Source: an uncultured Gammaproteobacteria bacterium (GTDB lineage: Bacteria; Patescibacteriota; Patescibacteriia; Patescibacteriales; GWE2-39-37). From it: a DNA stretch of 64,000 nt. Shown here in pieces: positions 1 to 64,000 of this stretch. The stretch is taken from contig CAYUCS010000003.1 in NCBI GenBank assembly GCA_964443495.1, forward strand, positions 132,031 through 196,030, given 5' to 3'. Position numbers and translations under genes: made by a program. Under the pieces are notes generated by a model that worked only from the letters and a program-made list of their open reading frames with translations, did no database searches and was not told the origin of the DNA. Every line of letters begins with the position of its first letter. Positions within the stretch are counted from its first letter, which is position 1.

Positions 1-1
1 T

Positions 2-811
2 GGTGAAAAATATGTGGCCGACCTGCACATCTCTCCCGTTTATGATGAAGATAACGAAATCAGCGTGTATATCTGGATCGAGCGCGACGTCACCCGTTTG
101 AAGGAAATCGATCGTGCCAAGACCGAATTCGTTTCCTTGGCCTCGCACCAGCTGAGAACGCCGATTGCCAGCATCAGCTTGTCGGCCGAGCTGCTTCTCC
201 GTGATATCGGAGGAAAGCTTGAGCCGAAGCAGCGCCAATATGTCGAAGAGATTTTCCAGCAGGGACAGCAGATGTCAGAGCTGGTCGATACGCTCTTGAA
301 TGTGTCCAGGATAGAGCTCGGCACTTTCTTCGGAGAAAAGAACGATTTTGACTTAATAGGCCGCGTCAAGCAGATCGCCGCCCCCCTGGCGAAGCAAGCG
401 GGCAAGAAGGCCATAAGATTCCAGGAAAGATATTTCTCGGAAGCGTTAGATGTCAATTTTGATAAGAATGCTTTGACCATGATCGTTGAGAACCTTCTTT
501 CCAACGCGGTCCATTATACGCCGGAAAAGGGCTCGATCATTTTGGCCGTAAATATCAAGGATGACGAATTGGTCATTTCCGTCAGCGATACCGGACGAGG
601 CATCGCTGCGGCCGATCATGCCAAGGTGTTCAGCAAATTTTTTCGGTCCGACCTTGCGCAGCAAAACCGGAGCAAAGGCACGGGCTTGGGGTTGTATATA
701 GTCAAGTCGCTTGTCGAGAAGACTAGCGGAAGAATTTGGTTCGATTCCGTTGAAGGTTTGGGATCGACCTTCTATGTCGCTTTTCCCAAAAAAGAACTGG
801 GGCTGAAATAG
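2..811 (+). CDS. Sensor histidine kinase, C-terminal part (5' end lies outside the window)
   Basis: The frame is open from the window edge; the M at 14 is an internal GTG. HisKA H-box SLASHQLRTPIASI is followed by HATPase_c boxes LLSNAVHYTP, DTGRGI and GTGLGLYIV. Confidence 0.9.
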   Translation, partial: GEKYVADLHISPVYDEDNEISVYIWIERDVTRLKEIDRAKTEFVSLASHQLRTPIASISLSAELLLRDIGGKLEPKQRQYVEEIFQQGQQMSELVDTLLNVSRIELGTFFGEKNDFDLIGRVKQIAAPLAKQAGKKAIRFQERYFSEALDVNFDKNALTMIVENLLSNAVHYTPEKGSIILAVNIKDDELVISVSDTGRGIAAADHAKVFSKFFRSDLAQQNRSKGTGLGLYIVKSLVEKTSGRIWFDSVEGLGSTFYVAFPKKELGLK

Positions 812-837
812 CCCCAGTTCTTATATTTGTTTGATGT

Positions 838-1506
838 TCAGGCGTTTAGGCGATAGCCGACACCGTGTACCGTTTCGACCAACTGGCCATGGTCGTTTAT
901 TTTTTTTCTGAGATTTGTGATATGGACATCGACTACGTTGCTGAACGAGTCAAAGGCGAAATCCCATACGTTACCCAAGATTTGGTCACGAGTCAGCACC
1001 TGGTTCGGGTGCCGCATCATGTATTCGAGCAGGCTGAATTCCTTGAGCGTCAACTTTATTTCTTGGCCATTCCTGAAAGCTTTCTTCGCCCCGGTATCAA
1101 GCTTCATGTCTTTGACTCGCATCTCGGTGGGCAAGACCGTGCTCGGGCGCCTCAGTATGGCCCTGATTCTGGCTAGAAGGATCTCGAAAGAAAAAGGCTT
1201 TACCAGGTAGTCATCGGCCCCGTAATTCAACCCGGTAATTATATCTTCTTGGCTGTCCTTGGCGGTTAGCATTAGCACTGGGGTGTGGATATGCTGCTCC
1301 CTGATGTTTTTGCATACTGTCAGTCCGTCGCGCTTGGGCAGCATCAAGTCCAAAAGGATCAGATCGTAATCCTCGTGGTTCAGTTCTATTCTGAGCTGTG
1401 CCGACTCGCCATCTTCAAGCCAGTCGACGGCAAAGCCTTCGTTTTCAAGACCATCCTTGACCAGCTTGCCGATGCTTGCCTGATCCTCAATCAATAGAAT
1501 TCGCAT
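838..1506 (-). CDS. OmpR-family response regulator (receiver plus winged-helix)
   Basis: Receiver motifs MRILLIEDQ, DLILLDLMLP and DDYLVKPF. C-terminal winged-helix trans_reg_C (LTLKEFSLLEYMMRHPNQVLTRDQIL, VHGVGYRL). Convergent with the kinase. Confidence 0.93.
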   Translation of the reverse strand: MRILLIEDQASIGKLVKDGLENEGFAVDWLEDGESAQLRIELNHEDYDLILLDLMLPKRDGLTVCKNIREQHIHTPVLMLTAKDSQEDIITGLNYGADDYLVKPFSFEILLARIRAILRRPSTVLPTEMRVKDMKLDTGAKKAFRNGQEIKLTLKEFSLLEYMMRHPNQVLTRDQILGNVWDFAFDSFSNVVDVHITNLRKKINDHGQLVETVHGVGYRLNA

Positions 1507-1566
1507 AAATTTAATTTTGCCTATGCTTTAAACGTAGGATATCGGCCAGGAGGTGTCAATAGATGC

Positions 1567-1773
1567 CTATTTTCTGGCTAGGTTCATGGCGATGGCGATG
1601 ACATAGACCGAAGATACCCCGACTATGGCGTAGATAACTCTGGACAGGGCAGTCATATCCCCGAAGAGCGTCGCAACCAAGTCGAATTTAAATAATCCGA
1701 TCAGTCCCCAGTTCAGCCCTCCTACGATTACAAGGACGAGCGCTGTCCAGTCTAGCGATGTTAAGCTTTTCAT
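1567..1773 (-). CDS. DUF378-family small membrane protein
   Basis: 68 aa with two TM helices and the family-typical VIVGGLNWGLIGLFKFDLVATLFG motif. Confidence 0.8.
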   Translation of the reverse strand: MKSLTSLDWTALVLVIVGGLNWGLIGLFKFDLVATLFGDMTALSRVIYAIVGVSSVYVIAIAMNLARK

Positions 1774-1853
1774 ACGATCACCTCCCCTCAGTTGATTTCG
1801 AGCCTTTCTGTCATTGTCTTCGGGTAGGATGAAGAAAGTATTAAGCTGTCCGG

Positions 1854-2525
1854 CTATTTGTTTTTTTCCTTTTCCTCCTTTGCGTAAGCAAAATATGAGT
1901 AGATGATCGGCACCAGGGCTACGACCAATACTATAAAAATCAGCACGGGCATCCTCCAGGAAACCGGAATGACAGTTTCGGCAAGCATCAACAGTCCGCC
2001 CAAAACGAACAGCTTGCCGGAAAGCCGATTTGTTTTATTCCACACGTTTTCGCTTGAGAGCGTCCAGGGAGTTCGTGCGCCGATAAACCAGTTGAGGCGG
2101 AGCTTGCTCATGTAATTGCCGATCAAAATAAATAGCACGCCAACCATGGCTGGCACCAAAGCGCCTATCGGCAGGTCATGCCCGATTCCGTTCAGGCCGA
2201 CCAAGAAATAGAGCGCAACCATGAAACCGATAATCGTATTCTTAAAGATGTGATAGACGCGTCCGAATTCCTGATAGCGATCACGCTTGGGATCAAGCTC
2301 CGGGACGAATAGGAGCAGAAAATAGATCGCCGCTATCATTATCGGCATGAAGAATGCGGCAGTAAATGGCGAGCTCCAGCCATCGACTTGTCCGGAAACT
2401 CCCCAGTGGCTAGGCACGCGATCAGGGAAGTGGCCGTAAAAGTAGAAGCCTGACAATAAGGAAGCCATTATCATGGCTATGGGCAGCCACTCTGTCCGCC
2501 AGCTGGCGTTGGTCGGGCTTGTCAT
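1854..2525 (-). CDS. SdpI/YfhL-like membrane protein (DUF1648 plus SdpI immunity-type domain)
   Basis: Polytopic protein. N-terminal FPDRVPSHWGVSGQVDGW motif is typical of DUF1648/SdpI proteins. It lies 4 nt downstream of an ArsR/SdpR-like gene. Confidence 0.7.
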   Translation of the reverse strand: MTSPTNASWRTEWLPIAMIMASLLSGFYFYGHFPDRVPSHWGVSGQVDGWSSPFTAAFFMPIMIAAIYFLLLFVPELDPKRDRYQEFGRVYHIFKNTIIGFMVALYFLVGLNGIGHDLPIGALVPAMVGVLFILIGNYMSKLRLNWFIGARTPWTLSSENVWNKTNRLSGKLFVLGGLLMLAETVIPVSWRMPVLIFIVLVVALVPIIYSYFAYAKEEKEKNK

Positions 2526-2529
2526 ATGT

Positions 2530-2796
2530 TTATTTATTAATTTTGAAAAATGAAATGATTGCTTCGGCTAACTCCTCGAAGGCGCTAAGATTTATTGAGT
2601 AGATAATCTCTTGGCCTTGTCGGCGGGAAGCAATCAATCCAGCCTGCTTCAAGACGCTCAGATGGTGTGATAATGACGGGGCAGTAATAGGAAAGTTTTT
2701 GCCAAGATCGCCAGCTGAAAAGTCCTGTGTTTTAAGCAGTTCAAGAATTTGTCTCCTTGTCGGGTCTGATAGAGCAGAAAAGGTTTGGCTAAGCAT
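2530..2796 (-). CDS. ArsR/SdpR-like autorepressor (winged HTH)
   Basis: FSALSDPTRRQILELL ... APSLSHHLSVLKQAGLI is the ArsR-family HTH signature. 88 aa, first gene of a two-gene unit with the SdpI-like gene. Confidence 0.85.
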   Translation of the reverse strand: MLSQTFSALSDPTRRQILELLKTQDFSAGDLGKNFPITAPSLSHHLSVLKQAGLIASRRQGQEIIYSINLSAFEELAEAIISFFKINK

Positions 2797-2804
2797 AGTT
2801 TGAT

Positions 2805-2824
2805 ATTTAGATAACTATCTAAAT
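2805..2824. promoter_or_regulatory. Perfect 9-2-9 inverted repeat, candidate operator of the ArsR/SdpR-like repressor
   Basis: ATTTAGATA-AC-TATCTAAAT lies 9 nt upstream of the repressor ATG (2796, minus strand). Confidence 0.5.
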
Positions 2825-2857
2825 AATAGCGCATATGCGGAAATGGTCAAGTTATGG

Positions 2858-2886
2858 TTGACAAATGTATTTAAATATGGTATAAA
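2858..2886 (+). promoter_or_regulatory. Sigma70-like promoter for the small Cys-rich gene
   Basis: TTGACA (2858-2863), 17-nt spacer, TATAAA (2881-2886). GGAGG RBS at 2921-2925 precedes GTG 2932. Confidence 0.55.
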
Positions 2887-2931
2887 TAATATTATTTGCT
2901 AAATAACCAAGCCATCCAAGGGAGGTTTATC

Positions 2932-3219
2932 GTGAAATTTTCTGAAATAGTGGAACGGTTTAGCAGTTTTATTGAAAAGCTCCTTCAACCGGCGGCAGTA
3001 ATCCGGCCCAAGTCCAGTTGGCAGACTGAGCCCTTCTGTATCAATCACGGCTACGGCCTGCCTGGTTGCAAGAAGGTCGCAACACATGAAGCTTTCTGCG
3101 AAAGCAGAAGGGATAAAAAAATGAAGGTTGCGATCCGTTGTTGCACCAACCCCGAATGCCAGGAAAGGGCATCGGCAAAAGCCAAGGAAATGGTAATGAA
3201 AAGACCTAGCAGCCGCTAG
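2932..3219 (+). CDS. Small Cys-rich protein of unknown function (paralog of 45221..45586)
   Basis: The ORF-track frame starts at 2896. I prefer GTG 2932 because GGAGG lies 6 nt upstream. It shares the pattern C..C..K.K(V/I).I.CCT...CQ with the 45221 protein. Confidence 0.5.
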   Translation: MKFSEIVERFSSFIEKLLQPAAVIRPKSSWQTEPFCINHGYGLPGCKKVATHEAFCESRRDKKMKVAIRCCTNPECQERASAKAKEMVMKRPSSR

Positions 3220-3234
3220 GTCTTCTTTTATTTT
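3201..3234. terminator. Bidirectional hairpin terminator shared by convergent genes
   Basis: AAGACCTAGC-AGCC-GCTAGGTCTT is followed by CTTTTATTTT and overlaps both stop codons. Confidence 0.7.
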
Positions 3235-3644
3235 ATGCCGTGCTCTTTGAGGTGTCTGACGTATAGTTTGTCAACAGCATTCATGTGGTGCACGAGCCAG
3301 TCTTCGAGAAAGTCGATGAGTTCAAATGAAATTTCCATTTCATTGTGGTTAAGTTTTGCCTTGATGCTTGCAAGCTTGCTTTTGAAGTTGCGGTGTTCGG
3401 CGATATGGCTGTCGGTCTTAGGGTAGTTTGTCTTGCGAAAAAGGCGTTCCTCCGTGGCAAAATGTTTTTCGATGTAGGCCTCTAGCTTCTTAAATATTTC
3501 GACCAGCTTGGTTTCAGTCTTCTGAGCTTTTATGGCGTCGTAAAGCTCATCGATCGCCTTGACGAATTGGTGGTGCTGCTCGTCAATCTCGCGGAACCCG
3601 AGCGCGTATTTGCTTTCCCATTGTATTGGCATATATTTTGGCAA
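3228..3644 (-). CDS. Hemerythrin-like metal-binding protein (bacteriohemerythrin)
   Basis: WESKYALGFREIDEQHHQFV, HFATEERLF, HIAEHRNF and DWLVHHMNAVD are the hemerythrin His/Glu/Asp ligand motifs. Confidence 0.9.
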   Translation of the reverse strand: MPKYMPIQWESKYALGFREIDEQHHQFVKAIDELYDAIKAQKTETKLVEIFKKLEAYIEKHFATEERLFRKTNYPKTDSHIAEHRNFKSKLASIKAKLNHNEMEISFELIDFLEDWLVHHMNAVDKLYVRHLKEHGIK

Positions 3645-3724
3645 CGATTATGATTACATCATAACCCAAGCCCCAGGCTCGGGCAAGTTTTGCAAATTGT
3701 CGCCGTCATGGTTACAATTAAAAG

Positions 3725-6289
3725 ATGAACAATCAATCAATCGCCGCCATTGACTTCAAAAAGATCAAGGGACTCTCTGATGCGACTGCGGCTTCGCGCT
3801 TAATCGAGGAGGGACCGAATGTCTTGTCTGCCGAAAAGCAACGCAACTTGTTGCGCGTCGTCTTGGAGGTAATGACGGAACCGATGTTTTTTTTGCTGAT
3901 TGCCAGCAGCGCGATTTATTTTTGGCTCGGCGACACGCACGAAGCGCTGGTGCTTTTGTCGTCGGTCATTTTCGTGATATTTATCACGATTTATCAGGAG
4001 AACAAGACAGAAAAAGCGCTGCAGTCGTTGAAGGACTTGTCCAGTCCTCGGGCGATGGTCGTCAGGGGCGGTAAAACCAAGCGAATTGCCGGACACGAAG
4101 TGGTTCGCGGTGATGTTGTCGTTTTGAATGAGGGCGACCGCGTCCCGGCGGACGCCTTGGTTATGTGGTCAAATAATCTGGTGCTTAACGAATCGATTTT
4201 GACCGGCGAATCGATGCCGGTTTCCAAGGCAGTTGACAGCGAAGTGAAGGATATCCAATCTCCAGGAACGGAAAAATCAGCTAGCGTTTATGCCAGCACG
4301 CTGGTTGTCGGCGGTTCAGGCATCGCGCGCATCGTCAAGACGGCGAACAAGACCGAAGTCGGCAAGATCGGGGTTTCGTTGGCAAAGGTCGAACCTGAAA
4401 AGACCAGGTTGCAGCTGGAAATAAATAAATTGATAAGGTTTTTTGCGATTTATGGCTTGATCCTTTGTTTGAGCGTGGCGGTGATATACGGATTGAAACG
4501 AGCGGACTGGATGGGCGGCACCTTGGCGGGCATCTCTTTGGCGATGTCTGTTCTTCCGGAAGAATTTCCCGTCATTTTGACCGTATTCATGGCGCTTGGC
4601 GCTTGGCGCCTATCAAAGATAAACGTTTTGACTAGCCGTCAAAAGGTTATACAGGCTTTAGGCGGAATTACGGTGCTGTGCGTCGATAAGACCGGTACGC
4701 TGACCAAGAATCGGATGGACCTAGAGGTGGTTGACGACGGCAATGAGGCGATCGATGTCGCGTCTGCGGGACTTGCCGGCGCTTACTTCGAGCTTGTGGA
4801 GCTGGCAATGCTGGCGAGCCAGGAAAAACCGTTTGATCCATTGGAAAAATCTATCATCAAATTGCATCAGAAACACAGCATCAAGCAAGCAGGCTCACAG
4901 CGCAGCGATTGGGAACTGGTCCATGAATATCCGCTTTCACATGAGCTCTTATCCATTACTCACGTTTGGCGACGTCCCGGCCAAGATAAGTATTTGGTGG
5001 CGGCCAAGGGGGCGCCGGAAGCGATTATCGATCTTTGTCACCTCGAGGCAGATGTAGCCGAGGTGTGGATGGGGCGAGTACGCGCATTGGCGGCAAGAGG
5101 GTTGCGCGTGTTAGCGGTCGCTCAGGCAGATTATGAACGCATCCAGCTGCCGGAAGGACAGCACGAATTTCGATTCGAAATCGTCGGATTGCTGGGCTTT
5201 GCCGACCCGGTCAGGTCGGAAGTGCCGGCGGCGATAGCGAGCTGCCACCGTGCCGGCGTCAAGGTCGTGATGATTACCGGCGATTATCCGGAAACGGCGA
5301 TTAAGATCGCGCAGAAAATCGGTTTGGCTCGCGATCCTCGGGCAGTAACCGGACAGGAGCTTGCGGCCATGTCGGCCTCCGAGCTCAAGGGGCGCATCGC
5401 CGAAACGGACGTGTTTGCCCGTATCGCCCCGGAACAGAAGCTGCAGATTGTGAACGCGCTCAAGGACAAGGGGGAAATAGTCGGTATGACCGGTGACGGC
5501 GTCAATGATGCGCCAGCACTGAAGGCGGCGAATGTCGGCATCGCTATGGGGCTTCGGGGCACCGATGTCGCGCGAGAGGCGGCCGGCTTGGTTCTGCTTG
5601 ATGATGACTTCGCATCGATCGTCAAAGGCATCAACGCCGGTCGGCGGATTTATGATAATATCCGCAAGGCTGTGGTCTATGTTTTGGCTATCCATTTCCC
5701 GATTGCCGGTATAACGTTGTTGGCAGTGCTGGCCGGCTGGCCCTTGATGCTTTTGCCGGTTCACCTAGCCTTCCTGGAGCTGATTATAGACCCTGCATGC
5801 TCGATCGCTTTCGAGAACGAGCCGGCAGAGGATAATGCCATGTTGCGGCCGCCGCGGCATCCGGACAAGAAAACCCTGACAAAGCGGCTGATCAGGATCG
5901 CAGTCTTTCAGGGGATCTCGATGTTGGCATTTTTGGTAATCGTTTTCAAATTGGCCGGCTATACTGGCAAGACGGTCGAACAGGCCAGGGCGATGGTGTT
6001 TACGGCTTTGATCTTTGCCAACATCAGCTTGATCCTGGCCAATCGTTCTTGGTCTCGCTCGATCATCTCAAGCTTCGAGGTCAAGAATCGGGCAGCTTGG
6101 CTCGTGCTAGGCGGAAGCTTGCTGATCTTAGCCGTTACGATTTTCGTGCCGCAAATGAGCAAGCTTTTCCATTTCGACATGCCTGGCGGATTCGCTTTAT
6201 TGCTGGCCGCAGTCTTAGGCGGCAGCAGCGTGCTGTGGTTTGAGTTTTTAGAGAAGAAGCCTGGGCAGAAGCCGCTTGGTGATATATAA
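3725..6289 (+). CDS. P-type cation-transporting ATPase (type II, Ca2+/Mg2+-like)
   Basis: TGES, phosphorylation site CVDKTGTLT, MITGDYPETA, GMTGDGVNDAPALK, and about 10 TM segments. Confidence 0.93.
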   Translation: MNNQSIAAIDFKKIKGLSDATAASRLIEEGPNVLSAEKQRNLLRVVLEVMTEPMFFLLIASSAIYFWLGDTHEALVLLSSVIFVIFITIYQENKTEKALQSLKDLSSPRAMVVRGGKTKRIAGHEVVRGDVVVLNEGDRVPADALVMWSNNLVLNESILTGESMPVSKAVDSEVKDIQSPGTEKSASVYASTLVVGGSGIARIVKTANKTEVGKIGVSLAKVEPEKTRLQLEINKLIRFFAIYGLILCLSVAVIYGLKRADWMGGTLAGISLAMSVLPEEFPVILTVFMALGAWRLSKINVLTSRQKVIQALGGITVLCVDKTGTLTKNRMDLEVVDDGNEAIDVASAGLAGAYFELVELAMLASQEKPFDPLEKSIIKLHQKHSIKQAGSQRSDWELVHEYPLSHELLSITHVWRRPGQDKYLVAAKGAPEAIIDLCHLEADVAEVWMGRVRALAARGLRVLAVAQADYERIQLPEGQHEFRFEIVGLLGFADPVRSEVPAAIASCHRAGVKVVMITGDYPETAIKIAQKIGLARDPRAVTGQELAAMSASELKGRIAETDVFARIAPEQKLQIVNALKDKGEIVGMTGDGVNDAPALKAANVGIAMGLRGTDVAREAAGLVLLDDDFASIVKGINAGRRIYDNIRKAVVYVLAIHFPIAGITLLAVLAGWPLMLLPVHLAFLELIIDPACSIAFENEPAEDNAMLRPPRHPDKKTLTKRLIRIAVFQGISMLAFLVIVFKLAGYTGKTVEQARAMVFTALIFANISLILANRSWSRSIISSFEVKNRAAWLVLGGSLLILAVTIFVPQMSKLFHFDMPGGFALLLAAVLGGSSVLWFEFLEKKPGQKPLGDI

Positions 6290-6295
6290 AAAAAC

Positions 6296-6319
6296 CGCCA
6301 GGCCTTAAAGGGCCTGGCG
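6296..6319 (-). terminator. GC hairpin terminator (U-tract on the minus strand)
   Basis: CGCCAGGCC-TTAAAG-GGCCTGGCG. The minus-strand reading is followed by a T-run. It lies between the ATPase stop and the 6335 gene stop. Confidence 0.65.
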
Positions 6320-6334
6320 TAAGGGTGGGTTGGA

Positions 6335-6535
6335 TCAATGCAGGCCGTGGCGCCCGCAAACTCCATGCTCGTCGAGCGTGTTGCCGCATTCTCGGCACTG
6401 GTTCGGCCCGTGTACGGGCTTGTCCGGATCGCGCTCGATCAACCTGGGGCGTTCGTCCCGGAATGTGCCATGTGGCCCAAGATAGGGCATCCTGAAGGCA
6501 CCTCCGCGCTCCTGACAAATTTGACTCATAGACAA
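6335..6535 (-). CDS. Small hypothetical protein with Cys/His zinc-ribbon-like pattern
   Basis: AGGAGG lies 6 nt upstream of the ATG. 66 aa with C7, CRECGN and HGVCGRHG. High GC. No family recognised. Confidence 0.5.
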   Translation of the reverse strand: MSMSQICQERGGAFRMPYLGPHGTFRDERPRLIERDPDKPVHGPNQCRECGNTLDEHGVCGRHGLH

Positions 6536-6620
6536 CCTCCTTGCTGGGATAGAGTAAAGGGCTTGAAATTGATTAATTTATAGCATAAAAAGCCTATCGT
6601 GTCAAGGATGAATTGAAAAT

Positions 6621-7808
6621 TTAGGCTGAAATAAGGCAAAAAATCACCTTCAAATATTCTCCTTCAGCAAAACTGACCAACTGAGGATGGTCTATGCCGT
6701 GGGTGAAAGTTTCCAGCACTTGGAGGCTTTTTTTGTTTTTGGCGCCGGCTTCAAGCACGATCTTGCGGAGCTCTTCGAGGGATAGGTGCGCGGAGCATGA
6801 ACAGCTGACCAGGACCTGTCCTGGGTTGAGATTCTTGACCGCAAGGTCGTTGATATATTGGTAGCCGCGCAGGCCTTGGCGTTTTTTGTGGCGGTCTTTG
6901 ATGAAAGCTGGCGGATCAAGGATAATGACATCATGCCGGCCAGGCTCTAATGATTTCAAATATTCTTTGACGTCTTCGCAAATGAAATTCGCCCGAGAGT
7001 CGTCTAGTCCGTTCAATTCCAGATTTTTTCGAGCGAGATCAAGCGCTGCTTGCGAGACATCGACGCTCGTCACTTCGCTGGCGCCGCTCGCCAAGGCATA
7101 AAGCGAGAAGCCGCCGGTGTAAGAGAAGGTGTTGAGTACGTTTTTGCCAGCGGAATATTTTTTAAGAGCTTGCCGTTTGTCGCGCTGATCAAGGAAGAAG
7201 CCGGTCTTCTGGCCGTGCTTGATATCGACATGAAAGCGGATTCCGTTCTCCGATATCTCGACGAGATCGGGCACGCTGCCGTAAAGCAGTCCGGTCGCCT
7301 CGTCCATATTTTCGTCGCGTCGGCCTCGCGCATCGGAACGCTCGTAGATGCCAATCGGACCAAGTTCTTCTGTTAGGGCTTGGATAATCAGGTCCTTCCA
7401 GGCTTCGATGCCTCGAGTATGAAATTGAACAGCCAAATAATCGGCGTAGCGATCGACAATGAGACCGGGTAACAGGTCGTTTTCGCTATTGATCAGGCGG
7501 TAGGCATCGGTGTTTGTCGGCTCGACAAGCCGTTTCCTGATTGACAGCGCCCGTTCGATCCTATTTTTGAAAAATGATAAATCAATCCTTTCGCCTTCTT
7601 CATAGCTCCAGATGCGAACAGCAATCTGCGAGTAGCTGCCGAAATAGCCCTGCGCTAAAAAGCTGCCGCTGTGGTCAGTGACAATGATCGGCGTTCCAGG
7701 GGTAATGCCCTCGGGGATATTTTCCAATCCACCGGAAAAGATCCAGGGGTGGCGTCCGATGACAGGACCGAGCGCTTTATTTTTTACAGTCAGTTTGATT
7801 GTTTTCAT
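6621..7808 (-). CDS. SAM-dependent rRNA (cytosine-C5) methyltransferase, RlmI/YccW-like (PUA plus class I MTase)
   Basis: I start at M50 of the ORF-track frame (MKTIKLTVKNK..GRHPWIFSG), the usual N-terminus of this family. DVIILDPPAF and VLNTFSYTGGFS are SAM-MTase motifs. Confidence 0.8.
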   Translation of the reverse strand: MKTIKLTVKNKALGPVIGRHPWIFSGGLENIPEGITPGTPIIVTDHSGSFLAQGYFGSYSQIAVRIWSYEEGERIDLSFFKNRIERALSIRKRLVEPTNTDAYRLINSENDLLPGLIVDRYADYLAVQFHTRGIEAWKDLIIQALTEELGPIGIYERSDARGRRDENMDEATGLLYGSVPDLVEISENGIRFHVDIKHGQKTGFFLDQRDKRQALKKYSAGKNVLNTFSYTGGFSLYALASGASEVTSVDVSQAALDLARKNLELNGLDDSRANFICEDVKEYLKSLEPGRHDVIILDPPAFIKDRHKKRQGLRGYQYINDLAVKNLNPGQVLVSCSCSAHLSLEELRKIVLEAGAKNKKSLQVLETFTHGIDHPQLVSFAEGEYLKVIFCLISA

Positions 7809-7918
7809 GTGATTAATCCTAAGATGATTTTTTATTTTAGGCAATATGCCGACTTGCAAAGATTGCCATCTGCGGGTAGGATGATGATAAATCGATCTTT
7901 TGGAAAGGAGAAAAAAGC

Positions 7919-8374
7919 ATGATATTCCGAGGGGATACGGAGTTGTTTTTGCCAACCATGCAATGTGTCGGCTGTTATCTTGAACACGAAGAGGAAATTC
8001 TGCTTTTGCAGAAACGTGAAGATCATCCGCACTATCCGGGTAAATGGGGCGTGGTTGCTGGAAAAGTGGATTTTCAAGAACCTCCGCGCGCAGCGGTGGT
8101 GCGAGAAATTTGGGAAGAAACGGGCCAGGAAGCTATGGTTGAGCATTTGCGGAAAATCGACATGCTTCGAGTCATCCATCCGCATATTCGTTTTTTCTAT
8201 CACTTGTTCCACTTGAGATTCAGCGGCACACGGCCGCAAATCAGGCTAAGTCCGGAACATTGCCGCTCTCAATGGGCCGCCCCACGACAAGCAGTCGAAC
8301 TGGACCTTATTGAAGACGAGGCGGAAGTCATTAGTCTGTATTATGGCCTTAACGCAATCAAAGCCCGCACCTAG
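7919..8374 (+). CDS. NUDIX hydrolase
   Basis: Nudix box GKWGVVAGKVDFQEPPRAAVVREIWEETG. AGGAG RBS upstream of ATG 7919. Confidence 0.85.
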   Translation: MIFRGDTELFLPTMQCVGCYLEHEEEILLLQKREDHPHYPGKWGVVAGKVDFQEPPRAAVVREIWEETGQEAMVEHLRKIDMLRVIHPHIRFFYHLFHLRFSGTRPQIRLSPEHCRSQWAAPRQAVELDLIEDEAEVISLYYGLNAIKART

Positions 8375-8401
8375 GGCTTCTTTTTTTTGCAACTGATCGG
8401 A

Positions 8402-9148
8402 TTAAGCTTCGATTTTGGTGAAGAGGTAGGCTCCTACTCCGAAGACGAGAGCAGTGAGCGCTGAGAGTACGGCAAGGTCAGTTGCCAAGTGGAAGTGTGA
8501 CACGTTGACCAGGGTCATCCTTAAAGCGTCGATGCCGTAGGTTAGAGGGTTAAAGATGGAGATGGTTTTTAGGAAGGCTGGTGCGGAATCGAGCGGAAAC
8601 AGGGCACCGGACAGGAAGAAGAGCGGCATCACTAAGAAGTTCATAATGAGTTGGAAGCCCTGGAAATCATCAAGCGTGGCCGCGATGGCGGTGCCAAGGC
8701 CGGTAAATAGCAGTGCGATGATAAACATTACCAAGATAGCGGCTGGCAGCATGGCCAAGGAAAAAGGACGGAAGCCGACCAGCAGCGAAAGCGTCAAGAC
8801 GATTAGCCCTTGCATGGTAGCGATCGTCGCTCCCCCAAGGGTGCGGCCAATCATAATTTGGAGTCGAGGCACGGGCGCGACCAAGGTTTCCTTGAGAAAG
8901 CCGAATTGGCGGTCCCAGATGAGTTCGATGCCGGAAAAAATGCCGGTAAAGAGTACGGCTTGGCCGACTACTCCAGGCGCGATAAAGTTCATGTAACTGC
9001 CGCCGCCGGCTTTCGCAAAAATCGGGCCGAAACCGAAACCGAAGGCTACTAAGAACAAGAGCGGTTGGCCGATGGAGCCGATGATGCGCGAGCGGGAGCG
9101 TAGATAGCGCTTGATTTGCCTTAGCCAAAGGATGTAAATAGTGTTCAT
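8402..9148 (-). CDS. ABC-2 type transporter permease
   Basis: Six-TM ABC-2 architecture, immediately downstream of the ATPase gene (5-nt gap). Confidence 0.85.
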   Translation of the reverse strand: MNTIYILWLRQIKRYLRSRSRIIGSIGQPLLFLVAFGFGFGPIFAKAGGGSYMNFIAPGVVGQAVLFTGIFSGIELIWDRQFGFLKETLVAPVPRLQIMIGRTLGGATIATMQGLIVLTLSLLVGFRPFSLAMLPAAILVMFIIALLFTGLGTAIAATLDDFQGFQLIMNFLVMPLFFLSGALFPLDSAPAFLKTISIFNPLTYGIDALRMTLVNVSHFHLATDLAVLSALTALVFGVGAYLFTKIEA

Positions 9149-9153
9149 AAGGG

Positions 9154-9966
9154 TTATCGTTTAGCGCCGCGATGCATGCGAGCGAATTGGCGCAAGTGGT
9201 CGGCGCCGCTGGCCTCTTCCTCTCTTATGGCTTTGCCGGTCAGGTTAAGGAAGGCGTCCTCAAGCGAGTCGGTGCCGGTCCGGCTTTTCAATTCATCGCT
9301 CGTGCCGCTGGCAATGATCTGCCCTTTGTCGATGATGGCGATGCGTTGGGCGACCCGGTCCGCCTCTTCCATGTAGTGGGTGGTAAAAAATACCGTAACT
9401 CCTTCTTCATGATTCAGCTTCTTGACGTATTTCCACATCTGATTGCGGGTTTGCGGATCGAGTCCGAGTGTCGGTTCGTCCAGGAAGAATATTTTCGGGT
9501 GGTGCAGCAGGCCACGGGCGATTTCCAGGCGCCGCTTCATGCCGCCCGAAAAAGTCTTGACCAAAGAATCCTTCCTGTCCCACAGCTCGGTAATTTTCAA
9601 AAGTTCCTGGATCCGCTCCCGCCTTAGCGTGGCCGGCAGCTTGTAAAGAATGCCATGGAAGTCCATGTTTTCGTAGGCCGTTAACTCTTCGTCGAGACTT
9701 GGGTCCTGGAAGACGATGCCGAACGATTGCCGCGCTTGGTATTGCTGTTTGACCGGATTGAAGCCGTTGAGCATGATTTCGCCGCTAGTCGGAACGAGCA
9801 AAGTAGTCAGCATCTTGATGGTAGTCGATTTGCCGGCTCCGTTGGGACCAAGAAAAGCGAAAATTTCTCCGCGGCTGACTTCGAAGGAGATGTTATCCAC
9901 TGCCGTGAAGTCGTCGAATTTTTTTGTTAGGTTTTTGACCGAAATGGCCGATGTTTGTGTTTGCAT
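9154..9966 (-). CDS. ABC transporter ATP-binding protein (DrrA-like)
   Basis: Start moved to M32 (MQTQTSAISVKNLTKKF). Walker A GPNGAGKST, signature FSGGMKRRLEIA, Walker B IFFLDEPT. Confidence 0.92.
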   Translation of the reverse strand: MQTQTSAISVKNLTKKFDDFTAVDNISFEVSRGEIFAFLGPNGAGKSTTIKMLTTLLVPTSGEIMLNGFNPVKQQYQARQSFGIVFQDPSLDEELTAYENMDFHGILYKLPATLRRERIQELLKITELWDRKDSLVKTFSGGMKRRLEIARGLLHHPKIFFLDEPTLGLDPQTRNQMWKYVKKLNHEEGVTVFFTTHYMEEADRVAQRIAIIDKGQIIASGTSDELKSRTGTDSLEDAFLNLTGKAIREEEASGADHLRQFARMHRGAKR

Positions 9967-10067
9967 ATTTTTAATACTATCAATCGTTTCAATATAGTGC
10001 AATATAATATTTTTACACCAAAAAACAGGGTAAGCCCTGTTTTTTGGTGAATAAAGCAAGGAACAAT

Positions 10068-10556
10068 TTAGATTTTTATAGCAGCGTTCTTTAGCTGTAC
10101 GGTCGGCATCTCTTGGTCTTGCGGCTGGGTCAGGGTATAAATTTCGTCGGCGATATTTTTGGCCATTTCTCCGATGGCGGCGCGCTTTTCCTGGTCTTCT
10201 TCAGTCTCGGCCATTCGCAGCAGGGTTTTGATCTTTAACAGATCGCCAGCCACGGTGTTTATGATGGCTATCTCTTGCCTGAATAGCTGCTTTTGTTCCG
10301 GGGTCGTCTCTTCGCCGGCGATTGCAGCTTCAAGCTCGAGCGCGCGATTGCCCAGGGCCAGCTCAAAAGCCTCGCCGTCGTTTTCGTTTTCTTGGTCATT
10401 TTCCGCGGAGGGGTCCGGTTGCTCAACCTGACCTTTGGGTTTGAAGGCCAGGGCCAAGCCGGTTAACCCCAGTAATTTTATGAAGTTTCTTCGAGTCACT
10501 TTCTTTTTTTCCGCGTTCTCGTTGAACGGCTGATAAGCGTGTTCTTTGAATGGCAT
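10068..10556 (-). CDS. Acidic hypothetical protein with twin-arginine-type signal
   Basis: Start moved to M27 because the longer frame would overlap the LexA-like gene. TRRNFIKLLGLTGLALAF resembles a Tat signal; the rest is Glu/Gln-rich. Confidence 0.5.
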   Translation of the reverse strand: MPFKEHAYQPFNENAEKKKVTRRNFIKLLGLTGLALAFKPKGQVEQPDPSAENDQENENDGEAFELALGNRALELEAAIAGEETTPEQKQLFRQEIAIINTVAGDLLKIKTLLRMAETEEDQEKRAAIGEMAKNIADEIYTLTQPQDQEMPTVQLKNAAIKI

Positions 10557-10569
10557 AATTATTTTTTTA

Positions 10570-11244
10570 TTAAACGAAGTTCGGCCGCTTGATGACTTGG
10601 ATGATCTGGCCATTGACCAGGTATTTATCGGCATCGGAATCGTGGATGTAGATGGGCTGTATCGGCAGGGTTGATTCCGAAACCAGGGCTATCTGCCGGC
10701 GGGCTTTGTCGTAGTAGAACCGCTTGATGTTGGCCGCGTCATCGATTACGGACAGGACATAGTCTCCATTTTGCGGGGTTTTCTGGTGGCTGTCGATAAC
10801 GACGTAGTCTCCGTTCTCGATAGGGCCGCCCGGTGCAGCTTGCGCCTTGTTCATCGAATCGCCCACGGCCTTGATGATGAATAATCCTTCCGCTTTTTTG
10901 CGGCCGGTTACAGTCGGTGAAATCTTGAGATAGCCTTCGATATTTTCCTCGGCGTAGATATCGGCCGGTCCGCAATTGGCAGAGCCCATGATGGGGAGGT
11001 TAAATAAGGGGGCTGTCTTGGACTTGATCGAAGTGGTGGCGGTTATACTGCTGCTTTTCTCGTCCTTGCGGAGAAAACCTTTTTTCTCGAGCTGCTCCAA
11101 GTGGTGTTTGACCTTTTGCGGGTGCGACTCGCCGACTAGCTGGCCAAGCTTGCGCAAGCCGACGGTGCTGATATCGATCTGTTTGGCTAGCTGCAATATT
11201 TTTTGTTGGATGATGTGCATAGTTTTTGTGGTTCTTGAATCCAT
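10570..11244 (-). CDS. LexA-like repressor (wHTH plus S24 peptidase domain)
   Basis: N-terminal HTH. C-terminal S24 domain with catalytic AVGDSM and downstream Lys (NIKRFY). Divergent from a dinB operon. An alternative start is M9 at 11220. Confidence 0.8.
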   Translation of the reverse strand: MDSRTTKTMHIIQQKILQLAKQIDISTVGLRKLGQLVGESHPQKVKHHLEQLEKKGFLRKDEKSSSITATTSIKSKTAPLFNLPIMGSANCGPADIYAEENIEGYLKISPTVTGRKKAEGLFIIKAVGDSMNKAQAAPGGPIENGDYVVIDSHQKTPQNGDYVLSVIDDAANIKRFYYDKARRQIALVSESTLPIQPIYIHDSDADKYLVNGQIIQVIKRPNFV

Positions 11245-11265
11245 TGTAGCAGGTTAGCCAAAATA

Positions 11266-11314
11266 GTCAAGCGTGTTCAAGAAACTTGACACCAGGGCGA
11301 GACCGCGGTAAACT
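11266..11314 (+). promoter_or_regulatory. Promoter with overlapping palindromic half-sites (candidate SOS-type operator)
   Basis: TTGACA (11286-11291), 17 nt, TAAACT (11309-11314). GTCAAG (11266) and TTCAAG (11276) face CTTGAC (11285), and TCAAG-AAA-CTTGA is a perfect 5-3-5 palindrome across the -35. Confidence 0.5.
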
Positions 11315-11342
11315 GAGGGTACTTAATCATTAAAGCACACCT

Positions 11343-11591
11343 ATGCTTGAGCAAGTGCATGAACCGATCGAGGTCTTGGTCAAGTTTTACAAGGCCCAGG
11401 TGTTCCCCTCGTTCTTTAAATGGCGCGAAAAGACCTATAAGGTCGAAAAGGTGAATTTGGTGCATCGTCTGAAAGAGGGCGAGAACAACATTTACTATTT
11501 CAGCGTCAGCGATAATGCCAATTTTTTCCGACTAGCCTTCTTTACGAAGGACTTGTCCTGGAAAATCGAGGAACTTTACCATGAAGCATAG
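11343..11591 (+). CDS. Small hypothetical protein overlapping the dinB start by 11 nt
   Basis: 82-aa ORF between the promoter and dinB. Its stop overlaps the dinB ATG region. No SD and no family recognised. Confidence 0.4.
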   Translation: MLEQVHEPIEVLVKFYKAQVFPSFFKWREKTYKVEKVNLVHRLKEGENNIYYFSVSDNANFFRLAFFTKDLSWKIEELYHEA

Positions 11592-12792
11592 GATCATCGT
11601 CCACTTGGACATGAATTCTTATTTCGCTTCGGTCGAGCAGCAAGCTAACCCGTTCTTGCGCGGAAAATCAGTCGCGGTCTGCGCTTATTTGTCTGACAAT
11701 GGCACGATTATCGCTTCATCAGTAGAGGCCAAGGCCAAGGGCATTAAGACTGGCACGAGGGTCAGTGACGCATTGCGTCTCGACCCCGCGCTGGTATTAG
11801 TCGAAAACGAGCCGGCCAAATATCGTACGGTCACCGAGCGTATCTTTAATATCTTGCGCTCGTACACTGATGCGATGGAGCCATATAGCATTGACGAAGC
11901 CTTTTTGGATCTGACCGGTTGGGTCAAGGATTACGCTGAGGCGGAACAAGTGGCGAAAAAAATCAAAGAACGCATCAAATTGGAGGTGGGTGAATGGCTA
12001 AAATGCTCGGTCGGCATCTCTTGGACTAAGTTTTTGGCCAAGTTTGCGGGTGACACGGCACCAAAAGGTGAAGTCTTGATTATTACCCCAAAGAATCTAG
12101 AGGCCTGCCTGGCTTGCGAAGTTGATCAAGCTTGGGGTATCGGCAAGGCCATGTCTTCCCGTTTGCGGGACTTGGGTATCAGAACCCTTTTGGAGCTGAA
12201 GCGCAGCGACCCCATCAAATTGAAGCAGCGCCTAGGAATTTATGGCTATTATTTATGGTGCCATGCGAATGGCCAAGAAATATCCGTCGTAACCCAAGAT
12301 GCGGCTTTGCCTAAGTCAATCGGCCATTCGTATTGCCTGCCTAAAAAGACGACGGACAAGCAGTATTTGGAAAAAGTGCTGCTCAAGTTGTGCGAAAAGA
12401 CCGGGCGCCGGTTACGCTCGCTCAATCTTGAAGCCCAAGTCAGCCATTTGCGCCTGGCCTGTCTTTATGATAGCCACCTGAACAAGACGACGCGTCAGTC
12501 CAGCGGGATTTTTACCACCAGGGATCTATTTGATCCATTGCGGGAGTTTTTGTCAGGGGCACATCTGACAGTGGCAGTTGTTCAGATGGCCGTGGCGGCA
12601 ACCTCGTTGCGACCGGTTTCCAAACAGCTCGATCTGTTTTCCGAAAAGTTGAAACATAAGGAAGTCAGTTTGGCTATGGATAGGATAAATAATCGCTATG
12701 GCGAGTACACGATAACCAGCGGGCTAATGCTGGGCACCGAGGATTTGGCCAAGGATCGCATCGGCTTCCGCAAGACGATTTCCTTTGCTTGA
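11581..12792 (+). CDS. dinB: DNA polymerase IV (Y-family, DinB)
   Basis: IVHLDMNSYFASVEQ, YSIDEAFLDLTG, and the palm/finger/little-finger order typical of DinB. Confidence 0.93.
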   Translation: MKHRIIVHLDMNSYFASVEQQANPFLRGKSVAVCAYLSDNGTIIASSVEAKAKGIKTGTRVSDALRLDPALVLVENEPAKYRTVTERIFNILRSYTDAMEPYSIDEAFLDLTGWVKDYAEAEQVAKKIKERIKLEVGEWLKCSVGISWTKFLAKFAGDTAPKGEVLIITPKNLEACLACEVDQAWGIGKAMSSRLRDLGIRTLLELKRSDPIKLKQRLGIYGYYLWCHANGQEISVVTQDAALPKSIGHSYCLPKKTTDKQYLEKVLLKLCEKTGRRLRSLNLEAQVSHLRLACLYDSHLNKTTRQSSGIFTTRDLFDPLREFLSGAHLTVAVVQMAVAATSLRPVSKQLDLFSEKLKHKEVSLAMDRINNRYGEYTITSGLMLGTEDLAKDRIGFRKTISFA

Positions 12793-12832
12793 TGAGTGTT
12801 GGTTGCGACCTTGTCTTGCGATGCAGGCTGGC

Positions 12833-12887
12833 AATAAATTAAAAGATTCGCTTTGGAGCGAATCTTTTAATTTATTGGGTTTTTATT
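12833..12887. terminator. Long perfect hairpin, bidirectional terminator
   Basis: 19-bp perfect stem AATAAATTAAAAGATTCGC / GCGAATCTTTTAATTTATT with loop TTTGGA, then GGGTTTTTATTT. It lies between convergent genes. Confidence 0.75.
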
Positions 12888-13645
12888 TCTTGAAGGGTTG
12901 AGCGTTCTTCTAATGCGGAAGATATGATTTTTTCGTCTTGCGAGCGCTCAACAATCAGCTTTTCATTTCCCTCTAGGACTCCGGTGTCGTAGTTATAGTA
13001 GTGTCGCTCGACCACGTCGCGGCTGCCTCCTCTGCGCTCGGTCGGCTTGTAAATAAGGCGGTTGTATTTGAATTGCAGTTTAAACCAAAGCTTGGAAATT
13101 GCGCCACGATGTGTCAGGCGGGTGTCAGTCCAAGGATTTGTTTCTACCATGTAAGTTTTTTTCCCATTGAACTGGGTTATTTTAGCAACAGGGTATTTGT
13201 CATAAAAGATTATGCCAGGCTTTAATTTAGGCTGAGCGAAATATCGATTATGAAAATCCAGCTTCGAGGCCATGCTTTCAAAAAAGGGGTCGCTGTCACC
13301 CTTGAGCGACTTTTTCCAAATGGCGATGTCTTCCTTTGTTAAATCGGCAAAGCCATCTTTATCAAATGTGGTCTGTAAAACGCTCTCTTTTTCAAGGAAG
13401 CCGTTTTTAGCTGCAGGACTGAAGCAAATCTCCCGCGGAAAATTTTCAATATCCGACCCTGAACCGAAGCGTTCGACCGAGTAGACGAGGCAGGAGTTTT
13501 TTGGAAAGGGAAATGGAGTAGCCTCGGCTGCCGTCGGGATCGTCGGCCAATTTATCAAGGCAACAATTCCAAAAGCGGCAAAAATAAAAAGAAGCTTGGA
13601 CCCCGCATTTTCACTGCTAACGAATCGGTAAAGCTTGAAAATCAT
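12872..13645 (-). CDS. Hypothetical exported/anchored protein
   Basis: 257 aa with an N-terminal hydrophobic segment (LLFIFAAFGIVALI). Low GC. No recognisable motif. Confidence 0.55.
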   Translation of the reverse strand: MIFKLYRFVSSENAGSKLLFIFAAFGIVALINWPTIPTAAEATPFPFPKNSCLVYSVERFGSGSDIENFPREICFSPAAKNGFLEKESVLQTTFDKDGFADLTKEDIAIWKKSLKGDSDPFFESMASKLDFHNRYFAQPKLKPGIIFYDKYPVAKITQFNGKKTYMVETNPWTDTRLTHRGAISKLWFKLQFKYNRLIYKPTERRGGSRDVVERHYYNYDTGVLEGNEKLIVERSQDEKIISSALEERSTLQEIKTQ

Positions 13646-13711
13646 GGTTTTATTACAAGCCTTTTGTTCAAGGGCTTGGAGATTGATTAATATTTAACTG
13701 AATACAGCGAA

Positions 13712-14236
13712 TCAAGCTTGCGTTTCCGGCCTTCTGTAAATTGAAAAGTATAAAGATAGGAGCAGGGCTAAAATCAGGCTGGCAAATCCGATGACATATA
13801 CAAATTTAGCGATGACAACGGCATGTTCCAGAAGCCCGAGCGAGGACAGGAGATAATTCCAGTCGTGAATGCTCGCTTCTCCTCCTAACAATGGCAGCTG
13901 CATGGCGATGGCATCGCCGATATAGACTGAAACATTGACCACGCTTTGACCGAACCAGAAAAGAGTCAAGGCACCGGAATAAAATTGGCGGGTTTGGATG
14001 AAGTAGAAAACAAAGCTAAGAGGTGCTAAAATTTGCAGTAAGGTGCCTCCGAGCACGTGGATGAACCCGCCGAAGGCCAAAAAAATGGCGTGCCCGGCTT
14101 CGTGAATTATGAGGTCGACGCCGTCAAAAAAACTCCATTGCTGAGGCGTGAGCTCGCGCAAAAAAAAATATGCGGCGATGGCGATAGCCAGCGCTAAACG
14201 GGCGACGCCTGCCTGTGGCTTGTAGTCATGTTTCAT
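13712..14236 (-). CDS. Small polytopic membrane protein with HExxH motif (putative metallopeptidase-like)
   Basis: About five TM segments. IIHEAGHAIF lies within or next to a TM helix. Confidence 0.55.
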   Translation of the reverse strand: MKHDYKPQAGVARLALAIAIAAYFFLRELTPQQWSFFDGVDLIIHEAGHAIFLAFGGFIHVLGGTLLQILAPLSFVFYFIQTRQFYSGALTLFWFGQSVVNVSVYIGDAIAMQLPLLGGEASIHDWNYLLSSLGLLEHAVVIAKFVYVIGFASLILALLLSLYFSIYRRPETQA

Positions 14237-14359
14237 GGGGCGAGTTAAGCTGATTTAAGTATAAGACAGGGCAACCATTAAGGCAATCGCCGCCAGTGTA
14301 TGTATTTATTTTGAAATATCATATAATAAAGAGGCTAAATCACATAAAACAGACACATC

Positions 14360-15451
14360 ATGCAAACCAAGATAATCACCACCATCGGCCCGAAGTCCGA
14401 ATCGCCCGAGGTTATCCGGAAGATGATGGAGGCGGGCGTCGATATGTTCCGCTTCAACTTTTCCCACACTACCAGCGAGCAATTTTTGAGGGTCTCTAAA
14501 AGCATAAGGAAGATCTCTAAAGAGCTGAAGAAGGATGTCCAAATCATCCAAGATCTCCAGGGTCCGCGTATCCGCGTCGGCAAATTGCCGGCCGAAGGCG
14601 TGTTGCTGGCTGATGGCCAGGAAATCGGCTTCACTATCGGGGCGAACGATTTGCCGAATAAGCTAATCAATATCGATGACAAGAAGCTCTATGAGGATAT
14701 CAAGAAGGGCGATCCGCTATTCCTCACTAACGGCTCGATCGAGCTGGTTGTGACGGCGGTAAAAGGAGACGTGATCTGGTGCCGTGTCATCCAGGGCGGA
14801 TTGCTGACCTCGAGCAAAGGGGTTAATGTTCCTGGTACCAGCCTGAAGCGTGGCGGCTTGACTGAAAAGGATGTGGCCGATGTCAAATTCGCGCTCAAGA
14901 CCAAGCAGATCGACTATGTAGCCTTGTCGTTCGTTCAGGAGGCCGAAGACGTCGTCAAGTTAAGGAATATAATCAAGAAAGAGGCTGGCGAAAAGAATCG
15001 GATCAAGATCATTTCCAAGATCGAGCGCGGCATCGCCTTGAAAGATATCGATCGCATCATCGTCGAATCGGACGTCATCATGTTCGCTCGCGGCGACCTG
15101 GGCATCGAGGTGCCAGTGGAGAATCTGCCGATTATCCAGAAGAACATCGTCCGTCATGCCCACTGGCATAATACGCCCGTAATCATCGCTACCCAGGTAC
15201 TGACATCCATGATAACCAATCAGAATCCGACACGGGCTGAGGTAAGCGACATTTCCAATGCGATTTTCGATCGCGGCGACGCAGTGATGCTTTCGGACGA
15301 GACGGCGGTCGGCGCCCACCCGATCGAAGCGGTGAAGATATTGAAGAAGGTAATCAGACGGACCGAGGAGTATCTGGAAAAGAAGAATTTTTTCGACCCG
15401 GAAATCCAGCGGGGCATGGTCAATAAATATTCAAATCTCAACGTCGGCTAA
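14360..15451 (+). CDS. pyk: Pyruvate kinase, short form lacking the C-terminal regulatory domain
   Basis: TKIITTIGPKS..MMEAGVDMFRFNFSH, ARGDLGIEVP and MLSDETAVG. Only 363 aa, against about 470 aa for canonical PK. Confidence 0.9.
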   Translation: MQTKIITTIGPKSESPEVIRKMMEAGVDMFRFNFSHTTSEQFLRVSKSIRKISKELKKDVQIIQDLQGPRIRVGKLPAEGVLLADGQEIGFTIGANDLPNKLINIDDKKLYEDIKKGDPLFLTNGSIELVVTAVKGDVIWCRVIQGGLLTSSKGVNVPGTSLKRGGLTEKDVADVKFALKTKQIDYVALSFVQEAEDVVKLRNIIKKEAGEKNRIKIISKIERGIALKDIDRIIVESDVIMFARGDLGIEVPVENLPIIQKNIVRHAHWHNTPVIIATQVLTSMITNQNPTRAEVSDISNAIFDRGDAVMLSDETAVGAHPIEAVKILKKVIRRTEEYLEKKNFFDPEIQRGMVNKYSNLNVG

Positions 15452-15470
15452 CCGACGGGCGTTATCATAA

Positions 15471-15513
15471 AAATACCGCGACTCGCTCATCGAGCCGCGG
15501 TATTTTTGTTTTT
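15471..15513. terminator. Hairpin terminator between convergent genes
   Basis: AAATACCGCG ... CGCGGTATTT with an inner ACTCG/CGAG stem, followed by TTGTTTTT. Confidence 0.7.
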
Positions 15514-15520
15514 GGCAGGG

Positions 15521-16180
15521 CTATATGCAACCTTGCCAAGGAACGATGTCTTTGCTTTCCAGCCGTATGTTTCTGAACGGCTTGGCTGACCGATAGGCCA
15601 TAACCGAGGCATTTTTAAAAACGCCTTGATCAAGCTGCCGCATCGCTTCTTCGATCGATAGCGATTGCATGATCTTTTGAAAAAGGATCAGCCAATGACC
15701 GTGCGTCACGACCAGTATCTTTTTGCCTCCGCAATCACGTTGCAGCATATCGAGAAAGCTTTGGATGCGCAGCTCGATGTCCGGCCAGTTTTCGCCGCCA
15801 AGCGGGCGGTAGTGGTACAAGTCCTCTTTTTCCTTCCTTTCGATTTCTTCCGGGAAGCGGAGCTTGACTTGCTCCATTGTCATGGTGTGCCAAATGCCGC
15901 GCTGGCCCTCGTCCAGTCGCGCATCCTCGATTTTGTGCAAATCGGGGCACATGATGTCCAGCGTTTGACGAGCGCGCTCGTAATAGGAGCAGTAGCGCCG
16001 GTCGAAGCTTCCGAAGGTCTGCCGCAGATAGTCGCCGGTCAGGGCGGCTTGTCGTTCACCGCGTGGCGTCAGCGGAAAGCGATAGTTGGCTATCAGCGCC
16101 TGGGCACGTTCATTGACTTCCATGATGTTGCCCTCTGATTCGGCGTGACGGATGAGAACTAGTGTTTCTGGCCACGGCAT
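15521..16180 (-). CDS. Histidine phosphatase family protein (phosphoglycerate mutase-like)
   Basis: LVLIRHAESEGN (RHG motif) and a C-terminal THGHW motif. Confidence 0.85.
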   Translation of the reverse strand: MPWPETLVLIRHAESEGNIMEVNERAQALIANYRFPLTPRGERQAALTGDYLRQTFGSFDRRYCSYYERARQTLDIMCPDLHKIEDARLDEGQRGIWHTMTMEQVKLRFPEEIERKEKEDLYHYRPLGGENWPDIELRIQSFLDMLQRDCGGKKILVVTHGHWLILFQKIMQSLSIEEAMRQLDQGVFKNASVMAYRSAKPFRNIRLESKDIVPWQGCI

Positions 16181-16245
16181 GGCGTTTCCTCCTCGAGTTT
16201 TAATGAGCTGCCTGATAGTTTCATTCTTGCACAGATAAAAATCAT

Positions 16246-16350
16246 TGTATCAACATTAATTCAATAATGAATCAATTATCAATGCAAAACATCAGTATTT
16301 GCTAAAATTTGGGAAAATATTATAATAAAAAATGTATCAATATTAATACA
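16246..16350. promoter_or_regulatory. Repeated TGTATCAAyATTAAT motif in the AT-rich intergenic region upstream of a TrmB-like regulator
   Basis: TGTATCAACATTAAT at 16246-16260. TGTATCAATATTAATACA (near-palindrome) at 16333-16350, just after a TATAAT (16321-16326) and 6 nt before ATG 16356. Confidence 0.4.
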
Positions 16351-16355
16351 ATTAT

Positions 16356-17090
16356 ATGAAAATTGGCAGCCTTTTGGTTAGGCTAGGTTTATCAGAGGAA
16401 GAATCAAAAATATATCTGGCCCTGCTGCATGGCGGCAAGGCTAGCATTTCGGACCTGTCTAAAAGTACCGGCTTGTATCGCCCGATGATCTATAAATTAT
16501 TACCCTCGCTTTACAGCAAACAACTGATCGCGCAGCAGAGAGTGGGAAAGAGAACTTATTATGTAGCCGAAAATCCTGCCCAACTCAAGCTTCTGGTGGG
16601 AAAGCTGTCGGATGATTTGGAGTCTGTCGCCGAGGAGCTGTTTCAGTCTTACCGCAATGGTAAACAACGCCCAGTTATTAAAAATTTTGAAGGCAGAGAA
16701 GGCATTAGGCGAGTTTACGAAGAAATGATGAGTTTGTGCAAGAGGGGAGATGTTGTTTATCGTTACGAATCGCCAAAAAATTATATTAAAAACAAGGAAT
16801 ATTATCCCCGTCTATATTTGGAAAAAGCTGCTGGAGCGCGCGAAAGCATGATAGAAAAATTCGTCATCACCAACGAAAAGACGCACAAGCTTAGACGTGG
16901 TCGGCTGGAAAGATATTCAAAATTCATTCCGGCATCATTTGATCCGTTTGAGTACGACATTACTCAACTTATCTACCATAATCGCGTAGTTTTCATCGAT
17001 TATAAGCGCGAGGCAGCAAATGTGATTGAAAGTACGAGATATGCAGAGCTTCAGCGAAAGCTTTTTAAGCTTTTATTTGATAAATTGTGA
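16356..17090 (+). CDS. TrmB-family transcriptional regulator-like protein
   Basis: N-terminal LGLSEEESKIYLALLHGGKASISDLSKSTGLYRPMIYKLLPSL is the TrmB wHTH signature. Paralog of 19673..20449. Confidence 0.75.
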   Translation: MKIGSLLVRLGLSEEESKIYLALLHGGKASISDLSKSTGLYRPMIYKLLPSLYSKQLIAQQRVGKRTYYVAENPAQLKLLVGKLSDDLESVAEELFQSYRNGKQRPVIKNFEGREGIRRVYEEMMSLCKRGDVVYRYESPKNYIKNKEYYPRLYLEKAAGARESMIEKFVITNEKTHKLRRGRLERYSKFIPASFDPFEYDITQLIYHNRVVFIDYKREAANVIESTRYAELQRKLFKLLFDKL

Positions 17091-17159
17091 CACAAACAAC
17101 GGGGCGTTCATAAGAAAAACCCAACTCTGCGCGAGTCGGGCTCATGACAGCTCAAGGTT

Positions 17160-18119
17160 CTAAGCGTGGCTTAACTTGCCTCCGTAGCTAAGATTTTCGT
17201 TGCGGCGGCTCTCAATAGCTCTGAGCAACAGTTTCCTTTTTGAGGAAGAAAAATTTCTGATACATTCCGGCTGTACGTGAATAATTTTGGATAATTCTTC
17301 ACGAAGTCCGTCCAATTTGAAAACAAGTTGATCGACGCTTGAAAATTTATCCGAGGCTGCGATGAAATCCGCCAAGCCCGTCAATGGACAAGCGATTGCT
17401 TGCGAGTCGTCAATCGCAAAATCAAGCAAGCTGCCGTTATAAATGAACGATCCCACATAAAGCTTTTGAGGATCGAAGTTTTCGGTTTCCGATGCTGCTA
17501 TTTTTCGTCTGCCGTCGGCAAACCATAGCAGCGACTGAAATACAAGATAGAAGACTCCGACAAAAGTCGACAGGGCGGCCACCACTATCGTTTCGTGGGT
17601 GTAACGGCCGATTAGCCCGTATAGTATTCGCTGGGAGAGCCATTCAATGATTATGTTTTTTGATAAATCGTGCGCTGGCTTGGAGGCTCTTGAATAAAGA
17701 GGTCGAAGGCTTGCCTTGTCGTTGCCGGTGGCAATTGTTTTGGCAAGGCTTGAGAGTTCCAGTTGTTTACGTAGTTCGCTTATCTCTCTGTTGTTTGCGG
17801 CAATATCAAAATTACCGGCAGTGTTTTCGGAAGCACTGGTTGTAACAGCGGCGCTTTGGCGGCTGGCCATCTTGTTGGCTGTGTCCTTGGCTCGAATGTT
17901 TAGAATCTGTCCTGGATGTATCAAGTGTGGGTTGCTGCCTATGATTTTTTTGTTGTCAAAATAGAGCGATGAAGTTTTGATTTTGTGAGCGTGAGCAATC
18001 TCACTTAGGCAGTCACCCTTTTTGACTACATACGAGATATTTTCCGCGTCAGCAAAAGCGCCAGCCGGAAAAAGAAAATACACAAACAACATGAAAAAAA
18101 TTACGTATAATGATTTCAT
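17160..18119 (-). CDS. LysM domain protein with signal peptide and internal TM segment
   Basis: Start at M18, with AGGAG upstream. Signal MKSLYVIFFMLFVYFLFPAGAFA. LysM motif YVVKKGDCLSEIA...HPGQILNI. Confidence 0.8.
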   Translation of the reverse strand: MKSLYVIFFMLFVYFLFPAGAFADAENISYVVKKGDCLSEIAHAHKIKTSSLYFDNKKIIGSNPHLIHPGQILNIRAKDTANKMASRQSAAVTTSASENTAGNFDIAANNREISELRKQLELSSLAKTIATGNDKASLRPLYSRASKPAHDLSKNIIIEWLSQRILYGLIGRYTHETIVVAALSTFVGVFYLVFQSLLWFADGRRKIAASETENFDPQKLYVGSFIYNGSLLDFAIDDSQAIACPLTGLADFIAASDKFSSVDQLVFKLDGLREELSKIIHVQPECIRNFSSSKRKLLLRAIESRRNENLSYGGKLSHA

Positions 18120-18304
18120 GGCGATCTCCTTTTCTGTTTTTGGCTTCGTTGGCTTGTGAAATGAGCGCAAAACATAAATTTTGTTATTGTAAAAGTATTA
18201 TTCTTAAATTAAGAAAAAGTTAAATGTCGTAGGGACTTGATTTTTAACCCTCATCAAGGAGAGCTTTTTGCCTGAAAGTCATTGGACTTTGAATTTATTT
18301 GCCA

Positions 18305-18343
18305 GAAAATAAAAAGGCTTGGCCCGTAGTTCGGGCCAAGCCT
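18305..18343 (-). terminator. Strong rho-independent terminator of the 18357 gene
   Basis: AGGCTTGGCCCG-TAGTT-CGGGCCAAGCCT. The minus-strand reading is followed by TTTTTATTTT. Confidence 0.8.
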
Positions 18344-18356
18344 GTTAGTGTCTCGT

Positions 18357-19508
18357 TTAATCTAGGGACACTTGTTCAGTCTTGGTTTTGGTGCGATAGA
18401 GCAGCGCCATATCGTCACCCAGGATCAGACGGTTGTAAAGAGCGGAACGGCTGTTCTTGCGCCATTGACTCCACTGGGCATTCTTGATCCAGTGGGCAAT
18501 GCGGGCATTGCCGTGCGAGTCGAGGCCGTAACGCATGAAGGCGGCCTCATCAGCCCGTGCCGTGAATTGTACGGCTGGCTTCCAGGTGTAGGTAAGCAGC
18601 TTTTGGCGGCGATAGGCTTTGAGCATGCCTTCGACCGTCAGCGGAACGGATTCGTAGCTGCCGGAAAATTCCGGCATGGCGAGCAGCATTTCCATGGTTT
18701 CCACTTCGATGGCCTTGGTTTGCCCTTCGAAGATGGCTGGTTTGTACTCGAGCTTTTCGCCAGCGGGCAACTCGATACCGGCAGCCGCTAGCCGCTTCAT
18801 CTCCTGGCGGTAGAAACCGGCCTCGTCGTCGATACGGGCAAGCAGCATCTTCTTGAGAAGGTAGGGAGCTCCGAAGATGCTCTGCCAGCGGTTAGGATGG
18901 ACGTAGTGCTGGAAGCGCACGCTGTTGCCTGTCCAGAGCTTCTTTTCCTTGAGGAAGGCATTTTCCTCGGCATTCGGATCCCAGACGATCCGGTCCCAGC
19001 CGTCGTACCAATGGCCGTCGCAATCCACGATCATGTAGTTGCGGAAGGCGCCGATGTTTTCCTGTCCGGATTCGGCATCCTTGGCCACGATGGTCTTGTC
19101 ATGGATCTTCACCGAAAAGGAGAAGACGTCCTTGTTGGAGACCAGGCTGGTAATCGGCCCGAATTGGTTGGTGCCGATCTTGCGTTCGCCTTGCCGCTTG
19201 ACGATCTGGCGACGGTTGCGGTAGCGGGGAATCTCGATGACCGCATGGCGCGCGGCGATCGGCGTCAGGAACGACAGGAGATCCAGGTCGGTGCACTGGA
19301 AGTCGCCGTTCTCGTCGAGTGCCGGGCTGGGGTTGCGTCCGGCATAGCTCATCGTTCCCTGGTTGATGACCGCTGCGATCTGTTTTTCGTCGAGCGGACT
19401 GTTCCTGTCCATGAAGTCTTGCGCGTATTCGTTCTTGAGCGTCGCGACTCCGGTTACTGTTTTGGCGATGCTGATTTCCGGCAGGCCCTTCATCTCGAGT
19501 GCGTTCAT
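18357..19508 (-). CDS. Conserved-looking hypothetical protein, 383 aa, no recognised domain
   Basis: GAGGAGG RBS 5 nt before the ATG, its own strong terminator, and core-like high GC. No P-loop, Cys cluster, signal peptide or TM segment seen. Confidence 0.7.
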   Translation of the reverse strand: MNALEMKGLPEISIAKTVTGVATLKNEYAQDFMDRNSPLDEKQIAAVINQGTMSYAGRNPSPALDENGDFQCTDLDLLSFLTPIAARHAVIEIPRYRNRRQIVKRQGERKIGTNQFGPITSLVSNKDVFSFSVKIHDKTIVAKDAESGQENIGAFRNYMIVDCDGHWYDGWDRIVWDPNAEENAFLKEKKLWTGNSVRFQHYVHPNRWQSIFGAPYLLKKMLLARIDDEAGFYRQEMKRLAAAGIELPAGEKLEYKPAIFEGQTKAIEVETMEMLLAMPEFSGSYESVPLTVEGMLKAYRRQKLLTYTWKPAVQFTARADEAAFMRYGLDSHGNARIAHWIKNAQWSQWRKNSRSALYNRLILGDDMALLYRTKTKTEQVSLD

Positions 19509-19672
19509 GTCTTCCTCCTCTTTCTGCTCTTCTGTTGTGATGAACTCCTATGATTCGAGTATATGCCTGCTGCAAATAATGTGAGTAAAAATTATGACAA
19601 AAATAAAACTAGCTCATTTTTTGAGCTAGTTTTAAATATTTTTTTGTCGTACTATTTCAACAAAATTGTTAG

Positions 19673-20449
19673 TTATCTGAGCAGGTGGTCATATTTTCCA
19701 GCGTTTTCCCACAGGATATCGAAGACCGTCCGCATCAGCTGGTTTATAACTGAGCTTTCGATGACGACGGCATGGTTTTGTTTTTCGAAGGAATAGAGCA
19801 CTACCTTATTATTGTAGATATCGAAGCCGCTGTAGTTTATTTCATAAGCCTCGGGCAGGGCGCGGACTTTGAGCAGCTGGTTGATCTTTGCGTCTGAACG
19901 CAGGAGTTTCTTGATCGAGGCGATTCCGGCAGGTGAAGCTTTGAGGATCAGGCGGACTTTGATATTCTGGCCCGCCCTTTTCTTGACATAGGCGTCGGTC
20001 CAGCCTGGTATGGTTCGGATGAAATTCTCGCCATCGCCCAGGATCGACACTTCTTTGGCTTCGCGCAGGATATTGCCCAGCACGGTCTTGAACCCTTCCT
20101 TTCCCTCGAAGAAGCTGACATCAGGACGTCCGCGGCTGATTTCGAAAAGCGATTTGAGATCGGGCAATATTGCGGAAACGCTTTCTCTCTTCTCATCAAG
20201 GAGGTCATAAAGCTTTTCCGGTCGGACAGCCTTGAAGACGGTCTTCATTTTTTTCTTGTTTCGGCTCACCAAGCCAATTTCCTTGAGCCGTTCCAGTATC
20301 GGGTAACTCGAAGTCCGATTGAGGTCGGCATGCCGGGCGATGCGGTCAACCGTCGCTTCTTCAAGCGCTAGGACAGAACAGTAAATCCGGGCCTCATTTT
20401 CCGTCAGTCCGTAGCGAACTAAATTATTGATTATGCTCCCTTGCGTCAT
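19673..20449 (-). CDS. TrmB-family transcriptional regulator
   Basis: LTENEARIYCSVLALEEATVDRIARHADLNRTSSYPILERLKEIGLV (wHTH) plus a C-terminal TrmB-type domain. Divergent from the decarboxylase gene. Confidence 0.8.
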   Translation of the reverse strand: MTQGSIINNLVRYGLTENEARIYCSVLALEEATVDRIARHADLNRTSSYPILERLKEIGLVSRNKKKMKTVFKAVRPEKLYDLLDEKRESVSAILPDLKSLFEISRGRPDVSFFEGKEGFKTVLGNILREAKEVSILGDGENFIRTIPGWTDAYVKKRAGQNIKVRLILKASPAGIASIKKLLRSDAKINQLLKVRALPEAYEINYSGFDIYNNKVVLYSFEKQNHAVVIESSVINQLMRTVFDILWENAGKYDHLLR

Positions 20450-20506
20450 ATATTTATTTATACCATTTAAGCCAATTTTGCGTAACTGTCCAGCGGGAAT
20501 ATCCGA

Positions 20507-20535
20507 TTGACAATCAGGCGGATAAAGTGTTAAAT
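20507..20535 (+). promoter_or_regulatory. Sigma70-like promoter of the decarboxylase gene
   Basis: TTGACA (20507-20512), 17 nt, TTAAAT (20530-20535). Confidence 0.55.
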
Positions 20536-20541
20536 TAGCCT

Positions 20542-20659
20542 ATTATTCGCAATCAAGGCGAACGCCCTTTTATAGCCAACAATAGGAAAGAGAGGTGATA
20601 ACGCAAGGTGTGCCTGAATAGGAGAAGCGCCAAAATCAACCAGGAGAAAGGGAGGGGAC
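20542..20659 (+). promoter_or_regulatory. About 118-nt structured 5' leader (candidate cis-regulatory RNA, class unknown)
   Basis: CCTATT...AATAGG closing stem with an inner TTCGC-AATCAAG-GCGAA hairpin, then a purine-rich tract ending in GGGAGGGG just before the ATG. Confidence 0.3.
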
Positions 20660-22009
20660 ATGTTAAGCGAGGAAACCAAGGAAAGACTTTTTCCAGTAAT
20701 CGCGGAATCAATGAAGATGGCGGCCGGCAAGGGGCTGACCGCTTCGTCGCTGTCGATGATGCCGGACTCGCAGCTAAGCCAGGGCGTGCATCTGATTGAC
20801 CAGCAAACGCTGATTGATCGCTCGGTGGCGATGAAGCTGCACATCTGGGCCGATGGCCGCGGGACAAACCTGTTTGCCGTCAAAGGGCAACCGAACCACT
20901 GGGTTTTGAAAACCCTGCTCGACGTCGGTTTCGGCCTGGACTGCAGCTCGCCCACAGAAATTTGGGACGCTGCAGCCGTTCATGCTGATGTGTCGGGGGC
21001 TCCGATCATGTATACGGCGAATGCTACGCCCTGGAACCACCTGGAATATGCTCGCCGGCACGGAGCAGTTCTTAATCTCGATGATGACATCTACCTCGAC
21101 CATTTGCAGGATGTTCCGGAAATCATTTCCTTCAGGGTTAATCTTGCAAAGGCGCGCAAGGATGGCGGCCAGAGCAAAATCATCGGCAAAGCGTCGAAGC
21201 AGAAGTACGGCGTACCGGTCGATCGCCTGATCGAGGCCTATCGTAAAGCCAAGAATCTCGGCGTTAAGGAGTTTGGCTTGCATACCATGTATGCCAGTAA
21301 TTGCCGTGACTGGACGGTCCATGCCAAAACGCTGGAAATCCTGCTCGGACTGAGCGTGCAGCTGGAAGCTGTGCTGGGCATACGCCTTAAGTTCATCAAC
21401 GCGGGCGGCGGCATCGGGGTAGATTACAAGTGTCCGGATGACCCGTCGATCAGTTATGGTGATGGCGACAGGCCGTTTGATCTCGAACGCTATGGCGCTG
21501 ATGTCAATCTGCAGCTGATGGAGTATGAGAGGGTTTATGGCTGGCGTCCGCTGCTATATCTGGAATGCGCTCGTTACGTAGCAGCGCCTGCTGGAATCTG
21601 GGTTGCCCCGATCGTGGCTGTGACGAAAAAGTACCGCCGCTTCGCCTGCATGGCAGCTTGTGATGGCGCTGACCTGCTACGAGCAGGGATTTATCCCGCC
21701 CATCACCATGTAATCCTGCTTGATCACAACTTCAAGGAAGTCACCAGCCGCAAGTTGGTCAGACAGTCCATCGTTGGTCCGCTTTGCGAGAATATCCACG
21801 CAGCTTCACAGAGGCTCCTGCCGGAGATCCTGCCTGGAGACCACATCGTTTTCTGTGACACCGGCTGTCATGGGATAGAAATGGGCATGAACTACAACGG
21901 CTGGACCAAGTCCGGCCAGGTCATGCGTTTGACAGACGGCAGTCTGCAGCTGATCAGCAGACCGCAGACTGTGGCTGATATCCGTTCCTTGCAGGTGCCG
22001 CTACCGTAG
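20660..22009 (+). CDS. PLP-dependent decarboxylase, Orn/DAP/Arg decarboxylase family (LysA-like, divergent)
   Basis: FAVKGQPN (PLP Lys), GLDCSSPTEI, GLHTMYASN, GGGIGVDY and GPLCEN align to the LysA/ODC fold-type III motifs. The usual CESGD is replaced by CENIH. Confidence 0.8.
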   Translation: MLSEETKERLFPVIAESMKMAAGKGLTASSLSMMPDSQLSQGVHLIDQQTLIDRSVAMKLHIWADGRGTNLFAVKGQPNHWVLKTLLDVGFGLDCSSPTEIWDAAAVHADVSGAPIMYTANATPWNHLEYARRHGAVLNLDDDIYLDHLQDVPEIISFRVNLAKARKDGGQSKIIGKASKQKYGVPVDRLIEAYRKAKNLGVKEFGLHTMYASNCRDWTVHAKTLEILLGLSVQLEAVLGIRLKFINAGGGIGVDYKCPDDPSISYGDGDRPFDLERYGADVNLQLMEYERVYGWRPLLYLECARYVAAPAGIWVAPIVAVTKKYRRFACMAACDGADLLRAGIYPAHHHVILLDHNFKEVTSRKLVRQSIVGPLCENIHAASQRLLPEILPGDHIVFCDTGCHGIEMGMNYNGWTKSGQVMRLTDGSLQLISRPQTVADIRSLQVPLP

Positions 22010-22028
22010 CGATGCCAGCAGCAAGCAA

Positions 22029-22063
22029 ATGCCCGGAGAGCAATCTCCGGGCATCTTTTATTT
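22029..22063 (+). terminator. Rho-independent terminator
   Basis: ATGCCCGGAGA-GCAA-TCTCCGGGCAT followed by CTTTTATTT. Confidence 0.8.
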
Positions 22064-22075
22064 CCACATTCGGTT

Positions 22076-23218
22076 TTATTGTTTGTTTGCAAATAAAACT
22101 GCGTCGGCAAGCAGCTCTTTTCCGATCTTAGTATATTCTTTTTGTATAAGTTCCAGGTCTTGGCTGTTTATCGATTTGAAAATCATTTTTTTCTCCTCTG
22201 TTGGAATTATGCCGGCGCCGATTGTTTTTGATAATTTTATGCCTTTTCTTTCAAGGATATGGGTGAGCAGCTTATCCATTAGCGACGTGGCAGCGGAATA
22301 GCCGTGATACTTGGCCGCGTTGAGTGAGTTGAAAATAAGTGCATGGGCCTCGGTCTTATCGACATTGAGGCTCATGACGTCAGAAATGAATTCGGTAGCT
22401 TGCCATCTGCCGTCAAAATGGACTGTGCCAAATTTGCCTCCCGTTGTAGTGTAGTGTTCTTTCAGTCTCAATTCGTAGTTAGCCATAACGTATTCGACCA
22501 TTTCATTAGCAAGCGTGCCTTCGTAGAGGTTCTTGGCTGTCAGACCTGCCCAAGTTTCGTTTTCTGGAATAAAGTTTTTAAGCTGTTTGTAGTCATTCTC
22601 GATGGCCTTGGTATTGATTATGACTTTATGGCCATTGCCTTGGCCCAGGCTTAGCATCTTTTCGTGGCTTACAAAGATTACTTCCTTGGCCTGGTCAAGC
22701 AGATGTTTGGAAAAGAACCGGTCAAGCGGCTTAACTTGGTCGAGCCGTAGTTTTTCGATGCGTTCGATACGTATGAATACGTCGCCGCCAGCGAGATTAC
22801 GCGCTTCATTAAAGAGGTAGCCATGGTCTTTGAAGAAGTTGAAAAAGTCAGCTTCCTCGCCCGATCTCTCTTCTAATTCGTGGTAAATAAGCGGGCTTAT
22901 CTCCTTCGCGCGCTCGTAAACCATTCTCGAGCTTACGCTGTCGTCGCATTCGCCAATGTTTTGTACTGCCCAGTCTTCGCGGGTCGGGTTTTCTTGGTTT
23001 ATTTGGGAGGCGAAGCGGTCAACTTCTTCGTCTAATTTTTTCTTGTCTAAATTTTCGGCTTTAGGGCGACCACCGGCTTCGGCTAGACCCGGGAAAGCAG
23101 CAACAGCCAAAGCCGCTCCGGCGATCTTCAAAAAATCTCTTCGGGAAAGAGGTTTGTTTGGTGAATTGTCTTTGTCTGGTTGTTCAGGAGCGGCTTCCGG
23201 GCTTTTGGGCTTGAACAT
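22076..23218 (-). CDS. Hypothetical secreted protein with canonical Tat signal
   Basis: SRRDFLKIAGAALAVAAFPGLAEA matches S/T-R-R-x-F-L-K plus an AxA cleavage site. The remaining 330 aa are unrecognised. Confidence 0.6.
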   Translation of the reverse strand: MFKPKSPEAAPEQPDKDNSPNKPLSRRDFLKIAGAALAVAAFPGLAEAGGRPKAENLDKKKLDEEVDRFASQINQENPTREDWAVQNIGECDDSVSSRMVYERAKEISPLIYHELEERSGEEADFFNFFKDHGYLFNEARNLAGGDVFIRIERIEKLRLDQVKPLDRFFSKHLLDQAKEVIFVSHEKMLSLGQGNGHKVIINTKAIENDYKQLKNFIPENETWAGLTAKNLYEGTLANEMVEYVMANYELRLKEHYTTTGGKFGTVHFDGRWQATEFISDVMSLNVDKTEAHALIFNSLNAAKYHGYSAATSLMDKLLTHILERKGIKLSKTIGAGIIPTEEKKMIFKSINSQDLELIQKEYTKIGKELLADAVLFANKQ

Positions 23219-23302
23219 AATAGGTAATTTGAATAATAAAGCGAGCTAACTTAAGTATAGGCAAGTGAGGCCCTTTTCGCAAACAGTCCGTCGGCCGACT
23301 TC

Positions 23303-23333
23303 TTGACTTTAACGTTAGGTGATGGTTTATACT
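23303..23333 (+). promoter_or_regulatory. MerR-type promoter with 19-nt spacer
   Basis: TTGACT (23303-23308), 19-nt spacer containing the palindrome TAACGTTA, TATACT (23328-23333). It directly precedes the MerR-family gene. Confidence 0.55.
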
Positions 23334-23349
23334 GAAGAAAACCAAGAAT

Positions 23350-24114
23350 ATGACTTATCACATCAAGCAGCTGGCGGAATTGGCCGGCGTCAGCGTCCGG
23401 ACTTTGCACCATTATGACGCGATCGGACTGCTGAAGCCGATGCGAGACTTAAAAAACTCGTATCGCAAGTACGGCGAAAGAGAACTGCTGCGCCTTCAGC
23501 AGATCCTCTTTCTGCGCGAATTGGAATTTCCCTTGCCGGAGATAAAAAAAATCATGGATTCGCCAGGGTTTGATCCTGCTAAAGCCCTGGCCGACCAGAA
23601 GGCGTTGATCCAGCTAAAGAGAAAACGCCTGGACAAGCTGATAAGGACTATCGACGAGACGATTAAGAAATTAAATAATGAAAAAAATATGGACGATAAA
23701 GAACTGTATTCCGCTTTTTCCAAAGAGGAGGGCGAAAAATATGCAGCGGAAGCGAAGGAGCGCTGGGGCCACACCGAGGCATATCGGCAATCCATGGAGC
23801 GCGTGAAAAAAATGACCAAAGAGGATTGGGCGAGAATTTCCAAAGAGAGCGACGACCTGATGCGCGAACTTGTGGAAAGCATGCCTGACGGCATCGGCTC
23901 GGACAAAGTCCAATCGCTGATAGGCCGCCACTATGCGAGCTTGAGAAATTTTTATGAGCCGAACTTGGAGATGTATCGCGGCTTGGGTGAGATGTACGTA
24001 GCCGACCAGCGGTTTGCGGCGTATTACGAAAAATATGCGCCTGGCCTGGCTATTTTTATGCGCGAGGCCATCGCAAGATATTGCGATGGCCTGGAGAGGT
24101 CTGGCAAAAAATAG
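23350..24114 (+). CDS. MerR-family regulator, TipAL-like (HTH plus TipAS-type C-terminal domain)
   Basis: YHIKQLAELAGVSVRTLHHYDAIGLLKP MerR HTH, a coiled-coil linker, and a C-terminal segment resembling TipAS antibiotic-recognition domains. Confidence 0.8.
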   Translation: MTYHIKQLAELAGVSVRTLHHYDAIGLLKPMRDLKNSYRKYGERELLRLQQILFLRELEFPLPEIKKIMDSPGFDPAKALADQKALIQLKRKRLDKLIRTIDETIKKLNNEKNMDDKELYSAFSKEEGEKYAAEAKERWGHTEAYRQSMERVKKMTKEDWARISKESDDLMRELVESMPDGIGSDKVQSLIGRHYASLRNFYEPNLEMYRGLGEMYVADQRFAAYYEKYAPGLAIFMREAIARYCDGLERSGKK

Positions 24115-24171
24115 CGGTCGCCGCCACGCCTTAATGCTCGCTTAATCAGGAAGAACGACAATTTCATAATA

Positions 24172-24579
24172 ATGATTCACAAATATATGAAAGTCGGCAT
24201 TACAGGCGCGGTCTCCATAGTGGTACTGGTTTTGCTCGTTTTGGGAGGAACCTACCTTTACTATGGCGACAACGGGCAGACGACTCCGCCTCCGACAGCC
24301 ACCAGCACTGGTGGGTTATCGGAAGGCAAATCTTTTACTTTGGCTGAAGTGGCCCAGCATCCGACTGAGGATAATTGCTGGTTTGCCATCGAGGGCAAAG
24401 TTTATGACGTGACCAAATTCATCGAAGGTGGCAAGCATCCCGGCGGTGCGGCGATTATCCAAGGCTGCGGCCAAGACGCCACGGAGCTTTTTAACACCAG
24501 GCCGATGGGATCAAGAACCCCGCACTCGGACAGGGCGAGGAGCTTTTTACCGCAATTTTATATCGGAGAGCTTAAGTAA
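24172..24579 (+). CDS. Membrane-anchored cytochrome b5-like heme-binding protein
   Basis: N-terminal TM segment. Cyt-b5 core FTLAEVAQHP..CWFAIEGKVYDVTKFIEGGKHPGG with the HPGG heme-ligand motif. Confidence 0.8.
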   Translation: MIHKYMKVGITGAVSIVVLVLLVLGGTYLYYGDNGQTTPPPTATSTGGLSEGKSFTLAEVAQHPTEDNCWFAIEGKVYDVTKFIEGGKHPGGAAIIQGCGQDATELFNTRPMGSRTPHSDRARSFLPQFYIGELK

Positions 24580-24617
24580 TTCGAAGAATGTCGCAGCGCT
24601 ATTTTAATGCGGCGTTT

Positions 24618-25961
24618 TTAGGATATTTTTTTCAGCACAGCCTTGAGGTAAGCCAAGGTGAAGATGGCAGCGGACGCGTTGACGGCCATGATTCCCCACC
24701 AAACTCCGTAGAGTCGCCAGTCAAGAACGATGGCCAGAAACCAGAAGACGAGCAAGGGTGCGGCGATTTGACGGTAGAGGCCGATCCATATAGCATAAAG
24801 CGGCTTTTTAAGCCCCTGTAGGGCGGAGGTGGAAACGTAGAGTATCGTGTAGGCGAAATAAACGAAGGCTGAAATACGCAGATAGCTCGTGCCGATGCGG
24901 ACCACTTCCTGGTCGCGCGTAAACAAACCCATTATCTGAGGGGAAAGCGCGAGCACGATCAATACGCCGACGGCAGTAACGTAAAAGCCGTAAAGCAGGC
25001 ACAGCCTGATAGTTTCTTTGACCCGCACAAATAGCCTGGCGCCGTTATTCTGTCCGACCAGGGTCAACGCCGCGATATTCAGCCCGACAATCGGGAGCGT
25101 GGCAAGCTGGTCGATGCGGGCGGCGATGCCGTAGGCAGCTACGCCGGCTTGGCCGTAGCGGCTGATAAAGTAAGTGATGACAAAGACGCCGATAGCTACT
25201 GTCAGCATGTTCATGCTGGCGGGAATGGCCTGGCGGGCGATGTCACGATAATAAAGCCAGCGCGGGGCCAGCATCTCTCGGCATTCTCGGCACCAGATAT
25301 CGGTGCGCCCCACCTTGACCAGCAGGAAGGCTGTCGTAAGGAATTGTATGGCTATAGTCGCCCAAGCGACGCCGGCCAAACCCATGGCTGGCAGGCCGTA
25401 GCCGCCACGGATGAACCAAGGGTCGAGGATGATGTTGAGAAAAAATCCGGCAATCAGCAAATTGCGGTAAGTCTTGGTATCTCCTTGCGATGCCAGGATG
25501 CCGCTCAGGACAAAACTTAGCAGGAATAAGGTGGAGCCGTAAAAGATGACGTTGCTGTAGCTTAAGGACATGGCCAAGTAGTCATCGCTGGCGCCGAGCA
25601 TGCGGAAGAGTAGCGGAGAGGCGGCTAGCCCCAGCCAGGATAAAAGCAGCGAAGCGAAAAGACTGAAGCTTGTCGCCTGCACCGAATAGTATCGTGCCGA
25701 TTTGGTATCATCGGCGCCGAGAGAGTTGGCGACAAGCGCGGTGGCAGCAGTCGAGATGCCGGCTCCAAGGGCGATAATGATGAAGAAAACCGGAAAGGAA
25801 AGCGACAGCGCCGCGATCGCGTCGGTAGATACCATGCCGGCGAAATAGGTATCGACTATATTGAAAAGCGTGTTGAACAAGAAGCCGATACTGCCGGGAA
25901 TCGCGATCCTTCTTATCAGCTGCGAAATCGGAGCCGTGGTCAAGCTGTTGCCATTTTTCAT
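24618..25961 (-). CDS. MATE-family efflux transporter
   Basis: 12-TM protein. N-terminal PISQLIRRIAIPGSIGFLFNTLFNIVDTYFAG is typical of MatE/NorM. Confidence 0.9.
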   Translation of the reverse strand: MKNGNSLTTAPISQLIRRIAIPGSIGFLFNTLFNIVDTYFAGMVSTDAIAALSLSFPVFFIIIALGAGISTAATALVANSLGADDTKSARYYSVQATSFSLFASLLLSWLGLAASPLLFRMLGASDDYLAMSLSYSNVIFYGSTLFLLSFVLSGILASQGDTKTYRNLLIAGFFLNIILDPWFIRGGYGLPAMGLAGVAWATIAIQFLTTAFLLVKVGRTDIWCRECREMLAPRWLYYRDIARQAIPASMNMLTVAIGVFVITYFISRYGQAGVAAYGIAARIDQLATLPIVGLNIAALTLVGQNNGARLFVRVKETIRLCLLYGFYVTAVGVLIVLALSPQIMGLFTRDQEVVRIGTSYLRISAFVYFAYTILYVSTSALQGLKKPLYAIWIGLYRQIAAPLLVFWFLAIVLDWRLYGVWWGIMAVNASAAIFTLAYLKAVLKKIS

Positions 25962-26067
25962 ATGTTTGCCATATTTTTTACACTAACATCTTTCGGATAA
26001 AAATAAAATCGCCAGCCATTGTTAAATATTTTCAAAGTATTAGTATTAAACCAAGGAGATAAAGCTT

Positions 26068-26742
26068 ATGAGAAGAATCAAGGTAATGAAGGACGGGCCT
26101 TATGAGGTTTTCGGGCATATTCCATTAGCCAAGGAGGTGGCCGAGGGCGAGTATAATGGCGGGCCTGAGCGATGGCGAGCGGATAGGGAATTTCCCGTCG
26201 GTGAATGGTACAGGCTCTGCCGCTGCGGCAAGTCAAGCAACATGCCGTTTTGCGACGGCTCGCATTTGCGCGGTTTCGATGGCACTGAAACGGCCGGCTA
26301 TGAAAAATTCACGGAAAAAGCAAAGAAAATCGAGGGCCCGGAGCTTGATATGCTTGATTGGTACGACTTGTGCTCTCTGGCTCGGTTCTGCCATCTCGGC
26401 AATAACACTTGGAACGATGTGGCGAATTCTGATCAGCCCAAATCCAAACAAGACGCGATTTACTCCGCATGCAACTGCCCTTCAGGCCGGTTAGTGGCCT
26501 TGGACAAGGAAACGGGCCAGCCGATCGAGCTGGAATTCGAGCCTTCGATCAGCTTGACCGAAGATCCGATAAAAAACATCAGCGGGCCGTTGTGGGTCAA
26601 GGGCGGCATCGAGATCGAATCAGCCGAAGGCAAAGCCTACGAAATCCGTAATCGGGTGACGCTTTGCCGTTGCGGCAAGTCGGAGAACAAGCCGTTATGC
26701 GACGGCACGCACGTTAATTGCAAGTTCAAAGACAATCTTTGA
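26068..26742 (+). CDS. CDGSH iron-sulfur domain protein (two CDGSH motifs)
   Basis: CRCGKSSNMPFCDGSH and CRCGKSENKPLCDGTH. AAGGAG RBS 8 nt upstream. Confidence 0.9.
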   Translation: MRRIKVMKDGPYEVFGHIPLAKEVAEGEYNGGPERWRADREFPVGEWYRLCRCGKSSNMPFCDGSHLRGFDGTETAGYEKFTEKAKKIEGPELDMLDWYDLCSLARFCHLGNNTWNDVANSDQPKSKQDAIYSACNCPSGRLVALDKETGQPIELEFEPSISLTEDPIKNISGPLWVKGGIEIESAEGKAYEIRNRVTLCRCGKSENKPLCDGTHVNCKFKDNL

Positions 26743-26957
26743 TATAAGAAAATCCTCGGAAGCGAGGATTTGATATCGGATTCTGCCGTGGGCCTGATGA
26801 ATCCGCTCGGATAAGAAGTCGCCATACTTGGTGTATGGCGTGAGGGGAATATATTTATCTCCACTCAATTAAACTTCTGTATAATTTCCTGTCGATAAAC
26901 AATCTCCTCTGATACTACTTATACATGCCGACATTAAGATTTGATTAACTGTTCGGG

Positions 26958-27674
26958 TCAGATCAGCAAGGGGGTTTTTGATCGGTATTGCGCGTATTCA
27001 TCACCGAAGGAGGTTAGGGCATCTTTTTCCTCGCTTCGCGCAGCCCTTAGGTATTTATAGATCAGTATCGGGCTGAAGGCCACGGTTATGATGGTCGGCC
27101 AGCCGAAAAACCACCCCAAGATCAACAAGATGAAGCCGAGATATTGCGGATGCCGTGAGATAGCATAGGGGCCCGTCTTGGCGAAAGAACCGTTTTTGGA
27201 TTGGCGGTAAAGCGACCACCAGCCCCAGGAGATCAAAAAGATGCCCAGGGCCATTAGGACTGACCCGTAGGCCATCGCATGGTCCATGCCCATGCCGACT
27301 CCGAAAAATTCGAATTCGATAACATTGTCCGGCAAACGGATACCTGAAGTGAAGAAGTATTTCGAGGCGAATAATATGGTCAGAGGAATCCCGTACATCT
27401 CGATGAAGAGCGAAATGAAGAAGGCCGTCGCCAGGCCGTAGTCGATCCATTTGGCGCGGCGGCGGTAGTTCAGCGGGATTAGGAAAAGCAGGAAGAAGCC
27501 GATTGACAGGAGGGCGACTCCCCATTGTGACGTAATGACGTTAGATATTATCGTTCCCGTCAGGTATGCGTAAAAATGCTCGTAGAACGGCTGCCAGTAA
27601 ACAATCGGCACGAGTGCCAGGACTGCGAGAAGGGCGCGTAACAGCCACCTGGTGATAGCGATATTTTCATTCAT
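26958..27674 (-). CDS. Isoprenylcysteine carboxyl methyltransferase (ICMT)/PEMT-family membrane methyltransferase
   Basis: Polytopic protein. C-terminal GPYAISRHPQYLGFILLILGW and EEKDALTSFGDEYAQY match the ICMT-family core. Confidence 0.75.
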   Translation of the reverse strand: MNENIAITRWLLRALLAVLALVPIVYWQPFYEHFYAYLTGTIISNVITSQWGVALLSIGFFLLFLIPLNYRRRAKWIDYGLATAFFISLFIEMYGIPLTILFASKYFFTSGIRLPDNVIEFEFFGVGMGMDHAMAYGSVLMALGIFLISWGWWSLYRQSKNGSFAKTGPYAISRHPQYLGFILLILGWFFGWPTIITVAFSPILIYKYLRAARSEEKDALTSFGDEYAQYRSKTPLLI

Positions 27675-27743
27675 GAAATAAGTATATCAGGTTTCACGCA
27701 AAAGAAAATCGGAAAGAGCCGGTCGCCGGCGGCCGAAGCGAAC

Positions 27744-28259
27744 ATGCGCAAAACCTGCTACAATATCAATATGCCAATAAAACCCTACCAACAAGCAGTC
27801 ATTGATCTGATGGTCCGCCACGAACAATCGATGAAGGACCTATATCTGCTTTATTCGGCTCAGCACGAGGGACGGTATTGGGATTTTTGGCACAAATTGG
27901 TCAAAGAAGAGGCGTCCCACATCAACACGGTCAAGCTGATAGAGGCGAGCCTTGATCAGGGCAAGGCGGATTTCAAGGAGCATCGTTTCAGGGCGGACCT
28001 TATTGAAAAATCGTTAGCGTATATAAACGAAAAGATCGCGGAGGCTCGCTCCAGCGAAGTGGCTTTGTTGCATGCTTTGGCTATAGCCAAAGAGATCGAA
28101 AGTTCGTTCATCGAACATGAATACTTTTCCGTTGTCGATGAGGATTCCGAAGATTTGAAATTCATACTCAACCTTTTACAGAAGGGTGCTGCCGATCATC
28201 AGGCAAGGGTCACTGCTGCCTGGGAATTTGAAAGCAACAGAAAGGAGCACCAGTCATAA
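27744..28259 (+). CDS. Hypothetical helical protein (weak ferritin-like ExxH motif)
   Basis: All-helical composition with KEEASH. An alternative start is ATG 27771. No firm family assignment. Confidence 0.5.
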   Translation: MRKTCYNINMPIKPYQQAVIDLMVRHEQSMKDLYLLYSAQHEGRYWDFWHKLVKEEASHINTVKLIEASLDQGKADFKEHRFRADLIEKSLAYINEKIAEARSSEVALLHALAIAKEIESSFIEHEYFSVVDEDSEDLKFILNLLQKGAADHQARVTAAWEFESNRKEHQS

Positions 28260-28284
28260 AATCATTTTCTATTCGTTAAAATAT

Positions 28285-28316
28285 AGAACGCTTCCGATGC
28301 CGGAAGCGTTCTTTTG
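28285..28316 (+). terminator. Rho-independent terminator
   Basis: AGAACGCTTCCG-ATG-CCGGAAGCGTTCT followed by TTTT. Confidence 0.75.
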
Positions 28317-28332
28317 CATGGCGGGCCGGAAT

Positions 28333-28361
28333 GAAAAAGCGCCCCGATTGCTCAGGGCGCC
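28333..28361 (-). terminator. Terminator of the RecQ-family gene
   Basis: GCGCCC / GGGCGC stem. The minus-strand reading is followed by TTTTT. Confidence 0.6.
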
Positions 28362-28369
28362 GGAATAAT

Positions 28370-30427
28370 TCAATACAATCTTCGCGCGTGGTCTTTGAAC
28401 CGGGCCTTCTTGCGAGGGGTCTTGTCTTCCTTGATTCCAAGAAAGAAAAGCATCATGCCTTTGAAGGCGGAAACCGAGGGCGATTTCGACATGGCGAAGC
28501 ATTTCAACATTTCCTCCCCGGTCAGTGTCCGGTCGCCTATTGCCATCTTGGCTTGGAGAAAACTTTTGTGATGCATAACGGGAAACAGGGCGACTTCCTT
28601 GTCGGACAACCCCTGCTGCCTTTGCCAGGCGCGCAGTTCATTGATGATGGTCTGGCGGTAAGAGTGGTGATGGACATCGAATATGGCCACGTCCAGCGGT
28701 ATCTCCATCTTCTTCTGGATCAGATAGGTCTCGCCGATTTCGCTAAGAAAGTGGATTCGCGATTGCCCGATTTCAGCAACGTAGATGCAGTCTTTCTCGA
28801 GCAAATCCTCAAGCAGCTGTTTCAGGTGGCCCGACCAGACATCCGCGTAGATGCCGAAGTAGCGTCCGTATTTCTCCTTGTCTTCGGCGTCGCCCTTGCC
28901 AAGGAGGACGGACAGCAGCTCTGTAGTGGACACCCGGTACCTGGCGATAAATTCGAGGATGGAGTCGAATCCGGAAACGGTGAAACGGCGGTCAAGCTTG
29001 ATCTCGTTGAAGACATTGGTCTTGAAATATCGGCGGACCATCTCACGGTAGTCGTCCTCAGTGACGCAGGTGGTCATCAGTTGCAGGCGTTTCAAGCGGT
29101 TCAGAAGCCTTTGTTCAAGGACCCCTTCATTGATGACCAGCTCTTCGCCCAGCGGAAACAAGATGTTATCGTCTTGACGGACGATGTAACCCAGATCGAC
29201 CAGGATGCCGACGGCTGAATTGGCGATGGTTTTCGTCCAGGGTTGCTCTTCGACCAGCTTGTTTAGGAAGAATCTTAACTGGGCGAACGATGCCGGATGC
29301 CCCTGGTAATCCGTGAATTTCCTGTTCGTTTCGAAAAGGAAGCGATAGATGCTCCTGATCTTGCCGAAGCTCGGATTTTCCTGGAAGACGAAGAACTGCT
29401 GGGTCGCGCAATCGTAAGGGTGGTAAAAGATGATTGCCTTGGCCGGCTTGCCGTCGCGCCCGGCGCGCCCGGACTCCTGGATGTAGTCTTCGAGTGAGCC
29501 GGGAATCGAGTAATGGATGATCGTATAGACATCCGGCTTGTCGATGCCCATGCCATAGGCGCTGGTGCAAACCATGATGCGCCGTTTGCCCGTAAGGAAT
29601 AGCAGCGAGTTTTCCCGCCGCTCTTCGGCTGTCAGATGCGAGTGGTAGATGGCGGTTTCGTACTTTTCCGACAGCATCTTGTGGACTCCGTTAGCTTGCT
29701 TGATGGTGGACGAGTAGATGATGACCGAGCCTTCGGTCCTTGAGCTGATCAAGTCGTGCAGCAGCTCGATTTTCTGTTCGTTGCCGTCGACGCGGACCAC
29801 CTCGAAGGTGATGTTGTCTCTGAACGGCTCACCCATGATGACATTGATCGTCGAGATGCCGAGCACTTTCTTGACGTCCTCGATGATGTGCGGCGGCGCG
29901 GTGGCAGTGAACAGAGCTAATTGCGGGCAGCCGACCTGCTTGTAGATCTCATTGATGAACAGATAGCTGGGCCGAAAGCTGTGACCCCAAACCGATACGC
30001 AGTGAACCTCGTCGATGACGAACAGGCCTATTTCCCGGTTCTTGATGCAGTCGAGGATGGTTTTGGCAGAGAGGCCTTCGGGCGAGATGTAGAGTATGTC
30101 CACCTCCTTGTTCCTGGTCTTTTTCAAAACCTCCTTTCGTTGGCTTTCGTCCAAGTTCGAGTGCAGCCGCTCAGCTCTCAGCCCGATCCGCCTCCTGACC
30201 TGGTCATCCATGAGCGCGATGAGCGGCGAGATAACGATGGTCAGCTTGGGTCGGTACAAGATTGTCGGAATCTGGAAAATCAGCGATTTGCCTGACCCCG
30301 GGGGCAGTATGACCAGCGTATCTTGTCCATTCATCAAGGAAGTTACAGCCTCGTCTTGCAGCGGCATCATGTTTTTGTGGCCGATGTTAGCAAGACATTC
30401 TTTGATCCGAGCTTTCAGTGCGTCCAT
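28370..30427 (-). CDS. RecQ-family ATP-dependent DNA helicase
   Basis: PPGSGKS, DEVHCVSVWGHSFRPSY, SAYGMGIDKPDV and QESGRAGRDG. The C-terminal half has winged-helix and HRDC-like segments but lacks the four-Cys zinc module. Confidence 0.88.
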   Translation of the reverse strand: MDALKARIKECLANIGHKNMMPLQDEAVTSLMNGQDTLVILPPGSGKSLIFQIPTILYRPKLTIVISPLIALMDDQVRRRIGLRAERLHSNLDESQRKEVLKKTRNKEVDILYISPEGLSAKTILDCIKNREIGLFVIDEVHCVSVWGHSFRPSYLFINEIYKQVGCPQLALFTATAPPHIIEDVKKVLGISTINVIMGEPFRDNITFEVVRVDGNEQKIELLHDLISSRTEGSVIIYSSTIKQANGVHKMLSEKYETAIYHSHLTAEERRENSLLFLTGKRRIMVCTSAYGMGIDKPDVYTIIHYSIPGSLEDYIQESGRAGRDGKPAKAIIFYHPYDCATQQFFVFQENPSFGKIRSIYRFLFETNRKFTDYQGHPASFAQLRFFLNKLVEEQPWTKTIANSAVGILVDLGYIVRQDDNILFPLGEELVINEGVLEQRLLNRLKRLQLMTTCVTEDDYREMVRRYFKTNVFNEIKLDRRFTVSGFDSILEFIARYRVSTTELLSVLLGKGDAEDKEKYGRYFGIYADVWSGHLKQLLEDLLEKDCIYVAEIGQSRIHFLSEIGETYLIQKKMEIPLDVAIFDVHHHSYRQTIINELRAWQRQQGLSDKEVALFPVMHHKSFLQAKMAIGDRTLTGEEMLKCFAMSKSPSVSAFKGMMLFFLGIKEDKTPRKKARFKDHARRLY

Positions 30428-30603
30428 GGTTCTCCTCCTTCGTGATTGTATTGTGATGGTAAAAAGGGCAATTGTAATCGCTTATATTGACATATTTTCA
30501 TGAAAAAGTCAAGTATCTGGCGGTAAGGAGCGGTTGGCATAAAAAAACACCCATGCGGGCGTTTTAGGAATTTTTTTGGATTAATTTTTTTTGCGACGCA
30601 AGG

Positions 30604-31464
30604 TTAAAGGTTCTGAGACAAATCCCCGATTTTTTGACACCCCATGTTATCCAGCCTCGATCCGAGGAGGTCGGCCACCTTTGCGCATTGGGCAAAGATT
30701 TTTTGGAAGTCCTCATGTTTGAAAAGCATCCCCTCGGTAAAAAACATGACTTCTTGATCGACGAATTCAATGTCGTGGCTGATTTCGTTTTCCAGCAAAT
30801 ATGCCATAATTTCCGGGGTGAAAATTTGCAATGCTTCGATTTCATATTCTTTTGCGACTGAGAGCAGATATTTTTTTTCAAATTCGATTGGCGTGCTGAT
30901 GTATTCGCCGATTCGGATGTCGTGATGATTATTTCTGTAGTTAAGCAAGATGTTCGGGAAAACCCCAAGAAATTTAAAAGCAAAGATGGTAAAGTGCTGA
31001 AAGGAGTCGCCTTTTTTTAGCATGAATTCAAAGATCCTGAATTCACGGCCGCCAGTTCGGCCTGTTATGACATTGTTCAGCAGCTTGTCGTCGTACCCTT
31101 CCTTTTCTTTGCTCCTCTTGCGGATTATAACGCTTTTTTCTTGGCGGTGGCTGGCTTCGGCCGTGTGAACCCAACCGTTCGTTTTTGCGATCTGTTGCCA
31201 GAACAGCTCGCGCTTGGCAGACAGCACGCCGGAGTATATCAGAAAAAGCACCAGCAGCGGCGCCGACAAGGCCATCCCTACGGTATTGAATTCAAGCCCG
31301 CCAAAAATAATGCTTAAAATCCCCGGAATCATAAAGACCAGCGAGATCTTGATGAATAAGGCTACCCTTTTCGGGTCTTTAAAGTATGCCTTCACCTGAT
31401 CAGTGGCGGCGGCGTTTATGTCTGAAATTTGCGCTTCGTCAGCAGCTTGAGTATTTTGGCTCAT
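30604..31464 (-). CDS. Hypothetical membrane protein (two N-terminal TM helices plus soluble domain)
   Basis: 286 aa, low GC. TM pair VALFIKISLVFMIPGILSIIFGG and ALSAPLLVLFLIYSGVL. No motif recognised. Confidence 0.6.
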   Translation of the reverse strand: MSQNTQAADEAQISDINAAATDQVKAYFKDPKRVALFIKISLVFMIPGILSIIFGGLEFNTVGMALSAPLLVLFLIYSGVLSAKRELFWQQIAKTNGWVHTAEASHRQEKSVIIRKRSKEKEGYDDKLLNNVITGRTGGREFRIFEFMLKKGDSFQHFTIFAFKFLGVFPNILLNYRNNHHDIRIGEYISTPIEFEKKYLLSVAKEYEIEALQIFTPEIMAYLLENEISHDIEFVDQEVMFFTEGMLFKHEDFQKIFAQCAKVADLLGSRLDNMGCQKIGDLSQNL

Positions 31465-31607
31465 AAATTTTGATTGTTATGAACATATTGTACCTCAAAA
31501 ATGAAACGAAGGCACCTGTGTCGGAGGAGTTTCGCAAGATGATTGGTTAATGGAATTTTAATATGCAAGACGTATTTTAAATAAGCTAAAGATTAATCGT
31601 TAAATTT

Positions 31608-32288
31608 ATGAAAATCGGAATAATGGGCACAGGAATCGTCGGCCGCACGCATGCGGAAAAATTGTCAGAATTGGGCCACCAGGTCATGATCGGCACGCGA
31701 GATGTGGGCAGGACATTGGCAGAAACGCAAACTGACCAGATGGGCAATCAGCCGTTCAGCGATTGGTTCAAGGGCCATTCGCAAGTCCGGTTGGGCACAT
31801 TCGCAGAGACGGCAGATTTCGGCGAACTGATTATCGATGTTTTGCGAGGCGAGGTCGTCTTGGAAGTTTTCTCGTCGCTCAATGCCGATAAGTTGGCCGG
31901 CAAGGTGATTATCGATATTGCCAATGCTTTGGATTTTTCCAAGGGCATGCCGCCGACATTGTTGACTCACGACGGAAATTCATTGGGTGAACGCTTGCAG
32001 CAGCTACTGCCGAGGTCGAAAGTGGTGAAGACCTTGAATACGGTCTCGGCTCAGTTGCAAGTGAATCCATTGCAATTGGCGGATGGCGATCACGTTGTTT
32101 TTATGAGCGGCAATGACAGCGACGCCAAGAAAGCCGTGGAGCAAATACTCAAGAGCTATGGCTGGAAACATGTCATAGACTTGGGCGACATAACCACGGC
32201 AAGGGGCACCGAGTTGATGATGCCGATCTGGCTGCGTCTCTGGGGAGTCGTGGGTACGCCGATATTCAATTACAAGATAATGAGGTAG
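31608..32288 (+). CDS. NAD(P)-binding oxidoreductase (NADPH-dependent F420 reductase/ProC-like fold)
   Basis: N-terminal Rossmann motif MKIGIMGTGIVGRTHA. Size and layout match the Npd-like family. Confidence 0.7.
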   Translation: MKIGIMGTGIVGRTHAEKLSELGHQVMIGTRDVGRTLAETQTDQMGNQPFSDWFKGHSQVRLGTFAETADFGELIIDVLRGEVVLEVFSSLNADKLAGKVIIDIANALDFSKGMPPTLLTHDGNSLGERLQQLLPRSKVVKTLNTVSAQLQVNPLQLADGDHVVFMSGNDSDAKKAVEQILKSYGWKHVIDLGDITTARGTELMMPIWLRLWGVVGTPIFNYKIMR

Positions 32289-32381
32289 CTGAAATAAAAA
32301 ATCCCGCCTTTAAGCGGGATTTTAGTATTGCGCATCCAAGGGTGCGCGTATTTTTGCCGGCGTTTATAAATTCGAGCAGAC

Positions 32382-33908
32382 CTAGTAGGTCAGATTCATC
32401 AAGTTGGCCTCATACCATTTTTTCTCATTCACGATTTTTCGCCGCTCGTTCAGCCATTCTTCCCAGCCGCAGAAATTGCGGCCGTCAAGCTCGCTCGGCG
32501 TTTTACTGTCTTTGCATACGTTCGCGTCGCGAGCGACATATTTTTCAACTCTGCCAAGGACGTCCGGCGACAGCATGGTCAGCTCGTAGAGCCTGATCCG
32601 GGAATCCGGCCGCTCCGCCAAGGCCACATTGGCCTGCAAGATGAACCGCTCGACCGGCAGGATGGTTGCCAGGGAAAACATCCAAAGAAACAAGAAGGCG
32701 CTGAACTTGATGACATTCGGCAAGGCGTCCTGGAAAAAGCGGGAAACGATCCAGGCGAACAGGATGCCGATGAAGATGACGGTGTAAGCGGCGAAAAACT
32801 TCTCGTAACTGAAACCGTAAAGCGTGACATACAGGTACATTCGGTAACCGGCCGAGAGCAAGAGCAAGCATGAGGCGCCGACAAAGACGGCCAGTATCTT
32901 ATGGACGAGGGCGTTGGTTTTGCGGAAGCTTAACGAAAAGAAAAATATGTTGATGATCGACAAGGCGAATAATTGCCAGAAGCCGCTTTTGACCAGGGTT
33001 TCAGTTTCAGAAAAGCTGATCGGCAAATCATTGACCCAAAGCCGGTTCAGCTGCAGGTAGAGGAAGAGGAAGTATAGGAGCAAGATGCCGCCTAAGACGA
33101 TGCCGGCGACGATCGAATCGACAGGCTTATCCGCCCGGCTGTGCTTATTCAGCTCGAACGGCCACAGCCAAGCCAATGCGACGGACAACAAAAAGATAGC
33201 TATGGCGCAAAAGACCGCAGTTTTGCCGATAAAATCAAGCGAGACCCAGCCATCGAAAAGCTTGTACAGCTCATCCATCTTGGCGGCAAAAAGAGGATCA
33301 GCGCTAGAAAGCAGCGGGATGACGACAATAAAGGCGATGGCCAGGAGCAGCAGCGAGCCGATCAGGATTTTTTTAACCACCTCCAGTCCTTTGCGCTCCT
33401 TGGGAAAGATAACGTCGCCGTAAAGATTGGCCGCCTTCGAGACTTTAGGCAAGAAGCCGAGGACTCGTGCGATCAGCCCACTGAAAAAAGCCAAGTCCCA
33501 CCGTCGGCGTTCGCGGTGTTCGAGTTGGGCGTAATTGTAGAACGCGATAAATGATGGCGGCAATACCAAAATAGTGAAAACTTTCAAAAACGGATTGTCG
33601 TAAAGCGAGAAGCTCAGGGCCATCAAGCCGAAAGGCAAAAGCCAGGACAAATTGGGCTTGGCGAGCAGCTGCTTGCCGGCATAGGACTTGTAAAATAGAA
33701 AATATACAAGCGACAGCAGCACGGTCATGTTGATTCCCAGCGCGTAGATGCCCTTGTCGAAAAAGTTCCAGACAAAATTCACGAAAAAAAGCGCCGACAA
33801 GACACTTGTGGCCATGATGCCATAGAGTTCTTTCATCGGCTTGGTTCGATTTTCACGCTCCGTCCCGTCCGGAGCCTTGGGGGCGATGATCGTATAGGTT
33901 TTTTCCAT
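32382..33908 (-). CDS. Large polytopic membrane protein of unknown function
   Basis: 508 aa with about 12 predicted TM segments and a soluble C-terminal tail of about 70 aa containing Cys residues. Confidence 0.7.
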   Translation of the reverse strand: MEKTYTIIAPKAPDGTERENRTKPMKELYGIMATSVLSALFFVNFVWNFFDKGIYALGINMTVLLSLVYFLFYKSYAGKQLLAKPNLSWLLPFGLMALSFSLYDNPFLKVFTILVLPPSFIAFYNYAQLEHRERRRWDLAFFSGLIARVLGFLPKVSKAANLYGDVIFPKERKGLEVVKKILIGSLLLLAIAFIVVIPLLSSADPLFAAKMDELYKLFDGWVSLDFIGKTAVFCAIAIFLLSVALAWLWPFELNKHSRADKPVDSIVAGIVLGGILLLYFLFLYLQLNRLWVNDLPISFSETETLVKSGFWQLFALSIINIFFFSLSFRKTNALVHKILAVFVGASCLLLLSAGYRMYLYVTLYGFSYEKFFAAYTVIFIGILFAWIVSRFFQDALPNVIKFSAFLFLWMFSLATILPVERFILQANVALAERPDSRIRLYELTMLSPDVLGRVEKYVARDANVCKDSKTPSELDGRNFCGWEEWLNERRKIVNEKKWYEANLMNLTY

Positions 33909-34099
33909 AGATTTCAGCTAACCAAAGCATTAGGGTTGCTCATACTGTAAGTAAATAACCTTTTATCAACCTTGTCCATAGCTATGACTGGTATGGATGT
34001 AAACAAAAAAAACGGACATCAAAGCCCGTTTTTTGTTTTGGGGTGAACGAACGAGAAAGTTGGAAAACTTTTTTGAAGGAGTATTTGCTGAATAGCTAA

Positions 34100-34146
34100 T
34101 TGACGTGGAATGTCCTTTAAGATATCATATTAATATAAAATGATAT
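34100..34146 (+). promoter_or_regulatory. Promoter and inverted repeat upstream of the ArsR-led island operon
   Basis: TTGACG (34100-34105), 17 nt, TATCAT (34123-34128). ATATCAT (34122) and ATGATAT (34140) form an inverted repeat overlapping the -10. Confidence 0.5.
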
Positions 34147-34157
34147 GATATTATATT

Positions 34158-34475
34158 ATGATTAAATCTATATGCTGCTCTAATAAAGAGCTCTTAAAGA
34201 AATATGGCGATATGGCTAAGTTTTTACGCGTAATTGGCGAAGACAATAGGTTAAAAATTATTTGCATCTTGAAGGATGGAGAGCGGTGTGTTTGTGAGAT
34301 TGTTGATAGTTTGGATTTGTCACAAACTTTAATTTCTAATCACTTGAAAGCCTTGCGCGATCTAGGGCTAATCGAAAGCCGACAAGAGTGGAAAAAGGTC
34401 TATTATTCAATCAATAAAAAAACATTTAAAAAATATAATTCATTATTAACTAATTTTTTAAAAAACTATGAGTAA
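34158..34475 (+). CDS. ArsR/SmtB-family metal(loid)-responsive repressor
   Basis: HTH LSQTLISNHLKALRDLGLI. The CVC motif (ERCVCEIV) lies at the usual metal(loid)-binding position. Confidence 0.88.
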   Translation: MIKSICCSNKELLKKYGDMAKFLRVIGEDNRLKIICILKDGERCVCEIVDSLDLSQTLISNHLKALRDLGLIESRQEWKKVYYSINKKTFKKYNSLLTNFLKNYE

Positions 34476-34773
34476 TAAAATTGAGAATATTCAAGTTTTA
34501 GGCACCGGTTGCCCAACTTGCAAGAAATTATTTGAAACCACCAAGCAGGTTGTTTCGGAGTTAGGCATCAAGATTGAAGTTGAATATATCAATGACCTTG
34601 GAAAGATAATGGCTATGGGCGTGATGTCTAGTCCGGTACTAGTGATTAATAATCAAGCGGTCGTCGCCGGACAATCTCCGAGTGCTGATAAAATTAAAGA
34701 ATTATTGACTAGCGAGCAATGGTCTGCACCAAAAGAACCAGCTGGTTGCTGTTCTTGCGGCGGCAAGTGTTAA
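34468..34773 (+). CDS. Thioredoxin-fold redox-active disulfide protein (TM0996/MTH895-like) with Cys-rich tail
   Basis: GTGCPTCKKL CxxC motif and MSSPVLVINN. C-terminal CCSCGGKC. Overlaps the ArsR stop by 8 nt. Confidence 0.85.
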   Translation: MSNKIENIQVLGTGCPTCKKLFETTKQVVSELGIKIEVEYINDLGKIMAMGVMSSPVLVINNQAVVAGQSPSADKIKELLTSEQWSAPKEPAGCCSCGGKC

Positions 34774-34777
34774 TTTT

Positions 34778-35806
34778 ATGAGCATATTTTACCCTATACA
34801 ACTATTCGCCAATTGGCTGTCGTTTGATATTTTCGGATTAACTCCGAAAACATTGGCAGGCGAGGCAGTTAATTTTTTTGTTTTTGATACGATCAAAGTC
34901 TTTTTGCTTTTAGCAGTTATTATCTACATTGTCTCATTTATCCGCACCTATTTGCCACCCGAAAAAATCAGAGGCATTTTGTCGCATAAGAATAAATATT
35001 TCGGTCATGTTTTGGCGAGTCTGTTTGGCATTATAACGCCATTTTGCTCTTGCAGTGCTGTGCCATTATTTTTGGGTTTTGTTGAGGCGGGCGTACCGTT
35101 GGGTGTGACATTCTCCTTTTTGGTATCCTCGCCGATGATTAATGAGGTAGCCTTGGTGTTATTGCTTGGCATGTTCGGTTGGAAGATTGCCTTGATTTAC
35201 GTGGCTAGCGGTTTGATGATTGCTATTTTATCAGGACTCGCAATTGGCTTTTTTAATGTTGAACATTTGTTAGCTGATTTTATCAACAAGAATCGAGCCA
35301 AGCAAAATGCGATGCCATTAATGAAAATGACCACAAAGGACAGACAAGAATATGCTTGGAATTATGTTAAAGATATTATTAAAAAGGTTTGGCCATATAT
35401 CATAATTGGTATCGGCTTAGGTGCATGGATACACGGTTATGTGCCGACAGATTTTTTGGCCAAATATGCCGGGGCAGATAAATGGTACGCAGTGCCCCTA
35501 GCAACGTTGATCGGTATTCCGCTATACTCAAATGCCGCCGGCGTAATCCCATTGGTTAGCGCTTTGACCGAGAAAGGTGTAAGCATGGGGACAACCATGG
35601 CTTTTATGATGGCTGTGACGGCATTGTCGTTGCCCGAGTTCATGATTTTAAAGAAAGTCATGAAGACACGTTTAATCGTCATCTTTGCCGGTACGGTTGG
35701 TATAGGCATTATTATTACAGGCTATATGTTTAATTACATTATAGGCAATAATCACGGCAAGGTTCAGGCTATTGCTAATCAGGCAAGCGTAGAGCTAGAG
35801 AATTAA
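34778..35806 (+). CDS. Permease of the DUF318/YraQ (ArsP-like) family
   Basis: Polytopic protein. FGIITPFCSCSAVPLF is the family-typical CSC motif. Confidence 0.8.
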   Translation: MSIFYPIQLFANWLSFDIFGLTPKTLAGEAVNFFVFDTIKVFLLLAVIIYIVSFIRTYLPPEKIRGILSHKNKYFGHVLASLFGIITPFCSCSAVPLFLGFVEAGVPLGVTFSFLVSSPMINEVALVLLLGMFGWKIALIYVASGLMIAILSGLAIGFFNVEHLLADFINKNRAKQNAMPLMKMTTKDRQEYAWNYVKDIIKKVWPYIIIGIGLGAWIHGYVPTDFLAKYAGADKWYAVPLATLIGIPLYSNAAGVIPLVSALTEKGVSMGTTMAFMMAVTALSLPEFMILKKVMKTRLIVIFAGTVGIGIIITGYMFNYIIGNNHGKVQAIANQASVELEN

Positions 35807-35821
35807 TTATTAATAATTTCC

Positions 35822-36316
35822 ATGCTTATGAATAAATCATTAATATTATTATTGCTTATTTCAGTTAGTTTAACTTTAACTGGCTGTGGCAAGCAAGGCG
35901 TTGCAACGGATCAACAAGTTAAACCAGCAATCGCAAAAAAAAGAAGTGCGGACTATAGTCAAATGTCATCGCGGGAGAATGTGGCTGATAAGGTTCAGGT
36001 TTTTTTATTCCACCCCACTCAACGCTGTTCAACTTGTATAGCCATTGGAAAATTGGCGGGAGAAACGGTTAATGAAAGATTTCAAGCGGAACTCAAGTCG
36101 GGTAAAATTGAATTTAGAGAAGTTAATATTGATTTACCTGAGAATAAGGCATTGGCCACAAAATTCCAAGCGAGCGGATCAGCTTTATATCTGAATGCAA
36201 TCAGTGGTGACACTGATCGGATTGAGCAAGATGCCAAGGTTTGGCGCTTAACCCAAGATCCAGTCGTTTTTAAGGAATACCTTGAGGGCAGAATCAATAT
36301 CTTGCTTGGCAAATAA
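35822..36316 (+). CDS. Lipoprotein with thioredoxin-like CxxC region
   Basis: Lipobox LTLTGC. HPTQRCSTCIAIG. It resembles the small proteins usually paired with CcdA-like transporters in arsenical/redox clusters (from memory; name not certain). Confidence 0.6.
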   Translation: MLMNKSLILLLLISVSLTLTGCGKQGVATDQQVKPAIAKKRSADYSQMSSRENVADKVQVFLFHPTQRCSTCIAIGKLAGETVNERFQAELKSGKIEFREVNIDLPENKALATKFQASGSALYLNAISGDTDRIEQDAKVWRLTQDPVVFKEYLEGRINILLGK

Positions 36317-36318
36317 AT

Positions 36319-37047
36319 ATGGAATTAATTAACGCCCTTATTGATAATTACAACATTCCGATTTTATCAGCTTTTTTGCTGGGCGTTTTAACTTCGGTCA
36401 GTCCTTGTCCATTAGCCACCAATATCACAGCCGTTGCCTATATCTCTAAAGAGATTAAATCAGCAAAGAATACCTTATTAAACGGACTAGCCTATACGGT
36501 CGGGCGTGGCATTTCTTATGCAGTATTGGCTATGCTGATATATTTCGGCTTATCGTCATTTAAAATCTCAAGCATTTTTCAGGGTTGGGGTGATAAGGTG
36601 CTAGGAATCGTTTTGATTTTAATTGGCTTGGTTATGTTCGATGTGATCAGAATAAACATCGGAGCAAATAATGAAAGACTAGAAAAAATCAAAAGCTGGC
36701 TAGCTCAAAAGGGTTATATCGGGTCATTGTTATTAGGCGTGATTTTTTCGTTGGCTTTTTGTCCATACAGCGGAGTTTTATTTTTTGGCGTACTTGTGCC
36801 GTTGGTGGTGAAGTCTGCCGAGGGATTGCTGTTGCCAATCGTTTTCGCAATTGGTACTGGTTTGCCGGTGATTATATTTTCTTTTCTTTTGGCATTCAGT
36901 GTTGGTAAAGTTGGTAAAATGTTCGGTGCTATTCAGAAATTTGAGAAAGTCATGAGGTACGGCATTGCCTCTATTTTTATTATATCGGGTGTGTATTATT
37001 TGCAATTTTTATTTAAATATTTAGCACGTATTTGGATTGTAGATTAA
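36319..37047 (+). CDS. CcdA/DsbD-like thiol-disulfide transmembrane protein
   Basis: Six TM segments. Conserved Cys in TSVSPCPLA and AFCPYSG, matching the two half-channel Cys of the CcdA family. Confidence 0.8.
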   Translation: MELINALIDNYNIPILSAFLLGVLTSVSPCPLATNITAVAYISKEIKSAKNTLLNGLAYTVGRGISYAVLAMLIYFGLSSFKISSIFQGWGDKVLGIVLILIGLVMFDVIRINIGANNERLEKIKSWLAQKGYIGSLLLGVIFSLAFCPYSGVLFFGVLVPLVVKSAEGLLLPIVFAIGTGLPVIIFSFLLAFSVGKVGKMFGAIQKFEKVMRYGIASIFIISGVYYLQFLFKYLARIWIVD

Positions 37048-37086
37048 CTTCGAATGGAAAACTCCGTTTCTTGCCTTACATAACAG

Positions 37087-37113
37087 AAAATCCTCGCAAA
37101 AAGCGAGGATTTT
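37087..37113. terminator. Hairpin terminator closing the island operon
   Basis: AAAATCCTCGC-AAAAA-GCGAGGATTTT. Confidence 0.75.
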
Positions 37114-37121
37114 CATTTAGG

Positions 37122-37194
37122 GGTGGCTACAGGGAATCGAACCCTGATAATCGGCACCACAAGCCGGTGTAATAACCGCTATACGATAGCCACC
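37122..37194 (-). tRNA. tRNA-His (GTG) with encoded G-1
   Basis: Minus-strand G-GTGGCTA...CCGGC-TTGTGGT-GCCGA...CAGGG-TTCGATT-CCCTG-TAGCCAC-C. The extra 5' G pairs with C73. No complete CCA is encoded. Confidence 0.85.
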
Positions 37195-37223
37195 ATGAAG
37201 CCTATCGATTGATAGACTAAAAT

Positions 37224-37252
37224 AATATACTGTAAACTTTGATTCTTGGCAA
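37224..37252 (-). promoter_or_regulatory. Promoter of tRNA-His
   Basis: Minus-strand TTGCCA (37252-37247), 17 nt, TATATT (37229-37224), about 25 nt upstream of the tRNA 5' end. Confidence 0.6.
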
Positions 37253-37256
37253 GACC

Positions 37257-37321
37257 AGTACCCCCGGCAGCCTGCCTGCCGGCAGGCAGGGAGTCGAAGG
37301 GGCGGAAGCCCCACGCCGAAC
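37257..37321 (-). repeat. Displaced copy of the tRNA-Arg 3' end plus conserved GC hairpin (att-like remnant)
   Basis: Minus strand: CGGCGT-GGGGCTTCCGCCCC-TTCGACTC-[20-nt perfect palindrome]-CTGCCGGGGGTACT. The flanks are identical to 37387-37408 inside tRNA-Arg. Confidence 0.7.
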
Positions 37322-37388
37322 AGTAAATTCTTGACCAAGCCAGGAATAATAATATTTAACCCCAGAAGAATCTGGGCTTAAATATTAG

Positions 37389-37460
37389 TACCCCCGGCAG
37401 GAGTCGAACCTACGTAACCAGCTTAGAAGGCTGGTGTTCTATCCGTTGAACTACGGGGGC
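37389..37460 (-). tRNA. tRNA-Arg (TCT)
   Basis: GCCCCCG-TA-GTTC-AACGGATA-GAAC-A-CCAGC-CTTCTAA-GCTGG-TTAC-GTAGG-TTCGACT-CCTGC-CGGGGGT-A. 72 nt, no CCA encoded. Confidence 0.88.
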
Positions 37461-37698
37461 AAAAATGACAAATTTGCCATTTTTTTGGCAAATATTAGTC
37501 ATTAGTAATATAAATTGTAGCAAAAAAGCGCAGAAAAGTCAAAGGCTTGAAAAAAAATAGCCTTTGTGTTATGGTTTGGAAGTATTTTAATAAATAAATG
37601 ACCCTTTCTTGGACCTCGGATGCTTTGCGTATATATATGTAAGGCGCTTCTTCGGAAAAAGAGGTTACCCGATTCTCGGATAGGGACACGACAAACGA

Positions 37699-38076
37699 AT
37701 GTTGGACAAAAAAGTCAAACAGCGGATCATCCAGAAGTTCCGCACCCACGCTAACGACACCGGCTCTTCCCAGGTGCAGATCGCTATCCTGACCGAAGAG
37801 ATCGAGCGCTTGACCGAGCACCTCAAGGGCCACAAGCAGGACCATTCTTCCCGCCGCGGCCTTTTGAAGAAGGTCAACGAGCGCCGCAAATTGCTGAAGT
37901 ACTTGCAGAAGGAAGACGAGGCTGCTTTCGGCGAATTGGCCAAGAAGCTCAAGCTGAAGATCGCCAAGAAGATGATCGAGGAAGAAGAGGAGCGCAAGCG
38001 CATCGAGGAAGCCATGATGGCTGGCGATGAGCTTAAGTCGGAAGCTGAAGAAGAGGTTGTTGAGGAGGTCGCGTAA
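37699..38076 (+). CDS. rpsO: 30S ribosomal protein S15 with an acidic C-terminal extension of about 37 aa
   Basis: FRTHANDTGSSQVQIAILTEEIERLTEHLKGHKQDHSSRRGLLKKV is the S15 core. 125 aa against about 89 aa usual; the tail is EEEEERKRIEE...EAEEEVVEEVA. Confidence 0.9.
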   Translation: MLDKKVKQRIIQKFRTHANDTGSSQVQIAILTEEIERLTEHLKGHKQDHSSRRGLLKKVNERRKLLKYLQKEDEAAFGELAKKLKLKIAKKMIEEEEERKRIEEAMMAGDELKSEAEEEVVEEVA

Positions 38077-38118
38077 CCGCCCCTCTGAGGAGGATCTGCC
38101 GGAGAGCATAATATCTAT

Positions 38119-38616
38119 ATGATAAAACACAAGGAGCAACGGGTGGGGGTCTTGGTCGACGTATCGAACATGTACCATTCATCTAAAAATCTTTTCAAGC
38201 GCCGGGTCAATTACCGCGAAGTATTGAATGCCGCGGTGGCTGGGCGCAAGCTCATCCGGGCGACCGCTTACGCGGTCAAGACCGAGAGCGAAGAGGAGAT
38301 GCCTTTTTTCGAGGCCTTGTCCCAGCAGGGATTCGAGGTTAAGATGAAAGACTTGCAGATTTTCGCAGGCGGCATGAAGAAGGCTGATTGGGATGTCGGC
38401 ATCGCGATCGACGCGATCAAGCTGGCTTCCAAACTGGACGTCATCGTGCTCGTCACGGGCGACGGCGACTACATCCCATTGGTCAACTACCTGCAGAACA
38501 CTACGGGTTGCCTGGTCGAAGTGGTCGGTTTCCGCCAAACGACTTCATCGAAGTTGATCGAGGAAGCTGACGATTTCACCAACCTGAGCGAGAATAGGAA
38601 ATTCTTATTGCGATAG
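38119..38616 (+). CDS. NYN-domain (LabA/DUF88-like) putative ribonuclease
   Basis: VGVLVDVSNMY ... LVTGDGDYIPLV. These are the acidic residues typical of the NYN/PIN-like fold. Confidence 0.8.
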   Translation: MIKHKEQRVGVLVDVSNMYHSSKNLFKRRVNYREVLNAAVAGRKLIRATAYAVKTESEEEMPFFEALSQQGFEVKMKDLQIFAGGMKKADWDVGIAIDAIKLASKLDVIVLVTGDGDYIPLVNYLQNTTGCLVEVVGFRQTTSSKLIEEADDFTNLSENRKFLLR

Positions 38617-38630
38617 CATAGACACAAAAG

Positions 38631-38654
38631 GAGGGGCGGCTTTTGCCGCCCCTC
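38631..38654 (+). terminator. GC hairpin after the NYN gene (no clear U-tract)
   Basis: GAGGGGCGGC-TTTT-GCCGCCCCTC. Confidence 0.45.
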
Positions 38655-38768
38655 TGTCGCGTAATCAGTTAATTAAAATATTAAATTAACGCTTGGCTGG
38701 CAAACAGATAGTGCTGTGGGTTATGACTCATAGTCCTGTAGTTTGTCGGCCAAGCCGAAAAAGAAAGT

Positions 38769-41063
38769 ATGTCACAAGAAAAAGTGCTTAGCACCGAATG
38801 GCTCGGCCGCACCCTGACGATCAAGACCGGCAAATTGGCCAAGCAGGCCACTGCCGCAGTCACTGTCCAGTACGGCGAGACCATGGTTTTGGCGACTGTC
38901 GTCGAGGCCAAAGAGGAGCGCATGGTGGATTTCTTTCCGCTGACCGTCGAGCTTGAAGAGCGATTGTATGCCGCTGGCATCATCAAGGGCTCTCGCTGGC
39001 TGAAGCGCGAAGGTCGTCCGACCGAAGACGCGGTCCTGACCGGACGCATGATCGACCGCTCGATCCGCCCGCTGTTTTCCGATGATTCGCGCAAGGATGT
39101 GCAGATCATCATCACCGTCCTTTCGGCGGACCAGGAGAACGATCACGATATCATCTCGTTGATCGCCGCTTCGACCGTGCTGTCGATTTCCGGCTTGAAA
39201 TGGAACGGCCCGATCGGCGGCATCCGCGTCGGACGCGTCGAAGGCAAGCTGGTGCTTAATCCGACCTATGCCGAGCGCGAGAATAGCGACCTGGACCTGA
39301 TCGTCGCCGGCACCGCCAAGCGCACGGTTATGATCGAGGCTGGCGCCAAGGAAATTACCGAGGATGACGCGCTTGCCGCGATCATGCTGGGCCAGCGCGA
39401 AATGCAGCCGGCTGTCGAATTGATCGAGAAGTTCAAGGGCCTGATCGAGGCTCGTCCGTTCGCGGAAAAGAAGAAATTGGTCCATCCGGAAGAGCTGGAA
39501 GCGGAAAAGGAATTTGAAAAAGTTTTGGCTACCGCCCAGGAATGGCTGGACCAGAACGTGAAGAATATCTTGTTCGACAAAGAGCTCAATTCCAAGGGGC
39601 AGCGCAAGGCGGCGGTCGGCGAATTGAAGGACCGCCTGGATATCTATCTGTTCGAGCAGGGCATCGGCAAGGACCGCCGCAACAAGGCGATCAACAAGCT
39701 GCTCTTCCCGGCCATCGAGGCCGAGGTGACTCGCGCCATCCTGGAAGAGGGCAAGCGCGTCGATGGCCGCGGCATCGAAGAGATCCGCTCGCTGACCTCC
39801 GAGGTGGCCTTGCTGCCGCGCACCCATGGCTCCGGCCTGTTCTCCCGCGGCGAAACCCAGGTCTTGTCCGTCGCCACTTTGGGCGCGCCGGGACTTGAGC
39901 AGAATCTCGAAGGTATCGAAGGCGCCGGCACCAAGAGCTATATGCATCACTATAACTTCCCGCCGTTCTCGGTCGGCGAAGTCAAGAATATCGGCGTGCC
40001 GAGCCGCCGCGACATCGGCCACGGCGCTTTGGCAGAAAAGGCTTTGCTGCCAGTCTTGCCGGCCCGCGAAGAATTCCCGTACACTATCCGTGTCGTTTCG
40101 GAAACCCTCGGCTCTAACGGCTCATCCTCGATGGGCGCGACCTGCGGTTCGACTTTGGCCCTGATGGATGCCGGCGTGCCGATCAAGAAGCCGGTTGCCG
40201 GCGTCGCCATCGGCTTGGCCTCCAATCATGACATGAGCAAATGGCAAGTGCTGACCGACATCCAGGATTTGGAAGACGGCGAAGGCGGCATGGATTTCAA
40301 AGTCACCGGCACCGACGAGGGCATCACCGCCATCCAGTTGGACACCAAGACTATCGGTTTGGACGAGGCTATCATCAAGGAAGCTTTACGCCAAGGCAGG
40401 AACGGCCGCTTGAAGATCCTTGAAGTCATCAAGGAGGCGATTCCGGCCGTGCGTCCGGAATTGTCGCAGTACGCTCCGCGCATCGTCAGCTTCCATATCA
40501 ATCCTGACAAGATCCGCGACGTCATCGGTTCCGGCGGCAAGGTGATCAACGAGATCATCGCGGCCACCGGCGTTTCGATCGATATCGAGGATGACGGCTT
40601 GGTCATGGTTTGCGGCAATGATGCCGAACGCTCCAAGCAGGCAATCGAGTGGATCAAGAACATCGCTCGCGAGTACGAAGTCGGCGAAGTGTTGACCGGT
40701 ACGGTCGTCCGCATGCTCGACTTCGGCGCTTTCGTCGAGATCGGTCCGAAGACCGACGGCATGGTTCATGTTTCACAACTGGCCCCATACCGCATCGGCA
40801 AGCCGGAAGACTTCTTGAGCGTCGGTGATACCGTTACTGTGAAGATCAAGGAAGTCGATGAGAAAGGTCGCATCAATCTGACCATGCTTGGCTTGCCCGA
40901 GAACGAAGCTTTGTGGAAAGAAGAGAAGGGCAAGGCTTCAGGCGAGGGCGGAGGCTTCAGCCGCGGTTTCGAACGCCGAGGCAATGACCGAGGCGGCGAC
41001 CGCCGCGGAGGCGACCGGCCATACAATGACCGCCCAAGACCGCCACGTCCCCCAATGATGTAA
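38769..41063 (+). CDS. pnp: Polyribonucleotide nucleotidyltransferase (PNPase) with an Arg/Gly-rich C-terminal tail
   Basis: Two RNase PH domains, KH and S1 (GEVLTGTVVRMLDFGAFVEI). Tail GEGGGFSRGFERRGNDRGGDRRGGDRPYNDRPRPPRPPMM. Confidence 0.95.
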   Translation: MSQEKVLSTEWLGRTLTIKTGKLAKQATAAVTVQYGETMVLATVVEAKEERMVDFFPLTVELEERLYAAGIIKGSRWLKREGRPTEDAVLTGRMIDRSIRPLFSDDSRKDVQIIITVLSADQENDHDIISLIAASTVLSISGLKWNGPIGGIRVGRVEGKLVLNPTYAERENSDLDLIVAGTAKRTVMIEAGAKEITEDDALAAIMLGQREMQPAVELIEKFKGLIEARPFAEKKKLVHPEELEAEKEFEKVLATAQEWLDQNVKNILFDKELNSKGQRKAAVGELKDRLDIYLFEQGIGKDRRNKAINKLLFPAIEAEVTRAILEEGKRVDGRGIEEIRSLTSEVALLPRTHGSGLFSRGETQVLSVATLGAPGLEQNLEGIEGAGTKSYMHHYNFPPFSVGEVKNIGVPSRRDIGHGALAEKALLPVLPAREEFPYTIRVVSETLGSNGSSSMGATCGSTLALMDAGVPIKKPVAGVAIGLASNHDMSKWQVLTDIQDLEDGEGGMDFKVTGTDEGITAIQLDTKTIGLDEAIIKEALRQGRNGRLKILEVIKEAIPAVRPELSQYAPRIVSFHINPDKIRDVIGSGGKVINEIIAATGVSIDIEDDGLVMVCGNDAERSKQAIEWIKNIAREYEVGEVLTGTVVRMLDFGAFVEIGPKTDGMVHVSQLAPYRIGKPEDFLSVGDTVTVKIKEVDEKGRINLTMLGLPENEALWKEEKGKASGEGGGFSRGFERRGNDRGGDRRGGDRPYNDRPRPPRPPMM

Positions 41064-41077
41064 TTTTGCAGATATGA

Positions 41078-41110
41078 AACGCCGCCGGCAATTTGCTGGC
41101 GGCGTTTTTG
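41078..41110 (+). terminator. Rho-independent terminator of pnp
   Basis: AACGCCGCCGGCA-ATT-TGCTGGCGGCGTT followed by TTTG. Confidence 0.8.
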
Positions 41111-41256
41111 ATACTAAGAAACCCGAGTTATTAGTTGGGTAAAAGACTTTGGTTCATCACACTTGACGGGAGCATTTTCTGGTGTTAGATTAGTAAAATC
41201 TTGAACATTTTTATCCGGCGCCAGAGTGCGCCATAACCTGCACTATGGAGGTGTTT

Positions 41257-41688
41257 ATGGCAAGGGAAAAGACACGCGAGTTGGAGTTTAACCGGAATCC
41301 TTTCACTTTTGTGGGAGGCGAAGAATTCACCGTAGCGGACTTGATGCCCGAAGTCGATGATGACGAGGCGGCAGCCAAGCCGCGACACAGCTCGAGTCTG
41401 GATTACCCTCTTTACGATCAGACGATCGAAGAGGCGTATGTCGAGCCCAAAAAGGGCAACAAGGGCAAAGGGCCGGCAGACATGATGGATTACGTTTCAT
41501 GTCGTGAGAACGAAATCGACATCGAAGAGGTTCCCGACCCTGTTTCAGTCCGGTTAGGGCAAACGGTGAGATTCGTGATCATGAAAAACGTCAAAAGATA
41601 TCGCCGGCTACTGAAGCGGACGATAGAAAGCGCCAAAAGGCGCGAACTTCCTGACGGCAGGGTCATTCTGGTGCTTAAGCACGCTTGA
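41257..41688 (+). CDS. Hypothetical protein
   Basis: GGAGG lies 5 nt before ATG 41257 (the ORF-track frame starts at 41245). 143 aa with an acidic middle and a basic C-terminus. No family recognised. Confidence 0.5.
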   Translation: MAREKTRELEFNRNPFTFVGGEEFTVADLMPEVDDDEAAAKPRHSSSLDYPLYDQTIEEAYVEPKKGNKGKGPADMMDYVSCRENEIDIEEVPDPVSVRLGQTVRFVIMKNVKRYRRLLKRTIESAKRRELPDGRVILVLKHA

Positions 41689-41772
41689 GCCGCTTATTTC
41701 AATGCAAGTTAAAAGGCCATCTCCGGATGGCCTTTTCAATTTATGAAGAAGTGGGAGGTTTTTGCTTAAAGT

Positions 41773-41801
41773 TTGACAAATTTGCGCTATACTGGTAGTA
41801 T
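41773..41801 (+). promoter_or_regulatory. Sigma70-like promoter upstream of nusA
   Basis: TTGACA (41773-41778), 17 nt, TAGTAT (41796-41801). Confidence 0.5.
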
Positions 41802-41880
41802 ATGGGTAGGCTAGTTGTATAAATACAATTAGCTTTTTTTCTACCCAAGCATTTTAATAAATTATTTAAATATAAAATTC

Positions 41881-43053
41881 ATGTCAGATATCAGCAATGC
41901 TATCAAACAGATTTGCGAAGAGAAGGGCTTGAGCTATGAGGCCGTTTTAGAGACGGTCGAATCGGCTTTGGCTGCCGCTTATCGCAAAGACTTCGGTGAA
42001 AAGAATCAGAACATCAAAGTCGAATTCGACCCGGAAACCGGCAAGTCGAAGGTTTATGACGTAAAGTTGGTCGTCGAAGACCTGCCTGAAGAGGAGTTGG
42101 TCGAGGGCGAAGAAGAGGTCGTCGAGGAATACGTCGAGGGCGAAGAGGGTGAAAAGAAGTTCAATCCGAAGACTGAGCTCCAGATCAAGGATGCGAAATT
42201 GATCAAGAAGACCGTCAAGATCGGCGACGAGCTCCGCATCAAGCTCGAACCGCCGGCTTCTTATGGCCGCATGGCCGCTCAGACTGCTAAGCAGGTCATC
42301 ATCCAGCGCTTGCGCGAGGCCGAGCGCGACATGGTCTTCTCCGAGTTCAAGGACAAGGAGCATGAGGTCGTCGGCGGCGTGGTTCAGCGCCGCGAAGGAG
42401 GCGTAGTCTTTGTCGACCTGGGCAAGGCTATCGGCATCTTGTTGCCGGACGAGCAGATCCATGGCGAGCGCTACAATATCGGCGATCGCGTCAAAGTTTA
42501 CGTCAAAGAGGTGCGCCTCTCTTCCAAGGGGCCGGAAATCGTCCTGTCCCGCACCTCTGACGAGATTCTTAAGAAAGTATTCTATCTTGAAATCCCTGAA
42601 ATATCGAACGGCCTGATCGAAATCAAGTCGGTCGCGCGCGAGGCTGGCCATCGCTCCAAAGTGGCCGTCTACACCAGTTCCGACAAAGTCGATCCGATCG
42701 GCTCATGCGTCGGCCAGCGCGGCGCTCGCATCCAGACCATCATCCAGGAATTGGGCGGCGAGAAAGTAGATATCATCAGCTATGACGAAGATGCGTCACG
42801 CTTCATCGCCAACGCCCTGGCCCCGGCCAAGATCGTCAGCGTCGAAGTCAATGACGAGGATCGCCGAGCTGTGGTGACCGTGGCAGAAGACCAATTGTCG
42901 CTGGCTATCGGCAAGGGCGGCCAGAATGCCCGCTTGGCCGCGCACCTGACCGGCTGGAAGATTGACATCGTGACGAATGGCCAGTCCGCACCTGTGGCAG
43001 CCGAGGAGGCCGCAGAAGAGATCGATGAAGAAGAAGTTAGCGAGGAGGAATAA
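41881..43053 (+). CDS. nusA: Transcription termination/antitermination factor NusA (no AR1/AR2; acidic insert and tail)
   Basis: N-terminal domain, S1 (VVGGVVQRREGGVVFVDLG) and two KH domains (GSCVGQRGARIQ, AIGKGGQNARLA). Acidic insert EEELVEGEEEVVEEYVEGEEGE. Confidence 0.93.
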   Translation: MSDISNAIKQICEEKGLSYEAVLETVESALAAAYRKDFGEKNQNIKVEFDPETGKSKVYDVKLVVEDLPEEELVEGEEEVVEEYVEGEEGEKKFNPKTELQIKDAKLIKKTVKIGDELRIKLEPPASYGRMAAQTAKQVIIQRLREAERDMVFSEFKDKEHEVVGGVVQRREGGVVFVDLGKAIGILLPDEQIHGERYNIGDRVKVYVKEVRLSSKGPEIVLSRTSDEILKKVFYLEIPEISNGLIEIKSVAREAGHRSKVAVYTSSDKVDPIGSCVGQRGARIQTIIQELGGEKVDIISYDEDASRFIANALAPAKIVSVEVNDEDRRAVVTVAEDQLSLAIGKGGQNARLAAHLTGWKIDIVTNGQSAPVAAEEAAEEIDEEEVSEEE

Positions 43054-43081
43054 TTAATAATAATAAACTCCAAAGAAATCT

Positions 43082-45106
43082 ATGACCATCGGATTAATCT
43101 TGGGAAGCGCGCTGTTAGCCATCGTTTATGGCGCAGTGCTCATCAAAATGGTTACCAAGCTGTCTGCGGGTAACGAAAAGATGCAGGATATCGCCAAGGC
43201 GATACAGGAGGGTGCGCGGGCTTACCTTAACCGCCAGTACAAGACCGTAGCTGCAGTGGCAGCCGTCTTGTTCGTCGTCATCGGCTTCGTGCCGAGCTTG
43301 GGCTGGAAGACGGCTATCGCCTTTATCATCGGCGCAGCATTGTCTGCTTTGACCGGTTACATCGGCATGAACGTCTCGGTCCGTGCCAACGTCCGCACGG
43401 CTGAAGCCGCTCGCGGCGGCATGCAGAAGGCGCTTGATGTCGCTTTCCGCGGCGGCAGCGTCACCGGCTTGCTAGTAGTAGGCTTGGGCCTTTTGGGCAC
43501 AGCCGGCTTCTATTTCGTTACCAAGGACACCCACGCCTTGATCGGCTTGGGCTTCGGCGGTTCGTTGATTTCCATATTCGCGCGTCTCGGCGGCGGTATC
43601 TTCACCAAAGCTGCTGACGTCGGCGCCGACCTGGTCGGCAAAGTCGAGGCAGGCATCCCGGAAGATGATCCGCGCAATCCGGCCGTCATCGCCGATAACG
43701 TCGGCGATAACGTCGGTGACTGCGCCGGCATGGCCGCCGACCTGTTCGAAACCTATGCCGTGACCTCGGTCGCTACCATGGTTCTCGGCTCGCTGATGTT
43801 CAGCAAGATGGATAATGTCGATAATATCGTCCTTTACCCGCTGGTCTTGGGCGCGATCTCGATCGTCACTTCCATCATCGGCACCTTTTTCGTCAAATTG
43901 GGCAAGAGCAACAACATCATGGGCGCTTTGTACAAAGGCCTGATCGTGGCTGGCGTTTTGGCTGCCGCGGCCTTTTACCCGGTTACCAAATATATCCTGG
44001 GCAGCTCGATCATCACTGATGCCGGCCTGGAAATCACCACGATCAACATCTACCTCGCTTCGTTGATCGGCTTGGCCGTTACCGCAGCCATGGTTGTTAT
44101 TACCGAGTATTATACTTCGACCAAATATTCCCCGGTCAAAGATATTGCCAAGTCTTCCGAAACCGGCCATGGCACCAATATCATCACCGGCTTGGCCGTG
44201 TCGATGAAATCGACAGCCGCTCCGGTTATCGTAATCGTCGCCGCTATCTTGGGCGCTTTCTTCTTGGCTGGCATTTACGGCGTGGCCGTAGCGGCCATGG
44301 CCATGCTTTCGATGGCTGGCATCATCGTCGCTATCGATTCCTATGGTCCGATCACTGACAATGCCGGCGGCATCGCCGAGATGGCGGAGATGGGCGACGA
44401 TGTGCGCAACATCACCGACCCGTTGGACGCGGTCGGTAACACTACCAAGGCCGTGACCAAGGGGTATGCCATCGGTTCAGCCGCCTTGGCCGCGCTGGTC
44501 TTGTTTGCTGATTTCACTCACAGCCTGACCGCTGTTTCAGGAAAGGAATTCACGTTCATGATCGATAATCCCTTCGTCTTGGCCGGCTTGCTGATCGGCG
44601 GCCTCTTGCCGTATTACTTCGGCGCTTTGTCGATGCAGGCCGTCGGCCGCGCAGCCGGCGCCGTAGTCGAGGAAGTTCGCCGCCAATTCAAGGAGAAGCC
44701 GGGCATCATGCAGGGCACTGACAAGCCGGACTACGGCAAGACCGTGGATATTGTCACCAAGGCAGCCATCAGCGAGATGGTTATCCCAGCCTTGATTCCG
44801 GTGGTCGCTCCGATCTTGGTCGGCTTGTTCCTGGGCATCGAAGCCTTGGGCGGACTTTTGGTCGGCTCGATCATCACCGGCATCTTCGTCGCCATCTCGA
44901 TGACTTCAGGCGGCGGTGCTTGGGATAATGCCAAGAAATATATCGAAGAGGGCAATCATGGCGGCAAGGGCAGCTTCGCCCATCAGGCAGCCGTGACTGG
45001 CGATACGGTCGGCGATCCATACAAGGATACCGCCGGCCCGGCAATCAATCCGATGATCAAGATCATCAATATCGTCGCCTTGCTCATCATCGGTCTTTTA
45101 GTCTAG
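43082..45106 (+). CDS. hppA: Membrane-bound H+-translocating pyrophosphatase, K+-independent type
   Basis: [29 protein letters not shown] and [20 protein letters not shown] carries the Lys that marks the K+-independent subfamily. Confidence 0.93.
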
Positions 45107-45220
45107 ATTTCGAGTTTTGATAGAGGCCGCAATCTCTTGTGGCCTCGCTTGAAAGCTCGAAGCTTTTGTTCATTTTTCAACCAGCCATCATGGCTGGAAT
45201 TACACACGGAGGTAATGCGT

Positions 45221-45586
45221 ATGGCAAACAACAGTGGTCATCGTGATCGCAGGGAGCCGCGGAAGCAAAAGGCCGCCCTTAACCGGGTAATCGGCACGTC
45301 GCACAGCGAGGACGTCGTTCTGAAGGAAGAACAAACACCTGGTATCTGTTGCGGCGGCAGTTGCGGCAAACGTTCTGTCCACACGACCGCGAATCTTCAG
45401 AAGTACCGGATAAAGATCTATTGTTGCACGTCCAAGACTTGCCAGCTCAAGGTTCGCGACCTGATCAACGAACAGGTCAGTCTTCAGAAGAGGCTCGCCA
45501 AAGAGCCGTCATTGCAGCCGATCGGCAGGCCGTTGTCCACGATCAACAGGATAGCAACACCGCAGGCCGGCGCATATGCCGTGTAA
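45221..45586 (+). CDS. Small Cys-rich protein, paralog of 2932..3219
   Basis: GGAGG (45208-45212) lies 8 nt before ATG 45221. ICCGGSCGKRSVH...KYRIKIYCCTSKTCQ parallels GLPGCKKVATH...KMKVAIRCCTNPECQ. Confidence 0.5.
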   Translation: MANNSGHRDRREPRKQKAALNRVIGTSHSEDVVLKEEQTPGICCGGSCGKRSVHTTANLQKYRIKIYCCTSKTCQLKVRDLINEQVSLQKRLAKEPSLQPIGRPLSTINRIATPQAGAYAV

Positions 45587-45602
45587 TCGCGCTTAGCGCA
45601 AA

Positions 45603-45632
45603 TCGGGGAGGAAGCAGGTTTTCCTCCCCGCT
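45603..45632 (+). terminator. Hairpin terminator
   Basis: CGGGGAGGAA-GCAGGTTT-TCCTCCCCG. Confidence 0.55.
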
Positions 45633-45659
45633 CTCGTTAATAATTATTTTAAAATATTT

Positions 45660-46946
45660 ATGAAAACCGAACGCAAAGACTTAGAAAAAGGGCAGATCGA
45701 ATTGTCGATCGAAGTCCCGGCCGAAGAGGTCAAGAAATATCTACCGCGAGCAGTCGAAAAGTTGTCCAGCGAAATAAAGATCGAGGGTTTCCGTCCGGGC
45801 AAAGCTTCTTTTGAGGCGCTTAAGCTCAAGGTGGGCGAACTGCCGATTTATGAAGAGGCGGCGCGCCTGGTCATCAACAAGACCTTGGACAAGATTTTAG
45901 AAACCGAGATCAAGGAAACTATCATCGGCCAGCCGGAAGTCAGCATCACCAAGCTGGCTCCAGATAATCCTCTCGAGTACAAGGTAATTGTCACCAAGCT
46001 GCCCGAAGTAACCTTGGGCCAGTACAAAGACTTGGGAATCAAGCAGGAGAAAATCAAGGTGGATGAAGAAGATGTCACTAAGCTGCTTTCCGAATTGCGC
46101 GAGATGCGGGTCAAAGAAGTAATCAGCGAAGACGCTATTAGCGAGATCGGCAAGGCAGTGATCGATATCAATATGTCGATCGACAACGTGCCGGTCGAAG
46201 GCGGACAGGCGAAGGACACGGCCGTCATCATGGGCAAGGGCTACGTCGTTCCTGGCTTTGACAAGCAGCTGATCGGCGCCAAGAAAGGCGACGAGCGCAC
46301 TTTTGCCCTGCATTTTCCGGAAAATCATCATCAGAAGAATCTTGCCGGCAAGATGGTCGACTTCGTAGTAAAAATTAAAGATGTGTATAAGCGCGAACTG
46401 CCTGAATTGGATGACCAATTCGCGGTCGATTTCGGGGCGCGCACGATCGAGCTCCTAAAGGAGGATATCAAGAAATCGATCGAAAAAGAGAAAGAGCAGC
46501 AGGCTGGGCAAAAGACGGAAATCGAGCTGTTGAACAAGCTGATTGATACGAGCAAGTTCGGCGATATCCCGCAGCAACTGGTCGAGCGCGAAACGCATAC
46601 TATGCTGCACGAGCTTGAGCATGACGTCGAGCATCAAGGCGCCAACTTCGACGACTACTTGTCGAGCCTGAAGAAGACCAGGGCCCAACTGATGTTGGAT
46701 ATGACTCCGGATGCGATGAAGCGGGTCAAGTCGGCTTTGATCATCCGTCAGATCGCCATCGATGAAAAGATCAAGGTTGAGAAGGAGGAAATCGAAGAAG
46801 AGATCCGCCACATCTTGAGCCATTATCCGAATAATCCGGAGGTGGCCGAGCGGGTCAATTCGCACGATTATTATCACTACCTGGAAAATTCAATGACCAA
46901 TCGTAAAGTCGTAAAGAAGCTGCATGATTGGAATGTGAAAAAGTAG
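45660..46946 (+). CDS. tig: Trigger factor
   Basis: N-terminal ribosome-binding GFRPGKA motif, central FKBP-type PPIase region, and a C-terminal helical arm domain. 428 aa. Confidence 0.92.
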   Translation: MKTERKDLEKGQIELSIEVPAEEVKKYLPRAVEKLSSEIKIEGFRPGKASFEALKLKVGELPIYEEAARLVINKTLDKILETEIKETIIGQPEVSITKLAPDNPLEYKVIVTKLPEVTLGQYKDLGIKQEKIKVDEEDVTKLLSELREMRVKEVISEDAISEIGKAVIDINMSIDNVPVEGGQAKDTAVIMGKGYVVPGFDKQLIGAKKGDERTFALHFPENHHQKNLAGKMVDFVVKIKDVYKRELPELDDQFAVDFGARTIELLKEDIKKSIEKEKEQQAGQKTEIELLNKLIDTSKFGDIPQQLVERETHTMLHELEHDVEHQGANFDDYLSSLKKTRAQLMLDMTPDAMKRVKSALIIRQIAIDEKIKVEKEEIEEEIRHILSHYPNNPEVAERVNSHDYYHYLENSMTNRKVVKKLHDWNVKK

Positions 46947-46965
46947 GAGGGTTCGAAATATAAAA

Positions 46966-46995
46966 ATATCCCCAGAGAATGGGGATATTTTTTTG
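46966..46995 (+). terminator. Rho-independent terminator of tig
   Basis: ATATCCCC-AGAGAAT-GGGGATAT followed by TTTTTTT. Confidence 0.85.
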
Positions 46996-47013
46996 TTTGT
47001 GCAGTTTCGCCTC

Positions 47014-47140
47014 GCCATTCCGCCGCCGCGGAATGGCTCGTTGTCCTGGGCAGCGATGAATGCTGGCCGCATTCATCGGCGTTCACTGCGAACCTGCTCT
47101 GCTGAGCAGGTTCTTGCTCACTGCTGCCCGTTCGAGTCCC
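47014..47140 (+). other. Noncoding cluster of perfect GC-rich hairpins ending in a T-loop-like GTTCGAGTCCC
   Basis: GCCATTCCGC/GCGGAATGGC (47014-47037). Closing stem GGGCAGC (47048) / GCTGCCC (47123) encloses GATGAATGC/GCATTCATC and GAACCTGCTC/GAGCAGGTTC. Then GTTCGAGTCCC (47130-47140). Confidence 0.5.
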
Positions 47141-47150
47141 CTTTCATGAT

Positions 47151-47198
47151 ACAAGCAATATAAAACACCCCTAATTAGGAGTGTTTTATATTGCTTGT
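47151..47198. repeat. 48-nt near-perfect palindrome
   Basis: ACAAGCAATATAAAACAC ... GTGTTTTATATTGCTTGT with centre CCCTAATTAGGA (one mismatch). The outer arms extend to GTTCGAGTCCC (47130) / GGGACTCGAAC (47208). Confidence 0.8.
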
Positions 47199-47240
47199 GC
47201 CGCGGGAGGGACTCGAACGGGGCGGAAGCCCCACGCCGTC
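47195..47240 (-). repeat. Displaced copy of the tRNA-Leu(TAA) 3' end plus conserved GC hairpin (att-like remnant)
   Basis: 47195-47218 is identical (24 nt) to 47374-47397 in the tRNA. It is followed on the T-loop side by GGGGCGGAAGCCCC-ACGCCG (47219-47238). Confidence 0.75.
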
Positions 47241-47376
47241 ATCTAGAGGGTTTCGTTTGTTTTTTAGTAAGAGCAAATAATTTGTCATTACTTAATTAAC
47301 CTCCTTCATCTAAGGTTTCTCGTACTTCCGACAACGCAAATAAAAAAGCCCCAGGTTACTGGAACTTTTTTATTTG

Positions 47377-47459
47377 TGCCGCGGGAGGGACTCGAACCCT
47401 CACGAGATTGCTCTCAGCAGATTTTAAGTCTGCCGCGTATACCATTCCGCCACCACGGC
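47377..47459 (-). tRNA. tRNA-Leu (TAA), long variable arm
   Basis: GCCGTGG...GCAGA-CTTAAAA-TCTGC-variable arm-GAGGG-TTCGAGT-CCCTC-CCGCGGC-A. No CCA encoded. It lies 6 nt after the tmRNA 3' end. Confidence 0.85.
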
Positions 47460-47465
47460 CGGATG

Positions 47466-47843
47466 TGGAGATGAGGAGAGTTGAACTCCTGTCTAATAAA
47501 GTTTTTAAAAACAGTTTACAAGCCGTAGCCGCTTTGTTTGTCTGACTGCAATCATCAAAAGTGGCAAAAGCGATTGCAGCGATCCCTAAAGTTTCGGACG
47601 AGCGGCCAGGGCCTCCGCTTGCCTATCTCTGAAAGATAACACCCGGATCGCGAGACCAGAGACTACCCGCGGCGGATGGTTGCGGCGATTTAAGCGGCAA
47701 CAGGTGCAAAGGCAGGTACCTTCCAGGTAAAGCCTTTGGCTAAAGTGTTTTTGGCACTTATGAATTTGAATCGGATTAAGGTGGCGATCCTGCACCGGCT
47801 TGAGTGTTTTCAAAGTTCTTTACTATCGATGCCCGTCATCCCC
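47466..47843 (-). ncRNA. ssrA: tmRNA (SsrA)
   Basis: 5' GGGGATGACGGGCATCGATAG. 3' AGGAG-TTCAACT-CTCCT-CATCTCC-A with a G3:U70 pair. Tag frame GCC AAA AAC ... GTT GCC GCT TAA gives AKNTLAKGFTWKVPAFAPVAA. Directly downstream of smpB. Confidence 0.88.
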
Positions 47844-47858
47844 AAAAAGCAGAAAAAA

Positions 47859-48326
47859 CTATCGATGCGACAGTTTTTGCAGGCTTCGGAGCTTGCGGTC
47901 ACTTTCGCGCTGCTTGATAACATCGCGTTTGTCGTATTTCTTGCGACCCTTGCCTATGCCGAACTCCAGCTTAAGCAAGCTGCGTTTAGTATAGATTTTA
48001 ATCGGAACCAGTGTCAAGCCTTGCTCCTGCTTCTTGCCGATCAGAAAATTGATTTCTTTTTTCTTCAAAAGCAGCTTACGGGAGCGGTAAGGGTCGTAAC
48101 CGTCCAGCTTGCTGGCGTGCTTATATGCCGGAATATGGGCATTGATCAGGTAGAGTTCCGGTAGCTTAAGGTTGCCAGTCTTGACGGTAACGAAGGCGCC
48201 TTTTAGGCTAACATGACCAGTTTTTACCGATTTTACCTCCTGGCCGAACAAAACCAGGCCAGCCTCAAAAGTCTGGCTGATATCATAGTCGAATTTGGCG
48301 CGTTTGTTGTAGGCTAAGGTTGGCAT
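47859..48326 (-). CDS. smpB: SsrA-binding protein SmpB
   Basis: NKRAKFDYDI..FEAGLVLFGQEVKS, YDPYRSRKLLLKKKEI and a basic C-terminal tail. Confidence 0.93.
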   Translation of the reverse strand: MPTLAYNKRAKFDYDISQTFEAGLVLFGQEVKSVKTGHVSLKGAFVTVKTGNLKLPELYLINAHIPAYKHASKLDGYDPYRSRKLLLKKKEINFLIGKKQEQGLTLVPIKIYTKRSLLKLEFGIGKGRKKYDKRDVIKQRESDRKLRSLQKLSHR

Positions 48327-48370
48327 ATAATTGCTTAATTCTAGTATAATTTCAGACTATTTACAACCTC

Positions 48371-48399
48371 TTGCCAAAGTTTATAAAATTATCTATACT
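48371..48399 (+). promoter_or_regulatory. Promoter of tRNA-Gly
   Basis: TTGCCA (48371-48376), 17 nt, TATACT (48394-48399). Confidence 0.6.
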
Positions 48400-48449
48400 A
48401 ACATTTAGTAAAAAGCTCCAACAAGGCTTTTTCTATTTTTCCACAATTC

Positions 48450-48521
48450 GCGGGTATCGTATAATGGCTATTACATTACCTTGCCATGGTAGAGATGGGG
48501 GTTCGATTCCCCCTACCCGCT
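48450..48521 (+). tRNA. tRNA-Gly (GCC)
   Basis: GCGGGTA-TC-GTAT-AATGGCTA-TTAC-A-TTACC-TTGCCAT-GGTAG-AGAT-GGGGG-TTCGATT-CCCCC-TACCCGC-T. No CCA encoded. Confidence 0.9.
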
Positions 48522-48528
48522 CAAAAAA

Positions 48529-48563
48529 TAATCCTGTCCCTTTGGGGGCAGGATTATTTGTTT
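48529..48563 (+). terminator. Terminator after tRNA-Gly
   Basis: AATCCTGTCCC-TTT-GGGGGCAGGATT followed by ATTTGTTT. Confidence 0.75.
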
Positions 48564-48602
48564 AAACAGCTCGAATGGGGCTGTTTTCTATTGGGTTCAG
48601 AG

Positions 48603-48631
48603 TTGACTAGTAATGATAAATATGCTTTAAT
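48603..48631 (+). promoter_or_regulatory. Candidate promoter of the RavA-like/VWA pair
   Basis: TTGACT (48603-48608), 17 nt, TTTAAT (48626-48631), about 100 nt upstream of ATG 48736. Confidence 0.4.
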
Positions 48632-48735
48632 ATGAAATTGCCGTTTTGGGCAAATGTTCTTAAAAAATACGAATAACTATGGTGCAGATGAGCTGCAACA
48701 TACCACAGGCCCACGGGCAATGAAAGGAGAAAAGG

Positions 48736-50004
48736 ATGCAAAAATGCAACTGTAGGTTGGGAGGGAAGGATCTGCTGAACGCGGTATTGGCGTATAACCA
48801 GTTTTTTGACGATTTGAAGAAGTGCTTCGTCGGACGTGATCGGGTGATAGACAATCTCCGGTTCGCCATGGTGCAGAAACAGCATCTCCTGACCTTCGGA
48901 CCCCCGGGCACCTCCAAAACCGCTATCTTCGATGTGCTGTACAGCGGACTGACTGACGTGAACGGCTTTCATGCCGAACTGTCGATGTTCATGACCGAAG
49001 ACGCACTTTTCGGTCCGTACAATCCGAAAAAGATGCGGGAAGAAGGCGTACTTGAACACAACGTGTCTGGCATGCTGCCTGAAGCCAACGTGGCCCGGCT
49101 CGGCGAGTTTCTTGACGCCAACATGCCGCTGCTCAGGTCAACCCTGTCAGCGCTTAATGAACGTCGCATGGTACGCGGCCGGCAAAATCTGAGCATCCCA
49201 CTCATCACCGCTTACTGCGACACCAACACCAACCCGGGCACTTTTCTGGAACGCCACCCCGAAGCTTGGGCAGTCCTCGACCGCTTCCTGTTCATGGCTT
49301 ACGTCGATTATCTTTCCGATCCCGACGAGATTGCCGAGATGTTGCTTCGCTTCCAGGGCGGCAACGTCACAAATCTCTCCGGCAGGCTGTCGATAAACCT
49401 GATAAACGAGTTATCGCGCCTGACCCTTGAGCCGCCAACCATAATCAAGAGCGAGTTGATTTTCAGGAAGCTGGCCCAGGGCATGCAGGAATATCGCACA
49501 CAGCGGCGCGCCGCCATCAGCGGGAACAAAATATCGGGAGTTATCCTCCCTGAAATTTCCGATCGGCGCCTTTGCTGGGCGTCGCAGGTTGCTGAGGTCA
49601 ATGCGATCTTGAGCGGCCGCGAAGAAGTGGTGCCTGAAGACATTATCGCTTTGAAGCAGGTTCTTGGCACGACCGAGGCAGAGGAGAAGCTGTGGAGCGA
49701 TATTGCGGCGAAGCTTATCGAGGAAATAAAGGAAGAACAGAAGATGCAGCTTGACCATGCTCAGTATATCGCGCTCGAAGGGCTGATCAAAGAGCTCGAC
49801 CAGGTCGATCCGGCAAGCGCCAAAGATATAACGGCGCTGAAGCAGATCGGAGATAATCTCATGTCTTTGAAAAAGCAGGCCGAGATAATCGTCCCTGAAA
49901 ACGACCAAGTCGCTTCGCTTGCTAAAAAGGCGGAGGCCATAATCGCTGAAAAGACTTTGATAATCAAGGGGCAAGCAGCCGCATTCGCCGGAGTATCGAA
50001 CTGA
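48736..50004 (+). CDS. MoxR-class AAA+ ATPase, RavA-like, with Walker B Asp-Ala instead of Asp-Glu
   Basis: Walker A [30 protein letters not shown] parallels RavA [31 protein letters not shown]. Long helical C-terminal half. AGGAG RBS. Confidence 0.8.
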   Translation: [422 protein letters not shown]

Positions 50005-50014
50005 ACCGAAGGAG

Positions 50015-50980
50015 GTGATCGCATTGTTTCTGTCATTGTTAGCTGGCGCTGCGGCGCTTGCGGCGGCCGCGGCCTTAGCGTGGCGCTTCTGGAAAAAAAT
50101 CAGGAAGGATCAGGAGGAAGAACAGAGGAGGCAGTCGAAAAATTTTTCTAGAAACCATGGAGGAGGCAACGGCTTCGAGGAAGAAAATGAGTATTCCGGA
50201 CCTGGCCAGCAAGAACGTGAACGTCGAGCAAGGGATTATTGGGCGCGCAAAAACGAATTGCTGCAGTCGATAGTCAGGTCAATCGAATTCTCAACAAGAG
50301 AGGTAGTTTCCGACATCCAGATTCCCGGCACACTTCCACGCCAATCGATCGTGCCTACTTCAAACTTCAATGTGAGGCCGATGAAGGGCGTGGGCGAATT
50401 TTCCTCCTTGCTGCCATCGGGCCATCTTTTCGAGGATGATCAGTTCTATGGCCGCATCGCAGCCAACAGCCTGCTGGTGGCTGAGTACCAGGAGTATTAT
50501 GGCAATGCTCGCCGCGTCCTTTTCGCGGCATTCGACGGCTCCGGCAGCATGGAAAAATACGGCCGCGTCGAATGGGCCATAGGCCTTTGCGAGGCGATCA
50601 TTGATCGCTGCGTCGAACAGCAGGCCGAGTTTTACCTCGTGGTATATTCGGGAGTGATCAAGGGCGTTTATCGTGTCCATGATCGCGCATCGGCAGCCGC
50701 GCTCAAAAGCAAGCTGCGAGAAGTGCTCCATCCGGATGGAGGTACCGATATCAACCTGGCGCTAAACACGATTTTCGACATGATCGGAAGCGGCAAGTTT
50801 TCAGAAGCACGCGGCTTGCTGGTGACTGACGGAACCGAGTCGGTGGACGAAGAGCAGATTCTGCATCGGCGCAATTCCGAAAGAGTTTTCCTTCATACGG
50901 TAAGCATTGCCGGCGAAAGGGATGATCTGCGACGCATATCCAATAAATTCGACCAACTGGCCATGAATTCCGCTCCATAG
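50015..50980 (+). CDS. Membrane-tethered von Willebrand factor A (VWA) protein, ViaA-like partner
   Basis: N-terminal TM helix followed by RFWKKIRK, which predicts a cytoplasmic body. Complete MIDAS (DGSGSM, GGTD, VTDGTES). Starts 10 nt after the ATPase gene. Confidence 0.85.
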   Translation: MIALFLSLLAGAAALAAAAALAWRFWKKIRKDQEEEQRRQSKNFSRNHGGGNGFEEENEYSGPGQQERERRARDYWARKNELLQSIVRSIEFSTREVVSDIQIPGTLPRQSIVPTSNFNVRPMKGVGEFSSLLPSGHLFEDDQFYGRIAANSLLVAEYQEYYGNARRVLFAAFDGSGSMEKYGRVEWAIGLCEAIIDRCVEQQAEFYLVVYSGVIKGVYRVHDRASAAALKSKLREVLHPDGGTDINLALNTIFDMIGSGKFSEARGLLVTDGTESVDEEQILHRRNSERVFLHTVSIAGERDDLRRISNKFDQLAMNSAP

Positions 50981-51002
50981 TTATTAAACAGACAAAATTT
51001 GC

Positions 51003-51030
51003 CCCCGCTCTCACAAGGAGCGGGGTTTTT
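51003..51030 (+). terminator. Rho-independent terminator after the VWA gene
   Basis: CCCCGCTC-TCACAAG-GAGCGGGG followed by TTTTT. Confidence 0.75.
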
Positions 51031-51032
51031 CA

Positions 51033-51061
51033 TTGATACTTAATCCAAATAATTATATAGT
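51033..51061 (+). promoter_or_regulatory. Promoter of the A2M-like/Memo-like unit
   Basis: TTGATA (51033-51038), 17 nt, TATAGT (51056-51061). Confidence 0.55.
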
Positions 51062-51098
51062 GGAAGTACTTAGGCTAGCAGATTTTTAATAAAAAAAT

Positions 51099-54000
51099 AT
51101 GTTTTTAAAAGATCACAATGAAGGGCAGACGGGGGGAGCGGCTGGCCAGCAGGCAGCAGCTGCTCCAAACCGGAGTTTTAAAAAAATCGCCATCGCTGCA
51201 ATCGCCTGTTTGGTTGTGGCTGGCGCCGCATTATCGGTGTTCGGTTATCTTAATTCACGTAATACTACATCCGGAAAGCTTGAATTGTCTTTGGTGGCCC
51301 AAGGCGGCGACCTTAACGGCATTGAGAAAAGGGGCTCATTTACCTTGTCTTCAAGCAGGAAGCTGTCTGCAACGGAAATTGAAAAGAATCTGAAATTCGA
51401 TCCGCAGGTGAAATTCGACATTCGTGAGAAGAAGTCCGTATTTTCGTTTCTGGCCGGCAGCGTTTTGGCGGCAAGCCGATCAGCTGCCTTGGATAATCAA
51501 TATGAGATAACGCCCAAGGAGCCGTTGCTCGACGGCGTCGTGTACAAGGTGCAGACAGCCGCATCTTCCAGCTTGCAGTTGGACCATGATTATTCCTGGG
51601 CATTCAACGTAAAGGAAGATTTCGGCATCGATGAGTCGTTGCCGAACGATGAAGCGTACGGCGTACCGGTCAACACCGGCATCGAGGTCACGATGAACCG
51701 CTTGAGCATCGGGCGCGACATCGAGAAATACTTTTCAATCGAACCGAGCGTCAAAGGACGCTTCGAGGTCGGCATGAACAAGATAGTCTTCATTCCGGAA
51801 GGCGACTTGAAAGGCAAGACGTTGTATAGGGTCGTCATCAAGAAGGGCTACAAGGCAGGCGAGAAGAACGAAGAGCTGCTTGAGGATAAGTCGTTCGTTT
51901 TTGAGACTGCCAGCACGGAGAAAGAGGCTTATGTACCGACCATGTCTTGGAGCGACGACTATTTCGAGCTATCTACGAACAACGAAGGCTTTCTTGAGGC
52001 CAGTGGCGACGCCACCACCTCGGAAGTGACATTGAGCCGGTACGCGGATATGGCAGGTTTCTTGAAGGATTTTTACGATTTCCGCGACCGCGCGTACGAC
52101 TGGTCAAATTTCAACAAAGAGCAATTCAAGCCGAGTCCCGCTGCTCAGGAAGTGGCCAAGTTCAAGCCTGAACTCTTGAAGCGGGCAGAGGGAGATAATT
52201 ACGGCTTGATCAAGCTGCCGCGAAAGCTCGAGGCTGGTTTTTATGCGGCCAAAGTCGCAGTCGGCAACGTCGCCGAATACTCGTTTATCCGGGTATCTCC
52301 GCTAGCGTATTATTATTCGCAGATCAACGGAGACGGACTGGTCTGGGCTTACGATTTCGTCAACAAGAAGCCGTTTGCCGGCGTCAGGGTGGCGCTGCTC
52401 GAGAATGGGGGCGGCGAAAAGCAGCTTGGCCAAACCGATGCCGACGGTTTGCTGAAGTTCGATTCAAGTTCGAACAAGGATGATAATTCCGGCATGACCT
52501 TAGTTTTCAGAGGTGACGAAGTCGGTGAGACGGTGGCGCCGGATGCAGGCCGCATCATGGAGAAGCGCAGCAATTTCTATCAAGGATACCTGAATACGGA
52601 TCGTTATGCTTATCGGCTGACTGACAAGGTTCATTTTTGGGGCGTGGTCAAGGGCAGGAGCTTCGATTTGCGCCAGAAGAAGGTGAAAGTCCGCTTGGAT
52701 GATTATATTGAAAAAGAAATCATGGTTTCTCCTTTTGATACCGTCGAGGGAGAGCTTGATTTTGCCGGACTGCCTTCGGGTTATCACAATCTGGTGGTAA
52801 GTTATGACGATGAGGTGATCGCCCAATCAGGAATAGAGGTCTTTTCTTTCGAGAAGCCGCTGTACAAGATCGAGGTTACGCCGGATAAATCATTTTCAGT
52901 GACTGATGCTCCGGTCAAGGCTAAGATCAAGGTCAGTTTTTTTGACGGAACGCCCGTCAAGGATATGGATTTGAACTATTCGATCTATTGGCGCGGCGAC
53001 AATAACGGCACGGTCAGGACCAACGACCAGGGAGAAGCCGAATTGTCCTATACGCCCGGATATTATTTCGAGGAGACTAGTGACCAGTATTCCGATTCAT
53101 GGACGACCTATCCCGGCAGCCTGCGTTTTTCCGTGAGGCCGCAATTGCCCGAAGAGGGTGAGATTTGGGGCGAGGCCTATGTCAGCGTCTATGGACCCAA
53201 GCTCTATATGCAATCCGAGGGGTCGGAAAAAGATGGCGCGTTAGTGTTCAAGAGCAAGGTCAATGACCTGGATCTGGCAACGAGCACGGAAGAAAACCTG
53301 ATCGGCCGTCCGGCCGCCGGCGTCAAGATGAAGGCGAAGGTAGTGCGGTATTATTATGAGGAAAAACCTGATGGCGAATATTATGACCCGATAGAGAAGG
53401 TTAAGATCAAGAAGTTTACCTACGAATTAAAAAAGGAAACAGTCAGGGAAGCTGAGGGCACAAGCGACCAGCGGGGAGAGTGGTCGATCCAGGTCGACAA
53501 GAAAGAAATCAAGAAGTTCGGCTATATCAAGACGATTTTTTCCGCTCAAGACGTTGACGGCAAGAAGGTTATGAGTGCCGCCCAGTCGTATAACTACTAT
53601 CCTAACGACAACACTGCGCTGAACCTGGAGAATGCCGACATCGAAAAGACGCCGGGTGTTTCGTATAAAATCGGTGACAAAGTCAATTTGCGGGTTGTCT
53701 TGACCGGCCCCAAAAAGCCAGTCGACGACCGCACGCTTATTGTCGGCTTCCAGGAGGGATTGCGGAGCGCAAGGCTGATCAATCAGACGACTTTCTCAGA
53801 CACCTTCAGCCGCGACCATGTGCCATCGATGACATATATGGCGGTCAAGATGATGCCGAGCGGCTTCATCGAGAGTTATTATGTGACTGCTTCGTACAAG
53901 GAAGATGAAAGCAAGTTGTCGGTAGAAATATCTTCGGACAAAGAAAGGTACAAGCCGAGGGAAGACATCAATCTCGACATTGCCATCAAGAACAAGTCCG

Positions 54001-56504
54001 GCCAGGGCGTCAAAGCGGTCGCGAATGTCGCAGCTGTCGACGAGTCTCTTTTCAGCGTGACTCCTTGGGGATATGGCGGTGAAATTTTGAGCTCCCTTTA
54101 TGCCGACATCATCGCCTACCCGAGCTCGTTATCTACGAGATATGTCACGGACTATCGCAATGGCGCGGAGAAAGGCGGCTGCTTCGTCGCTGGCACTGAA
54201 ATCAGCTTGGCTGACGGCACAAGAAAGAAGATCGAGGAGGTGCGTGTCGGCGATGAGGTCGTGACTTTCGAGAACGAGAACTCGACCGCCAAGGCCAAGA
54301 GCGTGGTCCAAGGCGTGTCTTCGCATGACGTCGGCGGCTATTTGTTAGTCAATAACAAGCTCAAGGCCACGCCGGAGCACCGGGTTTCGGTCAGCGGAGA
54401 ATGGAAGCCGATCGGCCATGCCAAAGTCGGTGATTTTTTGACGACCGAGGATGGGCGGTCGGAAAAGATCGAGGATATCAGATATGTCAGCGCCAAAAGC
54501 GTGAAAGTTTACAATATTATCGTCGGCCGTTATCACACTTACTTGGCCGATGGCTATTATGTCCATAACGCGGAAAAGGGCGGCGGCGGCGACGTCAGGA
54601 ATTTTTTCGAAGACACGCCTTTGTACAAGCAGATGGAATCAGATGAAAGCGGCCAGCTTAAGGCGTCCTTCAAGGCTCCGGATAACCTGACTAGCTGGCG
54701 TGTTTCGGTCAATGCGTATAGTCCGGAAACTTTCAGCGCTGGCAGCCAAGACAAGCTGGTGCCCGTCGGGCTGCCCTTGTTCGCCGACGCAGTAGTGGCC
54801 AAAAAATATCTGACGGGCGATTCGCCGATCATCAAGATACGCGCGTTCGGCACGGAGTACAAGAAGGACGAGCCGATCGAATTCAGCGTGGCCTGCGAGA
54901 GCTTGAAGCTGTCATTTGCGACCACCACGAAATCGAATGAGACAGCGGTCGCCCTCGGAGCGTTGCCTAGAGGAAGACACGACTTGATAATCAGGGTTAA
55001 GCAAGGCAACCTGTCAGACGCGCTGGAAAAGAAATTCGAGGTTATCGATAATTACTTTAAGGAATTGAAAACCGACAGCAAGCTGCTGCGTGACGGGGCG
55101 GCGGATCTCAAGGGCAATGCGGCCGGTTTTACGGATGTCGTTTTCGTCGATGAGGGCAAGGGCAGATTCTTCGAATATCTTTTGAGCTTGACCTGGCAAT
55201 CAAGCATCCGCTCGGATGTCCAGGCAGCTTCATATCTAGCCGCTAAAGCTCTGAATCAATATTTTTATCCAGACAAAAAACATTTCAACGAAGACATAGC
55301 TTTGTCTGGGTATCAGTCACGGGAAGAATGGGCTGGTCCGCTGGCGGTTTTTCCTTACGGCAAGCCGAGCATCAGGCTGACCGCCGAAATGGCTGATGCC
55401 ATGCCAGAAGCTTTTGATAATACCTGGGCAGCGGATGCTTTGGAGGCTAGATTGAACGAACAGAAACTTGATCCGACGGAAGCTGGCCAAGCATTGTGGG
55501 CTTTGGCGGCGCTCGGTCGTCCCCAGCTGCCATTGATAAACTATCTTAAGAATAGCGCCACCACCACGGTCGAAGCGCGGCTGTATCTGGCCTTAGCGCT
55601 GGATAGTGCCGGCGATTCCGAAGGGGCAAGGGAAATCTATTTCGACCAGCTGCTACCTCAACTCAAGATTGAAAATGGCCAGGCACATTTCGAGGTGGGC
55701 CCCTCTAAGGATGCGAACATCAAAGCAACGGCGATCTTCGGCCTGCTGGTGTCGCGGCTCGATCTTTCCGACGAGGGTCGGAACTTAAAGATGATAATCA
55801 ATTACCTGGCGGACAATCAGCCGAAAGAGGATACGATCGCGCTTGAGGAGGCCATGATCGTAAAGAGCGAAATCGCCAAGGCCGATCAGGGCGACACGTC
55901 GTTCGACTATTCGACCGCTGACCGCAAAGGGTCTGTTGATTTGAGCAAGGGGCGGTCATTCCAGTTGACGCTGTCCAGTCAGGAGTTTCCATCATTATCT
56001 TTCAGCAATGTGAAGGGACTGCCCAGAGCCATAAGCTATTATGAGAATTACGCAGATCCGGCAAAAATACCGACGAGCGATATGCTAAGCGTCGAGCGGC
56101 AATATCTTGTGAACGGCAAAGAGGTTACCGAATTCAAGGAGGGCGACTTGATCACTGTCCGCCTGACTCCTCGCCTTGCAGCCGGAGCGCCTGACGGCTC
56201 GTATCAGCTGGCAGAGTATCTGCCTTCGGCGTTGAAGCCGATCGTCCGCAATTACGGGCTGGACATTGAGACTGGAAGCGATTGCAACCCGATCTGGTAT
56301 CCGGTCAAAACCACTGATGAGGCGGTGTATTTCGATATCGGGAAATGGTTCCAGGCTTCCGAGCGCTGCCAGCAGCGCACGGTCAATTTCAGGGCAAGGG
56401 TGATCGGCAAAGGCAATTTCAAGGCGCAGCCAGCCTCGTTCCAATCGCTTGTCGATGTCAACGTGATCGGCTTGTCAAAAGAGAAGAATATCCAAGTCAA
56501 ATAA
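51099..56504 (+). CDS. Membrane-anchored alpha-2-macroglobulin-like giant protein (thioester-less) with an internal Hint/mini-intein domain
   Basis: RSFKK plus a TM helix gives N-in/C-out topology. Repeated beta-sandwich-like segments. RNFFEDT..APDNLTSWRVSV and LPLFADAVVAKKYLTGDSPIIKIR match the post-bait A2M/C3 motifs. A helical TED-like region (EAGQALWALAALG) has no CxEQ. C-terminal AEYLPSALKPI is a receptor-domain-like motif. Confidence 0.65.
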   Translation: MFLKDHNEGQTGGAAGQQAAAAPNRSFKKIAIAAIACLVVAGAALSVFGYLNSRNTTSGKLELSLVAQGGDLNGIEKRGSFTLSSSRKLSATEIEKNLKFDPQVKFDIREKKSVFSFLAGSVLAASRSAALDNQYEITPKEPLLDGVVYKVQTAASSSLQLDHDYSWAFNVKEDFGIDESLPNDEAYGVPVNTGIEVTMNRLSIGRDIEKYFSIEPSVKGRFEVGMNKIVFIPEGDLKGKTLYRVVIKKGYKAGEKNEELLEDKSFVFETASTEKEAYVPTMSWSDDYFELSTNNEGFLEASGDATTSEVTLSRYADMAGFLKDFYDFRDRAYDWSNFNKEQFKPSPAAQEVAKFKPELLKRAEGDNYGLIKLPRKLEAGFYAAKVAVGNVAEYSFIRVSPLAYYYSQINGDGLVWAYDFVNKKPFAGVRVALLENGGGEKQLGQTDADGLLKFDSSSNKDDNSGMTLVFRGDEVGETVAPDAGRIMEKRSNFYQGYLNTDRYAYRLTDKVHFWGVVKGRSFDLRQKKVKVRLDDYIEKEIMVSPFDTVEGELDFAGLPSGYHNLVVSYDDEVIAQSGIEVFSFEKPLYKIEVTPDKSFSVTDAPVKAKIKVSFFDGTPVKDMDLNYSIYWRGDNNGTVRTNDQGEAELSYTPGYYFEETSDQYSDSWTTYPGSLRFSVRPQLPEEGEIWGEAYVSVYGPKLYMQSEGSEKDGALVFKSKVNDLDLATSTEENLIGRPAAGVKMKAKVVRYYYEEKPDGEYYDPIEKVKIKKFTYELKKETVREAEGTSDQRGEWSIQVDKKEIKKFGYIKTIFSAQDVDGKKVMSAAQSYNYYPNDNTALNLENADIEKTPGVSYKIGDKVNLRVVLTGPKKPVDDRTLIVGFQEGLRSARLINQTTFSDTFSRDHVPSMTYMAVKMMPSGFIESYYVTASYKEDESKLSVEISSDKERYKPREDINLDIAIKNKSGQGVKAVANVAAVDESLFSVTPWGYGGEILSSLYADIIAYPSSLSTRYVTDYRNGAEKGGCFVAGTEISLADGTRKKIEEVRVGDEVVTFENENSTAKAKSVVQGVSSHDVGGYLLVNNKLKATPEHRVSVSGEWKPIGHAKVGDFLTTEDGRSEKIEDIRYVSAKSVKVYNIIVGRYHTYLADGYYVHNAEKGGGGDVRNFFEDTPLYKQMESDESGQLKASFKAPDNLTSWRVSVNAYSPETFSAGSQDKLVPVGLPLFADAVVAKKYLTGDSPIIKIRAFGTEYKKDEPIEFSVACESLKLSFATTTKSNETAVALGALPRGRHDLIIRVKQGNLSDALEKKFEVIDNYFKELKTDSKLLRDGAADLKGNAAGFTDVVFVDEGKGRFFEYLLSLTWQSSIRSDVQAASYLAAKALNQYFYPDKKHFNEDIALSGYQSREEWAGPLAVFPYGKPSIRLTAEMADAMPEAFDNTWAADALEARLNEQKLDPTEAGQALWALAALGRPQLPLINYLKNSATTTVEARLYLALALDSAGDSEGAREIYFDQLLPQLKIENGQAHFEVGPSKDANIKATAIFGLLVSRLDLSDEGRNLKMIINYLADNQPKEDTIALEEAMIVKSEIAKADQGDTSFDYSTADRKGSVDLSKGRSFQLTLSSQEFPSLSFSNVKGLPRAISYYENYADPAKIPTSDMLSVERQYLVNGKEVTEFKEGDLITVRLTPRLAAGAPDGSYQLAEYLPSALKPIVRNYGLDIETGSDCNPIWYPVKTTDEAVYFDIGKWFQASERCQQRTVNFRARVIGKGNFKAQPASFQSLVDVNVIGLSKEKNIQVK
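54180..54569 (+). other. Hint (mini-intein/BIL-like) domain, aa 1028-1157 of the giant protein
   Basis: Block A CFVAGTEISLADG, block B ATPEHRV, block F VYNIIVGRYHTYLADG, block G YYVHN. The next residue is Ala. Flanked by AEKGG on both sides. Confidence 0.8.
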
Positions 56505-57326
56505 ATGTCGGCAAAAAAATACGCCTTGTTGCTATTGTCCTTGTTTCTGGCTGTCCAACCCGTCATGGCTGGCACACCTTTGGTTTATGACTATAAGGAC
56601 TACAAGAGCTTGATCGGACGCAAGAAGAATCCGGATTATCGCCTGCGCATAAAATCGCCATCGGTCGGCATCGTGTCCCATCATCTTCCGACCGCTTCGC
56701 CATTGATCGATAACTTTTATTTCCAGCTGAAAAAAAATCGGCCGAATATCAAGACCTTCGTCGTGATCGGCCCTGATCATTCTGAGCGTTGCCGGCACAA
56801 GTTCGGCGTCAGCGATGCTGACATCACTACGATGTACGGCAGCATCGCGGCAGACAAGAAGCTGGTCAAGCGAATTGAAGTTGCTGGCGCCAAAATAGAA
56901 AACCACTGCTTCGAGGGCGAACACGCGATAGGGGTCCAGGCGAACTATATCAGGAAATTTTTCCCCCAAGCCAAGATCGCTCCGATACTCCTGTCTTTCG
57001 CGGCCAAGCAGTCGGATTTCAGCGGGCTTGTCAACGAACTTGAAAAAAATCGTGCAGACATCTTTGTTTTGGCCAGCGTGGACTTCACCCATTACATGGA
57101 CGTGCAACAGGCTGAGGCCATCGACGCCATAAGCCTGAAAATGATCAACGGATTGGAAGGCGGGTCTTTTTCATTGAAGCAGATAGATTCGCCAGCTACC
57201 ATCAAGGCGGTGCTTTGCCTCGCCCGAAGGCTCAGGTTGCAAGCGGAGGTTGTCGAACATAAGAACTCATTCGACTATAACGGCGCATACAAAAATACGA
57301 CCAGCTATTTCTCGGTCTTTTTTTAA
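56505..57326 (+). CDS. Memo-like protein (AmmeMemoRadiSam system protein B family) with signal peptide
   Basis: The ATG immediately follows the TAA of the giant gene. Signal KKYALLLLSLFLAVQPVMAG. Family motifs VSHHLP, VIGPDH, EGEHAIGVQ and ASVDFTHY. Confidence 0.75.
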   Translation: MSAKKYALLLLSLFLAVQPVMAGTPLVYDYKDYKSLIGRKKNPDYRLRIKSPSVGIVSHHLPTASPLIDNFYFQLKKNRPNIKTFVVIGPDHSERCRHKFGVSDADITTMYGSIAADKKLVKRIEVAGAKIENHCFEGEHAIGVQANYIRKFFPQAKIAPILLSFAAKQSDFSGLVNELEKNRADIFVLASVDFTHYMDVQQAEAIDAISLKMINGLEGGSFSLKQIDSPATIKAVLCLARRLRLQAEVVEHKNSFDYNGAYKNTTSYFSVFF

Positions 57327-57403
57327 TCTGGCGTCGGTTTTGGCGGTTTTATAGACAAAATTTAATTTGTTCGCTATTATTACGACATAATATTAAACCG
57401 ATT

Positions 57404-57964
57404 ATGAAAAGAACCTGGCGCAGGCCGCAAAAAAAGGATGAAGGGAAGCAATTCCGGGCGAATCAGCAGATTCGTGCTTTTGAGTTGATGGTGATTGATG
57501 AAAATGGCGAAAATTTAGGCAAAATGGATACTCGCGAGGCCTTGCGTTTGGCCGAGGAGGCGGGACTTGATTTGGTGGAGGTCAACCCTTTGGCTAATCC
57601 GCCGATTGCCAAGATTCTTGATTACGGCCAGTTCAAATACGAGAAAGAGAAACAGGCTCACAAAAAGAAGGTGCAGCAGAAAAAAGTTGAAATCAAAGGC
57701 ATCCGCTTGACGGTGCGCATCAGCCAGAATGATTTTAATTTTAAATTGGAGCAGGCCAAAGGCTTTTTGGAGAAAGGCAATAAGCTGAAGATCGAACTGA
57801 TGCTGCGCGGTCGTGAAAGGCAGCATCCGGAAAAGGCCGTAGAAAATATCCACAACTTTATTGCTGAGCTGGAAAAAGACGAGAGGTTCAAGCTGGTTCG
57901 CGAGCAGGACTTGACAAGAAAGGGTTCTGGGTTTATTATAATACTGTTTAATAAGACCGTTTAG
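57404..57964 (+). CDS. infC: Translation initiation factor IF-3
   Basis: ANQQIRAFELMVIDENGENLG, EAGLDLVEV, KILDYGQFKYEKEK and a C-terminal domain. Precedes rpmI-rplT. Confidence 0.92.
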   Translation: MKRTWRRPQKKDEGKQFRANQQIRAFELMVIDENGENLGKMDTREALRLAEEAGLDLVEVNPLANPPIAKILDYGQFKYEKEKQAHKKKVQQKKVEIKGIRLTVRISQNDFNFKLEQAKGFLEKGNKLKIELMLRGRERQHPEKAVENIHNFIAELEKDERFKLVREQDLTRKGSGFIIILFNKTV

Positions 57965-58024
57965 GTATTGTCTAAACCAGGGTTAAGTCCTGTTTTTTTA
58001 TTTAAAAAAGCCAATATAGTCCGT

Positions 58025-58219
58025 ATGCCGAAGATCAAGACACATAAAGCAACCGCAAAGCGCTTTACAATCACTAAAACTAGCAAAGTTATCCATCGTA
58101 AGCCAGGTCAGGACCACTTCAATGCAAGGGAGAATGGCTCTACCGGCACCAAGAAGAAGCGCGACATCAACGCCCACCCGGCTTACGTTAAGACTATCCA
58201 TGCCCTTACCCAGAAATAG
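58025..58219 (+). CDS. rpmI: 50S ribosomal protein L35
   Basis: Start at the internal ATG: MPKIKTHKATAKRFTITKTSKV. Confidence 0.9.
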   Translation: MPKIKTHKATAKRFTITKTSKVIHRKPGQDHFNARENGSTGTKKKRDINAHPAYVKTIHALTQK

Positions 58220-58268
58220 GCTAATGTTAGCATTATTTGAATTTATTATTTAGAAATTTTCCACTGAT

Positions 58269-58616
58269 ATGCCAAGAGTCAAACGAGGAACTACACACAT
58301 CAAGAAACGCCGCAAACTGTTAGCCAAGACTAAGGGCTACATGTGGGGTCGCAAGAATCTTATCAAGGCTGCCAAGACTGCCGTGCTTAAGGCTGGCGTC
58401 CACGCTTTTGTCGATCGCCGCAAAAAGAAACGCGTTAACCGCGGCCTCTGGCAGATCAAGATCAGCGCATTTGTCAAAGAGCAGGGCGTGAGTTACTCTC
58501 GCTTCATTGATGCTCTTAAGAAGAGCCAGGTTGAATTGGACAGGAAGGTTTTGGCTGATTTGGCTGTTAATAACAAGGAGGTTCTAGCCAAGATTTTAGC
58601 TGAAGTCAAAAAGTAA
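58269..58616 (+). CDS. rplT: 50S ribosomal protein L20
   Basis: MPRVKRGTTHIKKRRKLLAKTKGY ... RKKKRVNRGLWQIKISA. Confidence 0.95.
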   Translation: MPRVKRGTTHIKKRRKLLAKTKGYMWGRKNLIKAAKTAVLKAGVHAFVDRRKKKRVNRGLWQIKISAFVKEQGVSYSRFIDALKKSQVELDRKVLADLAVNNKEVLAKILAEVKK

Positions 58617-58652
58617 TTTTGACAAACAGTTTAAAAAATGCTATAGTTTAAT

Positions 58653-58880
58653 ATGAATTTGATCAGACTTATCCAAATAGTCCAAATAGTGCTCGCCGTC
58701 TTATTGATGGGGGCAATCCTGCTTCAAAGTCGCGGAACCGGCCTTTCAGGTATTTTTGGCGGGGCTAGCAGCATTTACCGCACTAAGCGTGGCATAGAAA
58801 AAACTCTATTTTATTCTACTATCGTTTTGGCAGTTCTTTTCTTTGGAACTGCGCTAGCCACTCTTTTCTTGAAAAAATAA
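58653..58880 (+). CDS. secG: Preprotein translocase subunit SecG
   Basis: 75 aa with two TM helices and LLQSRGTGLSGIFGG, the characteristic SecG loop. Confidence 0.8.
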   Translation: MNLIRLIQIVQIVLAVLLMGAILLQSRGTGLSGIFGGASSIYRTKRGIEKTLFYSTIVLAVLFFGTALATLFLKK

Positions 58881-58897
58881 CTTATCTTATTTAAGTT

Positions 58898-60871
58898 GTG
58901 GCCAAGAACTCGTTTAATTTCAGATACCGCACGAGTAAGCTGCTTTATTCCTTAAAGCGGTCTTGGTCTGCAACAATCGAGTTTGTTAAGGGAATTTTTT
59001 CCAAAAAAGGCGAATCAAAACAGGAAAGCGATCAAAAAAGGTTGGCTGAGCTGGACAAGAAGCTGGTTTATTCAATGTCCCCCGCTCGAATTCCAAGCCT
59101 GGTCCAACTGAAGTATATTGAAAATTTCTTGAATTCCCGCGAGCGCTTGATTTGGCGTATTGCCACCTCGGTTTTTGTGGCTTCTTTCCTGTTTGTTGGC
59201 GGCCGATTTGCCGTCAAGCACCTGGAAACGATTCCGGCTGATGGCGGCACCTATACTGAGGGCGCAGTCGGGTTGCCGAAATATATCAATCCGCTGTATT
59301 CGAGCGTTAATGATGTTGACGCCGATCTGGTCCAGCTGGTTTATTCCTCGTTGTTCAAGCGAAGCAATCAAGGCCAGCTAGTCGCTGACCTGGTGCAGTC
59401 GTACCAGTCATCGCCAGACGGGAAGGTTTACACCCTAAAGCTTAGAGATAACGCTGTTTGGCATAATGGCGACAAATTCAAGGCCGATGACGTGATTTTC
59501 ACATTCAACGCCATCAAGGATCCCTTGTATAAGTCACCATTGCGTCAAAGTTTCAGCGGCGTCACCTTGGAAAAGATCGATGACACGACCGTCCGCTTCG
59601 TTTTGTCGCAGCCGTATGCCGGCTTTCTCGATTTGCTGACTTTCGGAATCTTGCCACAAGCCCTGTGGTATCAGGTTCCGCCGAATTCGGTCAGTCTGGC
59701 CGAGCTCAATCTTAAGCCGATCGGCACAGGTCCATACATGTTCAAGTCCTTAGTTAAGGACAAGAATGGCAATCTTATTTCGTATCACCTGGAAGCAAAC
59801 CCCGATTATTATGGCGGCAAGGTCCATATACAGGATTGGCAGTTCAAGTTTTACCCTTCCTTTGAAGAGCTGGTAGCGAAGCTTGCTGACGGTTCAGTCG
59901 ATGGAGCGAGCTATCTGCCGAATAATCTATTCGCCGATATTTCCGGCAAGACCTTTCTTAGCTATAACAAGATTTCTTTGCCGCAAGCCATGGGGATATT
60001 TTTCAACCTGAAGGCGAATCCGGCACTGACTGACAAGAAGGTCAGGCAAGCGCTGGCCTTTGCCATCAATAAGCAAGAGCTGATTGACAAGAGCTTGTTC
60101 GGCAATGCGAGGCTGATTGACGGCCCGATTTCTTCAGACAGCTTCGCCTTTAATCCTGATCAGAAAAAGTATCCATTAGATCAGGCTGCGGCATCGAAGT
60201 TGCTTGCGGAAGCTGGTTACCAGATTGCAGAGATAAGCAAGGGGCAGATTGAGCAGGCGGAAAAAGATAAAAGCAGCGCTGATAAGAAAGTAAAAGACGC
60301 CGCCGAAACGGTTTTAGCCATGGGTGAGGGCCGTTGGCTTTCCAAAAACGGCACTTATTTGGTGGTCAAACTGACCAGTGTCGAAGCGGGCGATAACGCC
60401 GCGGTCCTGGATGCGATCAAGGGCTACTGGCAAAGCGTCGGTGTCAAGACGGTGATCGAGCTTGTGGCACCGAATCAGATCCAATTCGAGGTGGTGCGCA
60501 ATCGTAATTTCGAATCCCTGTTCTACGGCGAAGTGCTTGGCGCCGATCCTGACATTTACCCCTTTTGGCACTCTTCCCAAGCGACCAGCCAGGGCTTGAA
60601 TTTGACAGGTTACAGTAATAAAGAGGTTGATAAGCTGCTCGAGGAAGCACGCATCAATGCGAATCAGTCGCAAAGAGCCGAGGCCTACAAGAAGGTTCAG
60701 GCGCTTTTGGCAGAAGATGAGCCAGCCGTTTTCCTGTATTCGCCAGTGTATAATTATATCCAGAAAAAGACAGTTAAGAATATGAATGTTTCCACTATCA
60801 TCGTTCCGAGCGATCGCTTGGCCAACGCGAATGAGTGGTACGTTAAAACAAGCAAAAAATTTGTCTGGTAA
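58898..60871 (+). CDS. Family-5 ABC substrate-binding protein (peptide/nickel, OppA/DppA-like), TM-anchored, no adjacent permease genes
   Basis: N-terminal TM segment (RIATSVFVASFLFVGG). GGTYTEG..P..INPL, WHNGDKFKADDV and PDIYPFWHSS are typical SBP_bac_5 stretches. Confidence 0.85.
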   Translation: MAKNSFNFRYRTSKLLYSLKRSWSATIEFVKGIFSKKGESKQESDQKRLAELDKKLVYSMSPARIPSLVQLKYIENFLNSRERLIWRIATSVFVASFLFVGGRFAVKHLETIPADGGTYTEGAVGLPKYINPLYSSVNDVDADLVQLVYSSLFKRSNQGQLVADLVQSYQSSPDGKVYTLKLRDNAVWHNGDKFKADDVIFTFNAIKDPLYKSPLRQSFSGVTLEKIDDTTVRFVLSQPYAGFLDLLTFGILPQALWYQVPPNSVSLAELNLKPIGTGPYMFKSLVKDKNGNLISYHLEANPDYYGGKVHIQDWQFKFYPSFEELVAKLADGSVDGASYLPNNLFADISGKTFLSYNKISLPQAMGIFFNLKANPALTDKKVRQALAFAINKQELIDKSLFGNARLIDGPISSDSFAFNPDQKKYPLDQAAASKLLAEAGYQIAEISKGQIEQAEKDKSSADKKVKDAAETVLAMGEGRWLSKNGTYLVVKLTSVEAGDNAAVLDAIKGYWQSVGVKTVIELVAPNQIQFEVVRNRNFESLFYGEVLGADPDIYPFWHSSQATSQGLNLTGYSNKEVDKLLEEARINANQSQRAEAYKKVQALLAEDEPAVFLYSPVYNYIQKKTVKNMNVSTIIVPSDRLANANEWYVKTSKKFVW

Positions 60872-60881
60872 GACAAGATAA

Positions 60882-60965
60882 GCCGAGGTGGTGAAATTGG
60901 TATACACGCATGCTTCAGGTGCATGTGGGGGCAACCCCGTGGAGGTTCAAGTCCTCTTCTCGGCA
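60882..60965 (+). tRNA. tRNA-Leu (CAG), long variable arm
   Basis: GCCGAGG...CATGC-TTCAGGT-GCATG-variable arm GGGGGCAACCCC-GGAGG-TTCAAGT-CCTCT-TCTCGGC-A. No CCA encoded. Confidence 0.85.
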
Positions 60966-61038
60966 CAAGATAAATTAATCCCTTTAGGGATTAATTGAGC
61001 TTGAGTTGAGGAAGTGGTAAAGAACTTCCATATTCAAC

Positions 61039-61075
61039 GGGGCTTCCGCCCCTTCAAGTCCTCTTCTCGGCACAA
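61039..61075 (+). repeat. Displaced copy of the tRNA-Leu(CAG) 3' end preceded by the conserved GC hairpin (att-like remnant)
   Basis: GGGGCTTCCGCCCC (61039-61052) is followed by TTCAAGTCCTCTTCTCGGCACAA (61053-61075), identical to 60946-60968. Confidence 0.75.
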
Positions 61076-61226
61076 TCAGATTTCAATAAGAAATCTCCCG
61101 TTAAATTAATAAAGGAGTACGCAAGGACTCTTGGTCGGCGCATTTAGCGTCGCTTTGAACTCTCGCGTTGGCTTTTGCCAATGCATCTTGTCCGGCCGTT
61201 GCGCCGGACAGCTACTCATCAAATTT

Positions 61227-63095
61227 ATGATTACTAAGTACAAAAGCGGTTCCGCCGCTCTGCCATCGGCAGGCGGGCGGGCAAAACCGAAGTTTTCCCG
61301 CCCGGACGCGCAGTCCAGGCGGACAGACGCCCCTCGGCCTAAACAGGCACAGGGGCAAGCGCCAGCCGTTCAGGCTGAGCGCCCACGCCGCATCATCCGC
61401 GAGCGCAGCTTCGCCGGCGGCAAACTGCGCGTCATGGTCATGGGCGGACTTGAAGAAGTCGGACGCAACATGACTGTCTTCGAATATGACAAGGAGATCA
61501 TCATAGTCGACATGGGTCTGCAATTTCCTGAAGAGGATATGCCCGGCATCGACTACATCATCCCCAATATCAGTTATCTCGAAGACAAGAAGGATTGGGT
61601 CAAAGGCGTCATAATTACCCATGGACATATGGACCACATCGGCGCTATTCCTCACTTGGTGCCTGCTTTGGGAAACCCGCCGATGTTCATGGGCAAGCTC
61701 ACTGCCGGCCTGGTAAAGAAGCTGACCGAGAAATATCATCGCCAAGTCAATCTTGATATCGCTGAAATCAACGAGAATTCCAAGCTGCAGCTCGGCCGCA
61801 ACTTCACAGTGGAATTCTTCCGTGTCAATCACTCGATTCCTGACGGCTTCGCTATCATTGTCCGCACCCCGGCCGGCACCGTAATCCATACGGGTGACTT
61901 CAAGATCGACTATACGCCGGTCAACGATCAGCCGGCCGACATCAACCGCATCGCTCTTCTGGGCGCTAGCGGCGTCTTGATGCTGATGGCCGATTCGACC
62001 GATGCCACCCACCCGGGATATCAGGTTTCTGAATCATACATCGGTGACGAGATGAGCAAATTATTCGACAAGATCGACGGCCGCATCATCATCGGCACCT
62101 TCGCTTCGCAGATCAGCCGCGTCCAGAAGATTCTGGAGCTGGCCGAGAAGCATGGCCGCAAAGTCTCTTTGCAGGGCCGCACCATGAACGATAACGTCGA
62201 GGTCGCGCACCAGATCGGCTATTTGAAATTTAATCCGAACCTGATCGTCGATGACAAGGATTTGCATAAATATCCTGACAACAAGCTTATTATTCTGGGC
62301 ACTGGCGCCCAGGGCGAGTCGAGCGCGTTCCTTTCCCGCGTGGTCAACAAGGAGCACCGCGTGGTCGAGCTCAAGAAGGGCGATACGGTGATCTTTTCTT
62401 CATCGGTCATCCCGGGTAATGAGCGTTCGATCCAGACACTGAAAGACATGGTCGTGCGCCAAGGCGCCAAGGTGATCCATTATCAGATGATGGACGTCCA
62501 TGCCGGCGGCCACGCCAAGCAGGAAGACTTGAAGCTGATGATGCGCTTGATCAAGCCGGAATATTTCATGCCGATCGAGGGCAATCATTATCTGCTGCAA
62601 GCGCATGCGGACTTGGCCCGCGGCGTTGGCATTCCGGAGAACAAGATCTTCGTGGCCGACAATGGCCAGGTGGCTGAGTTTTCCAAGGATTCTACCGGTA
62701 AGACAGTCGGGCACCTGACCAAGGAAAAAGTGCCGACCGATTACGTCATGGTTGACGGCTTAGGCGTCGGTGACGTCTCACATATCGTGTTGCGTGACCG
62801 CCGTGTCATGGCTGAAGACGGCATGATCGTCATCATTACTACGGTTGATAACGCGACCGGCGAGCCGATCGGCAACCCGGACATCATTTCCCGAGGCTTC
62901 GTCTACATGAAAGAGAATAAAGAATTGATCGAAAAGACCAGGATGAAGGTCAAGAAAATCGTCAAGGATCACGATCCTCGCACTCCGGCCGACGACGATT
63001 ACCTCAAGAACAAGATTCGCAATGATGTCGGGCAGTTTTTGTACGCCAATACCAAGAGGCGTCCGATGGTGCTGCCGGTTGTGATAAAAGTATAA
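61227..63095 (+). CDS. rnj: Ribonuclease J with a basic/Pro-rich N-terminal extension
   Basis: Start chosen at ATG 61227. Metallo-beta-lactamase HGHMDH, beta-CASP and C-terminal domains. The first ~70 aa are rich in Arg, Pro, Ala and Gln. Confidence 0.9.
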   Translation: MITKYKSGSAALPSAGGRAKPKFSRPDAQSRRTDAPRPKQAQGQAPAVQAERPRRIIRERSFAGGKLRVMVMGGLEEVGRNMTVFEYDKEIIIVDMGLQFPEEDMPGIDYIIPNISYLEDKKDWVKGVIITHGHMDHIGAIPHLVPALGNPPMFMGKLTAGLVKKLTEKYHRQVNLDIAEINENSKLQLGRNFTVEFFRVNHSIPDGFAIIVRTPAGTVIHTGDFKIDYTPVNDQPADINRIALLGASGVLMLMADSTDATHPGYQVSESYIGDEMSKLFDKIDGRIIIGTFASQISRVQKILELAEKHGRKVSLQGRTMNDNVEVAHQIGYLKFNPNLIVDDKDLHKYPDNKLIILGTGAQGESSAFLSRVVNKEHRVVELKKGDTVIFSSSVIPGNERSIQTLKDMVVRQGAKVIHYQMMDVHAGGHAKQEDLKLMMRLIKPEYFMPIEGNHYLLQAHADLARGVGIPENKIFVADNGQVAEFSKDSTGKTVGHLTKEKVPTDYVMVDGLGVGDVSHIVLRDRRVMAEDGMIVIITTVDNATGEPIGNPDIISRGFVYMKENKELIEKTRMKVKKIVKDHDPRTPADDDYLKNKIRNDVGQFLYANTKRRPMVLPVVIKV

Positions 63096-63101
63096 TAACC
63101 G

Positions 63102-63154
63102 CTTTAATATAATAAAACACGCTGGCATTGCCAGCGTGTTTTATTATATTAAAG
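63102..63154. terminator. Very long perfect hairpin, bidirectional terminator
   Basis: About 25-bp stem CTTTAATATAATAAAACACGCTGGC / GCCAGCGTGTTTTATTATATTAAAG between convergent genes. Confidence 0.8.
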
Positions 63155-63161
63155 GCCGGGT

Positions 63162-63383
63162 TTATTGTTCCGTTTCAGCGACTTCATCCTGAAGAAGCTC
63201 GCGCATAGCCATCAATTCGTCCTTGATGAACTCGATATTGTCCTCATCTGAAAGCTTGCCGCGTTCGAGAAAATATTCGATCGTTTCGTCAATGACCTGT
63301 TCGAAAGAATCCATGTCGTAAGCGCCTTGCTCTTCGACTTTGGTTTTGACCAGTTCGTAAATTTCAGAAGTTGTCTCGTCCAT
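63162..63383 (-). CDS. Small acidic hypothetical protein
   Basis: 73 aa, very acidic and helical. No SD and no family recognised. Confidence 0.45.
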   Translation of the reverse strand: MDETTSEIYELVKTKVEEQGAYDMDSFEQVIDETIEYFLERGKLSDEDNIEFIKDELMAMRELLQDEVAETEQ

Positions 63384-63649
63384 ATTTAAGTTTAAGTATT
63401 TGAGTTGAGTATAGATTTATTGCTGAAAAATGGCAAGACCCATGATTGAATCATCGGACACTAAAATTAAAAAATGGTTAAGCAGGACGGCACGGTGCCT
63501 TATTTAGTTTTTTGTGCAGCATAAGTAAAAAAAACACGGCATGATTCTGCCTGGCCAGCTAGCCAAGGACAGTATCGTCAAACTTTAATGAATTTTGAAA
63601 AAGTGTTATAATAATCTTACTGAAACGCATCTTCGTAACCAAGGAGAAA

Positions 63650-64000
63650 ATGCAGCCAATAATCAAAGTCGAACACCTGAACGTCATCTATAATCTAGGC
63701 AAGAGCAGCGAATATCGGGCCTTGTCTGACATAAACCTGGAGATATATCCGGAGGAATTCGTGATATTTTTCGGGCCGTCCGGTTGCGGCAAATCGACTT
63801 TGCTGTACTCTATTTCCGGGCTGGAAACCAATATCCAGGGCAATGTGATTGTCGATGGAAAAAATATCGCCCTGTTCGACAAGAAAGAGATTCTCAAGTT
63901 TCATCGCAAGACTATCGGCATGATTTTTCAGGCGTTTTATCTTATCGCCTCCTTGACCGTCCAGAAGAACGTGGCCTTGCCGCAGATTTTCATCAATGGC
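63650..64000 (+). CDS. ABC transporter ATP-binding protein (MacB/LolD-like), 3' end outside the window
   Basis: Not in the ORF track because it has no stop in the window. AAGGAG (63641-63646) then ATG 63650. MQPIIKVEHLNVIY..., Walker A GPSGCGKSTL. The frame is open to 64000. Confidence 0.85.
   Translation, partial: MQPIIKVEHLNVIYNLGKSSEYRALSDINLEIYPEEFVIFFGPSGCGKSTLLYSISGLETNIQGNVIVDGKNIALFDKKEILKFHRKTIGMIFQAFYLIASLTVQKNVALPQIFING

Follow-up and report, generated by a model that had tools for sequence, protein, structure and literature searches.

Bacterial intein-like (BIL) domains of the A-type are Hint domains that begin with a Cys, end in His-Asn and lack a nucleophile in the C-flank (PMC7765530, PMC7664689). 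Together with the PT-HINT domains (PF07591) they are known from hypervariable regions or from positions just upstream of C-terminal toxin modules, and BIL domains without a +1 nucleophile 'produce predominantly cleaved products' (PMC7664689). In BIL2 of Tetrahymena thermophila BUBL1, which is eukaryotic and intracellular and has ubiquitin-like flanks, a lysine serves as the acyl acceptor and the N-extein can be moved onto lysines of other proteins, for example Ras GTPase (PMC8616854). In A2M-family proteins cleavage of the bait untethers it and triggers a conformational change, and in ECAM the bait includes a disordered stretch (residues 923-942) and the residues R956, G958 and N963 (PMC4498604). 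ECAM (YfhM) and SaA2M (5A42, 4RTD, 4U48) have an MG array, one MG domain of which is split by a bait domain, together with a helical TED-like domain and a further MG domain at the C-terminus, and both are anchored to the cytoplasmic membrane facing outwards, while the thioester-less YfaS/MagD proteins have the A2M fold without CxEQ. In complement C3, C4 and C5 furin cuts at an Arg-rich site in the MG6 linker and the two resulting chains are held by the same split MG domain. To our knowledge no Hint domain has been reported for YfaS or MagD, and a literature search found no description of one occupying an A2M-family bait loop.

Here we describe such an arrangement in a 1801-residue A2M-like surface protein encoded within the window, a 64,000-nucleotide stretch of contig CAYUCS010000003.1 (Table 1). 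Pfam matches in the protein are Big_5, bMG3, A2M_BRD (aa 854-986), PT-HINT (1038-1156), A2M (1175-1214) and bMG10 (1663-1783). In Foldseek an AlphaFold model of aa 840-1801 matched ECAM and SaA2M (E 1e-33 to 1e-31) and also human A2M, CD109, TEP1 and C3/C5 (overall E 1e-33 to 1e-24). Pfam, Foldseek and the model recover the A2M/C3 superfamily architecture of an MG array, an MG domain split by a loop, a TED-like helical domain and a C-terminal MG domain, and the 644 residues downstream of the Hint are taken up by A2M domains (MG, TED-like and C-terminal MG). The hydrophobic segment near the N-terminus is the sole 19-residue Kyte-Doolittle window above 1.6 in the protein, which is predicted on this basis to be membrane-anchored and otherwise extracytoplasmic, as in ECAM and SaA2M. 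Unlike these two it has a transmembrane helix instead of a lipobox, no CxEQ and a Hint in its bait loop. An ECAM-type lipoprotein with a pbpC neighbour was rejected as a description given the transmembrane helix, the missing lipobox and the MoxR, VWA and Memo neighbours.

Table 1. Features of the A2M-like locus (positions in the window; aa, residues of the A2M-like protein)
Feature	Position	Strand	Remark
A2M-like surface protein gene, host of the Hint domain	51099..56504	+	ORF, 1801 aa
N-terminal hydrophobic segment, aa ~28-50	51180..51248	+	membrane anchor or uncleaved signal
First half of split MG domain and bait-region domain (Pfam A2M_BRD, aa 854-986)	53658..54056	+	
N-side linker, aa 1010-1027	54126..54179	+	disordered; variable bait-like remnant, then conserved G-A-E-K-G-G
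AEKGG, N-side copy, aa 1023-1027	54165..54179	+	
BIL-type (A-type BIL / PT-HINT) Hint domain, aa 1028-1157	54180..54569	+	130 aa, no endonuclease
Cys1, aa 1028	54180..54182	+	
TPEH, aa 1091-1094	54369..54380	+	block B
Terminal His-Asn, aa 1156-1157	54564..54569	+	
C-side linker AEKGGGGDV, aa 1158-1166	54570..54596	+	Lys1160 at 54576-54578
AEKGG, C-side copy, aa 1158-1162	54570..54584	+	
Split MG domain re-entry, R1167-NFFEDT...PDNLTSWR	54597..54701	+	motif after bait region in A2M-family proteins
Degenerate thioester site SSIRSDVQ, aa 1368-1375	55200..55223	+	in TED-like helical domain
Memo-like gene, 273 aa	56505..57326	+	putative signal peptide; Pfam Memo E 3.2e-20

The neighbours of the A2M-like gene are MoxR and VWA upstream and a Memo-like gene downstream, the start of which abuts the A2M-like stop codon and whose hydrophobic N-terminus suggests a signal peptide. 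Of the 36 A2M-like loci listed, 31 have a Memo-like gene immediately downstream. Four of the other five either run into a contig end or likely have only a weak partial match and the fifth (L006) is a Hint-less Firmicute-like relative, and none of them counts against the pairing. The Memo-like gene is a conserved partner gene, separate from the Hint, where E. coli pairs yfhM with pbpC. Pfam searches of the nearby genes found no yfaA/P/Q/T-type families. Several distant homologs carry the source label YfaS and the Hint family forms a separate group.

The first-pass annotation had described the region as a complete mini-intein-type Hint domain without a +1 nucleophile, comparable to autocleaving BIL domains, at the bait position of an A2M-family protein that lacks CxEQ. 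With the exception of the mini-intein label, in place of which we find a BIL/PT-HINT-type domain that appears vertically inherited and is fixed across Patescibacteria, this description was borne out. The in-frame translation of 54165-54701 reads AEKGG/CFVAGTEISLADG...TPEH...VYNIIVGRYHTYLADGYYVHN/AEKGGGGDVRNFFEDT...PDNLTSWR, with slashes at the two Hint junctions. Block B is followed by a block F/G of VYNIIVGRYHTY...YYVHN, the +1 residue is the non-nucleophile Ala1158 and the Hint ends nine residues before R1167 of RNFFEDT, again as first annotated. Pfam PT-HINT, which has a gathering cut-off of 27.7, scored 38 bits over the full-length protein and 44 bits (E 3.3e-11) when the segment was searched by itself, with lesser matches to Vint, Hint_2, Hom_end_hint and Intein_splicing, and the core of the domain is modelled with pLDDT >90. 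These matches together with Foldseek hits to BIL domains, inteins and Hedgehog 1AT0 place it in the Hint superfamily.

Alignment to intein, BIL and Hedgehog profiles, a check proposed with the first-pass annotation, found BIL domains to be closest. The family profile matched BUBL BIL2 (6TMM/6Y75) at E 2.5e-16, the Clostridium thermocellum BIL (2LWY) at E 2.9e-12 and RecA mini-inteins at E ~1e-6. As a single sequence the Hint matched BUBL BIL2 with an E of 1e-6, the closest solved relative by sequence. Foldseek placed 6Y75 (E 2.8e-12, rmsd 2.1-2.2 Å), 6TMM and 2LWY (E 1.9e-10, rmsd 1.7 Å, 31% identity) ahead of all canonical inteins for the Hint model. In common with A-type BIL domains it has a fold of ~130 aa, Cys1, a TxxH block, an HTY...VHN end, neither a +1 nucleophile nor an endonuclease, and a setting in a secreted or surface non-housekeeping protein, here one with an N-terminal transmembrane segment and a predicted extracytoplasmic A2M-like body. 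It differs from them in occupying one fixed position in the bait loop, in its strict conservation with characteristic flanks across a large clade and in having a conserved host family, the hosts of BIL domains being described as hypervariable (PMC7765530). With BUBL1 BIL2 it shares the Gly-Gly before Cys1, whereas it is itself flanked by the halves of a split MG domain in an extracytoplasmic bacterial A2M-like protein. Sequence and model comparisons therefore place this domain closest to the A-type BIL (PT-HINT) class.

Several other classes were rejected. A canonical class 1 intein does not fit with Ala1158 at +1 and Ser or Thr there in just 8 of 129 members, and a mobile intein does not fit with the missing endonuclease, co-divergence with the host (r = 0.93 among close homologs), the clustering of the A2M Hints and the disordered loop of variable length. 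A polymorphic-toxin PT-HINT role was dismissed as no toxin domain lies downstream, though the HMM score passes the cut-off. The Hog domain of Hedgehog was likewise dismissed, the Hint here ending in His-Asn and running directly into an MG domain with no sterol-recognition region.

Within the protein the Hint is located between Pfam A2M_BRD and Pfam A2M. In a Hint-deleted profile the C-flank aligns to human A2M 728-TETVRKYF, residue 728 being the end of the human bait region, which we take to be 690-728 in UniProt numbering. By profile the re-entry motif R1167-NFFEDT aligns to human A2M 728-TETVRKYFPETWIW and to CD109, and to residues ~951-960 of ECAM. The Hint-deleted profile puts the junction at ECAM ~951/952, which falls between the disordered stretch 923-942 and R956/G958/N963. 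In the AlphaFold model the A2M_BRD part forms strands and two short helices and then becomes disordered, and the Hint is suspended from two low-confidence linkers (pLDDT <50 at aa 1010-1026 and 1158-1164) that interrupt one MG domain. Comparison of the predicted structure with ECAM and SaA2M, also proposed at first pass, places the insertion in the bait loop inside this split MG domain. Profile alignment and predicted structure thus place the Hint at the bait loop's C-terminal end. The earlier suggestion that it had replaced the bait needs correcting. The Hint and its conserved linkers take up most of the loop, but a short, variable and disordered bait-like stretch remains upstream at aa ~1010-1021, with ~7-10 variable residues (columns 1015-1021 of the linker are variable) ahead of G1026 and G1027, which are conserved at 95-97%.

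The same architecture was found in at least 118 clusters (50% identity) across Patescibacteria, a group of ultrasmall bacteria. Cys1-Phe2 and the terminal His-Asn are present in 129/129 proteins and the Hint is 128-131 aa long throughout. The +1 residue in these proteins is D (51), A (29), E (23), Q (16), S (6), T (2), N (1) or I (1), a non-nucleophile in 121/129. In an alignment of 105 diverse full-length homologs C1028, F1029, H1094, N1139, H1156 and N1157 are invariant, as are R1167 and D1172 of the re-entry motif, and 8 of the 23 invariant columns in the 1801 aa lie at the Hint or its junctions. Pairwise identity is 45% in the Hint and 30% elsewhere, making it the most conserved region of the protein. 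With all catalytic residues invariant across the family, the sequence is best read as having an active module, self-processing or thioester-forming, where the bait lies. Some Hint folds have been reused without their chemistry, and the domain might be catalytically dead and serve the bait loop as a structural or binding module only. We regard this as highly improbable, the invariant Cys1, Thr and His of block B and His-Asn being unexpected in a purely structural domain.

Catalytic conservation is equally expected of a passenger element that has to be excised for its host to function, and in this respect it tells against cleavage as the explanation. The Hint could be neutral or selfish, a trapped intein-like element with no part in function, kept only since non-excision inactivates the host protein, and this would fit a mini Hint that retains every catalytic block and the related Hints in tandem arrays that resemble expanding elements. 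We nevertheless find such an origin quite improbable as the domain has no endonuclease and no nucleophile at +1, lies in a disordered loop of variable length where deletions should be tolerated, and has been kept across many patescibacterial lineages while evolving more slowly than its host. Its inheritance also appears to be vertical. Divergence of Hint and host is correlated at r = 0.93 in 12 close homologs, though at only 0.37 in 105 diverse ones, and 127 of 128 A2M Hints have another A2M Hint as their nearest neighbour. Host and Hint have the same GC content.

The best explanation, we infer from these sequence features, is a domesticated BIL-type Hint that autoprocesses and cuts the chain where the bait lies, and we give it about an even chance. 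After export and folding the Gly1027-Cys1028 peptide bond would be converted to a thioester by an N-S acyl shift helped by Thr1091 and His1094. Independently Asn1157 would cyclise with the help of His1156 and break the Asn1157-Ala1158 bond. There is no Cys, Ser or Thr at +1 and therefore canonical trans-esterification could not occur, and the main outcome would be cleavage at both junctions as in characterised BIL domains. The Hint would be excised and the A2M-like chain severed at the very position of protease attack in classical A2Ms. Since each of the resulting chains (aa ~51-1027 and 1158-1801) contributes strands to the split MG domain, they would remain associated, like the beta and alpha chains of furin-processed C3. 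Complement chain processing is in this way analogous to the expected result of Hint self-excision, with the difference that in complement the loop holds an anaphylatoxin domain and is cut by furin, whereas the A2M-like loop would carry its own cleavage catalyst. The model fits protease-activated ECAM/A2M better (TMq 0.40-0.44) than the native forms (0.25-0.29), a weak indication in favour of cleavage given a pTM of 0.60 for the domain arrangement and the absence of MG1-5.

Simple hydrolytic cleavage would have no need of the conserved flanks. Lysine at +2/+3 (Lys1160) is invariant in 105/105 members of the full-length alignment, which is separate from the survey of 129 proteins above, and its distance from the junction varies. 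The -1 residue is Gly in 126/129 proteins and Gly-Gly occupies -2/-1 in >92%. The exact AEKGG duplication that had been recorded is present at both junctions, the two 15-nt copies being identical at 13/15 bases with both differences synonymous, but it is restricted to a close clade (P0001-P0010). Family-wide the flanks are G-A-E-[G/K]-G-G before Cys1 and [D/A/E/Q](E)-K-G-G after the HN, while related tandem-Hint proteins have KGG between HN and the next Cys with the Lys at +1. The Gly-Gly and KGG flanks are on sequence grounds a trait of the A2M/tandem-Hint clade and the AEKGG repeat shows no evident sign of being a target-site duplication.

The invariant Lys and the Gly-Gly point towards ligation or conjugation, which is the chief rival of cleavage. 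In ligation without a +1 side-chain nucleophile an amine of the C-flank would resolve the Gly1027~Cys1028 thioester, so that the Hint is excised and the chain rejoined, leaving as mature bait a short Gly-rich loop ...GAEKGG-AEKGGGG.... The amine could be the epsilon-amine of Lys1160, which would join Gly to Lys by an isopeptide bond in the manner of Tetrahymena BUBL BIL2, where lysine is the acceptor (PMC8616854); lysine attack in the A2M Hint is hypothetical. Alternatively Asn cyclisation would free the alpha-amine of Ala1158 for the attack, as has been proposed for the A-type BIL of C. thermocellum. A Lys that is always present at varying distance, and at +1 in tandem Hints, fits a flexible side-chain nucleophile, the Gly-Gly is like the ubiquitin-like C-terminus used by BUBL, and the Hint-less patescibacterial relative P0012 has at the Hint site a sequence, GYGGGGAEMGGG, that looks like a joined product. 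We hold ligation somewhat unlikely, as characterised BIL domains yield mainly cleavage products (PMC7664689) and a Hint that only removes itself adds nothing and would be easily lost from a disordered loop that tolerates indels, yet no part of the family is more conserved than the Hint.

The thioester could alternatively act between molecules. A search of the whole 1801-aa protein found no CxEQ. At the position of its degenerate thioester site five family members have PYGC[VT]EQT and most of the family has D-R-x-D-Q. Conjugation would use the Gly-Cys thioester as a warhead, an external amine or hydroxyl attacking it and becoming covalently bound to the Gly-Gly that ends the anchored N-terminal part. 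[quoted passage not shown] This purely inferential proposal is consistent with the absence of CxEQ here and in 109/114 full-length members, the conserved Gly-Gly before Cys1, a protein predicted to be extracytoplasmic and membrane-anchored, the transfer of the BIL2 N-extein to other proteins and the host-attached growth of cultivated Patescibacteria (PMC10633639, PMC11665869). We consider it unlikely, however. Canonical C[VT]EQ in the TED and an intact Hint occur together in 5/114, and because these members carry both the Hint did not arise as a thioester replacement and is not simply a replacement warhead, which weakens the first-pass suggestion that a Hint thioester substitutes for the missing CxEQ. 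In addition the Hint passes straight into the MG domain without an acceptor-binding module like the sterol-recognition region of Hedgehog, and the invariant Lys, lying so close to the junction, would be a competing internal nucleophile.

The A2M-like protein thus probably cuts, or chemically activates, its own bait loop by means of the Hint domain. If cleavage at the bait position is the true outcome, this patescibacterial family would have a 'bait cleavage' or maturation step built into the protein, which may be constitutive or conditional. Were it constitutive, the A2M-like protein would be unable to serve as a latent protease trap.

In-frame translation of the A2M-like gene recovered all of the Hint motifs described in the first-pass annotation in frame and in place, with Cys1 within CFVAGTEISLADG at aa 1028 (window 54180), TPEH at aa 1091-1094, VYNIIVGRYHTYLADG at aa 1137-1152 and a terminal His-Asn at aa 1156-1157 followed by Ala1158 at the +1 position. 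AEKGG occurs at both junctions (aa 1023-1027 and aa 1158-1162), encoded by 15-mers identical at 13 of 15 bases with both differences synonymous, and R1167 of the RNFFEDT motif lies nine residues past the end of the Hint. GC content is 0.53 for the Hint vs 0.52 for the gene. Pfam PT-HINT, whose gathering cut-off is 27.7, matched at 38 bits in the whole protein and at 44 bits (E 3.3e-11) in the isolated segment, with lower-scoring matches to Vint, Hint_2, Hom_end_hint, Hint and Intein_splicing.

Coordinates (window positions) of the A2M-like gene and the genes beside it
Feature	Position	Strand	Remarks
MoxR-type AAA+ ATPase	48736-50004	+	Pfam bpMoxR, family of MoxR-vWA-beta-propeller ternary systems
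Membrane-anchored VWA protein	50015-50980	+	just upstream of A2M-like gene
A2M-like host gene	51099-56504	+	ORF, 1801 aa
Memo-like gene, signal peptide	56505-57326	+	PF01875, E 3.2e-20

The domain had initially been labelled as of mini-intein type, a label not borne out by comparison with intein, BIL and Hedgehog proteins, in which BIL domains were the best match to what is a complete Hint without a +1 nucleophile. By sequence the closest solved proteins were Tetrahymena BUBL1 BIL2 (6Y75/6TMM; E 1e-6 with the single sequence and 2.5e-16 with the family profile), and the family profile matched the Clostridium thermocellum BIL (2LWY) at E 2.9e-12 as against about 1e-6 for RecA mini-inteins. A model of aa 1005-1185, with core pLDDT above 90, retrieved 6Y75/6TMM first in Foldseek (E 2.8e-12, rmsd 2.1-2.2 Å) and then 2LWY (E 1.9e-10, rmsd 1.7 Å, 31% identity), with all canonical inteins (~1e-8) and Hedgehog (~1e-6) ranking below the BILs. 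Judged by sequence and modelled fold, the window Hint is an A-type BIL or PT-HINT-class domain and not a mini-intein, because of this ranking, its HTY...VHN motif, the missing +1 nucleophile, the lack of an endonuclease and its secreted host. A canonical intein was ruled out by the +1 residue and the inheritance pattern, and a class 3 intein, which also needs a +1 nucleophile, is not applicable. One homolog is labelled at NCBI as a 'polymorphic toxin-type HINT domain-containing protein'; release of a polymorphic toxin was rejected as there is no toxin domain, and Hedgehog-like sterol transfer as there is no sterol-recognition region.

Outside the Hint the host contains the Pfam domains Big_5, bMG3, A2M_BRD (aa 854-986), A2M (aa 1175-1214) and bMG10, and its single hydrophobic segment is N-terminal (aa ~28-50), which predicts that the bulk of the protein lies outside the cytoplasm. 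An AlphaFold model of aa 840-1801 built from 42 sequences (mean pLDDT 85.4, pTM 0.60) predicts MG domains, a helical TED-like domain and a C-terminal MG domain, and its best Foldseek matches were the bacterial A2Ms ECAM (5A42, E 1.9e-33; 4RTD, E 3e-33) and SaA2M (4U48, E 1.8e-31), followed by eukaryotic A2M, CD109, TEP1 and C3/C5. Within the model pLDDT falls below 50 over at least three residues only at aa 1010-1026 and aa 1158-1164, both being the linkers that carry the Hint and by which it would interrupt one MG domain. When the Hint was deleted from the profile, GGDVRNFFEDT aligned with human A2M 728-TETVRKYFPETWIW, at the end of the human bait region (690-728 in UniProt numbering), and with the equivalent segment of CD109, while the junction fell at ECAM residues ~951/952. 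In cleaved ECAM the stretch Arg923-Leu942 of the bait is disordered and Arg956, Gly958 and Asn963 are also bait residues (PMC4498604), and the mapped junction lies between the two. The profile alignments and the model linkers therefore put the Hint at the C-terminal end of the bait loop, in agreement with its proposed bait-region position. The further proposal that the Hint has replaced the bait holds in part: the Hint does sit in the bait loop, but the replacement is incomplete, since the conserved G-A-E-K-G-G is still preceded by some 7-10 variable, disordered residues (aa ~1010-1021).

The model of aa 840-1801 superposed on activated A2Ms (treated with protease or methylamine) with TMq values of 0.44 (4RTD), 0.40 (4ZIQ) and 0.40 (6TAV), and on native forms with the lower values of 0.29 (5A42) and 0.25 (4U48). 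This better fit lends weak backing to self-cleavage and may mean nothing; we treat it cautiously because pTM is only 0.60 and MG1-5, the N-terminal half, are absent from the model.

Word-indexed searches recovered just 11 homologs with a Hint (93-29% identity), one of them a 'Candidatus Falkowbacteria' protein encoded in the same gene order, and a word-indexed search with a 105-sequence profile found no further Hint-containing relatives. The large family came to light only when 1.84 billion cluster representatives were searched exhaustively with an HMM of the Hint and its flanks, which gave 567 matches below E 1e-30. Among the best 150 of these 567, 118 matched the whole profile with the same architecture, most of them about 1700-1900 aa long with the match at roughly aa 1000-1250, alongside some shorter fragments. 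Species-representative genomes carry A2M-Hint loci in Parcubacteria, Saccharibacteria (L010 and L013 among them), Doudnabacteria, Magasanikbacteria, Gottesmanbacteria, Gracilibacteria, Moraniibacteriota and other Patescibacteria, and in a few MAGs labelled otherwise. The full architecture is present at six loci (L018, L024, L028, L029, L031 and L033) in MAGs labelled 'uncultured Gammaproteobacteria' or 'Bdellovibrionales'; either such labels are unreliable or the family reaches beyond Patescibacteria.

Across 129 family proteins the Hint is 128-131 aa long, Cys1-Phe2 and the terminal His-Asn are present in every one and Gly occupies the -1 position in 126. The missing +1 nucleophile extends to most of the family: the +1 residues of the 129 are D51, A29, E23, Q16, S6, T2, N1 and I1, non-nucleophilic in 121, which goes against a conventional intein in the homologs too. 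Only 23 of 1801 columns are invariant among 105 diverse full-length members, eight of them being C1028, F1029, H1094, N1139, H1156, N1157, K1160 and R1167, and no other region of the protein is as conserved as the Hint (column conservation 0.57 vs 0.38-0.47 elsewhere; pairwise identity 45% vs 30% for the rest). Divergence of Hint and host is correlated (r = 0.93 for 12 close homologs, 0.37 for the 105 diverse members), and for 127 of 128 A2M Hints the nearest neighbour comes from an A2M-like protein as well. This conservation, co-divergence and clustering indicate an ancient insertion that would have been inherited vertically under strong purifying selection. They also bear on two less likely readings. 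As for a neutral passenger, the Hint sits in a loop tolerant of indels and is nonetheless the best-conserved part of the protein, with all catalytic residues invariant, and we consider this reading very unlikely. The same two observations weigh against a dead domain, which we find less likely still.

A handful of relatives (P0012-P0015) have no Hint. In one of these, the patescibacterial homolog P0012, the insertion site (aligned to window aa ~1020-1166) reads GYGGGGAEMGGGLRANEVRRNF, which resembles both Hint linkers joined head to tail and could reflect either precise loss of the Hint or the state before insertion; by BLAST scores P0012 was not clearly nested within the Hint clade.

Both junctions do carry AEKGG as first described, but the exact duplication is confined to the clade of the window protein and the linkers belong to the Hint clade at large. 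The family consensus reads G-A-E-[G/K]-G-G↓C...HN↓[D/A/E/Q](E)-K-G-G (arrows mark the Hint boundaries), with R..F.D after 3-11 residues, and other best matches include secreted proteins of 2-9 tandem Hints with HN↓K(G)GG↓C between the units, among them P0109 with five Hints, a signal peptide and a C-terminal transmembrane segment, P0136 with four and P0106 with nine. The closest non-A2M relatives among the matches listed (P0105-P0109, P0136, P0119 and others) consist almost wholly of tandem Hints. For 83 non-A2M Hints of the clade the commonest flanks were GGG↓C and HN↓KGG. Since tandem and other non-A2M Hints share them, the junctions GG↓C and HN↓..KGG characterise the Hint clade, and the apparent duplication resembles a Hint unit that arrived together with its native linker on either side. 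The lysine is invariant though its offset shifts, from +1 in arrays to +2 or +3 in A2M hosts. We rejected a DNA-level target-site duplication, as the repeat is only 15 nt, clade-specific and explained by the linker preference of the Hint clade, and dropped as superficial a likeness of AEK to the peptidoglycan stem peptide (L-Ala-D-iGlu-L-Lys), because the +1 and +2 residues vary (D, E, Q) in most of the family.

A motif scan of all 1801 aa confirmed that the protein has no C.EQ motif, and SSIRSDVQ (aa 1368-1375, window 55200-55223) occupies the TED position in place of CxEQ. Most of the family has D-R-x-D-Q there in the family alignment, a pattern more in keeping with a conserved substitute, perhaps an Arg-Asp pair, than with random decay. 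PYGC[VT]EQT accompanies an intact Hint in 5 of 114 full-length members, those most similar to the canonical thioester A2M P0020. Hint and classical thioester therefore existed side by side before most lineages lost the latter. The suggestion that a Hint thioester stands in for the missing CxEQ is weakened as an account of origin by these five members; a later functional redundancy of the two thioesters may be compatible with such coexistence.

Our leading interpretation, which on the sequence evidence we put at about an even chance, is BIL-type self-cleavage. The Hint would form a Gly1027~Cys1028 thioester and, with cyclisation of Asn1157, excise itself as a 14.3-kDa domain and sever the polypeptide at the bait position; its two parts would stay associated via the split MG domain, like the chains of furin-processed C3, and the net effect would be an internalised bait cleavage or a maturation step. 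BIL domains without a +1 nucleophile give mainly N- and C-cleaved products, although a single mutation turns them into efficient splicers (PMC7664689), and the bait of ECAM, once cleaved, comes free of its tether and displaces the contacts holding the latent state (PMC4498604).

Alternatively the invariant Lys1160 or the freed alpha-amine of Ala1158 may resolve the thioester so that the chain is rejoined, which we regard as possible but not probable. An alpha-amine aminolysis mechanism is said to go back to Dassa et al. 2004 (cf. the title of Aranko et al. 2013). Ligation is ranked as a rival rather than as the main reading because A-type BILs are described in a review as unable to ligate (PMC7765530) and cleavage predominates in PMC7664689. 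In BIL2 a Gly-Gly~Cys thioester is resolved by a lysine epsilon-amine to give an isopeptide, and the N-extein can be transferred to other proteins (PMC8616854). Conjugation in this sense, with the thioester passed to an external amine, is a distinctly unlikely reading for the window protein. A broader proposal, which we hold as doubtful, is that the Hint makes the bait loop an ATP-independent extracellular acyl-transfer device whose Gly-Gly~Cys thioester would pass to the neighbouring invariant Lys or to target lysines or amines, such as those of an attacking protease or of the envelope of the epibiont's host cell, to yield a ubiquitin-like GG-Lys isopeptide.

The start codon of the Memo-like gene adjoins the stop codon of the A2M-like gene, and 31 of the 36 A2M-like loci listed have a Memo-like gene as the next gene downstream. 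As the locus of the Hint-less P0012 (L005) is included, Memo is a partner of the A2M-like protein and not of the Hint specifically; we know of no described A2M-Memo partnership. The loci named for the pairing were the window, L001-L005, L007, L008 and L010-L036, and it was not found at the Firmicute-like relative L006. The upstream MoxR and VWA genes are kept only in the close Falkowbacteria relative (P0002; L001) and were rejected as partners, not being conserved beside the homologs P0010, P0011 and P0012.

Both parts of the protein are of kinds already known, the A2M family and the BIL/PT-HINT domain. Full-text literature searches returned no paper that connects a macroglobulin with a BIL, Hint or intein domain, and the A2M-Hint protein is not mentioned in the Cell 2023 paper on saccharibacterial genetics. 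What appears undescribed is an autoprocessing domain fixed in the bait loop and conserved across Patescibacteria, as well as its combination of an invariant Lys, Gly-Gly flanks and a mostly lost thioester.

The A2M family is defined by a foreign protease cutting the bait loop, followed by capture through a buried Cys-Gln thioester. Here a predicted bond-breaking, thioester-forming catalyst lies inside the bait loop itself and the classical thioester is mostly gone. If the Hint is active, the A2M trigger has been internalised, whether as a 'bait' that cleaves itself or as a new warhead, and BIL domains would gain a further biological use. The GG↓C...HN↓KGG Hint clade may serve protein engineering. 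If the acyl-transfer proposal were true, it would be a second, evolutionarily independent route of covalent capture in the A2M superfamily and might also serve the covalent attachment of Patescibacteria, in which this large surface-exposed protein is conserved in many ultrasmall, mostly episymbiotic lineages whose surface biology is little known.

Follow-up and report, generated by a model that had tools for sequence, protein, structure and literature searches.

The tRNA-Leu(CAG) locus

The window analyzed here, a stretch of 64,000 nucleotides, contains an intact tRNA-Leu(CAG) gene whose neighbors are the genes for SBP, secG, rplT, and rnj. The bounds of the tRNA were called as 60882-60966 by ARAGORN and as 60882-60965 by Rfam. 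The segment from T54 to A73, together with the trailer CAA, makes up the 23-mer TTCAAGTCCTCTTCTCGGCACAA, of which the window holds two exact copies separated by 84 nt (Table 1). No third copy was found in the window at up to 3 mismatches, and shuffled sequences gave 0.

The preliminary description of this DNA had reported the 23-nt repeat and, directly before its second copy, the hairpin GGGGCTTCCGCCCC (HP); we confirmed the positions of both and their direct abutment. Its statement that HP takes the place of the 5' strand of the T stem, making a T-arm impossible, was borne out as well, but it had overlooked a pairing partner, segment X, whose parts at this locus are GCTTGAG, TGAGG, a loop with an AGAAC end, and a T3'-like CTTCC. 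Measured from T54 of the tRNA to the end of HP, the cassette is 107 bp long. When positions 60998-61073 were folded, the result was HP together with an interrupted rod of 11 bp (-26.5 kcal/mol, z -2.6). The minimum-energy structure of the isolated unit folds X on itself, and the rod needs one extra flanking base.

HP occurs at exactly three sites in the 64 kb, with no near-variants at up to 2 mismatches, and the chance expectation for the form GGGGC-N4-GCCCC is 0.03 in the window. Each of the three is directly followed by a copy, from T54 to A73, of the tRNA just upstream; at the tRNA-Arg(TCT) and tRNA-Leu(TAA) loci, HP lies 73 to 144 nt from that tRNA, on the same strand. We thus confirmed the earlier count of this signature at three of the five tRNA genes of the window (~60%), namely Arg(TCT), Leu(TAA), and Leu(CAG); it is absent from tRNA-His, tRNA-Gly, and tmRNA in the window. 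A reading of all five tRNA genes also confirmed that none encodes CCA (0/5). The perfect palindrome within the second tRNA-Arg copy had not featured in the preliminary description. A small open reading frame through HP in the tRNA-Leu(TAA) cassette (GGAGG-N11-ATG, 35 codons) was rejected, as its ortholog in L089 is truncated.

Table 1. Features of the three cassettes found in the 64,000-nucleotide window
Feature	Positions	Strand	Remarks
tRNA-Leu(CAG), intact	60882-60965	+	ARAGORN; Rfam tRNA, 49.6 bits; A73 at 60965, then CAA; CCA not encoded
Direct repeat copy 1 (T54 to A73 + CAA)	60946-60968	+	Exact 23-mer, 0 expected by chance
Hairpin 1, AATTAATCCC / TTTA / GGGATTAATT	60973-60996	.	Missing from the L082 empty site
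Segment X, inverted degenerate copy of acceptor 3' strand + T-arm	60999-61029	+	Complementarity search; pairs with 61060-61071 of copy 2
Linker ATATTCAAC, "AAC" linker type	61030-61038	+	
HP, GGGGC-TTCC-GCCCC	61039-61052	+	Near-invariant; adjoins T54 of the copy
Direct repeat copy 2 (T54 to A73 + CAA)	61053-61075	+	Native downstream flank (rnj leader) still follows
Second cassette, short class, behind tRNA-Arg(TCT) (37389-37460)	37257-37460	-	
tRNA-Arg(TCT) cassette, repeat copy 1	37387-37408	-	
tRNA-Arg(TCT) cassette, hairpin	37351-37386	-	
tRNA-Arg(TCT) cassette, X	37321-37350	-	
tRNA-Arg(TCT) cassette, linker	37313-37320	-	
tRNA-Arg(TCT) cassette, HP	37299-37312	-	
tRNA-Arg(TCT) cassette, copy 2	37257-37298	-	Split by a 20-nt perfect palindrome at 37271-37290
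Third cassette, long class (unit/locus B), behind tRNA-Leu(TAA) (47377-47459)	47195-47459	-	
tRNA-Leu(TAA) cassette, repeat copy 1	47374-47397	-	
tRNA-Leu(TAA) cassette, hairpin	47337-47376	-	
tRNA-Leu(TAA) cassette, X	47310-47336	-	
tRNA-Leu(TAA) cassette, AT-rich insert + linker	47233-47309	-	
tRNA-Leu(TAA) cassette, HP	47219-47232	-	
tRNA-Leu(TAA) cassette, copy 2	47195-47218	-	One extra G before T54

A family of cassettes behind tRNA and tmRNA genes

The duplicated tRNA-Leu end belongs to a family of 107- or 180-base cassettes that is apparently undescribed; we found no description of such a cassette in the literature. A scan of public genomes for HP joined to a T-loop returned ~69 loci in 44 Patescibacteria assemblies, the ultra-small hosts belonging to Ca. 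Falkowbacteria and related Parcubacteria. Since this census of HP-bearing units shows the junction after a wide variety of tRNAs, in 44 assemblies or more, random duplication is excluded. The tRNAs concerned cover at least 16 amino-acid specificities, to which tmRNA is added, and one 1.7-Mb genome holds at least 12 HP sites. Taken together, 81 public loci and the window contain 89 HP sites, and in 56 of these the tRNA or tmRNA upstream on the same strand has its 3' end copied in the 20 nt that follow HP (at most 3 mismatches, mostly 0).

The order of elements is constant: tRNA 3' end, a near-perfect hairpin of ~17 bp, X, linker, HP, and the direct T54-A73 copy. Direct repeats of T54-A73 (+C) of the tRNA flank the cassette on both sides. 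An equivalent of hairpin 1 was present in all 48 units (48/48), with a median of 17 pairs, 95% of them Watson-Crick. The distance from tRNA end to HP falls into two classes, 72 to 85 nt or 130 to 152 nt, with one outlier at 106, and unit length from X to A73 is likewise discrete (65 to 72 nt or 136 to 148 nt). Loci carry one to two units, and six tandem arrays have a period of 159 to 182 nt. In the linker, G stands at -5 in 37/48 units, a purine at -2 in 44/48, and a pyrimidine at -1 in 43/48, and linkers group by tRNA type across genomes, with GCGTGTCGG(C/A)GT for Pro and TTTTTGGTGGT for Lys(TTT). The long-class units contain the motifs YTGATTAT and AATGATGGYGT, for which a box C/D-like or K-turn resemblance was considered. 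An internal sigma-70 promoter in the long-class insert was rejected as inconsistent between units.

The HP stem shows no compensatory changes, the HP/T54 junction is exact in nearly all copies, and the only HP variant in 692 kb of sequence examined is GGGGCTTTCGCCCC in L089/L090, a loop variant in the orthologue of the tRNA-Leu(TAA) cassette; this invariance is inflated by ascertainment, because the public-genome scan required the exact 14-mer. No HP was found outside a tRNA context in the same 692 kb.

A constant hairpin followed by ~20 nt identical to a tRNA gene recalls the hairpin-plus-guide arrangement of a Cas12-type crRNA or a homing guide, and the cassette could in principle be a guide-RNA-like module that directs an RNA-guided nuclease or transposon to tRNA genes. 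We regard this as very improbable. There are no cas, tnpB, or transposon genes near the window loci, and the supposed guide is sequestered by X. Each tRNA has one module at its own target, unlike a homing-guide arrangement, and in place of a CRISPR array of three or more spaced repeats with cas genes there are one to two units whose "spacer" is the neighboring gene. When all 4227 Rfam families were searched at gathering threshold, only tRNA and tmRNA passed and the cassette was unmatched. A permissive E-value search gave subthreshold CRISPR-DR and miRNA matches (E 0.6-2) on hairpin 1; the CRISPR-repeat matches are at chance level, not on HP, and reach 19 bits against a gathering threshold of 37.

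Predicted pairing of segment X with the downstream copy

X exists only where HP exists. Asymmetric T-loops are matched in X by their exact reverse complement (AGTTGAA in L021, ATTTGAA in L036 and L053, and 14/14 positions in L024), and because they match only in this orientation, we rejected the possibility that X is a forward T-arm copy, that is, a target-site duplication of T-loop and T3'. X as a general feature of tRNA terminators was also rejected: the X score was 9.4 of 12 for tRNAs with units and 7.2 for tRNAs without HP, the latter at the background of 7.65.

On the tRNA-sense strand, X and the copy form a rod of 12 bp that resembles acceptor and T stems. Mean X:copy pairing was 9.27/12 for cognate against 7.49/12 for noncognate combinations, and 10 or more positions were paired in 53% and 2.2% of these, respectively. 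In a fixed-register 51-column core alignment of 47 units, 80% of rod cells are paired, ten rod pairs change on both sides, and the share of all scored cells that pair is 86% in the true register compared to 47 to 57% with slid partners. Of 20 short units, 18 self-fold into rod plus HP. The whole-structure covariation score was 0.527 versus 0.12 to 0.15 for slid controls, although X/copy covariation is partly inherited from the inverted duplication and only the transition asymmetry described below argues for selection.

Per site, substitutions in X that keep a G·U pair (C>T, 65/138; A>G, 19/88) outnumber those that break a pair (G>A, 28/288; T>C, 1/50) about fivefold, with p about 1e-16. The asymmetry remains (p = 1e-16) if G·U is given no reward in choosing the register, and Watson-Crick-only rescoring, as well as rewarding A·C like G·U, led us to reject an artifact of register choice. 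In an X-like segment that has no partner copy (window positions ~47120-47150), G>A and C>T are alike. The excess of G·U-keeping changes points to selection on a folded RNA of the tRNA-sense strand, as judged from sequence comparison, and with as many as 5 G·U among its 12 pairs the rod suits an RNA better than a DNA hairpin. Alternatively, a strand-biased mutation process may be the source of the asymmetry.

These results bear on the earlier proposal that the hairpin plus the acceptor 3' strand is itself a functional RNA. An RNA of the tRNA strand is supported by the strand-specific G·U signature, but the proposed unit was too small: as X supplies the partner for the T-stem 3' and acceptor 3' strands of the copy, the functional unit would be X-linker-HP-copy.

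X could equally well pair with the tRNA itself. In a host regulatory switch of this kind, X would alternate between the 3' half of the tRNA (an anti-tRNA duplex of up to ~40 bp and possible RNase III substrate) and the distal copy, tuning tRNA yield or quality control. The minimum-energy fold of the full read-through transcript pairs X with the 3' half of the upstream tRNA across hairpin 1 (-86 kcal/mol, z -6.6), the palindrome runs unbroken from the loop of hairpin 1 via C74-A76 and N73 to the acceptor and T-arm, 31/48 units have a pair between N73 and the base opposite it, and RNase III is encoded in a relative. Yet wherever the copy and the upstream tRNA differ, so that the two can be told apart, X pairs with the variant of the copy (6/6). 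The switch also leaves the conserved HP unexplained, and the cassette is dispensable in close relatives. We consider such a switch improbable.

Gain and loss of cassettes in relatives

We compared the tRNA-Leu(CAG) locus across relatives, as the preliminary description had suggested. Six relatives, with RNase J 94 to 73% identical, keep the order SBP - tRNA-Leu(CAG) - rnj with the same tRNA, and all six lack the cassette. An exact empty site was found in the relative that, of those sampled at this locus, is the closest: in L082, tRNA-Leu(CAG) is joined directly to CAATCAGATTTCAGTAAGAAATCTCC, the sequence found 3' of copy 2 in the window. The cassette was therefore gained or lost as a unit, and since hairpin 1 is missing from the empty site as well, hairpin 1 arrived with it. 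At locus B, a relative whose SmpB is 99% identical has the cassette, and one at 87% does not. The cassette is dispensable, and its patchy distribution argues against an important host function.

Integrase att cores classically occupy the very stretch covered by the direct repeat, which begins in the T-loop and reaches the 3' end of the tRNA. Integrase att duplications left by prophages, ICEs, and islands share with the cassette this repeat (23 nt exact here, with 56 analogous cases), an intact gene on one side and a 3' fragment on the native flank on the other, presence/absence polymorphism, and tandem arrays. Nevertheless, the notion of an ordinary scar, in which attL and attR remain after decay of a tRNA-targeting prophage or island, is effectively refuted. 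The insert is only 84 or ~160 nt long and gene-free, and at the tRNA-Leu(CAG) locus no integrase, cargo, or remnant lies by the repeats; the core genes SBP, secG, rplT, and rnj are syntenic in the six relatives. A genomic island downstream of the copy was likewise rejected, the next gene being that for RNase J with synteny kept across the six. Instead of a junction specific to one target tRNA, the identical 14-nt hairpin adjoins copies from over 16 tRNA families and from tmRNA, spanning at least 16 specificities. The discrete size classes are unlike random deletion remnants, and the extra inverted copy is under a strand-specific pairing constraint.

Another candidate is a nonautonomous mobile or integrative mini-element. 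Here HP and the T-loop would form the site at which a trans-acting recombinase binds and crosses over, and an element bringing its own tRNA 3' end and hairpin would insert between G53 and T54, its folded single strand mimicking the target as in integron attC sites and the folded attP of CTX phage. Consistent with this are the presence/absence polymorphism with an exact empty site, the tandem arrays, the native 3' end kept on the native flank as in integrative elements, and the conservation of HP in sequence, without compensatory stem changes and with an exact HP/T54 junction in nearly all copies. In addition, the gene of the tmRNA - Leu(TAA) - Gly(GCC) cluster that a cassette follows differs from genome to genome. 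Against it, the surroundings of all three window loci are free of integrase, transposase, and reverse transcriptase genes, and the HP/T-loop junction was not found in IMG/VR viral contigs. A rod in which as many as 5 of 12 positions are G·T would make a poor DNA duplex, and interiors within one genome are unrelated except for HP, so that no recent burst has occurred. Finally, every cassette needs a tRNA-specific 3' end and X, which conservative site-specific recombination cannot make. On balance we find this explanation unlikely.

It is also conceivable, though distinctly unlikely in our estimate, that the cassette is a protein-less selfish hitch-hiker spread by natural transformation and homologous recombination, with the tRNA gene as left arm and the distal T54-A73 copy as right arm, the rod only keeping the insertion harmless. 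The copy is identical to the tRNA in most units even though tRNA sequence varies between genomes, and the grouping of linkers by tRNA type across genomes would also fit. None of the relatives sampled has the tRNA-Leu(CAG) cassette, but the X of this cassette already departs widely from a perfect inverted copy, and the cassette must therefore be imported or old rather than made in place. However, a right homology arm of just 20 to 23 nt is short, HP conservation and the rise of new tRNA specificities are left unexplained, and metagenomes, searched as a test of horizontal spread, yielded no other copy of this cassette; the one related junction that matched stemmed from a tRNA-Leu(GAG) cassette located elsewhere.

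Comparison with other known systems

Several tRNA-like structures (MALAT1 mascRNA, the mitochondrial punctuation model, YrlA, viral 3' TLS, and minihelices) have in common with the cassette a 12-bp acceptor/T-stem helix, authentic T-loop nucleotides, and a discriminator within a longer transcript, an embedding in which cleavage would define the RNA ends. The helix of ~12 bp with a single-stranded discriminator is found in the cassettes (80% of cells pair; 18/20 short units). In contrast to those structures, the T-loop is opened at 53/54 by an insertion of 35 or 105 nt that includes HP, and there is no real T-arm, D-arm, or anticodon arm. Rather than a closed T-arm hairpin, HP and a 20- to 90-nt insert lie between the T5'-like strand and T54. 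Each copy also mimics its own adjacent tRNA.

REP, BIME, and REPIN elements and attC sites are, like the cassettes, short noncoding sequences just after genes that are defined by fold and length, with strand-specific selection and variable central loops that give length classes. The cassettes differ in being found only at tRNA and tmRNA 3' ends, in having arms from the neighboring gene and not from a family consensus, and in one near-invariant 14-nt hairpin; no RAYT or IntI partner is known. A dispersed shared consensus with terminal inverted repeats, as in MITE or REP families, is not seen, with no HP off the tRNA context in 692 kb. The cassette junction G/TTCRA (the slash marks the junction) resembles attC G/TTRRRY but has C at position 4, and some linkers end in AAC, compared with the RYYYAAC core of attC; no integrase was seen in the window.

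Split, permuted, and intron-containing tRNAs (Nanoarchaeum, Caldivirga, Cyanidioschyzon, and archaeal introns at 53/54) show an interruption at exactly 53/54 and a structured insert, beyond which lies a second 3' part able in principle to complete the 5' part. Unlike these, the cassette accompanies an intact gene, at our locus a complete tRNA-Leu(CAG) upstream (49.6 bits), and has no bulge-helix-bulge or group I core. Group I tRNA introns of Patescibacteria lie at 35/36 in the anticodon loop (PMC13011429) and not at 53/54, and we rejected a relation to them.

A possible tRNA-minihelix mimic

The explanation we prefer, and hold tentatively as falling somewhat short of an even prospect, is that the cassette is a lineage-specific element 3' of tRNA and tmRNA genes that is transcribed as a tRNA-minihelix mimic and is gained and lost via its repeats. 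The cassette would be transcribed with the tRNA, on the tRNA strand. In L016, L030, and L037, the next tRNA begins 6 to 14 nt after A73 of the copy, a gap that leaves no room for a promoter; judging from this arrangement, cassettes that close to the next tRNA of an operon are probably transcribed. Alternatively, hairpin 1 resembles an intrinsic terminator in many units and could exclude X and the copy from the tRNA transcript.

In the RNA, X would pair with the distal copy, as the pairing statistics show, in a 12-bp helix like an acceptor stem stacked on a T stem. The authentic T-loop nucleotides would remain covalently continuous with the discriminator and trailer, and HP would stack beside T54, the product being a tRNA minihelix mimic without the remaining tRNA body. 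The displaced A73/C74 junction might then be treated like a genuine tRNA 3' end by end-processing enzymes. RNase Z is the obvious candidate, as these tRNAs have no encoded CCA, and RNase P or the CCA-adding enzyme may also act. With such mimicry, the cassette would leave processing unaffected, both of the tRNA and of the transcript that follows, which at our locus is the rnj leader. The conservation of HP extends beyond structure to sequence, and HP is probably a protein recognition site. In this reading, whole cassettes are gained or lost by recombination between the 20- to 23-nt direct repeats, as the exact empty site shows.

The putative decoy for processing or CCA addition put forward in the preliminary description survives as one version of the tRNA-mimic reading only. 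A role in processing leaves unexplained the sequence conservation of HP, the two size classes, and the origin of cassettes for more than 16 tRNA families. We also entertain, as a rather unlikely possibility, a novel class of tRNA-parasitic or tRNA-associated element in bacteria of the candidate phyla radiation: a protein-less cassette that copies the 3' arm of its host tRNA, inverted and direct, around a constant, putatively protein-binding hairpin, expresses a bespoke tRNA-minihelix mimic, and moves between tRNA loci and genomes via the T-loop/3'-end repeat by means of an HP-recognizing enzyme or recombination alone.

Implications

The cassettes may benefit the host or may hitch-hike selfishly on its tRNA genes. 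Annotation pipelines will miscall their tRNA 3' fragments as pseudogenes or att sites. The cassettes bear on the processing of tRNA operons where RNase sets are reduced, and for the constant hairpin one would expect a protein partner, within reach of phylogenetic profiling. Gain and loss polymorphism among close relatives offers a handle on recombination and genome plasticity in bacteria not yet grown alone. If our reading is true, a large uncultured bacterial lineage would possess a class of noncoding elements built from, and tailored to, individual tRNA genes.

Recurrence of the hairpin and the tRNA copy

The 23-mer TTCAAGTCCTCTTCTCGGCACAA occurs exactly twice in the window, where chance predicts no such repeat, and no further copy was found at up to 3 mismatches. 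The first copy is the 3' end of an intact tRNA-Leu(CAG), from T54 to the discriminator A73 plus the trailer CAA, and the second is abutted by the hairpin GGGGCTTCCGCCCC (HP). HP has three exact occurrences in the window and no near-variants; every one lies immediately 5' of a T-loop-to-3'-end copy of the same-strand upstream tRNA, namely, tRNA-Leu(CAG), tRNA-Arg(TCT), and tRNA-Leu(TAA). The preliminary description had reported the duplicated tRNA end, the hairpin directly before its second copy, and the same signature at three tRNA loci, all of which we reproduced. The signature was not found at the window's tRNA-His, tRNA-Gly, or tmRNA.

Coordinates of features in the window
Feature	Position	Strand
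Low-GC island	34158-37047	
tRNA-Arg(TCT) cassette (locus A)	37257-37460	-
Palindrome in locus A copy	37271-37290	-
Insert beside locus B	46950-47194	
tRNA-Leu(TAA) cassette (locus B)	47195-47459	-
35-codon frame in locus B	47233-47340	-
tRNA-Leu(TAA)	47376-47459	-
tmRNA	47465-47843	-
tRNA-Leu(CAG)	60882-60965	+
23-mer, first copy	60946-60968	+
HP of the tRNA-Leu(CAG) cassette	61039-61052	+
23-mer, second copy	61053-61075	+
RNase J (rnj) 5' leader	61076-61220	

The preliminary description had also proposed a motif census, and the junction proved to be widespread. A scan for HP/T-loop junctions, covering bacteria and archaea at one genome per species, gave at least 81 loci, 12 of which were GC-rich, chance-like, and without tRNA context (actinomycetes, proteobacteria, and similar genomes). 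The others, at least 69 from at least 44 assemblies (counted by accession prefix), are labeled Ca. Falkowbacteria, Parcubacteria, Patescibacteria, "bacterium," or "uncultured Gammaproteobacteria/Saccharibacteria" co-assembly bins. At least one contig binned as Gammaproteobacteria is probably mislabeled, as it encodes an RNase J 73% identical to that of the window (P0063). The window's RNase J is 100% identical to one NCBI protein and has a match at 94% identity named Ca. Falkowbacteria, the lineage to which its sequence assigns the window.

Among 89 HP sites from the scan loci listed plus the window, the next 20 nt were the 3' end of the same-strand upstream tRNA in 56 (≤3 mismatches, mostly 0). 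The tRNAs upstream of HP-linked copies cover at least 16 amino acid specificities, and at one locus (L021) the upstream gene is tmRNA. Most remaining sites were cut off by locus ends or had a copy broken by insertions, and HP was never seen without a T-loop behind it among these 89 sites. The three window cases are members of a family confined to tRNA and tmRNA 3' ends, not accidents.

Anatomy of the cassette

All 48 units measured follow one plan. The distance from the first base of segment X to A73 of the copy is 65 to 72 nt in a short class (n = 20; Leu-CAG and Arg-TCT in the window) and 136 to 148 nt in a long class (n = 28; Leu-TAA in the window). Tandem two-unit arrays occur in L029, L038, L060, L061, and L074 and across L057/L008.

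Parts of the cassette, in order
Part	Description	Occurrence or size
tRNA 3' end	T54-A73, then C74	
Hairpin 1	from C74; median 17 pairs, 95% Watson-Crick	48/48 units
Single nucleotide	faces N73	pairing possible in 31/48 units
Segment X	inverted copy of T-arm and acceptor 3' strand	
AT-rich stretch	weakly conserved	long class only, ~70 nt
Linker	loosely conserved: G at -5, purine at -2, pyrimidine at -1; typically GGYGT or GAGAC/AAC	
HP	near-invariant hairpin	14 nt
Direct copy	T54-A73 plus C, then usually native flank or another hairpin	

HP shows conservation at the sequence level and no compensatory changes in its stem, although an exact-match scan inflates its apparent invariance; the sole variant in the 692 kb examined is a loop change to GGGGCTTTCGCCCC in L089, the locus B ortholog. 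Because conservation lies in the sequence, HP looks like a candidate protein-binding site. Hairpin 1 apparently turns over in modular fashion: in the orthologous Lys-TTT cassettes of L016 and L037, X, linker, and HP are near-identical and the central hairpins are wholly unrelated, both being perfect palindromes. A long-class subfamily (e.g., L003, L014, L056, L060, L069, and L080) carries YTGAT(T/A)AT right after X and AATGATGGYGT right before HP, box D'/C'-like (K-turn-like) motifs with the AT-rich insert between them. L005 (4900-5190) is nested: a Leu(CAG)-type 3' end follows HP, and its matching 5' acceptor strand (GCCGAGG plus D-arm) lies ~190 nt upstream, on the far side of a complete tRNA-Leu(TAG) bracketed by the inverted repeats CCGCCCC/GGGGCGG. 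The arrangement may represent a tRNA gene that has been disrupted or looks split, or an artifact of long-read assembly.

T-loops that are not self-complementary reappear in X as their exact reverse complements (TTCAACT as AGTTGAA in L021; TTCAAAT as ATTTGAA in L036 and L053), and L024 keeps the reverse-complemented T-arm at 14/14 positions. The first 12 nt of X, complementary to the 3' strands of the T-stem and acceptor, keep a constant spacing to HP within each class, ~35 nt for short units and ~105 nt for long. No X-like segment was found at tRNAs lacking HP, where the best complementarity was 7.2/12 (background, 7.65) compared with 9.4/12 at tRNAs with units; X, HP, and copy are thus one package.

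Evidence for folding on the tRNA-sense strand

Pairing of X with the copy is specific: by the same search method, cognate combinations paired at 9.27/12 positions versus 7.49 for noncognate ones, and 53% versus 2.2% reached at least 10. In an ungapped alignment of 47 distinct units (51 columns), 80% of cells in the 12-pair X:copy helix (the rod) were standard pairs, and the 17-pair whole structure was 86% paired, versus 47 to 57% with partners slid by 1 to 3 columns. Ten pairs had changed on both sides, and no shuffle reached the observed covariation. Covariation is not the key argument, however, because an inverted duplication alone predicts it.

The key argument is the direction in which X has decayed from a perfect complement. 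Pairing survives as G·U after C>T (65/138 sites) and A>G (19/88), whereas G>A (28/288) and T>C (1/50) break the pair. The asymmetry persists when the register is set by Watson-Crick pairs only or when A·C is rewarded like G·U (p = 1e-16 and 0.003 to 0.02), and we take it to mark a hairpin that is read from the plus strand. The window also offers a natural control in a further X-like segment, which follows unit B and has neither HP nor a partner copy; its acceptor part (ATCATGA versus GCCGCGG) shows G>A and C>T alike. As many as five of the twelve rod pairs are G·U, which makes a hairpin acting as RNA far more plausible than one acting as DNA. The X loop is changed to GAGAA in 20/48 units, and because this would oppose T54-A58 with three Watson-Crick pairs and tandem G·A/A·G and is more frequent with G at position 57 (18/36 versus 2/12, p = 0.05), there is a weak hint that the helix extends into the T-loop.

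Single-sequence folding gave rod and HP in 18/20 short units. Unit C, the Leu(CAG) cassette, formed an interrupted 11-bp rod when folded from 60998; in the bare unit, X folded on itself slightly better. A main rival explanation is a switch that lets X pair instead with the 3' half of the tRNA itself, as it does in the minimum-energy fold predicted for the read-through transcript. Six units have a copy that departs from the tRNA upstream, and in all of them X pairs with the version in the copy rather than the one in the tRNA (6/6).

The best support for cotranscription with the tRNA, an indirect one, is position in operons. In L016, L030, and L037, the next tRNA starts 6 to 14 nt past A73 of the copy, which would place the cassette within the precursor unless it hides a promoter; consensus scans of the units found no consistent internal promoter. 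Against read-through, many hairpin 1 sequences resemble intrinsic terminators with a T-run. At locus A, a tRNA-His with its own good promoter match directly follows the cassette.

Gain, loss, and turnover

Comparing tRNA-Leu(CAG) loci across genomes, as the preliminary description had suggested, we found the order SBP, tRNA-Leu(CAG), rnj kept in six relatives (RNase J 94, 89, 86, 78, 78, and 73% identical), none with the cassette. In L082, the closest relative sampled at this locus, the tRNA directly joins CAATCAGATTTCAGTAAGAAATCTCC, which follows the second copy in the window; this is an exact empty site, with hairpin 1 missing too. The locus B cassette is present in L089/L090 (99% SmpB identity) and absent from L092 (87%). 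Between the window and L089, its flanks are 93% identical, linker and copy are conserved, and the AT-rich interior is far more diverged. The cassette is thus dispensable and turns over as a unit.

Two further main rivals of the mimic reading proposed below are that the cassette is a recombinase-driven mini-element with the HP/T54 boundary as crossover site, or a protein-less hitchhiker spread by homologous recombination. In the tmRNA-Leu(TAA)-Gly(GCC) cluster, the gene preceding the cassette differs between genomes, and linker and X sequences cluster by tRNA type across genomes. Unit C is no fresh local product, as its X is well diverged and its direct repeat perfect; no sibling was found in the metagenome collection. 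Loss by slippage between the 20- to 23-nt direct repeats should be easy, so persistence would need selection or reacquisition.

Neighboring features

The tRNA-Arg copy of locus A holds a 20-nt perfect palindrome, CCTGCCTGCCGGCAGGCAGG, identical to one in L082 (~2345-2364) within the D-loop of a tRNA-Leu(CAG) 5' pseudofragment; copies in L040, L048, and L058 have other GC-rich palindromic inserts at the same T-stem position. These may reflect a very small palindrome that is mobile or a mutation process that generates palindromes. The insert beside locus B, ~200 nt of which is missing from the near-identical L089, is flanked by GCACAA repeats and contains a perfect hairpin, three GC-rich perfect hairpins (9 to 10 bp), and an X-like inverted T-arm (GGGGACTCGAAC) whose acceptor part is full of transitions. 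It may represent a second cassette, either decayed or of a different kind. In unit B, a GGAGG-N11-ATG opens the 35-codon frame, which reads across HP and the tRNA copy; the frame is probably there by chance, the L089 ortholog being cut to 14 codons.

The tmRNA (tag AKNTLAKGFTWKVPAFAPVAA), with smpB directly upstream, is almost certainly cotranscribed with tRNA-Leu(TAA), as only 5 nt separate it from this tRNA downstream. The rnj leader, conserved in L082, L083, and L086, has several hairpins with compensatory substitutions and conserved blocks GGAGTA(C/A)GCA...TTGG and, ahead of the ATG, GCTACTCA; it is a candidate structured, perhaps autoregulatory leader, and rnj may be cotranscribed with tRNA-Leu(CAG). 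The low-GC island (35 to 41% versus about 50%) adjoins the tRNA-His 3' end. No integrase turned up among its genes, whose products are an ArsR-type regulator, a thioredoxin-like protein, a permease, a lipoprotein, and a CcdA/DsbD-like membrane protein.

Relation to known systems and possible role

The cassette shares repeat geometry with integrase att sites, fold with tRNA minihelix mimics, and population behavior with structured intergenic repeats, but a defining feature of each fails in it. For att sites this excludes a plain integrase scar; a CRISPR-like guide was also excluded. No Rfam 15 family matched, and full-text literature searches found no description of the element; the tRNA introns recently reported in Patescibacteria are group I introns at 35/36 (PMC13011429). 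Since known-family features fail and neither Rfam nor the literature gave a match, we rate the element as apparently outside known kinds, with presumed expression and a function that we infer.

We tentatively propose, as a possibility somewhat short of even, that the cassette is an RNA minihelix mimic of the adjacent tRNA. Acting as RNA, X and the copy would together restore the 12-bp stack of acceptor and T-stem, including real T-loop nucleotides, the discriminator, and the trailer, with HP stacking at T54. RNase P might act at the first X base, a G opposite C72 in 28/47 units. The mimic would keep the downstream A73/C74 junction recognizable to the tRNA 3'-end machinery, with RNase Z as candidate; this would be the simplest role because A73/C74 is identical in filled and empty alleles and the tRNAs encode no CCA. 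Insertion behind a tRNA would thus disturb neither the tRNA nor the downstream transcript.
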